From contig JAPWTW010000005.1 in NCBI GenBank assembly GCA_028275885.1, positions 30,001 to 62,000 on the forward strand: 32,000 nt of DNA, in the 5' to 3' direction. This DNA is from Candidatus Nanopusillus sp. (GTDB taxonomy: Archaea > Nanobdellota > Nanobdellia > Nanobdellales > Nanobdellaceae). The position numbers were made by a program, and so were the translations under genes. Each line of letters starts with the position of its first letter. The stretch's first letter is position 1. This document shows positions 1-32,000 of the stretch, in pieces. The notes beneath the pieces were generated by a model that had not been told where the DNA came from, made no database searches, and saw only the letters and a list, made by a program, of their open reading frames with translations.

Positions 1-1
1 A

Positions 2-481
2 TCTTTAGGAGGAAAATATTCTGAATATATAGTAAAAAAAGCAAATGTTGATAAAAATAAAAGTCCAAAAGAACTAAATAAAGAAGAAATAGAAAAAATA
101 TATAATATTTATAATGAAATAGTAAACTTAAAGATTATAATAGATGAAAATGGAAATATTATTGATGATATAAATAAATATTTCATAAATCTTTATTTAA
201 ATAGTAGAGAAAATAGAAGAATAAAGAAACTAAATGAAGAAAAAGAAAAAATAAAAAGAATAATAGAAGAGCAAAAAAGATATTTGGATGAAATTAATAA
301 AGAAATTAATAGGTTAGAAAAAATTGGCGAATTTTTAAACATATACTCGTGGATATTTAAAGATTATGACAAAAACAATATAATAAAAAATTTTAGAGAA
401 ATTAATATTAATATAGATATTAAAAAGGATGATAAATATTTAATTATTAATATAGATGATAAATATTTAGAGAATAAATAA
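2..481 (+). CDS. 3' end of a CDS cut by the window edge. Lys/Glu/Asn-rich coiled-coil protein, possibly the HhH plus coiled-coil middle part of an NFACT (Rqc2/FbpA-like) protein.
   Basis: Frame 2 is open from nt 2 to the TAA at 479-481; the ORF track shows only the part after the internal Met at 284. The translation SLGGKYSEYIVKKANVDKNKSPKELNKEEIEKIYNIYNEI is followed by about 90 aa of K/E/I heptad-like sequence. The family assignment is by eye only. Confidence 0.35.
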   Translation, partial: SLGGKYSEYIVKKANVDKNKSPKELNKEEIEKIYNIYNEIVNLKIIIDENGNIIDDINKYFINLYLNSRENRRIKKLNEEKEKIKRIIEEQKRYLDEINKEINRLEKIGEFLNIYSWIFKDYDKNNIIKNFREININIDIKKDDKYLIINIDDKYLENK

Positions 482-484
482 ATC

Positions 485-503
485 TTTTTTTCTTTTATTT
501 TTT
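485..503 (+). terminator. Oligo-T tract directly after the stop codon, an archaeal-type terminator candidate.
   Basis: Runs of T7 (485-491), T4 (493-496) and T6 (498-503) begin 4 nt after the TAA at 479-481. Archaeal RNA polymerase terminates at oligo-T runs. AT-rich DNA makes this weak evidence. Confidence 0.3.
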
Positions 504-589
504 GTAAAATTTCTCTTTTTGAAACTTATATATTTACCCAATAAATATATAAATTTTTTTAGTAAAAATTATTAATGGTAGAACAATAT

Positions 590-730
590 ATGGCATACTG
601 CGTCAGATGCAAGAAAAAAGTGCCAGTACAGAATCCACAAAAGGTTACATTGAAAAATGGAAGGACAGCAATAAAAGGAACATGTCCATATTGTGGTGGA
701 ATAGTATATGTGTTTGTTAAGTCTGAATAG
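590..730 (+). CDS. Small zinc-ribbon protein (DUF5679-like), 46 aa. It is below the 60-aa cut-off of the ORF track.
   Basis: ATG at 590 (an in-frame alternative at 575) to TAG at 728-730. Translation: MAYCVRCKKKVPVQNPQKVTLKNGRTAIKGTCPYCGGIVYVFVKSE. It has CxxC...CxxC and the 'V.lKNGR.a.kG.Cp.CG' pattern typical of this small-protein family. G+C is locally higher than in the flanks. Confidence 0.7.
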   Translation: MAYCVRCKKKVPVQNPQKVTLKNGRTAIKGTCPYCGGIVYVFVKSE

Positions 731-731
731 G

Positions 732-2489
732 TTATTCGTAATATATTCCTTTTTGTTTTTGTATAAGATCTAATCTACTATTTTGTTTATTAATTCTTGG
801 CCTTTTTGTTTCTTCATCAGTTCTCATTGTTATATTCAATTGTTTTAGAAATATATTTAATCCCTCCTTATTTTCATATATACCCAAAGCTTTTCCATAT
901 TTACCAGGTTCCCCTGCAAATACCAAAATTCTATCAGAAATCCAATTCAAAAATATTAAATCATGATCTACAACTAAACATGCTTTCCCCCTAATTTTTA
1001 TTATATCTCTTATAAATTTTGATAATAATAATCTTTGTTCTATATCAAGATCTGCAAACGGTTCATCTATTAAATATAAATCTGCATCTTTTATCAATGT
1101 ACCAAATGTATATACTGTTTGTAATTCTCCTCCAGATAATGTATTAACCTCTCTATCTAATAGATCAGAAATATTTAACATTGATAAATATTCTTTATAA
1201 TCTTCTTTATATTTTTCATTAAAACTTTTCAAAAATTGATCTACAGTTATATTATAATTAGAAAAATCATAAAATTGTGGTTTATATGATATTGTTAAAT
1301 TTTTTGATATATTTCCTTCATATTTTATTTCTCCGGCTAAAGCTTTTACAAAAGTGCTTTTTCCAATTCCATTCCTTCCAACTACTCCAATTATTTCATT
1401 TTCTCTTATAAATCCTTCATTTGCCTCAAGTCTAAAATTATCTAAATTTACTATAACATTTTCCCATTCAACAATTTTTTTTCCAAATTTTACATCTGTA
1501 TAACTTTTTACATCCAATCTTATTGGCTTATCTCTTATTTTTAAATTCTCCCTCTTTATAAACCCATCTAAATATTGATTTATACCTTCTTTTGCTCCAA
1601 CAGGATATGAAAAAGCACCATATGCTTTTTGTACCCCATAAACAATATGTATTATATCAGAAATTGAATCTAAAAATAATAAATCATGATCTATTATTAA
1701 TATTGTATCTTTTTCCTTTATTTCATTTAAATTATTTAATATTCTTAATCTTTCATATATATCTAAATAATTTGTAACCTCATCAATTAATAATAAATTA
1801 TGTTCCTTATATACTGAAAATATATATAATATTTTCTGAAATTCCCCACCAGATAAATCTCCAATTTTTCTATCCAATATATTTTCTATTTCAAATTTTT
1901 TTGATATTTCATCTAAATTATTTATAACTTTTGATAAAAATTCTCTAACTGTTTTATCCTTTAACATATTTTTTATTTTAGTAATATTTTGTGGTTTATA
2001 TGATATTATTATTTTATTACTATATAATTTCTCAAAATATGATTGAAGTTCAGAACCTCTAAATTCTCTTATAATTTCTTTATCATCATATTTTTTATTA
2101 AAATCACCGAAATTTGGTTTTAATAAACCAGCTATTATATTTATTGCTGTACTTTTTCCCATCGCATTTCTTCCAATTATTCCAACAACTTTTCCTTCCT
2201 TAATTATTGGTAATCTATATAATCTAAATGTGTTTGGGCCATATTGAAATACTGGCTTTTCATCAGGTTCTTTTGTTAAGTTTATAATTATTATTGCATT
2301 AAATGGGCACTTTTTTACACATATTCCACATCCAATACACAAAGATTCATCAATAGATGGCTTTTTATCTTGTAAAATATTAAATATTTTTAAATTATTT
2401 TTTTGAACAGGACATACTTTCATACATATATAATCACATTTTTCAGGAGCCTTACATCTATCCCTATCAATTACAGCAATTCTTTTCAT
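732..2489 (-). CDS. abce1: ABCE1 / RNase L inhibitor homologue (ribosome recycling ATPase).
   Basis: The N-terminus has two 4Fe-4S clusters (CDYICMKVCP, CIGCGICVKKCP). Two ABC ATPase domains follow: Walker A GRNAMGKST and GRNGIGKST, signature LSGGE twice, and Walker B LLLIDE / LYLIDE. Confidence 0.95.
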   Translation of the reverse strand: MKRIAVIDRDRCKAPEKCDYICMKVCPVQKNNLKIFNILQDKKPSIDESLCIGCGICVKKCPFNAIIIINLTKEPDEKPVFQYGPNTFRLYRLPIIKEGKVVGIIGRNAMGKSTAINIIAGLLKPNFGDFNKKYDDKEIIREFRGSELQSYFEKLYSNKIIISYKPQNITKIKNMLKDKTVREFLSKVINNLDEISKKFEIENILDRKIGDLSGGEFQKILYIFSVYKEHNLLLIDEVTNYLDIYERLRILNNLNEIKEKDTILIIDHDLLFLDSISDIIHIVYGVQKAYGAFSYPVGAKEGINQYLDGFIKRENLKIRDKPIRLDVKSYTDVKFGKKIVEWENVIVNLDNFRLEANEGFIRENEIIGVVGRNGIGKSTFVKALAGEIKYEGNISKNLTISYKPQFYDFSNYNITVDQFLKSFNEKYKEDYKEYLSMLNISDLLDREVNTLSGGELQTVYTFGTLIKDADLYLIDEPFADLDIEQRLLLSKFIRDIIKIRGKACLVVDHDLIFLNWISDRILVFAGEPGKYGKALGIYENKEGLNIFLKQLNITMRTDEETKRPRINKQNSRLDLIQKQKGIYYE

Positions 2490-4288
2490 ACTAATTTAAA
2501 TTCTATCTTACTTTTATTATTTATAGCTTCTAATATTTCCTTTCCTATTTCAGAATTTAGATCTAAAACAATTTTTCCCTTTTTATTTATTTTAAATTTT
2601 CCAATTAATCTTCCATTTATATATAATTCTACATCCCTTTTCTTAAATAAATTATTAAACATTATTGTAAGATAATCTTTTGATATTTCATAATCAAAAT
2701 TTATACTTTCATTTAATTTTTCAGCATTTTTTATTTCAATTCTTAAATTATATTTATCTCTTATACTCATTAAATATCTTTTTTCATTTCTAATAAATTT
2801 TCTTTTGAGATCTTTTGGAATATAAAATATTATTCTATCATCCAAAACTTCCACATAAACATTATTATATTTTCTTTTATATTCTATATTTAATAAATCT
2901 TCTAAAAATCTTTGAATTCCAGATTTTAATCTATATTTTTTAATTGGAACAACCATTATTTCTTCGCCAAAAGTATATATTTCATATTCTAACTCATTTG
3001 TTAAAAAATCTCTTACTTCAACAACAGGTCTTGCCAGATCTTCTTCTTTTAAACCATATGGAATTTTAACAGTTAAATTTAAATAATATACTTTCTCAAC
3101 CTGTCCTTTATTTATATATATTATTGTATCAATTATTTGAGGAATTAAACCAAGCTCTGTCCTTGATAATAATCTATGAACAATATCTATTGGCCTTTCA
3201 GCATGTGCAACACCAATCATTCCAATTCCTGCCAATCTTAAATCTATATATAATTTAAAATCTCTAGTATCTCTCATTTCATCAAAAATTACATAATCAG
3301 GTCTTGATAATAATAATATATTATGTATTTCTTCATCAGTAGAATAATTTTTTGAATATTGAATAATATCTGGAGATACTATTAAATCTCTTGGAGATTC
3401 TACAGTTTTAACAATCTTTTTCATACTTAAATAATATTCTGCAAGAGCCTGAGCAAATGTTGTTTTTCCAGAACCTGGTTTCCCAACAATTACAATTCCT
3501 TCAGATTTTTCTTTTAATCTTTCAATTATTTTTTCATTCAAATTATAATCTTCTAATCTTAATATTTTTGATGGCTTTACAATTGTTATTTCATATGCAT
3601 CTGATAACGGGGGTTTTACAATTACAATTCTAAAAATTCCCAATTGAATAATTAAACTATTCTTTCTTTCTTGTTCTATAAAGGAATCTCTTCTATTTCT
3701 AGCAATATATATTATTTTATCAATTAAATCTTCTATATCTTTATTTCCATATACTTTATCTATTTCTTCTAAATACCAATCACCAGGTTTTCCTCTTTTT
3801 CTTTTTACTTTTGTATTTTCAATAATATGGACAGATATTGTATCATCAGTAAATAAATCTAAAAAAGGCAGATTTTCTTTTGAAACACCTTCCTTTTCAA
3901 TTAATAAACAATCGACATTATATACCTTTGCGGTTTCATATAATGTTCTGTCTGATGTTAACAATGTAGATCCTGTATCTCTTGCAATTTTAATAATTAA
4001 ATAATCTATGTATCCATGCTTTGCCAGTCTTATTTGTTCTAATGTTGGTTTTTCACCTAATATTGTTACTTTATAATTATATTTTTCAGATAGCTCTCTA
4101 ATTTTTTGAAGTTCCCTTAAACCAACCAATCCTTTTTCAAGACCTTTATTTGCCTGTGCTTGTAATTCATCAATTACAGGTACAGGTATTATTACTTCAT
4201 CAAAAGAAATACTATTATTTAATAATGATTTTGATACATATTCATCAATTACTATAGATGTATCTAATGTTATTTTATTTAATTTCAT
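2486..4288 (-). CDS. PIN domain - PilT-like ATPase - KH domain protein (COG1855 type).
   Basis: The N-terminus is PIN-like (ITLDTSIVID...TSD). A central Walker A GKPGSGKTT and Walker B-like VIFDEMRD follow, then a C-terminal RNA-binding-like region. The stop overlaps the abce1 start by 4 nt. Confidence 0.75.
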   Translation of the reverse strand: MKLNKITLDTSIVIDEYVSKSLLNNSISFDEVIIPVPVIDELQAQANKGLEKGLVGLRELQKIRELSEKYNYKVTILGEKPTLEQIRLAKHGYIDYLIIKIARDTGSTLLTSDRTLYETAKVYNVDCLLIEKEGVSKENLPFLDLFTDDTISVHIIENTKVKRKRGKPGDWYLEEIDKVYGNKDIEDLIDKIIYIARNRRDSFIEQERKNSLIIQLGIFRIVIVKPPLSDAYEITIVKPSKILRLEDYNLNEKIIERLKEKSEGIVIVGKPGSGKTTFAQALAEYYLSMKKIVKTVESPRDLIVSPDIIQYSKNYSTDEEIHNILLLSRPDYVIFDEMRDTRDFKLYIDLRLAGIGMIGVAHAERPIDIVHRLLSRTELGLIPQIIDTIIYINKGQVEKVYYLNLTVKIPYGLKEEDLARPVVEVRDFLTNELEYEIYTFGEEIMVVPIKKYRLKSGIQRFLEDLLNIEYKRKYNNVYVEVLDDRIIFYIPKDLKRKFIRNEKRYLMSIRDKYNLRIEIKNAEKLNESINFDYEISKDYLTIMFNNLFKKRDVELYINGRLIGKFKINKKGKIVLDLNSEIGKEILEAINNKSKIEFKLV

Positions 4289-4556
4289 TAATTATTTTGT
4301 TATATTCCTTTTCAAAATCATTTAACCTATCTAAAGCTCTCTTTATTGCATCTATTAATATTTCTCTTGGTTTCCTTTTTCCATCAGTCTTTATATATAA
4401 ATAAATATCTTTTATTAATGGGTGATTTTCCTTCCAAGCAGCAATTATTACATTTGGATCTTTATCTAATTCTTCTTTTAATAATATAGATATTGTTGCC
4501 TTATCATTTTCAAATATTATTTCCATTTCTGTTTCGCTTTCCTTATTTATTTTCAT
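4275..4556 (-). CDS. rpoL: DNA-directed RNA polymerase subunit L (Rpo11).
   Basis: 93 aa. The pattern IFENDKATISILLKEELDKDPNVIIAAWKENHPLIKDIYLYIKTDG matches the RpoL/Rpb11 fold signature (E..HT..n.L...L..d..V.fa.Y...HPl......i.T.g). Confidence 0.75.
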   Translation of the reverse strand: MKINKESETEMEIIFENDKATISILLKEELDKDPNVIIAAWKENHPLIKDIYLYIKTDGKRKPREILIDAIKRALDRLNDFEKEYNKIINEIK

Positions 4557-4579
4557 TCCTATTATATTATATAAATATC

Positions 4580-6232
4580 TTATATAACTTTATCTCTTAA
4601 CTTTCTTATTTCAAAATTAAATAAATTAACACTAAAAACTTCTCCATTCTTTATGTTTCTCAAAAATAAAATACCTGGTTCAGGCTTATGGCCTAACTCT
4701 CTCTGATATGGAGTTATATCTTGGAAAGTAGATGAATTAATTAAATCTATTCCTCTATATTCATCATAAGATGCTCTATGTATATGTCCTGTATGAAAGA
4801 AATCTGGTACAATTTCTATTACAGAAGGATCTTCATTTATATATGGAACATATGGATTTGATCCATGAGAAGTAAATATTAACCTTAACATTAACATAAA
4901 CTTCATTAATTCTCCAGGATTATCATATCCTCCTCTTTCTCTTAAAAAAGAAATGTTTGACACTAACCAGTCTAAAACATATCCATGATATAATAATCCA
5001 ACAATTGAATTATGTATTTTTACATATGATGGATTCGATAAATAATATATATTTTTCATTGAATATGATTCCTTTAGTAGAGATCTTGGCAGTTCGGGTT
5101 GTGGTTCTGCTAATCTTGGAATATCATGATTTCCTGGTATAATAATTGTCTTTATACTTTCAGGTATTTTTAATATATAATCTTCAAAACTTCTATATTG
5201 GTCTTCATATGTTTTTAATATTAATTCTTCTTTTTGTTCTGGATAAACACCAACACCGTCTACAATATCTCCTATAATTATAATATAACCAATCTTTCTT
5301 ACAATTTCATTTATTTTTTCATTTTCTGTTTTTCCATTTACAAATTTTAAAAACCTATCAAATAGATCATAAAAAGTATATTTATTTCCTATCTGCCAAT
5401 CACCTGTAAACAATATATATACATCATCTTCTCCAAGAGTTTTTGGTTTTCTAATTGGTACATCTGGCAATATTACATTATTTACAAAAAACATCTTATT
5501 TTTATATGTACCAACCAAACCGATAACAGAATCTAATGGTATATCTTTAACTATTTTGAAATTTATATTTTCATTATCTTTACTTACAAATGCTTTTATA
5601 ATATTATTTCCATCTTCTATAATAAAAATTATTCCTTTCTCAGTTATTTTTTTATCATATATCAATCCAGCAATTGCAACTTCTTCATTTTCAGGTATCT
5701 TATTTAATGGATATATTTCCCTCATTTCAGAATGTTCTCTTAATATTTTCTTTATCTTATTTAATCTCTGTTTATAATATGCTATCCAGGATATTACATC
5801 TAGTTTATTTTTTTGTATTTCAAATCTTTTTAGAATATTTATTTCTTTCGTTTCTTTCATCTCTTTTACTGATAACTCAATTTCCTCTCCAATATGCCTT
5901 TTCATACTTTCTATAACTACTACATTATTACTTTCTTTTTCTATGTTTTGTTTATTTTCCTTTATATTAAAAAAATCTTTGATATTTATCTTATTCTGCT
6001 TTTTATTTAAATTATTTTCATTTTTTTCTAAATTTTCCTTATTATTATTAATATTTTTTCTAATTATTTTATTAATAAAATCTTCATCTATCTTATTTAC
6101 ATTGCTTTTTATTGCTTCTCTAAATATAATGTCTAAATCATCCTCTTTTAGATTATTTAAAAGATCATATGCTTTTTTTTCAATAAATATATTATTTTCC
6201 CATAATAATTTTATGAAATCTTCTTTATTCAT
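4580..6232 (-). CDS. dp1: DNA polymerase D (Pol II) small subunit DP1.
   Basis: The C-terminal half has calcineurin-like phosphoesterase motifs: GDWQIG, GDIVDG, GNHD and GHIH. An OB-like middle region and a K/N-rich linker precede it. The gene lies immediately downstream of cdc6 with a 4-nt overlap, as in Pyrococcus-type origin loci. Confidence 0.85.
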   Translation of the reverse strand: MNKEDFIKLLWENNIFIEKKAYDLLNNLKEDDLDIIFREAIKSNVNKIDEDFINKIIRKNINNNKENLEKNENNLNKKQNKINIKDFFNIKENKQNIEKESNNVVVIESMKRHIGEEIELSVKEMKETKEINILKRFEIQKNKLDVISWIAYYKQRLNKIKKILREHSEMREIYPLNKIPENEEVAIAGLIYDKKITEKGIIFIIEDGNNIIKAFVSKDNENINFKIVKDIPLDSVIGLVGTYKNKMFFVNNVILPDVPIRKPKTLGEDDVYILFTGDWQIGNKYTFYDLFDRFLKFVNGKTENEKINEIVRKIGYIIIIGDIVDGVGVYPEQKEELILKTYEDQYRSFEDYILKIPESIKTIIIPGNHDIPRLAEPQPELPRSLLKESYSMKNIYYLSNPSYVKIHNSIVGLLYHGYVLDWLVSNISFLRERGGYDNPGELMKFMLMLRLIFTSHGSNPYVPYINEDPSVIEIVPDFFHTGHIHRASYDEYRGIDLINSSTFQDITPYQRELGHKPEPGILFLRNIKNGEVFSVNLFNFEIRKLRDKVI

Positions 6233-7461
6233 ATATCTTTTTTTATTTTTTCATATATTTTTTTAAGATTATCAACATCTGATATTATCTTTATTACTTT
6301 GTTCACACCTTTTTTTCCATTAGATATTATTTTTGATTCTATCAATTCTCCAAAAATACTTTCTATTTTCTTTAAATTTTTATATACTAATGTTTTATCT
6401 AAAACCGATATACCAAAATTATTAGATAAATTTACATATTCTTCATATAGATTGTTAAATGTTACAAAGTCTTTATTTTTTATTTGTTCTTTTATTAAAG
6501 CTAACAATATTAGTTTCTGTGTTTTATTTAGAGTACTTATTATAGAATCTAATATATTTAAGTCAACATTAGAAAATGCTTCATCTATATCTTCTCTATC
6601 TATTTTTTCTTTATTTTTATTATATGAAATTGTTGCCGCCAATCTTAATACATTTATTGCAATTCTAGCATCTCCAAAAAATTCTTTAGAAACTTTTGCA
6701 GATATATAGTTTATATCTTCTTCAGATATTGAACCTGGCTTCAGAGCTTTTATAGCTCTATCTTTTAAAATTTCTCTCAATTCATAATAATTATAAGGGG
6801 AAAATCTTATTTGAATTATTGATGAAAATGATGATTTTATTCTTTGATCTAATTGAGATATAAAAGAAGGAGAATTAGAAATAAGTATTAGTCTTATTCT
6901 ATTTAAAAAGTTTATATCATAATTTCTTAATAATAAATATAATATTTCTGTATTTTCTGATTTTTTAAATATATTATCTACTTCATCTAATATTATTATT
7001 AGTTTATAGTCGTTATTTATTATAAATTTATATATATTTTCATATATATCATTCTTCCTAACTCCACTTTTTATATTTATATTTACTAATTCTTCATATA
7101 TTCTCTTAAATATATAATAATCCACTTCATCTGATAATATTTGTTTACAATTTATATATGCAACCTTTACTTTCAGTTTATTTTTTGCTGAATAAAATGA
7201 TATACCTTTATTTATATATCTAGCTATTAACGTTTTTCCAGTACCTGTAGTTCCATATAAAAAAAGGTTACTTCCAGTATTTCTATTTAAAAATAAGTTT
7301 ATATTAGATAATATAATTTCTTTTTCTTTATCTCTAAATTTTATTTCGTATGGAATGAAATCTTCTTCAAAATATCTTCCATCTATAATAAGATTATTTT
7401 TTTTATTTGATATTTTTTCAAAATCTGATAAAAAATAGTCTATTATTGAATTTGTTATCAT
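6229..7461 (-). CDS. cdc6: Orc1/Cdc6 replication initiator.
   Basis: AAA+ Walker A GTTGTGKT and Walker B IIILDEVD, a sensor region, and a C-terminal winged-helix-like segment (TQKLILLALIKE...). 410 aa. Confidence 0.9.
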   Translation of the reverse strand: MITNSIIDYFLSDFEKISNKKNNLIIDGRYFEEDFIPYEIKFRDKEKEIILSNINLFLNRNTGSNLFLYGTTGTGKTLIARYINKGISFYSAKNKLKVKVAYINCKQILSDEVDYYIFKRIYEELVNINIKSGVRKNDIYENIYKFIINNDYKLIIILDEVDNIFKKSENTEILYLLLRNYDINFLNRIRLILISNSPSFISQLDQRIKSSFSSIIQIRFSPYNYYELREILKDRAIKALKPGSISEEDINYISAKVSKEFFGDARIAINVLRLAATISYNKNKEKIDREDIDEAFSNVDLNILDSIISTLNKTQKLILLALIKEQIKNKDFVTFNNLYEEYVNLSNNFGISVLDKTLVYKNLKKIESIFGELIESKIISNGKKGVNKVIKIISDVDNLKKIYEKIKKDI

Positions 7462-7789
7462 AATATTCTATATTATAAAAAATTTTATAAAATATCTTTG
7501 CAATCTATTTAAAAATATGTAAAATGTTGTTCTTATTTTTTAAAATAGTAATTTTTTCGTCAATTTTTAAAAAATCGCCCCTAAAATCTTTCCATGATTG
7601 TTTTTTCCTTCTAAAAATATCTATAGATTTTCTGTTTAAAAATATTGATTATCGAAAATTTTATAAATACCTTTATAAAATTTTCGATACACCCATATCA
7701 AAATGTAAGTTTGTTATATTATATTTGCCAAGCTTTAATATACTACTAGTTAGTAGTTAGTTATTTATTTCATAACTATTCAAGAATTA
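7462..7789. other. Candidate replication origin (oriC) plus the cdc6 promoter region.
   Basis: A 328-bp spacer directly upstream of cdc6, against 35-51 bp for most divergent spacers in this window. It contains a perfect 18-bp inverted repeat, a third copy of the core motif, and long A/T tracts. No Pyrococcus-type ORB consensus was recognised. Confidence 0.4.
7650..7689. repeat. Perfect 18-bp inverted repeat with a 4-nt spacer.
   Basis: TATCGAAAATTTTATAAA (7650-7667), tacc, TTTATAAAATTTTCGATA (7672-7689). The core AAAATTTTATAAA recurs at 7479-7491, 18-30 nt upstream of the cdc6 ATG. Confidence 0.9.
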
Positions 7790-8803
7790 TTACAATAGAT
7801 TTTGAAGACGGTGTTCTCTATAATTTTTTAAAATTTTCCTTAACTTTTCTTCATCAATATCTTTTTCTATTACATTAGATTTTTCTTCATGGAACTTTTC
7901 AACAATAACAAAATTTTTTAATTCTTTAAATTTATCTACAACATAAAATCTTGAAAAAATATTTCTAGCTTCTATTAAATTCTCTCCTTTTATAAAAAAT
8001 TTTACATCTTTATTTTTATAATGTGCAATGTATTCTTCTTTGAATTCATCTATAAATATTTTATTATAATAAATTTTGTTTAAATACAAAAAAGAAATTT
8101 TTGGTATAATATTATCATCAATTTTTAATCTTTCTGTTAAAATCTTAGATAAAATATTATAATCATTTAATAATTCAATATATTTTTTATTTAATTCTTC
8201 TATTTCTTTTTCTTTTTTATCATCCTCATTTTTGTTCTTTATAATAACTTTTATTATTTCCATATTTTTTCTATCTTTTCTTCTCTTTTTCTTTTTCTTT
8301 TCTTCTCTTATTTCTTTTTCTTTTTCTTTTAAATTATTTTTTGCAGATATAACCTCTATTTTTCTATTCTTTAGTATATATCTTAATATTTTGATATATT
8401 CTTCTTGGTTTTCAGAAAACTTTTTTGCTTTTTCAAATATCTCTTTTAGTTTCTTTAATGCTTCTATTGCTGATATATATGCATCAAATTCATGATTATT
8501 TTCAAATATCTTCTTTAAATTTTTGTCTTTATAATACTTATTTTTTATTTCTAAGCTAATGTCTTCTTTTGGATTATATACGCCAATATTTAGTTTCGAT
8601 GCTATATCCAACACAGTCTTTGGTATTTCTTTTTTATCTGTAGCAATAAGTACAACATATTTTAAATTACTTATATATTTAATTATATCTTCATTTTGTA
8701 TATTTTTTCCGCTTAATTTATCAATTATATTTCCATTATCGTCTATAACAACTAATCCCAAATTTGTACCCGGATCTATCCCAACAATTAGGGATTTTAA
8801 CAT
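7790..8803 (-). CDS. DUF460 / COG2433-type protein: RNase H-fold (RuvC/YqgF-like) putative nuclease with a coiled-coil.
   Basis: The N-terminus IVGIDPGTNLGLVVIDDNGNII...IATD is the RNase H-like motif of DUF460 proteins. A strongly charged coiled-coil (KEKEKEIREEKKKKKRRKDRK) follows. Confidence 0.55.
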   Translation of the reverse strand: MLKSLIVGIDPGTNLGLVVIDDNGNIIDKLSGKNIQNEDIIKYISNLKYVVLIATDKKEIPKTVLDIASKLNIGVYNPKEDISLEIKNKYYKDKNLKKIFENNHEFDAYISAIEALKKLKEIFEKAKKFSENQEEYIKILRYILKNRKIEVISAKNNLKEKEKEIREEKKKKKRRKDRKNMEIIKVIIKNKNEDDKKEKEIEELNKKYIELLNDYNILSKILTERLKIDDNIIPKISFLYLNKIYYNKIFIDEFKEEYIAHYKNKDVKFFIKGENLIEARNIFSRFYVVDKFKELKNFVIVEKFHEEKSNVIEKDIDEEKLRKILKNYREHRLQNLL

Positions 8804-8876
8804 TATTATATTTATTTTAATTTTTTCCTTAAAAATCTATATTTCTTTTTAAATCTTACTAATATATTATTAATAA

Positions 8877-9239
8877 ATGCCAAATGATTGGTCATATTTA
8901 GTAGAATTACAGAAAAACAAACCAGGTACTTTGGCAAAGATACTTAAAAATAATGCACCAAAATACATAAAAGAAGAAGTAAGAAGATTAATCAAAGAGG
9001 GAAAGATTAAAAATATACAAGAATTAATACAAAAGGCTGTAAATGAGAATAAAAGTCTAATAAAAGTATTAGAAGAATATGGAATTAAAAACAAGGAAAG
9101 AAAATTTGGAAAAGGAAGTATAAGGTGTATAATATGTGGTTCTCATGATAGAGTTATTAAAAGATATAAAATATATATATGTGGAAGGTGTTTTAGGGAA
9201 ATGGCAAAAGAATTAGGATTTAAAGTTCTTGGAGAATAA
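8877..9239 (+). CDS. rps14: Ribosomal protein uS14 (zinc-ribbon type) with a roughly 70-aa N-terminal extension.
   Basis: The C-terminal 50 aa, KERKFGKGSIRCIICGSHDRVIKRYKIYICGRCFREMAKELGFKVLGE, are a complete archaeal uS14. The preceding 70 codons are in the same open frame, with no ATG/GTG/TTG start close to the uS14 core. Confidence 0.85.
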   Translation: MPNDWSYLVELQKNKPGTLAKILKNNAPKYIKEEVRRLIKEGKIKNIQELIQKAVNENKSLIKVLEEYGIKNKERKFGKGSIRCIICGSHDRVIKRYKIYICGRCFREMAKELGFKVLGE

Positions 9240-9613
9240 TGGTAGATATAATTAATGATTTCTTTTCTCATGCTACAAATTGTATAAATGTTGGAAGAAG
9301 AGTAGTAGAATTTAATTATTATAATAAATTATTATTGAATATTTTGGAAAAATTAAAAGAATATAAATATATTGAGGGATATAAAACAGAGGGGAAAAAG
9401 ATAGTTGCTATATTTTCAGAATATTTTAATTTTGGAAAGGCAATTCACCCTAGGTTTCCTGTATCATATAGAGAACTAGAAAAGTATGAAAAAAGATATT
9501 TACCTGCAAGTGGTTTTGGGATATTGTTAGTATCTACTAATAAAGGAGTTAAAACAAATGAGGAATGTAAAAGAGAAAAAATAGGCGGGGTTCTAGTTGC
9601 TGTTGTTTATTAA
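9239..9613 (+). CDS. rps8: Ribosomal protein uS8.
   Basis: 124 aa with the motifs NILEKLKEYKYIEGY, LPASGFGILLVSTNKGV and GGVLVAVVY. The ATG overlaps the uS14 TAA (TAATG). Confidence 0.9.
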   Translation: MVDIINDFFSHATNCINVGRRVVEFNYYNKLLLNILEKLKEYKYIEGYKTEGKKIVAIFSEYFNFGKAIHPRFPVSYRELEKYEKRYLPASGFGILLVSTNKGVKTNEECKREKIGGVLVAVVY

Positions 9614-9861
9614 AGTTTTTTCAAATATTCTTCTAATTTTTCCTTTAATTCCTTATTATTTATTATAGATTCTATTTCTGATAATTTTCCTTCTATAGAT
9701 AATAATTTTCTATATAATATACCTAAAGCAATCCATATTTGTACTTTTGAAGGATTATCAGAATTTTCATATATATTTTTATACTTTTTTGTTTCTTCTA
9801 TTAATGATTTTATAAAATCCCTAAATACAGGATCTAAGTTATCTTTCCAATCAGAGGCCAT
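9610..9861 (-). CDS. Hypothetical small helical protein (83 aa), probably co-transcribed with uL18.
   Basis: The ORF overlaps the uL18 3' end by 11 nt. Its stop overlaps the uS8 stop on the opposite strand. No family was recognised. Confidence 0.5.
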
Positions 9862-10447
9862 ATTCTTTTAATATTTTATTTTTTACTTCTTCAAAATGTT
9901 CTACTATTTTTTCAGGTTCTAATCCAACTTTTAAATATCTTGAAAACTGTCTTTTATATTTTTCAGGATCTTCTTCTTTTAACATTAATGCATAATTTTT
10001 TATATGTTCCCCTCTTATTCTATCTTCAGAAGGCAAAATTTCTTTACTATGTGGTATTTTTAATCCAGCATCAACTGCTCCTTTTAATGCTGCATATAAA
10101 GAATTTCCTTTTGTTGATCTATATCTTCCAATATCTAATATTGCTTCTTCAATTCCTCTTTTCTTTGCTTCTAAACCTGCTAATAAACCAACTAAGTATG
10201 CTGTTGGTAAATTTCCTCTATGACCTTTCCATCCATATTTCTTTTCTAATATTTTTGAATGTATTGTGAATAATGTTTTATCTCCATTTTCATTATATAA
10301 TGTTATTTGTGCTAATATATTATTTAAAAATCTTCTAACAACAAATCTTGGTTTTTTTGATTTTAATAACTTTAACCTCTTTCTATAATCTGTAATATTT
10401 TTCCTTCTTCTTCTAAATTTTACTATGTAAGTAGGACCTGTAGCCAT
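9851..10447 (-). CDS. rpl18: Ribosomal protein uL18 (L5e family).
   Basis: The N-terminus [39 protein letters not shown] is typical of archaeal uL18. 198 aa. Confidence 0.9.
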
Positions 10448-10717
10448 TAAGATATTTTTATAAGTAATTTTTTAAATTTAATTTAATTTAAATATTTAAA
10501 TTCATTTATGATTTTTATATAATATTTGCTTTTTCTTTGTAAAGATTTCAAAAACTTTTTATCTTTATATATTGTGACAATTTTTATTATCTAAAATTTC
10601 AATAGTTTCTTCAGTAAAATTAAGATTTTTATCAATATCTGTTTTAAAGGTTGCTTTAAAATGATCAACTATAAAATATAAATAATTGTAAATTTATTTA
10701 GTAATTTAAATTAAATC

Positions 10718-10801
10718 CGCCGCGGGTGGGATTTGAACCCACGCCCCCTTTCGGGGATATGGTCTCCAGCCATACCCCTTGGTCCGCTCGGGCACCGCGG
10801 C
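10718..10801 (-). tRNA. tRNA-Ser (anticodon GGA), class II with a long variable arm. No intron and no encoded CCA.
   Basis: The reverse complement reads GCCGCGG TG CCC GAGCGGACCAA GGG G TATGG CTGGAGA CCATA TCCCCGAAAGGGGGC GTGGG TTCAAAT CCCAC CCGCGGC G. All stems pair. Coordinates are +/-1. Confidence 0.9.
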
Positions 10802-10806
10802 ATAAA

Positions 10807-10866
10807 TGTCCCCCGCCCATCGTTACCAATATTCATTTTTTCATATTGGTTCGTCTAAGCGGGGAT
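10807..10866 (-). ncRNA. Candidate single-hairpin box H/ACA guide sRNA.
   Basis: Minus strand: AUCCCCGCUU-AGACGAA-CCAAUAU-GAAAAAAUGA-AUAUUGG-UAACGAU-GGGCGGGGG-ACA. This gives a 9-bp lower stem, a 7+7 nt pocket, a 7-bp upper stem and a GA...GA K-loop-like cap. ACA lies immediately 3' of the lower stem. The segment is a GC-rich island. Confidence 0.55.
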
Positions 10867-10901
10867 ACATATTTAATATAATTTAATATAAAAATATTTT
10901 T

Positions 10902-11834
10902 ATGTTAAAAAGAAATTTATTGGAAAGAATAAATCAAAAAATAAATCAAATAAAAAGAGGTGAAGAAAATTATGAGGAAGAAAAAATTAATATTGAAAAA
11001 TTAGATTTAGATAATTTTGAAGTAAAAGAAAAGAAAAAATATGGATTTATAGATTCTTCCCATGTAAATGGAATTGTTGGACCTTACAGTTATATATATT
11101 CAAGAGCAGTAATTGTTTCTGATGATATATATGAAAGTATAGAGGATATAGAATTTTTTGAAACATCTTTTATAAGATCAATAAATAATGAAAATTTTGA
11201 TATTCAAGATATTTCAGAATTAATATCAAAAAATCTAGAATATAAATTGGCGAGAAAATATTCTGATAGATATGTATTTATAGATGGATCAATAATATCA
11301 GATTCTATATTATATTCAAAGTTTCTGTATAATTTTTATAATGAGAATATTGAAAATAGGAGAAAAGAATTTTTAGAAAATTTTGAATATTTAATAAATA
11401 ATGGAAATTTGTTGGCAGTTGCAAAAAGAATATTAAATTTAGATATAATAAAGCCAGGTAGATCAGATTTATTAACATTGATGAAAGTTTTTCCATCAGA
11501 AATATTTTATACAGATATTAAAGAAAAACAATTAAAAGAATTTTTAGGTTTTAAAATTCCAAACTGTTCATTTTGTAACAAAAATATATATATAATATAT
11601 TTCAGAGCTAGGTATAATGATCATATATATAGATTGGAAGGAATGGAGAAAATTGGAAAAGAAAAGTTCAAAGAAATAATAAAAGAAATTATTTATGATC
11701 AAAAATCTTATCCTAAAGGGTTAAAATTGGCCCACAACTTATGTAAAATAATAAATAAAGAAAAGTTATTATTAGAAAGTTATATTAAGAAAATTTTAGG
11801 ATTTGAAAAAACTGTTGGTTGGGAAACTCATTAG
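10902..11834 (+). CDS. nurA: NurA-like 5'-3' nuclease domain protein.
   Basis: It has the pair of acidic motifs YGFIDSS and VFIDGSIISD, then LLAVAKR (similar to the 'gvsK' motif) and the C-terminal YPKGLKLAHNLCKI, all characteristic of NurA. Assignment is by eye. Confidence 0.5.
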   Translation: MLKRNLLERINQKINQIKRGEENYEEEKINIEKLDLDNFEVKEKKKYGFIDSSHVNGIVGPYSYIYSRAVIVSDDIYESIEDIEFFETSFIRSINNENFDIQDISELISKNLEYKLARKYSDRYVFIDGSIISDSILYSKFLYNFYNENIENRRKEFLENFEYLINNGNLLAVAKRILNLDIIKPGRSDLLTLMKVFPSEIFYTDIKEKQLKEFLGFKIPNCSFCNKNIYIIYFRARYNDHIYRLEGMEKIGKEKFKEIIKEIIYDQKSYPKGLKLAHNLCKIINKEKLLLESYIKKILGFEKTVGWETH

Positions 11835-11907
11835 GGTCCGGGGCGGGATTTGAACCCGCGATCTTCGGGTCCACAGCCCGACGCCTTACCACTAGGCTAC
11901 CCGGACC
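11835..11907 (-). tRNA. tRNA-His (anticodon GUG) with a genome-encoded G-1.
   Basis: The reverse complement reads G(-1) GTCCGGG TA GCCT AGTGGTA AGGC G TCGGG CTGTGGA CCCGA AGATC GCGGG TTCAAAT CCCGC CCCGGAC C. G-1 can pair with C73. The 3' end abuts the TAG (11832-11834) of the convergent nurA-like ORF. Confidence 0.9.
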
Positions 11908-11935
11908 ATAAAAAAATATTATAAAATTCATATTT

Positions 11936-13540
11936 TTAACCAATATAAATTAAAGGCATTACACCATTTGGAGGATATGCTCTAGCAATTACCCATTGGA
12001 TGTATAAACTTGATGATGCTAATGAACTGCTGCATACTCCTGATAATTCTAAAGTAGGATATTGAAATGGATTATAATTTAAACTTGCATATGTATATCT
12101 ATTATAATTTCTATTATATGTATTTAATAATGTTAATGGAACCCATACCTGATTAGTATTATAAATATAATATCCTGTTTGAGCATATGTTGAATTAACT
12201 ATCAAATATCCGTAAACCGTATCAGATTGAAATGGAAAACTTGTAGAATTTAAAGTTTGACCAGTTACTGCAGATCTTAAATATAATCCACCACTAGAAG
12301 GATGGTACCAGAAAAAAGCATTTGTAGATAAGTTAGGTACCGGTCCTGATATTTGGTTACTAGTATTTCCAAATAAAGATATTATAGACCCTCCTGTACC
12401 TATATAAATGGAATATGAAGAAGAATAGAAATACCAAGTTGTTTCAACAATTAAAGGCATTAAAGTAATATTCCAATTATTTGGAGGTAATATATATGTT
12501 CCACTACATTGTTGATAGTTTCCATTTGTCATTTGAATACCATTTGGAGTTACTTTAGGAGACCATAATGAGGAAGTGTTATATAAACCCCATCCATCTG
12601 TTGTATTATTAAAATATCCATATGCTGTAAATACATATCTACCATTATCATATTGTCTTGAAGGATCTACATTTGGAGAAGCACCCACATAAGGATAATA
12701 TTGTTGATAATAATTTGAAGAACTATTTCCTATATACATATATATTGTTACATTACTATTAGCATGGATACCATTATCTAATTTTATCCACCAAATCTTA
12801 CAATATGTACTTCCATTTATTAATTGTCCTTCATACCATGAATATATATCAGGAGTACTATTACAGGTTGTAGTAAAATATACATTTGATCCATTATTAT
12901 TAATTAAATTAAATAATGTTACATTGTTTATATAAGCAAAATTAGGACCTATATTTATTGTTCCATTACATATTGCAATATCTTGTTGGAATGGAGATGG
13001 TGTAGGAATGCTTTGAGTATTGTACAATGTTAAAGTTAAATATGGGAATTGACAAGTAAAATCTAATATGTTAAAGACAATTGGCGGTTGAAAATAATTA
13101 ATTAAATGATTTGAAATATATTTTATAGTAAATATTCCGATTATATCATTAACTATCCCAACTTCTAATTTATAATTTCCATTTTGATCTGGAGGAATTT
13201 GTGATAAATTTGCAACAATAATTAATAAACCATTGTTATATGGATTTACAATAGATCCATTTGAATTATAAGGATAAACTTTTACTAATCTATCATTTAA
13301 AATTGCAAATACTTGAGAATAATTAACAGGTTCTGAAGGTTTTACATATGCATATAAAGTATTATTTGCTATAAAATAATCTAATAATTGGAAATTTAAT
13401 TTTAAAGATTTTGAAATTCCCTGTCCAGTTGGATTTATGATATTTAAATTGGGAGAAATTATATTGTATATTATAACAGTAGCAAGAGCACCCGCTACCA
13501 ATAATATCAATGCTACAATCATCTCGGATTGTAATCTCAT
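11936..13540 (-). CDS. Secreted or surface protein: short pilin-like leader plus hydrophobic helix, then a DUF2341-like and a ConA/LamG-like region. Very rich in N-x-S/T sequons.
   Basis: The N-terminus is MRLQSEMIVALILLVAGALATVIIY. The stretch IYSWYEGQLINGSTYCKIWWIKLDNGIHANSNVTIYMYIGNSS resembles the DUF2341 signature (yW.E.w....a..WVk.p.i.a....iymyyGn). There are more than 15 N-x-S/T sites, and the composition is N/Y/S/T/G/P-rich, unlike the cytoplasmic proteins here. Confidence 0.55.
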   Translation of the reverse strand: MRLQSEMIVALILLVAGALATVIIYNIISPNLNIINPTGQGISKSLKLNFQLLDYFIANNTLYAYVKPSEPVNYSQVFAILNDRLVKVYPYNSNGSIVNPYNNGLLIIVANLSQIPPDQNGNYKLEVGIVNDIIGIFTIKYISNHLINYFQPPIVFNILDFTCQFPYLTLTLYNTQSIPTPSPFQQDIAICNGTINIGPNFAYINNVTLFNLINNNGSNVYFTTTCNSTPDIYSWYEGQLINGSTYCKIWWIKLDNGIHANSNVTIYMYIGNSSSNYYQQYYPYVGASPNVDPSRQYDNGRYVFTAYGYFNNTTDGWGLYNTSSLWSPKVTPNGIQMTNGNYQQCSGTYILPPNNWNITLMPLIVETTWYFYSSSYSIYIGTGGSIISLFGNTSNQISGPVPNLSTNAFFWYHPSSGGLYLRSAVTGQTLNSTSFPFQSDTVYGYLIVNSTYAQTGYYIYNTNQVWVPLTLLNTYNRNYNRYTYASLNYNPFQYPTLELSGVCSSSLASSSLYIQWVIARAYPPNGVMPLIYIG

Positions 13541-13550
13541 ATTATATTAA

Positions 13551-14009
13551 TTAATTAGCATATATTAAAGTTTGAAACTTAATCCCATAACAAGATACCA
13601 ATATTATATAATTCCATGAATTATTTACTAAATAATTATTGTTAAAATATATTGTTGCATTTTCACCCGGTAAAAATAGATTTGATGGATATAAATAATT
13701 TATAGAATAATTAAAAGGGGAAAAATAACCATTAACATATAATTGAAAACACGATAAATCTAATGCTTTATTTCCATTATTATATATAATTAAATATGGA
13801 CTTGAATAGTTTGTTTGATTATTTAAAAATTTTATATTTTCTCCTACAATATTTCTTACTTGGTTAGCTACCGAATTTGCTGTATAATAAAAATTCTTAT
13901 AATAATTATCTAAAATTAAATATAAAATAGATGAAGAAATAATAAAAATGACAAATCCAATAATTGCTCCAACAATTGATCCTAAATCAGATTTCATACT
14001 ACCGTACAC
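13551..14009 (-). CDS. Small pilin-like (class III signal peptide-like) secreted protein.
   Basis: The internal Met at 13997 gives MKSDLGSIVGAIIGFVIFIISS and an ATGA overlap with the upstream stop (13994-13996). The true start may therefore be 13997. It has an N-terminal hydrophobic helix, a sequon-rich N/Y-rich body, and about 150 aa. Confidence 0.45.
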   Translation of the reverse strand: MYGSMKSDLGSIVGAIIGFVIFIISSSILYLILDNYYKNFYYTANSVANQVRNIVGENIKFLNNQTNYSSPYLIIYNNGNKALDLSCFQLYVNGYFSPFNYSINYLYPSNLFLPGENATIYFNNNYLVNNSWNYIILVSCYGIKFQTLIYAN

Positions 14010-14473
14010 GTACTTGCAGTTGTATTAACATATACCAAATTCTGTGCATATGCTCCAGTAGATGCAACAATTTTTACTTGATAAAAGTTCGTTGTTACAG
14101 AAATATTTGCAACAATTGCAATTGTATCATAAGGCCCCCAAGCTGAAGTGCCAGTATAGCTGTTTGCAATATAAATTCTTGTATTATTTACTAATACTCC
14201 GTTAACAAATAATAATGTTAAATTTTGATTTAGTACTATACTTCCCCTGTTTGTTACATAGAAATATAATAAATTTGTTGTATTGTTATATGCACAAGAA
14301 TCTAATGTAATGTAAGTATTTAATTGATTTTGTAATGATTGAGAGTTTGCAATTGCAGCATTACTTATTCCATTTAAATTATTATATGCTGTAGAAACGA
14401 ATATATAAGCAGCAATACCAGCAACTATAAATAATATGATTTCTACAAGAATTGTTCCAAATTGAGTTTTCAT
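13994..14473 (-). CDS. Small pilin-like (class III signal peptide-like) secreted protein.
   Basis: The N-terminus is MKTQFGTILVEIILFIVAGIAAYIFVS. The remainder is beta-rich and N/T-rich with several N-x-S/T sites. It is the first gene of a three-gene minus-strand cluster. Confidence 0.45.
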   Translation of the reverse strand: MKTQFGTILVEIILFIVAGIAAYIFVSTAYNNLNGISNAAIANSQSLQNQLNTYITLDSCAYNNTTNLLYFYVTNRGSIVLNQNLTLLFVNGVLVNNTRIYIANSYTGTSAWGPYDTIAIVANISVTTNFYQVKIVASTGAYAQNLVYVNTTASTCTVV

Positions 14474-14504
14474 TAAGAATTATGATCTATTAAAAAATAT
14501 AAAT

Positions 14505-15320
14505 CTATTCTACCAATTCATACCCTTCAATACCTCTTTCATTCATATTTTTTTTCCATTCTAACATCCTTTCTTGTCTTTTTACTTCAAGTTCGCAAAC
14601 TTTATCTATTATTTTTAAATTCTGTATACCCTTTATTTCAATTTTTTCTCCCCCTTCTATTGATATATTTACATCTTGTCTAATAGTTCCCAATCCTCTT
14701 TTTACTTTTCCAGTTAATCTTAATATTAATCCAATATATTCAGCGACTTCCTTTACTTCTTTTGGATCTCTTAAATCAGGACCTGTAGATATTTCTATTA
14801 ATGGTATTCCTAATCTATCCAATCTATAAACTATATAATCTTCTCCCTCTTCAATTTTTCTTGCAGCGTCTTCTTCAATACAAATTGTTCCAATACTTAT
14901 CTTTTTATCTTTATATTTTAATTCTCCATTTAGTGATAATAATAATGTTCTTTGAAAACCAGATGTATTTGATCCATCTACAACAATCTTTCTCATAACC
15001 TGTAAAACCTTTGGAATATACATATTAAAAAATGTTGAGATTAATATTCCAAATTTTAATGCTTCAATATTAATTAAATGTGGTGGTTCTTCATCAAGCT
15101 CAACTAAACAAGAATAATCTTTAGAATATTCATATATATATTTTTTATCTTTCATAGTTTCATATTCTGCTGCAATATCTTTTTTTCCAATTTCACTTAA
15201 TGTTGCTCTCAATTTTCTTTCAATTTTATAATCATATTTATCACTTAAATTTGTAGGACAATTACAAAATAGTTTTTCTTTTGTATCAATTTGTTGATGT
15301 ATTTCTAATCCAGCAATCAT
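14505..15320 (-). CDS. gatE: Glu-tRNA(Gln) amidotransferase subunit E, N-terminal (cradle/catalytic) part only. Possible split gene.
   Basis: The motifs GLEIHQQI..KLFCNC, CLVELDEEPPH, MRKIVVDGSNTSGFQRT, LDRLGIPLIEISTGP, KRGLGTIRQDVNISI and EIKGIQNL are colinear with the first ~280 aa of ~620-aa GatE proteins. The ORF stops after 271 aa, and only a 31-bp spacer separates it from the next, unrelated gene. Confidence 0.8.
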   Translation of the reverse strand: MIAGLEIHQQIDTKEKLFCNCPTNLSDKYDYKIERKLRATLSEIGKKDIAAEYETMKDKKYIYEYSKDYSCLVELDEEPPHLINIEALKFGILISTFFNMYIPKVLQVMRKIVVDGSNTSGFQRTLLLSLNGELKYKDKKISIGTICIEEDAARKIEEGEDYIVYRLDRLGIPLIEISTGPDLRDPKEVKEVAEYIGLILRLTGKVKRGLGTIRQDVNISIEGGEKIEIKGIQNLKIIDKVCELEVKRQERMLEWKKNMNERGIEGYELVE

Positions 15321-15371
15321 AACAATAAAAATATTAAAAAAATTAATAAATTATAATTTCAAAATAAAATT

Positions 15372-16250
15372 ATGCAATTTATGAGAGCAAAGGGATTTTA
15401 TCCATTTGATTCTTCAGATTTACTCTCTCAAATCGAACAATACTTTATGGATAAAAGATATGGACCTGGGTATATTCCAAAAAATATAAAAAAAGAAAAA
15501 AATATAATTTCCGGAATTGTTCCACATGCAAGTTATGAATATCTTTTACCAGTTTCTGTAAAATTCTATAAAGAATTATATGAAAATTTTGATTTTGATA
15601 CAATAATAATTATTGGTCCAAATCATCATAATATTGGTCAAAAAATAAATTTGATAATTGATGATTGGTATACGCCATTTGGTATAATTAAAGTAGATGT
15701 AGAATTTGCTAGAAAAATATTAAATAATTATGATTCATATGAAAATCCAATTATATCAAAATATGAATATTCAATTGAGGTTCAATTACCTATATTGAGA
15801 TATTTATTTAAGGATAAAGTAAAAATTGTTCCAATAATTGTAAAAGAAGTTGAATTAGAAATGATAAAAGATTTTGTTAAATTATTAAAAGAATTATCTA
15901 AAGAATTAAATAGAAAAATTGTATTAATATCTACTGGAAATTTATATCATCACGGAGAATTTTATGGAAATATTATATATAAAGAAAATATATCTAAAAA
16001 TGTAAAAAAAGAATCTGAAAAAATAATAGAGTATATATTAAATTTAGATTCTGAAAAATTATACAAATTGGAAATAGATAGTAAAATATTCTGTGGAAAA
16101 TATCCTTTTTTATTTTTTATAGAATATACAAAATTATATAAAGGAAAAATAAAACTAATAAATCATATTTTATCTTCTGAAATAAATAATGATGAAAAGA
16201 ATGTTGTTGGTTATGCATCTTTATTATCTTATAAACCATTAAAGAAATAA
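15372..16250 (+). CDS. MEMO1-family protein (AmmeMemoRadiSam system protein B).
   Basis: RAKGFYPFDSSDL, GIVPHASYEY and IIIIGPNHH match the MEMO/UPF0103 signature (AG.FYP ... PHAGY.ySG ... lGP.H). Confidence 0.8.
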   Translation: MQFMRAKGFYPFDSSDLLSQIEQYFMDKRYGPGYIPKNIKKEKNIISGIVPHASYEYLLPVSVKFYKELYENFDFDTIIIIGPNHHNIGQKINLIIDDWYTPFGIIKVDVEFARKILNNYDSYENPIISKYEYSIEVQLPILRYLFKDKVKIVPIIVKEVELEMIKDFVKLLKELSKELNRKIVLISTGNLYHHGEFYGNIIYKENISKNVKKESEKIIEYILNLDSEKLYKLEIDSKIFCGKYPFLFFIEYTKLYKGKIKLINHILSSEINNDEKNVVGYASLLSYKPLKK

Positions 16251-16257
16251 CAATATT

Positions 16258-16701
16258 ATGGATATAGATGACTTTAATGACATATATGAAGAAATTAGAA
16301 GGGAAATTGCTAGACAGATGAAATTATGGAGGAGATTCTTTAGTAGGGCAAGAAAAAGATTTGGACTTGACTTTGAATATGAAGTACCTGCAGTAGATGT
16401 AGTAGATGAAGGAGATAAATATCTAATAGAAATTGATCTACCAGGAGTTGATAAGAAAGATATAAATGTTACCTTAGTAGATCATCATCTAAAAATTGTT
16501 GCATCAAGAAAAATTGAAAGGAAAGAAAAAGATGAGAATTATATATTATCTGAAAGAGTATTTTCAGGATATAAAAGAGTAATTCCATTGCCAGGAGATG
16601 CAGATGAGAATTCTATAAAGGCAAAATATGAAAATGGAGTATTAAGGATTGAAATAGGGAAAAAGCCAGGTTATGAAGGAAAGAAAATAAATCTAGAATA
16701 A
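16258..16701 (+). CDS. hsp20: Small heat-shock protein, Hsp20/alpha-crystallin family.
   Basis: PAVDVVDEGDKYLIEIDLPGVDKKDINVTL...IPLPGDADENSIKAKYENGVLRIEI is a canonical alpha-crystallin domain. Confidence 0.9.
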   Translation: MDIDDFNDIYEEIRREIARQMKLWRRFFSRARKRFGLDFEYEVPAVDVVDEGDKYLIEIDLPGVDKKDINVTLVDHHLKIVASRKIERKEKDENYILSERVFSGYKRVIPLPGDADENSIKAKYENGVLRIEIGKKPGYEGKKINLE

Positions 16702-16730
16702 TTTTTTAATTTTTTATAATATAAATTTTT

Positions 16731-17684
16731 ATGAAATATAAATTTGTTGAAGAACTATTATCATCTGCATTTAAAAGAGCAAAGAATAATAGTAATCAAT
16801 TTTATGATATAAAAGAAAGAAATATCGTAAAATTACAAACAATATACCAATATATCGATGATAAATTAGAAAAAATATATAATGATATAATTTTACCTGA
16901 AAATAAATTCTATAAAGAATTGTATAAATTATTATTTACTGATATAGATATAAAGAAATTAAAAGAAAGGATAAAATATATAAGAAAAATAATAAAGCAG
17001 GTTTATTTAAAGTATAAGAATGATATAAAGTTAACAAAAGATAAAAAATTAATAGAAAAATATAGAAGGGAATTTTATGGAAGAATATCTAGTATATTGA
17101 GGAGAAATTGGATAATATTTAAATATTATAATATTTATTTAAATAGAAGAAGAAAAATACCAAATATTAAAAATTTACCTACAATTGTTATTTCCGGTTT
17201 ACCAAATGTTGGGAAAAGTACATTATTAAAAAATTTAACAGGATCAAATGTTAAGATTGAACCGTATCCATTTACAACAAAAGATTTAATGATAGGATAT
17301 ATTAAAACACCATATTTTGATATACAAGTAATTGATACTCCAGGAATTTTAGATAGACCTATAGAAGAAATGAATGAAATTGAGAAAAAATCTATATTAG
17401 CGTTAAATTATCTTGCAAATTTGATTATATATATTTTTGATTTAACTGAAACATGCGGATATAGCATTGAAGAACAAACAAATTTATTAAATATGATAAA
17501 AAAAATATTCAATAAAGAAATAATATTATATTTCTCAAAAAAAGATTTGTTTACAGAAAGAGAAGAAAAAATTCTTAATGAATTTATTAAAAAATATAAT
17601 AATATGAATGTTTTTTATGATTATAATAAGCTAAAAGAATTTTTAATATCTTATATAAAAAATAAAAGGGAATGGTATATATAA
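16731..17684 (+). CDS. NOG1-family GTPase (COG1084).
   Basis: A helical N-terminal domain is followed by G1 GLPNVGKST, G2 PFTT, G3 DTPG and a late SKKD. Confidence 0.8.
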   Translation: MKYKFVEELLSSAFKRAKNNSNQFYDIKERNIVKLQTIYQYIDDKLEKIYNDIILPENKFYKELYKLLFTDIDIKKLKERIKYIRKIIKQVYLKYKNDIKLTKDKKLIEKYRREFYGRISSILRRNWIIFKYYNIYLNRRRKIPNIKNLPTIVISGLPNVGKSTLLKNLTGSNVKIEPYPFTTKDLMIGYIKTPYFDIQVIDTPGILDRPIEEMNEIEKKSILALNYLANLIIYIFDLTETCGYSIEEQTNLLNMIKKIFNKEIILYFSKKDLFTEREEKILNEFIKKYNNMNVFYDYNKLKEFLISYIKNKREWYI

Positions 17685-17691
17685 ATATATT

Positions 17692-18315
17692 ATGAAGCTA
17701 ATAGTCTCATCTGACATACATAATGATTTTGGGCTGATATATAAAATAATAGAATTATATAAAAAAGAAAGACCAGATTATATAATAATTTTGGGAGATA
17801 TAGCAGAAATGGGAGAAATAGAGAGAGGATTAATAAAAAAGTTAACAGAAAATATAGATCCAAGCAAAATTTTAATAATACCAGGAAATCATGAAACATT
17901 AGAAGATATAAAATTACTAGAAAAAATATATAAAATAAGAAATTTAGATAAAAAGTATATAATAAAGGATAATTTTGTATTGGTTGGATTTGGAGGAGCT
18001 GATATATTATTAAATATAATTGATGAAAAAGAATTTGAAAGATTTTTAAATGAATTGAGGAAAAAATTTAATGATAAATATATTATTTTATTAACACATA
18101 TCCCTCCAAAGAATTCTATGTCGTCCTTAAATATTTCTGGTAGTTATGAATTGAAAAAATTCATTGAAAATAATAATAAGGTTATTTTAAATATACATGG
18201 ACATATACATGAAGCTGGTGGTTTAGAAGATATAATAAATAAAGCAAAAATTATAAATGTTGCAGGAGAAGTAAAATTGGTTGAAATATATGATAAAAAG
18301 ATAAAAATAAAGTAA
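17692..18315 (+). CDS. Metallophosphoesterase (calcineurin-like, MJ0936/YfcE-like).
   Basis: SSDIHND, ILGDI, PGNHE and HGHIHE are in the canonical order. Confidence 0.75.
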   Translation: MKLIVSSDIHNDFGLIYKIIELYKKERPDYIIILGDIAEMGEIERGLIKKLTENIDPSKILIIPGNHETLEDIKLLEKIYKIRNLDKKYIIKDNFVLVGFGGADILLNIIDEKEFERFLNELRKKFNDKYIILLTHIPPKNSMSSLNISGSYELKKFIENNNKVILNIHGHIHEAGGLEDIINKAKIINVAGEVKLVEIYDKKIKIK

Positions 18316-18477
18316 ATATAGGTAATTATCCAGTTAGATCAGAAAATAAAAGAGATAACATTGAGATAATATATTTATAGAAAATATTTATTGATTATCA
18401 ATGAAATAAATATTTATAACCGTATTTTAAAAATTTATCATAGAAAAGAATTTAAAAATTTTCTATAAAAAATTTAG

Positions 18478-21400
18478 ATGAACGATAGAGAGTTTATAAA
18501 TGATTTTTCTAATGAAAAAAAAGAAAAAGAGATTGTTTTAGGACAAAAAAATTATAAAATAAAAAAAGTTATTAAAAGAGACGGAAGAATTGTAGATTTT
18601 GATCCTGAAAGAATAAAATATGCTGTGGAGAGAGCAATGAAAGCTGTTGGTGCTTATGATAAAGAAAAGTTGGAAAAAGTTGTTGATTATGTAATAAAAG
18701 TATTAGAAGAAAAATATGATAATATAAAATATCCGACTGTTGAAGAGATTCAGGATATTGTTGAATTATCCTTATTGAAATTTGATTTATATGATGTTGC
18801 TAAGGCATATATTTCTTATAGGAAAGAAAAAGAAAAAATAAGAGAAGAAAAGAAAAATTTATTAGGAAGATTCTATGAAGAGGAAGTTGCAAAAAGATTT
18901 TCTATTAATTCAATTAGATTAATGGTAAATAGATATTTATTAAGAAATGAAAATAAAGAATTAATAGAAGGTCCAAAACAAATGTTTGAAAGGGTAGCAG
19001 CATTAATTGTAATACCAGATTTATTGTATGATGAAAGAGTATATGATAAAGAAGGAAAACAAAAAATACATCCAAAAGAAGAATTTGATTTTGAAAAAAA
19101 TGAGAATAAATATGGATTACCAATAAAAGATCCAAAGTTTAGGTGGAATAGATATCATTTAGAAAGAATGAAATATTTGTATGATTATTTAAATGAAAGG
19201 GGTCATATGAAAGTTTCATGGTCAGAATTTATAAAAATGTTAGAAAATGGAGAATTTGACAAATATTACGAGAATTTCTATCAATATTATGATTTAATGG
19301 CAAGTAAAAGATTTATGCCAAATTCCCCCACATTATTTAATGCAGGTGCAGTTTTAGGACAATTATCTGCATGTTTTGTATTAGATATTGATGATAATAT
19401 GGAATCAATAATGAAATCAGCAACAGAAGCAGCTTTAATATTTAAATCTGGTGGTGGAATTGGTATAAACTATTCAAAACTAAGACCTGAGGGTGATGTT
19501 GTTGCATCTACAGGAGGTGTTGCCTCAGGTCCTGTTTCATTTATGAAAATCATAGATACAGTTACGGATGTAGTAAAACAGGGAGGAAAAAGAAGAGGGG
19601 CAAATATGGGAATTTTAGAATCTTGGCATCCTGAAATATTTAAATTTATTCATTTGAAAGAAAAAGAAGGTGTATTAGAAAACTTTAATATATCTATAAT
19701 GTTCGAACCATCTTTTTGGGAATATTTTGAAAATAAAAAAGAATATCCATTAATCAATCCAAGGTTATTAAGGAAATATAATTTACCTTTGCCAGGGGAT
19801 CCAAATTTTGATATAAATAAAATACCAAAAGAATCAATTACAGGATATGTAAATCCTGAAAGAATATTACAAGAAGCATCATATGTTGCATGGGAAAAAG
19901 GAGATCCTGGATGTCTATTTATGGATAATATAAATAGAAGAAATGTTCAATATAAATATAGAGGGCCAATTAGAGCTACTAACCCATGTGTAACTGGAGA
20001 TATAAGAATTTTAACACCATACGGTCTTTTAAGGGCTGAGACTTTACTTTATTTAAACAATGAAAATGGTAGTGATATCAATAATATAAAACTTTTAGTA
20101 GATGGAGAAGAAGAAATTTTATATACAACTGTTTATGGAAAAACATTGAGCGTAAGTTCTCCAATATTAGTTGATGCAAAAGTTTGGAAAGTTGGATTCA
20201 AACCAACTGTTAAATTAATTTTGGAAAATGGAATGGAGATTGAAGTAACTGAAGATCATAAGATACTTACAAAAGATGGATGGATAGAAGCAAAATATGC
20301 TGAAGGAAAAGAAGTAAAAATAGCAAGAATTGATATTGATAAGATAGAAAATTATGGATTAAAGGAAATTGATGGAATAAAACTAGATAGAGAATTAGGA
20401 TTTTTATTAGGATGGTTAGTTGGTGATGGATATGTTGGAGAAAAAGTTTTCTTCTACTTTAATGCTAAAACTGAGAGAGAAGTTTCTGAATATGTAAAAG
20501 AGTTGCTTGAAAAGAAATTTGGAGTAAATGTTAGCAGATTTGAAAGAAATAATGAAATATGGATTTATGTGAGTAAGAAAGAGGTTGTTGATATTTTCAA
20601 AAAACTAATGAGAAAGAAAACCAGTTTACCAGAAATTGTTTTCCTAGCAAACTCAGAATTTGTTAAAGGATTTTTGAATGGTTTATTCTCAGCAGATGGA
20701 TATATTGATAAAGATGGAGCAATAAGATTAACCTCATCTAATAAAGATTTATTGAAAGAAGTACAACTTTTGCTAACTTTATTTGGTATATTTTCAAAGA
20801 TTTATGAAAGACCTTATAAGAGAAAATTTGAGTATATTACTGTAAATGGTGAAAAGAGAGAATATGAAGCTAATGGATATTATGAACTTATAATCAAAAA
20901 TTATAGTAGAAAAATTTTTGAAGAAAAGATAAAATTGGTAGATTATAAAAATGAAAAGCTCTTAGAAAGACTAAAGAAAAATAAAATTGATAATAATTAT
21001 GTTAAGATTGTGAGAGTAGAATACGTTGGTGAAAAAATGGTTTATGACTTTAGTGTTCCTGGATTTAATAGATATATTTCTAATGGAATAATAAGTCATA
21101 ATTGTGGTGAACAGCCTCTATATCCATATGAATCTTGTAATTTAGGATCAATCAATCTATATGCTTTGGTTGAATTTAAAGATGGAAAGGCAGAATTTAA
21201 TTGGGATAAATATATTGAAACAATAAAATGGGCATATAGATTTTTAGATAATGTAATAGATGTAAATAAATATCCAATAAAGGAAATTGAAGAAGCATCA
21301 AAAGCAGTAAGAAGGATTGGTTTAGGATTTATGGGACTGGCAGATATGTTTTATGCATTGAGAATTCCATATTCGTCAGAAGAGGGATATAAGTTATTGA

Positions 21401-22380
21401 TGAAAATAACAGAATATTTAACGTATTATTCAATGTTAGAATCTGTTGAAAGGGCAAAAACAAGGGGTAAATTCGATAGATACGATCAAACAACATACAA
21501 AGATGGTGAATTACCTATAGAAGGATATTATCATAAAGAATTATGGACATTAGATTGGGAATATTTGAAAGAACAAATAATGAAATATGGAATAAGAAAT
21601 GTTGAAGTTACATCAATTGCCCCTACTGGTTCAATATCAATGTTAGCAGATACTTCTTCGGGTATTGAACCACAATATTCATTAGTATATGAAAAAAGAG
21701 TAACTGCTGGTGTATATTACTATGTAGATCTAGAATTGGAAAGACAATTGAGAGAAAGAGGATTATATAATAATGAGATATTAAAGAAAATATCTGATAA
21801 TGGTGGAAGTTTATTGGGAATAAAAGAAATTCCAGATGATTTAAAAGCAGTATTTTTAACAGCATTAGATATACCATGGTGGGATCATATAAGAGCACAG
21901 GCAGTTGCTCAAATATGGATAACTACATCAATATCAAAAACAATAAATATGCCAAATTGGGTTCAGCCAGACGATGTATATTATTCATATTTATTAGCAT
22001 ATAAGATGGGATGTAAAGGAATTACAATATATAGAGATGGATCAAAATCTGCACAAGTATATGTAGCTCCTGCTGAAGCAAGTAAAGCAAGAATGATGGA
22101 TTACTTTAGATTAGTTAAGGAAGGAAAAATAAATAATAGAACAGTTGAAATATTAAAACAATATGGAATAAAGTTACCAAACTGGTATTATGAATTAAAT
22201 AACAATGTTGAGATACCAAAAGTAAAATTGAATGTAAACATTAATAATACATTGAGAGTTGAAGAAAATGGAAATAATAAAATTGAAAAATGTCCTGTAT
22301 GCGGATCTACAAGGTTAAAACATGAGGCTGGTTGTGTTGTATGTATGGATTGTGGATGGTCAGAATGTATAATTGCTTAA
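18478..22380 (+). CDS. nrdJ: Ribonucleoside-diphosphate/triphosphate reductase, class II (adenosylcobalamin-type, NrdJ-like), with an N-terminal ATP-cone and one intein.
   Basis: ATP-cone: VIKRDGRIVDFDPERIKYAVERA. PNSPTLFNAG is present. The thiyl-radical motif TNP|C..GEQ is interrupted by an intein. ESCNLGSINL follows, and the tail is KCPVCGS...CVVCMDCG. The extein is 928 aa. The class call is by eye. Confidence 0.85.
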   Translation: MNDREFINDFSNEKKEKEIVLGQKNYKIKKVIKRDGRIVDFDPERIKYAVERAMKAVGAYDKEKLEKVVDYVIKVLEEKYDNIKYPTVEEIQDIVELSLLKFDLYDVAKAYISYRKEKEKIREEKKNLLGRFYEEEVAKRFSINSIRLMVNRYLLRNENKELIEGPKQMFERVAALIVIPDLLYDERVYDKEGKQKIHPKEEFDFEKNENKYGLPIKDPKFRWNRYHLERMKYLYDYLNERGHMKVSWSEFIKMLENGEFDKYYENFYQYYDLMASKRFMPNSPTLFNAGAVLGQLSACFVLDIDDNMESIMKSATEAALIFKSGGGIGINYSKLRPEGDVVASTGGVASGPVSFMKIIDTVTDVVKQGGKRRGANMGILESWHPEIFKFIHLKEKEGVLENFNISIMFEPSFWEYFENKKEYPLINPRLLRKYNLPLPGDPNFDINKIPKESITGYVNPERILQEASYVAWEKGDPGCLFMDNINRRNVQYKYRGPIRATNPCVTGDIRILTPYGLLRAETLLYLNNENGSDINNIKLLVDGEEEILYTTVYGKTLSVSSPILVDAKVWKVGFKPTVKLILENGMEIEVTEDHKILTKDGWIEAKYAEGKEVKIARIDIDKIENYGLKEIDGIKLDRELGFLLGWLVGDGYVGEKVFFYFNAKTEREVSEYVKELLEKKFGVNVSRFERNNEIWIYVSKKEVVDIFKKLMRKKTSLPEIVFLANSEFVKGFLNGLFSADGYIDKDGAIRLTSSNKDLLKEVQLLLTLFGIFSKIYERPYKRKFEYITVNGEKREYEANGYYELIIKNYSRKIFEEKIKLVDYKNEKLLERLKKNKIDNNYVKIVRVEYVGEKMVYDFSVPGFNRYISNGIISHNCGEQPLYPYESCNLGSINLYALVEFKDGKAEFNWDKYIETIKWAYRFLDNVIDVNKYPIKEIEEASKAVRRIGLGFMGLADMFYALRIPYSSEEGYKLLMKITEYLTYYSMLESVERAKTRGKFDRYDQTTYKDGELPIEGYYHKELWTLDWEYLKEQIMKYGIRNVEVTSIAPTGSISMLADTSSGIEPQYSLVYEKRVTAGVYYYVDLELERQLRERGLYNNEILKKISDNGGSLLGIKEIPDDLKAVFLTALDIPWWDHIRAQAVAQIWITTSISKTINMPNWVQPDDVYYSYLLAYKMGCKGITIYRDGSKSAQVYVAPAEASKARMMDYFRLVKEGKINNRTVEILKQYGIKLPNWYYELNNNVEIPKVKLNVNINNTLRVEENGNNKIEKCPVCGSTRLKHEAGCVVCMDCGWSECIIA
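19987..21102 (+). mobile_element. Intein (372 aa) with a LAGLIDADG homing-endonuclease domain, inserted in the RNR active-site motif.
   Basis: It starts with Cys (CVTGDIRILT, block A). Block B is VTEDHKILT. The two LAGLIDADG motifs are LGFLLGWLVGDGYV and VKGFLNGLFSADGYI. It ends ...GIISHN, followed by the +1 Cys of CGEQPLY. The flanks rejoin to TNP-CGEQ. Confidence 0.85.
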
Positions 22381-22406
22381 TTTTTTATAATTTTAAAAAA
22401 TAAAAG

Positions 22407-22478
22407 TGGACCCGCCGGGATTTGAACCCGGGATCTCCGGCTTGCAAGGCCGGCATCCTACGACTAGACTACGGGCCC
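22407..22478 (-). tRNA. tRNA-Ala (anticodon UGC).
   Basis: The reverse complement reads GGGCCCG TA GTCT AGTCGTA GGAT G CCGGC CTTGCAA GCCGG AGATC CCGGG TTCAAAT CCCGG CGGGTCC A. The G3-U70 alanine identity pair is present. No CCA is encoded. Confidence 0.9.
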
Positions 22479-22579
22479 GATTATTAAATTTCTTATCTTA
22501 TATTTATATATATAAAGTTTGTTAGTATAAAAATTGGGGTGTTATTCTATAATTTTGTTTAATATTGAAAAAGCAATTA

Positions 22580-22663
22580 TGCGGCGGAGGGGATTTGAAC
22601 CCCTGACGGATCTACTCCACTGGGTCTTGAGCCCAGCCCCTTTGTCCGCTCGGGCACCGCCGC
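22580..22663 (-). tRNA. tRNA-Leu (anticodon CAA), class II.
   Basis: The reverse complement reads GCGGCGG TG CCC GAGCGGACAAA GGG G CTGGG CTCAAGA CCCAG TGGAGTAGATCCGTC AGGGG TTCAAAT CCCCT CCGCCGC A. Confidence 0.9.
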
Positions 22664-22702
22664 TTAATAATTATATTTAGAAATTTTAATAATTTAAATA
22701 AT

Positions 22703-23647
22703 ATGGATAAGGGGGTATTTATTATATTAGATGGATTGGGAGATAATTTAATTAGTGAGTTAAGATATAAAACTCCTTTAGAAGATGCTAAAAAACAAAA
22801 TATTGACAAATTGGTAAGATATTCTGAATGTGGGTTATTATATACAAAAGAAAGAGGACATGTTCCAAGATGTATTGAATCAAATTTATCTTTATTGGGT
22901 TATGATTTTAAATATAATGAAATAATATTTAAAGCATTAATATATAAAGAATTGAAAGAAAATCAATTTTTAATTGAAATAGAATCAAAAGAAGAACCAA
23001 AAATAGAAGGAGAATATGATATAATAAAATATAAAGATAATGATTATATATTGATTTTTGATAATTATGATAAAAAAATAGTTGAAAAATTAAAGAAATA
23101 TACGATAAAAAACAAAACTATATATAAAGATTTAAATAAAAAAGATTTATTCGAAAATAAATATAAAATAAAAGCATTATATTTATCTTCAAGTCCCATT
23201 CATTTATCAATTGCAAAATATTTGAAAATCGATTATGAAAAACCATTGGGAACTACTGGAAAGAGTAATGAAAATTTATTTTCATTTTCAGAATATGCAA
23301 TAGCAAATAGAAATAAATATGATATAATATTTATTCATATAAGAGCTCCAGATATTTTATCGCACTTAAAAAACCCATTTAGAAAGAAAAAAATAATTGA
23401 AGAAATTGATGAATATTTAGTAAAAAGGATAAAAGAATATTTTGATGCTATATTAATTACTGGAGATCATTCTACTTCATCAATTAAAGGAAGGCATATT
23501 TCAGATCCAGTACCAGTTATGATATATTCAAAATATTCAAGATATGGATTTGTAAAAAATTTTTCCGAAAGAAAATGTATAAAAGGAACTTTGGGAATAT
23601 TGAATTCAAAAGATATTATAAAAATATTTATTGATAGATTAAAATAA
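22703..23647 (+). CDS. apgM: ApgM-like protein (cofactor-independent phosphoglycerate mutase / alkaline-phosphatase superfamily), short and with a divergent active-site region.
   Basis: The N-terminus VFIILDGLGDNLISELRYKTPLEDAKKQNIDKL and the C-terminus ITGDHSTSSIKGRHISDPVPVMIY match archaeal ApgM. It is 314 aa against about 400. The segment expected to read PGSD.AHL reads PRCIESNL. Confidence 0.55.
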   Translation: MDKGVFIILDGLGDNLISELRYKTPLEDAKKQNIDKLVRYSECGLLYTKERGHVPRCIESNLSLLGYDFKYNEIIFKALIYKELKENQFLIEIESKEEPKIEGEYDIIKYKDNDYILIFDNYDKKIVEKLKKYTIKNKTIYKDLNKKDLFENKYKIKALYLSSSPIHLSIAKYLKIDYEKPLGTTGKSNENLFSFSEYAIANRNKYDIIFIHIRAPDILSHLKNPFRKKKIIEEIDEYLVKRIKEYFDAILITGDHSTSSIKGRHISDPVPVMIYSKYSRYGFVKNFSERKCIKGTLGILNSKDIIKIFIDRLK

Positions 23648-24325
23648 TTACTGACCTTGTTTAACCAATTTTTCTAATAAAGAAGGATCTATTTTTTCTA
23701 ATTCTTCAGGTTTTATTTCTGATAAATCTTTTATTTTTATTCTATCAGGTAATTTATCTGTTGGTCTTAATATTCTAACTTGTACTCCAATTACTCCAGA
23801 AGGTAATTTTGCATGTCTTATACTTTTTCCAATTATTTTATTTAGTTCTCCAGATTTTTTAATATAACCTCTTTGTTCTCTTATTGTAGATGATCTATCT
23901 CCAATTATCTTTCCAGTAACTCTTACTTCAATACCCAAGGCACCAGCTTTCATTACTTGTTCCATTACTTTTTGCATAATTCTTCTTATTGCTCTATTTC
24001 CATATCTTTCTATTTGAGATGCAATTAAATCTGCAACAATTTCAGAATCTAATAATGGATTTTCTACTCCTACAACTTCTATACTTGGATCTTTAACATT
24101 TGCAATATTTTCTATAATTCTTTTAATTTCATCTAAATTTTCATTTGCCCTTCCTAAAACTAATCTAGGTCTTGCACAATATATAATAACTTTTGTGCCC
24201 ATTGAAACTTTAAAATATTCAACTCTACTAATTAATTTACCTTTAAATCTATTTTTTAAAGTTCTATCTAAAATTGCTTGTATTTTTTGTTCTTTTATAA
24301 GTTCTTCTATATTTTTTGATGCCAT
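23648..24325 (-). CDS. rps3: Ribosomal protein uS3.
   Basis: A KH-domain region (GTKVIIYCARPRLVLGRANENL), the segment SEIVADLIASQIE...GALGIEVRVTGKI, and a C-terminal domain. Confidence 0.9.
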   Translation of the reverse strand: MASKNIEELIKEQKIQAILDRTLKNRFKGKLISRVEYFKVSMGTKVIIYCARPRLVLGRANENLDEIKRIIENIANVKDPSIEVVGVENPLLDSEIVADLIASQIERYGNRAIRRIMQKVMEQVMKAGALGIEVRVTGKIIGDRSSTIREQRGYIKKSGELNKIIGKSIRHAKLPSGVIGVQVRILRPTDKLPDRIKIKDLSEIKPEELEKIDPSLLEKLVKQGQ

Positions 24326-24882
24326 TCTTCTAATATTTGTTTAACAATTTGTTTTAAGCTTTTTCTTTTCAACTTTTTAGATGTATCTAATGATTCTATA
24401 TGTAATCCATATATTTTAATATGGGACACTTTTTTATGAACACCAATTAATGTTCTTCTTATCCCGCTTGGACCTGTTTTTACCTTTACAACCCTTAATC
24501 TACTAGGAAACTTATTTCCTTTAGAAACATTAACAGAAATAATTACAACTTTATTAGGATCTAATCCAATATTTTTTGCATTATTTTCCAAAGAATTTAA
24601 TAATTTAATAAAATATTTTGAAACCTTAATTGGATATCTACCATATGGAACTTTTCCCATTACATTTTTATGATGTGCTTGTTTTTTATGATATTTATAA
24701 TATGGAATTGCAATTTTCTTTTCAATAACCATTTGTAAATATTTTTTTGCATATGGTATTGTTAAATATTTAATAAATCTACCAACCATTTCAGAGTCTT
24801 TTCTAGATATTGGTAAATTATAAGATGATACAGTAACAATTTTTTTATTCTCTTTTAATAATGATATTAGTTTTGAATCCAT
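24307..24882 (-). CDS. rpl22: Ribosomal protein uL22 with a roughly 35-aa C-terminal extension.
   Basis: LPISRKDSEMVGRFIKY, AIPYYKYHK, GRYPIKVSKYFIKLLNSLENNAKNIGLD and SHIKIY are present. It overlaps the uS3 start by 19 nt. The L22-S3 order is as in the canonical S10-type operon. Confidence 0.85.
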   Translation of the reverse strand: MDSKLISLLKENKKIVTVSSYNLPISRKDSEMVGRFIKYLTIPYAKKYLQMVIEKKIAIPYYKYHKKQAHHKNVMGKVPYGRYPIKVSKYFIKLLNSLENNAKNIGLDPNKVVIISVNVSKGNKFPSRLRVVKVKTGPSGIRRTLIGVHKKVSHIKIYGLHIESLDTSKKLKRKSLKQIVKQILEEWHQKI

Positions 24883-24924
24883 TTACACATCTATATATAA
24901 AAATGTTTATAAAATATATAATAT

Positions 24925-25317
24925 ATGCTAGATAGGTTTTTTGAATTATTTGTAATTGTTCTAGTAATATTTTTTATTACATTATTATTAATGGATAAAG
25001 TTTCTTATATTTATAATATTAATGAAAAGTATCTAATTATATATAATCAATTTATGCATGGAAGAATTTTAATTAAAGAAATTACAGAACAATATACTGA
25101 TAATATTTGTAATTTAACATCAAATAATTTTGATTCAAATATAATGAATAATTTAGCAAGTTTTCCATATGAAATAATATATAAAAACTTAAGTAATATT
25201 AGTCAGGAATATATTTTTAGTAATGACAATATAACAAATATGCAAAATTATATAGAATTTAATAGGGTTTGTTATTATGATGGCTCATTATTTTTAGTCA
25301 GTGTATTGGTTCAATGA
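24925..25317 (+). CDS. Small membrane-anchored or secreted protein, pilin-like N-terminus (130 aa).
   Basis: MLDRFFELFVIVLVIFFITLLLM is followed by an N/Y/I-rich body with N-x-S/T sites (NLT, NLS, NIS, NIT). It is the first of three overlapping ORFs. Confidence 0.4.
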   Translation: MLDRFFELFVIVLVIFFITLLLMDKVSYIYNINEKYLIIYNQFMHGRILIKEITEQYTDNICNLTSNNFDSNIMNNLASFPYEIIYKNLSNISQEYIFSNDNITNMQNYIEFNRVCYYDGSLFLVSVLVQ

Positions 25318-25658
25318 GATCTTTTAGTATATCAATATTTATTGAATTAGTAGTTGTAATAATTGTTTTATATTTTATTTTAACTTCAACATATTATAGT
25401 AATTTTTATATTAAAGGATATAATAAAGAAGATCTGTATGCATCATTAATATCAATAAATTATATGTATCTAAATAATACACAGCAATTAAATGATAGTT
25501 TATATCAAATTGTTACAAATATTTTACCATATTATTATGTTGAAATAGATGGACAATTAGCATTTAATAATATAAATTTAAATGAAGCTGAACAGGGAAT
25601 CGTAACTTTTTATATTATTAATGGCTCAATAGATTATGTATATATATATTGGAAATGA
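25314..25658 (+). CDS. Small pilin-like protein (114 aa).
   Basis: MRSFSISIFIELVVVIIVLYFIL is followed by an N/Y-rich body (NNT, NDS, NGS). It has an ATGA overlap with the upstream ORF. Confidence 0.4.
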   Translation: MRSFSISIFIELVVVIIVLYFILTSTYYSNFYIKGYNKEDLYASLISINYMYLNNTQQLNDSLYQIVTNILPYYYVEIDGQLAFNNINLNEAEQGIVTFYIINGSIDYVYIYWK

Positions 25659-25933
25659 GATCACAATTTATTTTATTATATTTAGTCTTAATATTATTTA
25701 TTACATTATATTTTATTTCAAATTTGCAAAACAATTTCTATTATCAACCAAATATTGGTAAATATATTGCAGAGGATTTTTATGTCAAATTATTATTATA
25801 TCCAAATTATTCTTCTATCATAAATGAAACATATTATAACATTTGTATGTGGGAAAATATTATATGTTATGATAATGGAACAAATATAATAGTTATAACT
25901 CAAAATTCTGAATATATATTAAATAAACCATAG
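25649..25933 (+). CDS. Small pilin-like protein (94 aa).
   Basis: MEMRSQFILLYLVLILFITLYFIS is followed by an N/Y-rich body (NYS, NET, NGT). It overlaps the upstream ORF by 10 nt. The last base of its TAG is G1 of tRNA-Glu. Confidence 0.4.
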   Translation: MEMRSQFILLYLVLILFITLYFISNLQNNFYYQPNIGKYIAEDFYVKLLLYPNYSSIINETYYNICMWENIICYDNGTNIIVITQNSEYILNKP

Positions 25934-26007
25934 CCCCCATCGTCTAGTCAGGTCTAGGATACGGGGTTCTCATCCCCGAGACCCGGGTTCAAATCCCGGT
26001 GGGGGCA
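25933..26007 (+). tRNA. tRNA-Glu (anticodon CUC).
   Basis: GCCCCCA TC GTCT AGTCAGGTCTA GGAT A CGGGG TTCTCAT CCCCG AGAC CCGGG TTCAAAT CCCGG TGGGGGC A. No CCA is encoded. Confidence 0.9.
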
Positions 26008-26265
26008 AATTATAATTTTTAATTGTAAATCTTGTAAAGTAGATTCTTTGAAACAAACTATTATGGAAAATTCGAAGGAAAATGTAAAATTTGGCATTTA
26101 TAATTGATGTAAAGTAAGAGAAGGTGATTCTTCTGAAAAGGAGCTCTATCAATGCCATTATAAGGGATAGTTTGTAAAAAACATATTGAGTCTAAATTGG
26201 TAATAATTGAAAGTTCATCAATAGAAAAAGTCAAAGACCCTCTTAAGAGAAAAACTTTATGAAGA

Positions 26266-26436
26266 ATGGAGAAAGGAGGTGGTCATCCTGATTTTGTTTG
26301 GACGATGCAATATTTTGAAAATTTTGAAATGAAGGAGAGAGGAAAGAGAAAAATTAAACTAAAAATAGAGAAATTACTCTATATGACAAATCTTCAGAAA
26401 AATTTACTAAAGAGAAAATATCTTCTAAAGATGTAG
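26266..26436 (+). pseudogene. 56-codon ORF that overlaps a second, start-less open frame ending in two hydrophobic helices. Either a frameshifted gene remnant or a recoded small membrane protein.
   Basis: The ATG at 26266 gives MEKGGGHPDFVWTMQYFENFEMKERGKRKIKLKIEKLLYMTNLQKNLLKRKYLLKM, with a stop at 26434-26436. The -1 frame is open from 26358 to 26564: ...KEKISSKDVAVVLVLLLYLFLILLNYLTAVHYTMIFPFIIIVLGLIIVILR. No ATG lies near its 5' end. Confidence 0.3.
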
Positions 26437-27045
26437 CAGTTGTATTAGTACTGCTCTTATATCTTTTCTTAATCTTATTAAATTATCTTACAGCTGTACA
26501 TTATACCATGATATTTCCTTTTATTATTATTGTTTTAGGTCTTATAATTGTAATTCTTAGATAGTTACTTACTAAATTTTGATGGTTTTATCATTTGAGA
26601 TATTAGTAAATATAAATTTAGTTATGGAAAGGAAAAGATAAAAATAACAATTACCTTTATTGTAGACTAATTTTTTTCATCTTATATTTTCTGTTATAAA
26701 AAGATTATAACTTCCTATAAAGGAGAAATTCAAGATATTATCATGGTGTGTTTATAGTTTTGTTTTGAATTCAAAGTAATTAGAAGTTATTTCAATTTAA
26801 TTTGGATCAATTGATGAATTTGCTAAAACTTTATGCAAATAATTTATCATAAAACTAAGCATTTAAAAAATTACTGAAATTCTGAAGATTTTTAATTATT
26901 GGTTTGTAAATAGAATTTTTTCATTAATTTATATAAATACTAAATTTACGCTCTAGATTTATCATTTAAATTTGGTGTTTTTTATATATTATATTTTTAT
27001 ATTTTATCTTAATATTTTTATAAAATATAAATAAAGAAAAAATTT

Positions 27046-27249
27046 TTATTCACCAGTCCAAACATATTTTCCACCCTGTTCTTTTATCATTCCCTTATTT
27101 ACATATCTTGTAATTAGTGCTTTTACAACTGCTGGTTTCTTTCCTAATTTATTTGCTATTTGTTGTGCTACTTTATCTACTTCATCCTTTGATACACCCT
27201 TTTTAAATGCAGCTTCTACTTCTGTCTTTAATTGAGATGTTGTTGCCAT
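27046..27249 (-). CDS. Small (67 aa) basic protein with a predicted three-helix plus wing (winged-helix-like) layout. Possible DNA-binding or chromatin protein.
   Basis: MATTSQLKTEVEAAFKKGVSKDEVDKVAQQIANKLGKKPAVVKALITRYVNKGMIKEQGGKYVWTGE. It is Ala/Val/Gly/Gln-rich with visibly higher G+C than the neighbours. An oligo-T tract follows the stop on the minus strand. The fold call is by eye. Confidence 0.4.
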   Translation of the reverse strand: MATTSQLKTEVEAAFKKGVSKDEVDKVAQQIANKLGKKPAVVKALITRYVNKGMIKEQGGKYVWTGE

Positions 27250-27301
27250 AAAAAATATATAGGTGAAATGATTATAAACTTTAAATAAAAAAATTTATAA
27301 G

Positions 27302-27772
27302 CTATTTATTTAAAACTTCTTTTTCATTCTTTAATATTCCTAAATCCTTAAGATAAATTAAAACAGCTCTTTTGCTCTTAAACTCATTACTTTTTGCTTT
27401 TTTATATAACTCTCTATATAACTTTTTATCAATTATATTTTTTTCTTTCAACTCTCTTAATAATTTTCTTATTGCTCTTATTCTTTTCATCCAATTTTCT
27501 TTCTTATTTGATCTTGCTTTTTTACTCCCTTTTTTAGATCCTGCCCCTCTTCTTCTTCCTTTTTTCTTCTGTTCTCTAATATAATTTGCCCATGTCCTAG
27601 ATTGTCCTTTAACATTTTTTACCCTTATTATTCCTTTATCAATTAAATCCAAAATATCAGATCTACTTAAAGCTTTAGATACTTCTTGTATTTTATTTGG
27701 ATTTATCCATATTCTATCTTTTCCAACACCTAGAATTTCTGATGCTAATCTTTTTTGTAATGATAAGTCCAT
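27302..27772 (-). CDS. rpl19e: Ribosomal protein eL19.
   Basis: LQKRLASEILGVGKDRIWINPN, GQSR, KKKGRRRGAGSKKG and WMKRIRAIRKLLRELK. Confidence 0.9.
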   Translation of the reverse strand: MDLSLQKRLASEILGVGKDRIWINPNKIQEVSKALSRSDILDLIDKGIIRVKNVKGQSRTWANYIREQKKKGRRRGAGSKKGSKKARSNKKENWMKRIRAIRKLLRELKEKNIIDKKLYRELYKKAKSNEFKSKRAVLIYLKDLGILKNEKEVLNK

Positions 27773-28218
27773 TATTTAACTATTACTTCCCCACCAATGT
27801 TTTTAACCTTTTCTATTGCCTTTTCTGATGCTTCTCTTACATATATTTTCATTTTTTTGCTAATTTTTCCAGCTCCTAATAATTTATCAACACCTATTTC
27901 ATCTAGATCAATTACATAATATTCTCCATCACTTTTTATTATTCCCTCAGATAATAAATAATCGAAATATTCTTCTATATCTCCTAAATTAATTATAGAT
28001 TTTTCAATATTATATTTAATACTTGTAAATCCTTTTTTATCTTCAAATCTTTCTGGAAATTCCTTAATTAACTTAATATATTTTTGTTTCTTAAATCTCC
28101 ATCCAGAGAAACCTGAACCACCTTTATTCCCTTTACCTCTATTTCTATCATTATACCCCCTTCTAGCATATCTTTGTCCGAGATATTTTCTATATTTTCT
28201 CTTTTTGTGAGCGACCAT
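27772..28218 (-). CDS. rpl15: Ribosomal protein uL15.
   Basis: A basic Gly-rich N-terminus (RGKGNKGGSGFSG) is followed by INLGDIEEY...LDEIGVDKLLGAGKISKKMKIYVREASEKAIEKVKNIGGEV, colinear with archaeal uL15. The stop overlaps the eL19 start by 1 nt. Confidence 0.8.
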   Translation of the reverse strand: MVAHKKRKYRKYLGQRYARRGYNDRNRGKGNKGGSGFSGWRFKKQKYIKLIKEFPERFEDKKGFTSIKYNIEKSIINLGDIEEYFDYLLSEGIIKSDGEYYVIDLDEIGVDKLLGAGKISKKMKIYVREASEKAIEKVKNIGGEVIVK

Positions 28219-28261
28219 AGATAACCAAATATTTTATTAAACAATTTTTAAATTTAATATA

Positions 28262-29551
28262 ATGTACAATTTACCCTCAGGATTAAGAGATTTTCCTCCT
28301 GAAATAAAGATATTGAGAAATAAAATATTTAGTAAAATAGAGGAAGTATTTCAAAGATTTGGATATGATCCAATAGAAACTCCAACAATAGAATATTGGG
28401 ATACATTGAAGGGAAAATATGGAGAAGAGGCTGAAAATAAATTAGTATGGAGATTTAAATTACCATATTCAGATAAAGAATATGCATTAAGATATGACCA
28501 AACAGTACCTTTGGTAAGATTTTTTTCAAATCATAGGCCAGCTTTACCATTCAAAAGATATGTAATAGATAAATCTTATAGATATGAGAATCCACAAAAA
28601 GGAAGATATAGAGAATTTTATCAGGCAGATTTTGATATAATTGGATCAAAGGAACCAGAATCTGATGCGGAGATATTAAATATAGTGAATTTTATATTTA
28701 AGGAATTTAATTTTTCAAATTATAAAATTATAATAAATGATAGAGAATTTTTAAGATTTATTTTTGAGAAAAAGTTAAATATAAGTGAAGAAAAAATAAA
28801 GAAAGTATATACAATAATTGATAAGTTAGATAAAATTGGAATAGAAAATGTAAAGAAAGAATTGAATAATGTTGTTGGGGAATTATCTGACAAAATTGTT
28901 GAAATAATATCATTAAAGAATCAGGAAGTAATTGATTATTTATCAAAATATGAAGAAATATCAAAAGAAATAAATTATTTTAATAATATATTAGATCTAT
29001 TAAATGATAAAAATAAAATAGAAATAAATTTGTCCTTAGTAAGAGGTTTAGATTATTATACTGGAATGATATATGAAGCAGTTGTTGAAAAACCAAAAAT
29101 TGGATCATTATCTGGAGGAGGAAGATATGATAATTTGTTAAAATTATTTACAAATGAAGAAATACCTGCTGTTGGTGGAAGTATTGGAGTAGAAAGATTA
29201 ATTGATGCTGGAATAGAATTGGGAATATTTAAGATTGATAAAAAAACTTATACAGAAATATGTGTAATATATTTTGAAGATACATTCAAAGATGCTTGGA
29301 ATATATGTAATAAATTGAGAGAAATTGGATTAAATTGTTATATTGATTTAATGAGAAGAAATTTTGATAAACAAATAAAATATGCAGTAGATAAAGATAT
29401 AAGGTTCTTATTAATTGTCGGAAAAAAAGAATTATCAGAAAATAGCGTTTTACTACAGGATAGGTATACGAAGGAAAGAATTAAAATCTCGATTAATAAT
29501 TTGGAAAATATCTACAGAATAGTAAAAAATAAGATAAAAAATAGTTATTGA
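28262..29551 (+). CDS. hisS: Histidyl-tRNA synthetase.
   Basis: Class IIa motifs: PSGLRDFPP, LRYDQTVPLVRF, GRYREFYQADFDIIG and GGGRYDNL, plus a C-terminal anticodon-binding domain. Confidence 0.95.
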   Translation: MYNLPSGLRDFPPEIKILRNKIFSKIEEVFQRFGYDPIETPTIEYWDTLKGKYGEEAENKLVWRFKLPYSDKEYALRYDQTVPLVRFFSNHRPALPFKRYVIDKSYRYENPQKGRYREFYQADFDIIGSKEPESDAEILNIVNFIFKEFNFSNYKIIINDREFLRFIFEKKLNISEEKIKKVYTIIDKLDKIGIENVKKELNNVVGELSDKIVEIISLKNQEVIDYLSKYEEISKEINYFNNILDLLNDKNKIEINLSLVRGLDYYTGMIYEAVVEKPKIGSLSGGGRYDNLLKLFTNEEIPAVGGSIGVERLIDAGIELGIFKIDKKTYTEICVIYFEDTFKDAWNICNKLREIGLNCYIDLMRRNFDKQIKYAVDKDIRFLLIVGKKELSENSVLLQDRYTKERIKISINNLENIYRIVKNKIKNSY

Positions 29552-29723
29552 TAGGTTATTAATATTATAAATATTTTCTATTAGGATAGAGAAAATCTTA
29601 AAAATCTATTTATAAAATTTATTAAAAAGAAAATTTATATATTTCAAAAGAGAATATATAATGCTCTTTTTATGCTAAAAATAAAAAATGGAATAATATA
29701 TACTACTTTGAAATTAATAAATT

Positions 29724-30782
29724 TTACTTTTCATAGACAATACCTTTTGTAAAGACCCAATTAATTATAGAAGCAATAAATATAGCAAGAAGTTGTGATA
29801 TCAAATATTCCATTCTAAATACATAATAAAATAATAAGGCGAATAAATATTGAGCAGGCTTTGACAATAAACTTCTCCCCCCTAAAAATAATAAAAATCT
29901 TTCCCAAAGCTTTCTTTTCTTAATTTTAAATACAAACAAATCATTTAAAATAAAATTCCATATAATTGAAATTAGAATTGCTAGAAAAGAAGAAATATAA
30001 AATGGAAGATAAGAGATCAATAAGTATAAAGACAATAAATTAATAAAAATTCCAGATAGTCCTACTAAATAGAACTTTATAAATTGAGAAATGTTAAATA
30101 ATAATAAAACCTGCTTTAAATATGAAAAAATTACTTTTTTACCCAATTTAGATTTTCCATATTTTCTTTCTCTAAATGTATATGGAATTTCTATTAATTT
30201 ATTATAATTTACTTTTACTAATATATCTAATAGAACCTTATAACTAAAAGGATCTGAAATATTAAAGTTATTTAATAGATCTTTTTTTATTAAGAAATAT
30301 CCACTTAGCGGATCTTTTACTTTTAATGTTTCTGGTAGAAAAATATATGCAATAATTATTGCTGTTTTTGATATAATTTCTCTTATAATATTCCAATTCT
30401 CTATTTTTCCTCCTTTAATATATCTTGATGCAATAACTAGATCATAACCCTCTAAAGCCTTTTCATACATTTTTCTTAATAATTCTGGAGGATGTTGTAG
30501 ATCAGCATCCATTAATATAACATATTTTCCATTAGAATACTTCAGTCCATCCAAGAAAGCCGATGATAAACCTTTCTTATATCCTCTTTCAATAAGTTTT
30601 ATATTTTTATATTCTTTTATTACTTTTTCTATTTCTTCAATTGTTCCATCTTTTGATCCATCATCTACAAAAATTATTTCATATTTTATATTATTTAAAC
30701 TTTCATTTATTCTTTTTACTAATTCATTAATATTTTCCTTTTCATTTAATGTTGGTATTATTATTGATACATCAATATTCAT
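29724..30782 (-). CDS. GT2 glycosyltransferase of the dolichyl-phosphate mannose/glucose synthase type, fused to a C-terminal GtrA-like membrane domain.
   Basis: VSIIIPTLNEKENI, VDDGSKDGT and MDADLQHPP are followed by four hydrophobic segments. Confidence 0.85.
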   Translation of the reverse strand: MNIDVSIIIPTLNEKENINELVKRINESLNNIKYEIIFVDDGSKDGTIEEIEKVIKEYKNIKLIERGYKKGLSSAFLDGLKYSNGKYVILMDADLQHPPELLRKMYEKALEGYDLVIASRYIKGGKIENWNIIREIISKTAIIIAYIFLPETLKVKDPLSGYFLIKKDLLNNFNISDPFSYKVLLDILVKVNYNKLIEIPYTFRERKYGKSKLGKKVIFSYLKQVLLLFNISQFIKFYLVGLSGIFINLLSLYLLISYLPFYISSFLAILISIIWNFILNDLFVFKIKKRKLWERFLLFLGGRSLLSKPAQYLFALLFYYVFRMEYLISQLLAIFIASIINWVFTKGIVYEK

Positions 30783-30837
30783 TGATTATTTTAAGTTCCT
30801 TATTTACTTTAAAAATATTTCTTTATATTATCATTAA

Positions 30838-31002
30838 ATGACAAGATTGGGTGGTACAAATAAAATAAATCATGTTATATGTAGAAGATGTGGTAGAAAA
30901 ACATATAATCCTAATAAAGGATATTGTTCACATTGTGGATTCGGGAGAAGTAGTAAAATTAGGGCTTATGCATGGTCGTATAAATTTAAAAGAAAATGGT
31001 AG
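30838..31002 (+). CDS. rpl37e: Ribosomal protein eL37 (54 aa). It is below the ORF-track cut-off.
   Basis: MTRLGGTNKINHVICRRCGRKTYNPNKGYCSHCGFGRSSKIRAYAWSYKFKRKW has the CxxC...CxxC zinc ribbon and the 'R.Y.W' tail of eL37. The TAG is at 31000-31002 and the gene overlaps the uS5 ATG. Confidence 0.85.
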   Translation: MTRLGGTNKINHVICRRCGRKTYNPNKGYCSHCGFGRSSKIRAYAWSYKFKRKW

Positions 31003-31754
31003 AAGAACAAAAAGAAGTTGAAGAAGTAAAAAAGGAACAGGAAGCTTTAGAAAAAATAGGATCACAAAAATTTGATATAGAATCTTGGAATCCAAAAACA
31101 AATCTTGGTAAATTAGTAAAGGAAGGAAAAATAAATTCAATTGAGCAAGTATTTAAGAATGGATATAAAATATTAGAACCAGAAATTGTAGATGCACTAA
31201 TACCAGATCTAAAATATGAATATATTAGATTATCATTATCTAAAGGTAAATATAGAAGGCCAAAATTTGTAAAGATGGTCCAAAGAAAAACTGCTGAAGG
31301 TAATAAGACATCATGGGTTTCTGTTGCTGTTGTTGGAAATGAAAATGGATATGTTGGTGTAGGAATTGGAAAATCTTCAGATATTGCTTTATGTATGGAA
31401 AAAGCATTAAGAAATGCAAAGTTAAATATTATACCAATTGCAAGAGGATGTGGATCATGGGAATGTGCATTTAAAACACCACATTCTTTACCATTTAAAG
31501 TTGAAGGATCTTATGGTTCTGTGAGAGTTATTCTATTACCAGCTCCAAGAGGGGTTGGATTGGTAGCACCTGAAGAAATGAAAAAAATATTTAGATTAGC
31601 AGGTATAAAAGATCTATGGATGAAATCCTTTGGACAGACTAGAAGAAGGTATAATTTTGCAATGGCGATTTATAATGCGTTAAGAAAAACAGTAGAATAT
31701 AGAATAAAGGAAGAATATGCCAAATATTCTGGATTAAAGATTGGATTTGTATAA
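30996..31754 (+). CDS. rps5: Ribosomal protein uS5.
   Basis: W.PKTNLGKLVKEGKI is present, with an S5 dsRBD and C-terminal domain (VAVVGNENGYVGVGIGKS, GSVRVILLPAPRGVGLVA). It has an E/K-rich N-terminal tail. Confidence 0.9.
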   Translation: MVEEQKEVEEVKKEQEALEKIGSQKFDIESWNPKTNLGKLVKEGKINSIEQVFKNGYKILEPEIVDALIPDLKYEYIRLSLSKGKYRRPKFVKMVQRKTAEGNKTSWVSVAVVGNENGYVGVGIGKSSDIALCMEKALRNAKLNIIPIARGCGSWECAFKTPHSLPFKVEGSYGSVRVILLPAPRGVGLVAPEEMKKIFRLAGIKDLWMKSFGQTRRRYNFAMAIYNALRKTVEYRIKEEYAKYSGLKIGFV

Positions 31755-31755
31755 A

Positions 31756-32000
31756 ATGGGATTGTTGGCAATTGTAAGGATAAAAGGAATAGTTAAGGCA
31801 AATAAAGAAATAAAGGATACATTATATTTATTAAGATTAAGAAGGAATAATTATGCAGTAATAATGAAGGATACAAAAGATATAAGAGGAATGATAAAAA
31901 AAGTAGAACCGTGGGTTGCATGGGGAGAAATAGATAAAGAAACATTAAAAGAATTATTATTAAAGAGAGGAAGATTAGAAGGAAATAAAAGATTAACAGA
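31756..32000 (+). CDS. rpl30: Ribosomal protein uL30 (L7e family), 3'-truncated by the window edge.
   Basis: The ATG at 31756 gives MGLLAIVRIKGIVKANKEIKDTLYLLRLRRNNYAVIMKDTKDIRGMIKKVEPWVAWGEI. This matches the uL30 pattern, and the gene follows uS5 as in the canonical operon. Confidence 0.85.
   Translation, partial: MGLLAIVRIKGIVKANKEIKDTLYLLRLRRNNYAVIMKDTKDIRGMIKKVEPWVAWGEIDKETLKELLLKRGRLEGNKRLT

Follow-up and report, generated by a model that had tools for sequence, protein, structure and literature searches.

Box H/ACA guide RNAs, K-loops and guide-tRNA co-transcripts are all established, and the locus described here does not overturn the current understanding of any of them. The closest described RNA is that of Pyrococcus, known as Pab40, Pf7 or HgcG. 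It has three hairpins, and the first of these (motif 1) combines an 8-9-bp G+C-rich lower stem, a pocket, a 7-8-bp upper stem, a K-loop that ends in AAUGA, and an ACA box. Motif 1 of Pab40 guides position 2588 of P. abyssi 23S rRNA, in helix 89. Single-hairpin small RNAs (sRNAs) of the Afu46 and Pf9 type, known from crystallised RNPs (2HVY, 3HAX, 3LWO), belong to the '10/6/9' family, with a 9-bp lower stem, a 3' guide of 5-6 nt, and an ACA box 14-15 nt from the closing pair (PMC4652768). Productive archaeal guides have a 'GA stem' of 10 layers and an ACA distance in the range of 14-16 nt (PMC4652768). Nanoarchaeum equitans makes an abundant H/ACA sRNA of 159 nt, encoded between NEQ389 and NEQ392, with its own box A promoter and a T-stretch (PMC3491384).

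Two further systems bear on the arrangement and the predicted target of the RNA described here. In the known tRNA-C/D sRNA units, a tRNA precedes a guide of the C/D box type, and RNase Z cuts at the 3' end of the tRNA. U2504 of 23S rRNA is naturally a pseudouridine in E. coli, where RluC makes it (PMC9074899); RluC is a stand-alone enzyme that consists of protein only and uses no guide RNA.

We analysed a 32-kb stretch of archaeal DNA, called the window below, and found that a short element between nurA and a tRNA-Ser gene very likely encodes an archaeal box H/ACA sRNA with a single hairpin. The guide RNA is very probably real, has so far gone unannotated, and belongs to a type that is familiar from archaea.

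Results

The element and its fold

The organism, as judged from the window's NurA, is a hot-spring nanoarchaeon, a terrestrial member of the Nanopusillaceae in the Nanobsidianus stetteri/Nanopusillus cluster, and not Nanoarchaeum equitans. When NurA proteins are clustered at 90% identity, that of the window groups with Nst1_193 (Candidatus Nanobsidianus stetteri) and with those of Nanopusillus MAGs. The sequence originally quoted for the minus strand, from 10866 to 10807, is found letter for letter in the window. The features of the locus, in the direction of the minus strand, are as follows.

10867-10901, no strand: A+T spacer of 35 bp from the 5' end of the sRNA to the nurA ATG
10807-10866, minus strand: candidate H/ACA sRNA gene, a single hairpin plus ACA (sequence, fold, covariation, descriptor, and 88.8 bits with the covariance model of eight homologs); a leading A (10866) precedes the lower stem
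10857-10865, minus strand: 5' strand of the lower stem, UCCCCGCUU, 9 bp with 10810-10818, three of them U.G
10851-10856, minus strand: 5' guide strand of the pocket, AGACGA, with four of six positions invariant in eight relatives
10843-10850, minus strand: 5' strand of the upper stem, ACCAAUAU, 8 bp with 10825-10832
10833-10842, minus strand: K-loop, GAAAAAAUGA, whose 5' GA and 3' GA could form tandem sheared G.A pairs
10819-10824, minus strand: 3' guide strand of the pocket, AACGAU, with CGA invariant
10810-10818, minus strand: 3' strand of the lower stem, GGGCGGGGG (fold, covariation, RNAalifold)
10807-10809, minus strand: ACA box, 15 nt 3' of the upper-stem closing pair and invariant in eight relatives
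10802-10806, minus strand: spacer UUUAU, 5 nt from ACA to G1 of the tRNA, too short for a promoter or terminator
10718-10801 (Rfam, 54.6 bits) or 10717-10802 (ARAGORN), minus strand: tRNA-Ser(GGA), followed by TTTAATTT

RNAfold gives the 60-mer a minimum free energy of -26.7 kcal/mol and recovers both stems as first described. Shuffled sequences average -11.8 (sd 2.7; z = -5.52), and none of 200 folds as well, so that the two-stem fold that had been proposed is borne out. The predicted structure extends the proposed upper stem, formed by CCAAUAU (10849-10843) and AUAUUGG (10832-10826), by an A-U pair above the pocket (A 10850 with U 10825), giving 8 bp; it also draws a few pairs within the pocket. 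With this closing pair counted, the pocket measures 6+6 nt on a 9-bp lower stem. All elements of the canonical H/ACA architecture originally recognized (lower stem, pocket, upper stem, K-loop and ACA) are present, and their dimensions match the productive archaeal '10/6/9' fold. Class rules allow a lower stem of 7-9 bp and a pocket of 5-8 nt on the 5' side and 5-6 nt on the 3' side. Counted from the closing pair up to and including the second G.A, the GA stem comprises, at the level of sequence, 8 bp plus G.A and A.G, or 10 layers.

The hairpin is real and lies far above chance. We wrote a descriptor for K-loop guides that asks for two stems, each 7 bp or longer, with a pocket between them, for GA...GA, and for an ACA box 14-16 nt away from the upper stem. 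On both strands of the window, 10807-10866 is its single match; there was no match in 100 dinucleotide-preserving shuffles. The matches that a relaxed descriptor adds are 10-23% G+C and lie inside coding sequence. Neither the relaxed descriptor nor the covariance model found a further H/ACA hairpin in about 350 kb of DNA. The sRNA lies within the sole non-tRNA island above 50% G+C in the window, in agreement with its earlier description as a GC-rich island.

At gathering level, Rfam finds only tRNAs in the window and no other family. A permissive search returns HgcG (RF00064) alone, with 23.1 bits where the gathering score is 77; the alignment to this three-hairpin model spans 10706-10920, and only its hairpin 1 is credible. 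The scan with covariance models suggested in the original prediction thus yielded no family at threshold, but motif 1 of HgcG/Pab40 aligns stem for stem. The sRNA resembles this motif and is not a member of RF00064.

Conservation in relatives

Eight distinct relatives, among them Nanobdella aerobiophila and strain YN1, carry a homolog upstream of nurA, with NurA identity down to 45%. In their alignment, 96.3% of cells are paired, compared to at most 54% in slid controls, and none of 500 shuffles matches either the paired percentage or the covariation score. RNAalifold independently predicts the identical fold. Changes on both sides occur in five of the 17 base pairs and in both stems. In the lower stem, C-G becomes U-A or G-C (pairs 7/56 and 9/53), and in the upper stem three A-U pairs become G-C. 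The closing pair of the upper stem is A-U in seven relatives and G.U in one. The top pair, beside the G.A pairs, is often non-Watson-Crick, and in this it resembles position 3b.3n of K-turns. The stems contain G.U pairs and fold only on the minus strand.

The unpaired parts are kept as well. GA...AUGA is invariant in all eight relatives, around a variable K-loop interior, and so are ACA and the core of the pocket, which is conserved as much as the stems or more. Despite insertions and deletions, all relatives keep ACA 14-16 nt from the closing pair and CGAU always 9 nt from ACA. The expectation that relatives would show compensatory changes and would retain the stems, K-loop and ACA was therefore confirmed. 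Together with the geometry, the minus-strand-only stems and a plausible rRNA target (below), this conservation upholds the proposal that the element is a pseudouridylation guide. A scan of a genome collection with TTGATCCTGCGGGAGG returned bacteria and mesophilic DPANN, with no Nanopusillaceae among the matches listed.

Linkage to tRNA-Ser

tRNA-Ser follows ACA in five relatives, after a spacer of 5 nt (L003), 4 nt (L004), 3 nt (L142) or 1 nt (YN1 and L005), and is absent from this place in three (Nanobdella, L143 and L145). In L143 and L145 a T-run comes directly after ACA; in the copies that bear the tRNA, there is a T-run only after the tRNA. Where both genes are present, they lie on the same strand, 1-5 nt apart, with no T-run between them. 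We infer that sRNA and tRNA-Ser probably form a two-gene precursor in this genome and in four relatives. A cut by RNase P at the 5' end of tRNA-Ser would free both RNAs and would leave the sRNA with ACA plus 1-5 nt.

The locus had first been thought important in view of N. equitans, which lacks RNase P. This argument does not carry over: the DNA comes from a different organism, and Nst1 is reported to encode RNase P, with its RNA and the subunits RPP21, RPP29, RPP30 and L7Ae (PMC3655853, PMC4919917). Because RNase P is reported for the Nst1 organism, removal of a tRNA leader poses no paradox.

Upstream of the sRNA, the minus strand has a TATA-like sequence, TTTTTATA, at -28 to -21 (10887-10894), and L004, L005 and L006 have a TATA-like box equally far from the hairpin. 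This box could be the promoter of the sRNA, although the entire 35-bp spacer is A+T. The divergent nurA gene, whose start codon is 35 nt from the hairpin, has TATTTAAT on the plus strand about 25-32 nt ahead of its ATG.

A predicted target in 23S rRNA

In Nanopusillus-type 16S and 23S rRNA, the pocket has its best bipartite complement, of 4+6 Watson-Crick pairs, at 23S U2560, which corresponds to U2504 in E. coli. A score this high comes up in 3% of shuffled rRNAs, a modest P of about 0.03. The nominal target that had been derived from the pocket, AUCGUUA-UN-UUCGUCU, is absent as such, and the nearest real site reads AUCG-AUG-UCGUCU. The 5' guide AGACGA is fully complementary to UCGUCU (E. coli 2506-2511) in this rRNA, and CGAU of the 3' guide to AUCG (2499-2502). 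The guide variants of Nanobdella and L145 also rank the U2560 site first. UCGUCU, the version that the guide fits, occurs in the 23S rRNA of this lineage only, and UCGGCU elsewhere, in a comparison that left out the 23S sequences of Nanobdella, YN1, L142 and L143. The guide-target pair appears to have evolved in step with an unusual change in the rRNA.

The search for a bipartite complement in rRNA returned a best site whose junction is non-canonical. Guide base A2 is surplus, the A of the window-type guide lies opposite A2503, and the 5' duplex is merely 4 bp; depending on the reading, there is an n-1 A.A mismatch or a 3-nt spacer. Both an n-1 mismatch and a 3-nt spacer are anomalies that disfavour activity (PMC4652768). 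In addition, the guides of L142 and L143 have A in place of C opposite G2508. The assignment of U2560, in the peptidyl transferase centre, as the substrate is only tentative because of this junction, and we give it somewhat less than an even chance. The second-best site, 16S U1393 in helix 44 (6+3 pairs), is a weak candidate.

Other candidate sites were set aside. Mismatches rule out the 16S site near position 33 (AUCGCUA-UC-UCCCUCC). A 23S site near 100 that fits the L142 guide differs between two Nanopusillus 23S sequences and is, for want of conservation between them, probably a chance match. Two DPANN 23S sequences contain a perfect AUCGUUA near E. coli 1500, without a matching 3' arm. Surrogate rRNAs (E. 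coli, the plasmid-borne haloarchaeal operon L008, and six Woesearchaeota-type operons) gave only scores in A+U-rich variable regions, none of them conserved, and the tRNAs and mRNAs of the window gave only A+U-rich noise. In non-Pyrococcus rRNAs, complementarity did not locate the target of Pab40 motif 1, and the idea of a common target was dropped. An equivalence of P. abyssi psi2603 with E. coli U2504 was rejected on numbering; by the yeast and E. coli offsets, psi2603 is more likely, we assume, U2511. Separately, 'universal' 23S motifs are altered in this lineage, and the 23S rRNA was located with Rfam.

Discussion

A proposed model for the RNP

We propose that the sRNA would be transcribed on the minus strand from the TATA-like box about 25 nt upstream, and that the RNA would fold into the 9-bp lower stem, the 6+6-nt pseudouridylation pocket, and the 8-bp upper stem capped by the K-loop. 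By analogy with the known family, L7Ae would bind the K-loop, and Cbf5, Nop10 and Gar1 would attach to the ACA box and the lower stem. The strands of the pocket would then pair with rRNA on either side of a uridine, the 3' guide CGAU with A2499-G2502 and the 5' guide AGACGA with U2506-U2511, and Cbf5 would convert the uridine to pseudouridine. What the sequences show directly is the fold with its dimensions, its conservation and covariation, its strand, and the complementarity; binding of the proteins, catalysis, the choice of target and co-transcription are inferred. Neither the window nor some 180 kb of DNA from relatives, which cover part of the genome, contains a gene for cbf5, nop10, gar1 or L7Ae, and tblastn with sequences of the four proteins gave no match in the related loci, most of the genome lying outside this search. 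We take the presence of all four from the literature: L7Ae is reported in Nst1 (PMC4919917), a COG0130 synthase is known from N. equitans, and RNA-modification genes are described as shared (PMC3655853).

Alternative readings

In principle there might be no RNA gene at all, and the hairpin could be a product of chance, a transcription terminator, or a structure that regulates nurA. Its intergenic, promoter-proximal position, 35 nt from the nurA start codon, would fit such a reading. However, the folding energy (z = -5.5), the empty descriptor searches of shuffled sequence, and the compensatory changes in both stems all speak against such a reading, as do the invariant GA/GA and ACA. Moreover, the U.G pairs become A.C mismatches on the nurA strand, and the hairpin cannot terminate nurA because nurA is divergent. 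We regard this reading as extremely improbable. An RNA of H/ACA shape with some role other than rRNA pseudouridylation is improbable too, if less so. It might be an orphan guide that acts on another RNA, an RNA chaperone of ribosome assembly, or an L7Ae-binding element for the processing of tRNA-Ser. The last idea gains from a passage in PMC4919917 that describes L7Ae as an RNase P subunit in archaea as well, and all three gain from the fact that no rRNA site satisfies every canonical pairing rule and that L142 and L143 differ in the 5' guide strand. Yet the pocket is conserved at least as well as the stems, the 14-16-nt ACA distance has survived indels, and the pocket has a lineage-matched complement of 10 bp in the peptidyl transferase centre; the element also persists without the tRNA in Nanobdella, L143 and L145.

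If the element is an H/ACA sRNA gene, it might still be a transcription unit independent of tRNA-Ser. The tRNA promoter would then lie inside the sRNA gene, in the A+T-rich K-loop and the 3' strand of the upper stem, and the 3' end of the sRNA would arise by termination or trimming just past ACA. The window has AAAAAATGAATATT at -40 to -27 from G1 of the tRNA, with AATATT at -32 to -27, and the tRNAs of N. equitans are leaderless, with promoters at a fixed distance (PMC3491384). The distance from the A+T stretch to G1, however, shifts by 4 nt among relatives, whose spacers range from 1 to 5 nt. The A+T sequence makes a poor TATA box, the hairpin constrains it, and the composition of the K-loop is unrelated to the presence of the tRNA. 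There is also no T-run between the two genes, and the lineage has RNase P. We consider two independent units rather unlikely and prefer the two-gene precursor.

Implications

We speculate that an H/ACA RNP installs pseudouridine at the equivalent of E. coli U2504 through a pocket that has one guide base to spare and is co-adapted to the lineage-specific G2509U, and that in most Nanopusillaceae the 3' end of its guide is made by an RNase P cut in a guide-tRNA-Ser precursor. That all of this should hold together is unlikely. If it does, a guide RNP modifies a uridine that bacteria modify with the protein-only RluC. The tight linkage of guide and tRNA would also offer a simple system in which to study maturation of the 3' end of a guide RNA by RNase P, possibly a new role for this enzyme.

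The gene falls in an annotation gap. The genomes of terrestrial Nanoarchaeota are about 0.6 Mb, with no guide RNA annotated; the annotation of N. acidilobi lists 46 RNAs, 43 of them tRNAs, and the three others leave no room for a guide. With the covariance model, the family could be annotated in Nanopusillaceae genomes. A pseudouridine guide kept through genome reduction implies that the modification would matter at 80 °C.

Comparison with known systems

The sRNA shares with Pab40 motif 1 the layout of G+C-rich lower stem, pocket, upper stem, K-loop ending in AAUGA, and ACA, along with the 3' guide core CGA. It differs in having one hairpin instead of three, in the sequence of the pocket, and in its predicted site. 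With Afu46 and Pf9 it shares the 10-layer GA stem, the 9-bp lower stem, and the lengths of the 3' guide and of the ACA distance; there is no sequence relationship, and in its predicted pairing a guide base is left over where the two duplexes meet. The 159-nt RNA of N. equitans comes from the same phylum and is also an H/ACA small RNA. In contrast to the single hairpin with a K-loop described here, it has two hairpins joined by ACA and K-turn bulges in its stems, its pocket sequences are unrelated, and no tRNA adjoins it. RluC and the proposed RNP would act on one and the same nucleotide in the peptidyl transferase centre, an equivalence that is itself a prediction.

Lastly, the proposed precursor resembles the known guide-tRNA dicistrons in that one transcript would be split by a tRNA-processing nuclease. 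Our literature search, which was not exhaustive, found no description of a unit in which an H/ACA guide precedes a tRNA. Whereas the known tRNA-C/D sRNA units release their guide downstream of the tRNA, here an H/ACA guide stands upstream of the tRNA, and RNase P would set it free. If the precursor exists, this H/ACA-first dicistron is the mirror image of those units.

A conserved, probable H/ACA guide RNA gene next to tRNA-Ser

The original prediction described a 60-nt, single-hairpin H/ACA guide RNA beside tRNA-Ser(GGA). We found the sequence, both stems and the tRNA adjacency exactly as described. The features are as follows.

10866-10807, minus strand: candidate guide RNA, 5'-A UCCCCGCUU AGACGAA CCAAUAU GAAAAAAUGA AUAUUGG UAACGAU GGGCGGGGG ACA-3', followed by UUUAU and then G1 of tRNA-Ser(GGA)
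10717-10802 (ARAGORN) or 10718-10801 (Rfam), minus strand: tRNA-Ser(GGA)
10902-11834, plus strand: nurA, divergent from the element on its other flank

RNAfold recovers both stems and adds an A-U pair (10850/10825) that shuts the top of the pocket. The minimum free energy is -26.7 kcal/mol (shuffles: mean -11.8, sd 2.7; z = -5.52), and none of 200 shuffles folded equally well. We searched both strands of the 32-kb window with a descriptor for K-loop H/ACA hairpins, which demands a pocket between two stems of 7 bp or more, GA...GA, and an ACA at a distance of 14-16 nt from the upper stem. The element was its only match, and 100 dinucleotide-preserving shuffles gave none. The element was also said to be a GC-rich island, and this holds: the window is 19-30% G+C, and its only non-coding islands above 50% are five tRNAs and the element.

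All NurA homologs found belong to the Nanoarchaeota, family Nanopusillaceae: those of hot-spring metagenomes are 89-96% identical to the window protein, and those of strain YN1, Nanobdella aerobiophila and a Nanopusillaceae MAG are 63%, 58% and 52% identical. Clustered at 90% identity, the window NurA groups with several Candidatus Nanopusillus MAGs and with Nst1_193, from Candidatus Nanobsidianus stetteri (Nst1). Therefore, the source is a terrestrial nanoarchaeon and not Nanoarchaeum equitans.

NurA homologs served as anchors for retrieving the region in eight distinct lineages. The element is present in all eight, on the strand opposite nurA and 33-50 nt from its start codon, with the K-loop (GA...AUGA), ACA, the 3' guide core CGA and 5' guide positions 2, 5 and 6 unchanged. 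The compensatory changes anticipated for such an alignment are there. The lower stem is CCCCGCUU/GGGCGGGG in the window, CCCUGUCUU/AAGACAGGG in Nanobdella, CCCCGGUU/GGCCGGGG in L143 and CCCCGUUU/GGACGGGG in YN1; the upper stem is CCAAUAU/AUAUUGG in the window, CCGGUGU/ACACCGG in L145 and CCAAUG/CAUUGG in L004 (L-numbers denote fetched loci). When the sequences were realigned to a covariance model built on the homolog alignment, 96.3% of cells held standard pairs and 5 of 17 pairs had changed on both sides (8 cells). Neither the paired fraction nor the covariation score was reached by any of 500 column shuffles, and pairing fell to 34-54% when the 3' partners were shifted by 1-3 columns. RNAalifold independently gave the same structure.

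The pair adjoining the G.A pairs is U-A, U.G, U.U or A.A among relatives. Position 3b.3n of K-turns is usually non-Watson-Crick, and the variable top pair fits this. Each element sequence has two or three U.G pairs. Transcribed from the opposite strand these would be A.C mismatches, which places the RNA on the minus strand. The distance from CGAU(A) to ACA is a constant 9 nt in all lineages, and indels flank this motif (UAA, UA or UAU above; an additional A or U ahead of ACA below).

According to Toffano-Nioche et al. (PMC4652768), the "GA stem" of productive archaeal guides counts exactly 10 layers, the first being the pocket-closing pair and the last the second G.A; the 3' guide strand is 5-6 nt long, the lower stem 7-9 bp, and ACA lies 14-15 nt (maximum 16) from the closing pair. 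With the A-U closing pair, the element has 10 layers (8 bp, G.A and A.G), guides of 6 nt each (5' AGACGA, 3' AACGAU), a 9-bp lower stem and ACA at 15 nt. Its predicted fold is "10/6/9", subfamily 66. We conclude that the element is very probably a real, conserved and canonical single-hairpin H/ACA guide RNA gene of the Nanopusillaceae. The model search of about 350 kb, other DPANN loci included, found no second copy, and no cbf5, nop10, gar1 or L7Ae genes were found in the window or in the related DNA searched. The element family is unannotated, since 43 of the 46 RNAs in the N. acidilobi annotation are tRNAs.

The neighborhood has other features of note. Archaeal ribosomal proteins L18/L5e, S8 and S14 lie on one flank of the element. 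At 11834-11906, tRNA-His (minus strand), with its extra G-1 genome-encoded, abuts the nurA stop codon as a convergent pair with zero spacer. The ribonucleotide reductase large subunit (18478-22380, plus strand; 1300 aa) is split by an intein that carries LAGLIDADG homing-endonuclease domains (Pfam Intein_splicing, LAGLIDADG_3). About 950 nt past tRNA-Glu (~26100-27045) contain no ORF of at least 57 aa on either strand, are A+T-rich, and have neither a G+C island nor notable repeats. They could be non-coding DNA or what is left of decayed genes, unusual for so compact a genome.

Linkage to tRNA-Ser and proposed transcription

What follows ACA differs among lineages:

Window and L003: 5 nt, then tRNA-Ser(GGA)
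L004: 4 nt, then tRNA-Ser(GGA)
L142: 3 nt, then tRNA-Ser(GCU)
YN1: 1 nt, then tRNA-Ser(GGA)
L143 and L145: no tRNA; immediate T-run (UUUUAUUU, UUAUUUU)
Nanobdella: no tRNA

Because some lineages lack the tRNA, the element is an independent gene that was fused to a tRNA gene in one clade. In L142 (1300-1390, minus strand; MAG GCA_049973735.1) the fused tRNA-Ser(GCU) has an identical acceptor stem and a nearly identical D arm, pointing to a switched anticodon or a replaced gene at a conserved position.

In lineages with the tRNA, the first T-run comes after it (TTTAATTT), and the element and tRNA-Ser could be made as one transcript. Alternatively, tRNA-Ser might have its own promoter within the hairpin. 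Inside the hairpin, A+T-rich sequence is confined to the K-loop and upper stem; this stretch is a poor TATA box and shifts by four bases relative to tRNA G1 between lineages. For these reasons we consider a single transcript probable and an internal promoter less likely. In the window a TATA-like box precedes the hairpin at -28 to -21, and L004, L005 and L006 have one at a similar position, but the evidence is weak because the 35-bp spacer is entirely A+T. This spacer, from the sRNA 5' end to the nurA ATG (10867-10901), contains two copies of the direct repeat TATATTAAAT. It can hold a second, divergent box, which would imply a leaderless nurA mRNA.

A tRNA leader was originally considered of interest because N. 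equitans lacks RNase P. This point does not carry over to the source organism. Nst1, whose NurA shares a cluster with that of the window, is reported to have an RNase P RNA with three protein subunits, in explicit contrast to N. equitans (Podar et al., PMC3655853); a later survey lists RPP21, RPP29, RPP30 and L7Ae (PMC4919917). The tRNA-Ser leader is thus unremarkable, and the element leaves untouched the RNase P question that had made it of interest. RNase P cleavage at tRNA-Ser would simultaneously generate the guide RNA's 3' terminus.

Candidate targets in rRNA

The window has no rRNA genes. Surrogate rRNAs (E. coli, a plasmid-borne haloarchaeal operon, and six Woesearchaeota-type operons among the matches listed) gave no convincing target. 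Two Woesearchaeota-type 23S genes (L009:5406, L042:5555; near E. coli ~1500) have a conserved GGAGUAUCGUUAUGAUGAGAAC in which AUCGUUA, perfectly complementary to the 3' guide strand, precedes UG; the arm downstream is mismatched and we judged this a chance match. We then scanned metagenomes with a specific 21-mer from the published N. acidilobi qPCR primer and FISH probe (PMC4935971). Of the 13 contigs recovered, two have a complete 23S about 6 kb from 16S and a third has the 3' part of 23S (Rfam).

We scanned 16S and 23S allowing 2-4 unpaired target bases and up to three unused bases on the 3' guide and two on the 5' guide. The top site for the window guide is 23S U2560 (L130 coordinate 3974), in 5'-GCGAC AUCG A U G UCGUCU CUCC-3'. 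CGAU of the 3' guide pairs with AUCG and AGACGA of the 5' guide with UCGUCU, giving ten Watson-Crick pairs; 3% of 300 dinucleotide-shuffled rRNAs attained this score. By alignment, U2560 corresponds to U2504 of E. coli, a central-loop position of the peptidyl transferase center; RluC converts this E. coli uridine to pseudouridine (PMC9074899). UCGUCU is present in all three Nanopusillus-type 23S and UCGGCU in E. coli and five other DPANN 23S, and an A in the guide matches the lineage-specific U. The same site is top for the guide variants of Nanobdella and L145. The only variable 3' guide base (A, U or absent) lies opposite A2503; in Nanobdella it is U, whose pairing with A2503 would give the canonical two-base spacer UG.

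The nominal complement of the original prediction, AUCGUUA-UN-UUCGUCU, does not occur; the best site reads AUCG-AUG-UCGUCU. Other observations weaken the case for this site. The 5' duplex is just 4-5 bp, guide base A2 is surplus, and the window-type guide has an A.A mismatch beside the target or, equivalently, a three-base spacer; both are unfavorable anomalies (PMC4652768). In addition, the L142 and L143 guides have A in place of the C that would pair with G2508. A weaker candidate, U1393 in 16S helix 44, has a canonical 6-bp 5' duplex and 3 bp in the other arm, one of which is lost in four of six 16S variants. A 23S site near position 100 that fits the L142 guide is not conserved between two Nanopusillus 23S. 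We tentatively propose the U2504 equivalent as a possible target and regard helix 44 as improbable; the chance that the target is another or unknown one is about even.

These rRNAs are unusual in other ways. Around 2490-2590 (L130:3900-4000; also L138 and L139), the 23S departs from the near-universal peptidyl-transferase-center sequence (GGGUAACAGCGCCGUC versus GGAUAACAGGCUGAU in E. coli; UCGUCU versus UCGGCU), and it contains the perfect palindrome GACAUCGAUGUC. In L130 (1415-4350, plus; 10290-11783, minus) and L138 (1412-2906, plus; 8841-11775, minus), 16S and 23S are unlinked: they occupy opposite strands and are separated by ~6 kb that includes protein genes. In six contigs (L130, L132, L135, L136, L138, L139) ...GAACCUGCGGCUGGAUC near the 3' end of the 16S gene is followed by UAGUUAAUUCC in place of the usual ACCUCC(U), so the classical anti-Shine-Dalgarno tail seems to be missing or replaced.

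Relation to known guide RNAs

The element is useful for annotation and raises two testable ideas, a target in the peptidyl transferase center and a transcript shared with tRNA-Ser. Units of a tRNA and a C/D sRNA occur in N. equitans and T. kodakarensis, and also in plants, but in the reverse order and with RNase Z. A limited literature search found no description of a guide-tRNA unit with the H/ACA RNA first. The H/ACA sRNA of N. equitans has two hairpins with K-turn bulges, and its pockets are unrelated to that of the element. An Rfam scan of the element returned no family at threshold; at permissive settings HgcG/Pab40 scored 23.1 bits (gathering score 77), and the credible portion of that alignment is the first hairpin of Pab40 (stems, AAUGA K-loop and ACA). 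H/ACA guides as a class are already known, and the element is very probably an additional one that works like motif 1 of Pab40, yet is not a member of the HgcG/Pab40 family.

What the first reader, a model, noticed from the sequence alone, without database searches (positions are those of the whole stretch)
11936..14473. Three-gene operon of sequon-rich surface proteins with very short pilin-like leaders, including a 534-aa DUF2341/LamG-like protein
Three consecutive minus-strand ORFs (159, about 148-152, and 534 aa) overlap by ATGA or are separated by 10 nt. Each starts with 3-4 polar or charged residues and then a roughly 20-aa hydrophobic helix: MKT/QFGTILVEIILFIVAGIAA, MKS/DLGSIVGAIIGFVIF, MRL/QSEMIVALILLVAGALA. 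This is the layout of archaeal class III (type IV pilin-like) signal peptides, but residue -1 is S/T/L rather than the usual G/A. The mature parts are N/Y/S/T-rich and packed with N-x-S/T sites. The large protein has a DUF2341-like block (IYSWYEGQ...KIWWIKLDNGIHANSNVTIYMYIGNSS). No assembly ATPase, platform protein or prepilin peptidase lies nearby. In an obligate ectosymbiont-type archaeon, such a fibre or adhesin set is a plausible host-attachment structure.
Basis: partly seen in the sequence, partly recalled or inferred. Interest (0 to 1): 0.62.

Follow-up and report, generated by a model that had tools for sequence, protein, structure and literature searches.

The report
Archaellum stator genes plus lectin-headed paralogue
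In this tiny hot-spring symbiotic archaeon, two of the three genes look like the ArlF/ArlG anchoring proteins of the archaeal swimming filament. The third is a relative of them carrying a swappable sugar-binding-type head, which makes it a testable candidate link between swimming and sticking to the cell coat or a host.

Summary
The three minus-strand ORFs are real (159 aa, 148 aa from its ATG, 534 aa), tightly packed, and conserved in the same order across the Nanobdellales.

They are not an orphan pilin set. The 159-aa protein passes Pfam's archaellin-domain threshold. Its structure model best matches the S. acidocaldarius ArlG/ArlF stator crystal structures. The 148-aa protein is its paralogue (hhalign 97.9%). 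Residues 1-127 of the 534-aa protein form a third, more distant paralogue (94%).

Residues 166-534 form a concanavalin-A-like jelly-roll head. It is a diverged relative of the DUF2341 heads that the same gene carries in other genera.

This head belongs to a family of about 10 copies per genome. Head trees conflict with anchor type (AU p = 1.6e-4). The nearest species keeps 86-90% identity in the anchors but only 46% in the head.

The module is missing only from the two order members that also lack ArlI and archaellins.

The genome encodes ArlH, ArlI, four further type IV ATPases and a weak prepilin-peptidase candidate, all elsewhere.

Best reading: an archaellum stator module whose third subunit displays an exchangeable lectin head. 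Its target (own S-layer or host) is unknown.

Earlier notes of this scan reached the same reading on other Nanopusillaceae genomes.

The parts
14474..14504 (-). 31-nt spacer between the split gatE N-terminal gene and gene 1. A TATA-like TTTATAT lies at 14497-14503, which is -30 to -24 from the ATG. This is a likely promoter of a leaderless transcript.
   Evidence: Read directly from the sequence. Weak evidence, because such strings are common in a genome of about 24% G+C.
13994..14473 (-). Gene 1, 159 aa: an ArlF/ArlG-family protein. It has a long N-terminal helix and a beta-sandwich of about 105 aa. Cys60 and Cys156 are invariant.
   Evidence: Pfam PF01917 scores 35.7 bits against a cut-off of 29.5. 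NCBIfam ArlF scores 54 bits and ArlG 35 bits. The AF2 model has pLDDT 84. Foldseek hits are 5tuh_A (FlaG; TM 0.65, rmsd 3.4) and 6pbk_A. JGI names orthologues 'archaellum component FlaF'.
13551..13997 (-). Gene 2, 148 aa from the ATG (a GTG at 14009 would give 152 aa): a paralogue of gene 1 and the second ArlF/ArlG-type protein. Cys83 and Cys136 are invariant.
   Evidence: hhalign against the gene 1 family gives probability 97.9% and E = 4e-13 over the full length. NCBIfam ArlF gives E = 4e-4. It is single-copy in 19 of 21 genomes of the order.
13106..13540 (-). Gene 3, N-terminal anchor (aa 1-145): a hydrophobic helix (aa 2-28) and a beta-sandwich (aa 50-140). It is the third ArlF/G-like paralogue. 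Glu6 is invariant.
   Evidence: hhalign against the gene 1 family gives probability 94% and E = 1e-7 over residues 1-127. Secondary structure comes from the AF2 model. The domain is restricted to 11 representative clusters out of 1.84 billion proteins. Three of these are standalone proteins of 134-138 aa.
11936..13045 (-). Gene 3, head (aa 166-534, plus the stop codon): a concanavalin-A-like jelly-roll related to DUF2341/LamG. It is a member of a multi-copy, recombining family. Variable segments lie at about aa 316-345, 366-385, 396-445 and 496-515.
   Evidence: Foldseek matches legume lectins and ERGIC-53 (TM 0.5-0.6, E = 1e-5 to 1e-4). hhalign against the canonical DUF2341 heads of the same gene in other genera gives probability 80% and E = 1.4e-5. 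Paralogues. Tree and AU test. Entropy profile.
12716..12889 (-).
   Evidence: Sub-threshold Pfam PF10102 hit (13 bits, E = 0.14). The same block aligns with IWVKVP..I.ANGN.TIYIYYGN of the canonical heads.

Best explanation
This is the ArlF/ArlG (FlaF/FlaG) module of the archaellum in a Nanopusillaceae nanoarchaeon. It lies apart from the motor genes, which is usual in this group.

Genes 1 and 2 encode two archaellin-domain proteins, each with a membrane-anchoring N-terminal helix and a small beta-sandwich. By analogy with the Sulfolobus and Pyrococcus proteins, they form the pseudo-periplasmic stator or anchor of the archaellum (inferred).

Gene 3 encodes a third paralogue of the same anchor. 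Its C-terminus carries a concanavalin-A-like (DUF2341/LamG-type) head (shown at domain level).

The head is drawn from a family of about ten copies per genome. These copies are also mounted on true pilin N-termini and on Sec-type leaders. Heads are exchanged between the copies by recombination that starts at the domain border (shown by tree incongruence and by DNA similarity).

The likely role of gene 3 is to tie the ArlF/G complex to a glycan-bearing surface, either the cell's own glycosylated S-layer or the host envelope (inferred; the target is not resolved).
For: ArlF/ArlG identity of genes 1 and 2:
- Gene 1 passes the PF01917 threshold and its best matches are ArlF/ArlG profiles.
- Its model superposes on S. 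acidocaldarius FlaG and on a chain of the FlaF/FlaG complex with rmsd 3.3-3.4 A, against about 7 A for full archaellins.
- Gene 2 and the gene 3 N-domain are paralogues of gene 1.
- No other ArlF/ArlG-like gene is found in the genome.

Link to the archaellum:
- A true ArlI (651 bits against a cut-off of 550), ArlH, an ArlC/D/E fusion and archaellins lie elsewhere in the genome.
- The three-gene order is conserved in two families of the order.
- The module is missing only from G002 (98% complete) and G004 (76% complete). These two also lack ArlI over its cut-off and lack archaellins, yet both keep other T2SSE ATPases.

Head always mounted on an ArlF/G-like anchor:
- In one lineage (G020) the DUF2341 head is fused to gene 2 instead of gene 3.

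Head swapping:
- Against Nst1, identity is 90%, 89% and 86% in the anchors but 46% in the head.
- ArlF/G-anchored heads need at least 10 label changes on the head tree.
- Holding them as one clade costs 522 log-likelihood units (AU p = 1.6e-4).
- DNA similarity to the paralogues begins at nt 509, which is aa 170.

Literature:
- Makarova 2016 lists FlaF and FlaG for Nst1 (PMC4858521).
- Kato 2023 calls MJ1_0772 and MJ1_0773 archaellin-like without a signal peptide.
- Scattered arl genes are described for Nanobdellati (PMC13705601).
Against: - NCBIfam ArlF/ArlG equivalog cut-offs (110 bits) are not reached (54 and 35 bits).
- HMMER profiles of the three families found no ArlF/ArlG structure in the PDB by sequence.
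- The module is not next to arlH/arlI. A separate 128-aa helix-plus-beta protein occupies the usual ArlF/G slot in the arlCDE-p128-arlH-arlI cluster. One of the pair here may therefore be an extra paralogue.
- In other genera the N-termini look like ordinary class III leaders (MRG|F.., MRG|D..), which fits cleaved pilins as well.
- The same head type sits on true pilin N-termini elsewhere in the genome.
- The p534 model is only moderate (pLDDT 63).
- Co-occurrence rests on at most two losses, one of them in an incomplete genome.
- There are no expression, localisation or binding data.
Confidence: 0.6

Rival explanations
1. The three proteins are minor pilins of one of the non-archaellar type IV pili. 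The prepilin peptidase cleaves them. They form a tip or priming complex in which two small pilins carry and stabilise a modular lectin pilin, as PilA/PilC do in Streptococcus sanguinis.
For: - The N-termini are pilin-like, and in other genera they have [KR]G/A at -2/-1.
- Bona fide pilin N-domains of this lineage use Ser at -1 (MKS|ISP.., MYIRS|ISP..), so the Ser of gene 2 could be accepted.
- The genome has four T2SSE ATPases besides ArlI, several platform proteins and an A24-like protein.
- The same head family sits on true Pilin_N domains. In contig C10 it lies in an operon with a canonical pilin.
- A precedent exists: PilA stabilises the lectin-bearing modular pilin PilC (PMC9934059).
Against: - Gene 1's best profile and fold matches are ArlF/ArlG, not Pilin_N.
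- The -1 residue of gene 3 is Leu or Ile throughout this genus, which is unlikely for an A24 peptidase.
- The module is absent from G002, which keeps two T2SSE ATPases but no archaellum.
- It is never next to an ATPase/platform pair in the loci examined.
Confidence: 0.25
2. The proteins are simple N-terminally anchored (type II) surface glycoproteins or lectins. They work independently of any filament machine. Their resemblance to ArlF/G is only ancestral, and their co-location is a relic of tandem duplication.
For: - There are no machinery genes in the neighbourhood.
- The head family also occurs behind plain Sec-type leaders.
- Both small genes carry +1 insertions in the published N. acidilobi 7A genome while gene 3 is intact.
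- G019 carries nonsense codons in its fused gene. This suggests the module is dispensable.
Against: - The three-gene order and the anchor domains are strictly conserved across two families.
- Two independent architectures keep the head on an ArlF/G-type anchor.
- The module is missing only from the two order members that lack ArlI and archaellins.
- The 7A indels lie in homopolymer runs and may be sequencing errors.
Confidence: 0.1

Closest known systems
ArlF/ArlG (FlaF/FlaG), the archaellum stator or anchor pair (S. acidocaldarius PDB 4P94, 5TUH, 5TUG/6PBK; P. furiosus)
   Same: - An N-terminal hydrophobic helix plus a small archaellin-type beta-sandwich.
- Two adjacent paralogous genes.
- N-glycosylation sequons.
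- Gene 1 passes PF01917 and superposes on FlaG and on a chain of the FlaF/FlaG complex.
- The module is missing only from the two order members that lack ArlI and archaellins.
   Different: - The genes lie apart from arlH/I/J.
- A third paralogue is present and carries a lectin-type head of about 370 aa. I did not find this described for any ArlF/G.
- N-termini in sister genera resemble class III leaders, whereas ArlF/G are described as lacking them.
- NCBIfam equivalog cut-offs are not reached.
Modular minor pilin PilC with its partner PilA in Streptococcus sanguinis type IV pili (PMC9934059)
   Same: - A short filament-type N-terminal moiety with a grafted concanavalin-A-type lectin module.
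- A small paralogous partner protein.
- A proposed adhesion role.
   Different: - It is bacterial and is a true class III prepilin cleaved by a prepilin peptidase.
- It is encoded in the pilus locus.
- No sequence relationship was shown here, and PilC was not among the top 50 fold matches.
- It is an analogy of design, not membership.
DUF2341 proteins of archaeal type IV pilus loci (arCOG03508 and related; PilY-like predicted tip adhesins; Makarova et al. 2016, PMC4858521)
   Same: - A DUF2341/LamG-type module on proteins associated with type IV filament systems.
- A predicted adhesin role.
- Orthologues of gene 3 in Nanoclepta and in genus g2 carry bona fide DUF2341 (83-85 bits).
   Different: - Here the module is mounted on an ArlF/G-like anchor beside arlF/arlG rather than in a pilus locus.
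- The copy in this window is too diverged to pass the Pfam threshold.
Lectin-like surface proteins proposed for host recognition in cultivated DPANN (Nanobdella MJ1_0179; Nanohalobium LC1Nh_0399-0401; bioRxiv 10.1101/2023.10.27.564410)
   Same: - An N-terminal TM helix, an Ig-like domain and a ConA-like lectin domain.
- Heavily sequon-bearing.
- Proposed host recognition.
   Different: MJ1_0179 is a different locus. No head match falls near its expected map position. MJ1_0774, which by gene order should be the gene 3 orthologue, is not mentioned in that text.

Membership tests
ArlF/ArlG archaellum stator proteins | Archaellin-type domain: an N-terminal hydrophobic helix followed by a small beta-sandwich, recognised by PF01917 | tested here: met
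   Gene 1 scores 35.7 bits on PF01917 against a cut-off of 29.5. Its AF2 model matches 5tuh_A (TM 0.65) and 6pbk_A (TM 0.61). Gene 2 and the gene 3 N-domain are linked to gene 1 by hhalign at 97.9% and 94%.
ArlF/ArlG archaellum stator proteins | Score over the curated NCBIfam equivalog cut-offs (NF052590 ArlF, NF052591 ArlG; 110 bits) | tested here: not met
   Gene 1 scores 54.4 bits on ArlF and 35.5 bits on ArlG. Gene 2 scores 20.4 bits on ArlF. Of the 14 control genomes, only one is over the cut-off, so the models are narrow.
ArlF/ArlG archaellum stator proteins | Encoded within the arl cluster, next to arlH/I/J | tested here: not met
   arlCDE-p128-arlH-arlI are on contig C6 and the archaellins on C8. 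This module is on C11, between gatE-N and tRNA-His. A scattered organisation is reported for Nanobdellati (PMC13705601).
ArlF/ArlG archaellum stator proteins | Present where, and only where, an archaellum is encoded | tested here: met
   The module is found in 19 of 21 genomes of the order. It is missing from G002 and G004, which also lack ArlI over its cut-off and lack archaellins. This amounts to few independent events, and G004 is only 76% complete.
ArlF/ArlG archaellum stator proteins | No class III signal peptide; not processed by the prepilin peptidase | tested here: inconclusive
   The window proteins have T, S and L at the putative -1 position, which does not match the [KR][GA] motif as I recall it from FlaFind. 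Orthologues in other genera have RG or RA. Cleavage cannot be decided from sequence.
ArlF/ArlG archaellum stator proteins | ArlF-ArlG heterocomplex, S-layer binding, and requirement for archaellation | not testable with these tools
   This needs biochemistry or genetics in a cultivated relative.
Type IV pilins / class III signal-peptide proteins | Short leader ending in [KR][GA], followed by a hydrophobic tract of about 20 residues | tested here: not met
   The leaders are MKT|QFG.., MKS|DLG.. and MRL|QSE... An alternative cut, MKTQFG|TILVE, would give Gly at -1 and Glu at +5 but has no basic residue at -2. The hydrophobic tract is present.
Type IV pilins / class III signal-peptide proteins | Prepilin peptidase, assembly ATPase and platform protein encoded in the genome | tested here: met
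   There are five strong T2SSE hits and several T2SSF hits. The A24 candidate at C8:60861-61847 scores 21-24 bits, below the 26.5 cut-off. It has YQD..(about 55 aa)..AIGD motifs.
DUF2341 (PF10102) | Score over the Pfam gathering threshold (23.4 bits) | tested here: not met
   p534 scores 13 bits. None of the 43 family members in alignment A4 hits at E <= 0.01. The same gene in Nanoclepta and genus g2 scores 83-85 bits. hhalign of this head family against those heads gives probability 80% and E = 1.4e-5.
Concanavalin-A-like lectin/glucanase fold | Two-sheet jelly-roll that superposes on L-type lectins | tested here: met
   Foldseek matches ERGIC-53, legume lectins and VIP36 with TM 0.5-0.6 over about 240-260 columns (E = 1e-5 to 1e-3). 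The model is of moderate quality (pLDDT 63).
Concanavalin-A-like lectin/glucanase fold | Carbohydrate- and metal-binding residues; actual glycan binding | not tested
   Model confidence is too low in the loop regions. This needs glycan arrays.

The most novel reading that the evidence does not exclude
The lectin-headed ArlF/G paralogue, and its pilin-anchored siblings, are built into or around the archaellum itself. They would account for the unexplained 'corrugated' proximal tube or the thorn-like decorations seen on Nanobdella aerobiophila archaella (PMC11104419). The swimming organelle would then double as a host-recognition device. Its specificity would be re-set by cassette-like exchange of heads among about ten genomic copies.
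Probability: 0.15. Interest if true: 0.8.

Novelty: new variant of a known kind. Interest (0 to 1): 0.52.

Why it matters
How ultra-small DPANN symbionts find and grip their specific hosts is an open question. Free Nanobdella cells swim with archaella that carry unexplained extra densities.

This module ties a variable, recombining lectin-type head to the archaellum's own anchoring proteins. It therefore offers named genes to test by tagging, cryo-ET, glycan arrays and S-layer binding in the existing co-cultures (MJ1_0772 and MJ1_0773; MJ1_0774 by gene order; the YN1 orthologues from YN1_3230 on).

It also shows that ArlF/ArlG, thought of as a fixed pair, can expand to three paralogues and acquire an adhesin-type module.

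The two small genes are already annotated or noted as FlaF or archaellin-like, so that part is ordinary.

Tried and rejected
- HMMER profiles of the three anchor families against PDB sequences found nothing meaningful. The link to ArlF/G structures came only from fold comparison.
- The search for related loci with the 9-sequence alignment failed for lack of a conserved stretch. A 4-sequence alignment worked.
- Pfam scans of 43 head-family members gave no DUF2341 hit. HMMER and BLAST of the head against canonical DUF2341 heads matched only a 22-24-residue motif. Only hhalign gave a moderate link.
- I asked whether the 128-aa protein in the arlCDE-arlH-arlI cluster is the 'real' ArlF or ArlG. 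hhalign to gene 2 gives 54% and to gene 1 gives 3%. This stays unresolved.
- I asked whether G019, whose fused gene has nonsense codons and where no ArlI was found, had lost its archaellum. I rejected this because it keeps archaellin genes and is only 82% complete.
- I asked whether MJ1_0179, the lectin-like protein of Kato et al., is a member of this head family. No head match lies near its expected map position.
- The sigma-70 promoter scan was not used, because it does not apply to archaea.
Full report
**1. Observation**

The window is G000:C11:30001-62000. The assembly is 531 kb in 13 contigs, has about 24% G+C and is 85% complete. Close protein matches are named Candidatus Nanopusillus or Nanobsidianus.

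Three minus-strand ORFs lie at 13994-14473 (159 aa), 13551-14009 (152 aa from GTG; 148 aa from the ATG at 13997) and 11936-13540 (534 aa). Gene callers in related records use the 148-aa start.
- Genes 1 and 2 overlap by ATGA. Genes 2 and 3 are 10 nt apart.
- A 31-nt spacer separates gene 1 from the upstream split gatE N-terminal gene. It holds TTTATAT at -30 to -24 from the ATG. This fits a leaderless archaeal transcript but is weak evidence in so A+T-rich a genome.
- tRNA-His follows 29 nt after the stop of gene 3.

Sequon density is 3.4-3.8 per 100 aa, in the top 4% of the genome's larger ORFs. Other predicted surface proteins are similar. Only the 534-aa protein exceeds shuffles of its own composition (19 against 10.3 +/- 2.7).

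**2. What genes 1 and 2 are**

*Profile matches.* Gene 1 passes Pfam's archaellin-domain model (PF01917: 35.7 bits, cut-off 29.5). Its best NCBIfam matches are ArlF (54 bits) and ArlG (35 bits), both below the narrow equivalog cut-offs of 110. Gene 2 gives ArlF at E = 4e-4.

*Structure.* An AlphaFold model of gene 1, built on 14 orthologues, has pLDDT 84. It shows a helix at residues 3-52 and an eight-strand sandwich.
- Foldseek returns archaellins (9eq7, 5o4u) at about 7 A rmsd. This reflects the long helix.
- For the globular part it returns S. acidocaldarius FlaG (5tuh_A: TM 0.65, 3.4 A) and a chain of the FlaF/FlaG complex (6pbk_A: TM 0.61, 3.3 A).
- The globular domain of about 105 aa has the size of ArlF/G, not of an archaellin.

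*Paralogy.* Profile-profile comparison of orthologue alignments links gene 2 to gene 1 over the full length (97.9%, E = 4e-13). Each family keeps a pair of invariant cysteines, as expected for extracytoplasmic domains.

*Uniqueness in the genome.* Six-frame searches of the whole genome with the ArlF and ArlG models find no better candidate. Apart from gene 1, which is by far the best hit, there are only much weaker matches, among them the archaellins and pilin-type N-domains.

*Existing annotation.* JGI labels orthologues of gene 1 'archaellum component FlaF'. Makarova et al. list single FlaF and FlaG genes for nanoarchaeote Nst1 (PMC4858521). Kato et al. describe MJ1_0772 and MJ1_0773 as archaellin-like without a detectable signal peptide. 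I matched only MJ1_0772 to gene 1; MJ1_0773 corresponds to gene 2 by gene order. The YN1 paper lists FlaBDEHIJF.

So this part is known, at the level of annotation.

**3. What gene 3 is**

*Anchor.* The model (43-sequence alignment; pLDDT 63) shows a helix at residues 2-28, a beta-sandwich at 50-140 and a large beta-rich region from 167 onward. Residues 1-127 align with the gene 1 family at 94% probability (E = 1e-7). The link to gene 2 is not significant.

A profile of this N-domain, searched against 1.84 billion representative proteins, finds only 11 clusters. All are of this kind, and three are standalone proteins of 134-138 aa. It is therefore a lineage-restricted third ArlF/G-like paralogue.

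*Head.* The head (aa 166-534) matches L-type lectins (ERGIC-53, legume lectins, VIP36) with TM 0.5-0.6. Its relation to DUF2341 is as follows.
- Pfam DUF2341 is sub-threshold here (13 bits).
- The gene in the same position scores 83-85 bits in Nanoclepta minutus and in genus g2.
- A canonical DUF2341 start is visible in family f2.
- HMMER and BLAST link the heads only through the IWW.K....ANSN.TIYMY.GN motif.
- hhalign gives 80% probability (E = 1.4e-5) over 222 columns, including the ...RAYPP / ...RKY.PEP end.

I read the head as a strongly diverged DUF2341/LamG-type module. Formal membership is not met.

**4. Conservation and link to the archaellum**

The gene 2 protein is found, single-copy, in 19 of 21 genomes of the order. 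In every locus examined the order is gene 1, gene 2, gene 3 anchor. In Nst1 and in a Nanopusillus MAG the wider neighbourhood is also the same, from the RNR gene to nurA.

A true ArlI (651 bits, cut-off 550), ArlH (KaiC-type), an ArlC/D/E fusion and archaellins of 283 and 197 aa are on other contigs of this genome.

Across the order, ArlI is over its cut-off in 16 genomes. In two more (G010/YN1 and G001) the match is split inside long open frames, probably by inteins.

The two genomes without the module are G002 (98% complete) and G004 (76% complete). They are also the two without ArlI and without any archaellin. Both keep other T2SSE ATPases.

This favours a link to the archaellum over the other type IV pili. 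The evidence rests on at most two loss events.

In G020 the head is fused in frame to gene 2, and no third anchor is present. The head is thus kept on an ArlF/G-type anchor in two different architectures.

**5. The head is a swappable cassette**

*Copy number.*
- tblastn finds at least six further copies in this genome. Three of them lie at contig ends.
- The complete genomes of N. acidilobi, YN1 and Nanobdella give 10-11 matches each, some of them tandem copies within one open frame.
- No copy is found in Nanoclepta or in G002 at this sensitivity.

*N-terminal contexts.* Among 108 near-complete heads from public data, 22 are labelled as ArlF/G-type anchors. Others follow a true archaeal pilin N-domain plus an Ig-like domain, short MKS|IS.. 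leaders, Sec-type leaders, or other N-termini.

*Incongruence.*
- On a maximum-likelihood tree of the heads, the ArlF/G-anchored ones need 12 label changes, 10 of them forced by well-supported branches.
- The test group was these 22 plus one fragment that starts inside the anchor. Forcing it into one clade costs 522 log-likelihood units (AU p = 1.6e-4).
- I defined the group by N-terminus, but I ran the test after seeing the tree.

*Anchors against heads.*
- Against Nst1, identity is 90%, 89% and 86% for gene 1, gene 2 and the gene 3 anchor. It is 46% for the head.
- In-genome paralogous heads are 59-61% identical.
- Some heads on unrelated N-termini are 83-87% identical.

*DNA level.* Nucleotide similarity to the paralogues (75-80%, exact runs up to 57 nt) starts at nt 509, which is aa 170 and the domain border. 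Within the head, a conserved scaffold alternates with variable segments at about aa 316-345, 366-385, 396-445 and 496-515.

*Context.* This fits the report of high non-synonymous SNP density in N-terminally anchored hypothetical surface proteins of Yellowstone Nanoarchaeota (PMC6142677).

**6. The leaders**

In this genus the residue before the hydrophobic tract is T, N or S in gene 1, S in gene 2, and L or I in gene 3. In other genera it is G or A, after R or K.

Bona fide pilin N-domains of the lineage often have Ser at -1. Cleavage of gene 2, and perhaps of gene 1, cannot be excluded. For gene 3 it looks unlikely.

An alternative cut, MKTQFG|TILVE, would give Gly at -1 and Glu at +5 but lacks a basic residue at -2.

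The review literature states that ArlF/G lack class III signal peptides and that ArlG cleavage in Sulfolobus does not depend on PibD (PMC10117864).

The genome has an A24-like membrane protein (21-24 bits, below the cut-off). It has a YQD motif and an AIGD motif about 55 residues apart.

**7. Mechanism**

*Shown:* the domain architecture, the paralogy, the conservation, the distribution relative to archaellum genes, and the head exchange.

*Inferred:*
- Genes 1 and 2 act as the ArlF/ArlG stator or anchor.
- Gene 3 joins that complex through its homologous anchor and presents a lectin head.
- The head binds glycans.

*Target.* The target is unresolved. An S-layer target would parallel S-layer binding by ArlF in Sulfolobus. 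Rapid head turnover argues more for a variable external ligand such as the host envelope.

*Possible structural counterpart.* Gaisin et al. saw a corrugated proximal segment and thorn-like densities on Nanobdella archaella that are so far unexplained (PMC11104419). This family is a candidate for them, at low probability.

*Main rival.* In the main rival reading, the three proteins form a PilA/PilC-like tip complex of a non-archaellar pilus (PMC9934059).

**8. Novelty and earlier notes**

I did not find the following described in the papers I read: the third paralogue, its conserved place beside arlF/arlG, the alternative fusion to gene 2, and the cassette-like head exchange. MJ1_0774, which by gene order should be the gene 3 orthologue, is not mentioned by Kato et al..

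Earlier notes of this scan on other Nanopusillaceae genomes reached essentially the same reading. This window is therefore a further instance, re-derived here from its own data.

Verdict: a new variant of a known kind, of moderate interest.

Noticed in passing
L051 (G019:C4) and L052 (G020:C13), about nt 1480-2870 of the reverse strand: In G020, gene 2 (p148-like) is fused in frame to a canonical DUF2341 head, giving 462 aa. G019 has three nonsense codons in the same gene (TGG>TAG twice, AGA>TGA). It shows 33 differences in 1392 nt of the gene, against 11 in the other 2013 nt of the locus.
   Followed up: partly
L064 (N. acidilobi 7A, CP010514) 3001-3940: Both small genes carry +1 insertions in short homopolymer runs (the product Nps_03420 is 90 aa). 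Gene 3 (536 aa) is intact. This could be real decay in the cultured strain or a sequencing error.
   Followed up: partly
G000:C6:1411-4902: Main arl cluster: ArlC/D/E fusion (243 aa), a 128-aa protein with an N-terminal helix and a small beta domain, ArlH (234 aa) and ArlI (557 aa). The 128-aa protein sits where arlF/arlG usually lie. It has only a weak hhalign link to gene 2 (54%).
   Followed up: partly
G010:C1:498553-501540 and G001:C21:921-4307: ArlI matches are split inside open frames of 1049 and 1172 aa. These are probably intein-containing ArlI genes.
   Followed up: no
window 24925-25933 (+): A second run of three overlapping small ORFs (130, 114, 94 aa), each with an N-terminal hydrophobic helix and an N/Y-rich body. 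It ends at tRNA-Glu. There are no significant Pfam hits.
   Followed up: partly
window 14505-15320 (-): A GatB/GatE catalytic domain alone (271 aa), ending 31 nt before gene 1. It is a split gatE, conserved as such in Nst1 and in a Nanopusillus MAG.
   Followed up: no
window 18478-22380 (+): A ribonucleotide reductase of 1300 aa with an intein-splicing domain and LAGLIDADG domains inserted in the barrel domain.
   Followed up: no
window 2486-4288 (-): A 600-aa protein with an N-terminal PIN domain and a weak T2SSE-type P-loop ATPase region (26 bits). It is not an archaellum or pilus assembly ATPase.
   Followed up: no
G000 contig ends C2:1-1208, C2:36562-37054, C4:2-802, C8:78481-79131: Copies of the lectin-head family, or their pilin-type N-termini, lie at contig ends. 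The family probably causes assembly breaks, so its copy number in this MAG is under-counted.
   Followed up: partly
P0138-P0140 (metagenomic proteins, 134-138 aa): Standalone versions of the gene 3 anchor without any head. The third paralogue may therefore predate the fusion, or the head is encoded separately there.
   Followed up: no
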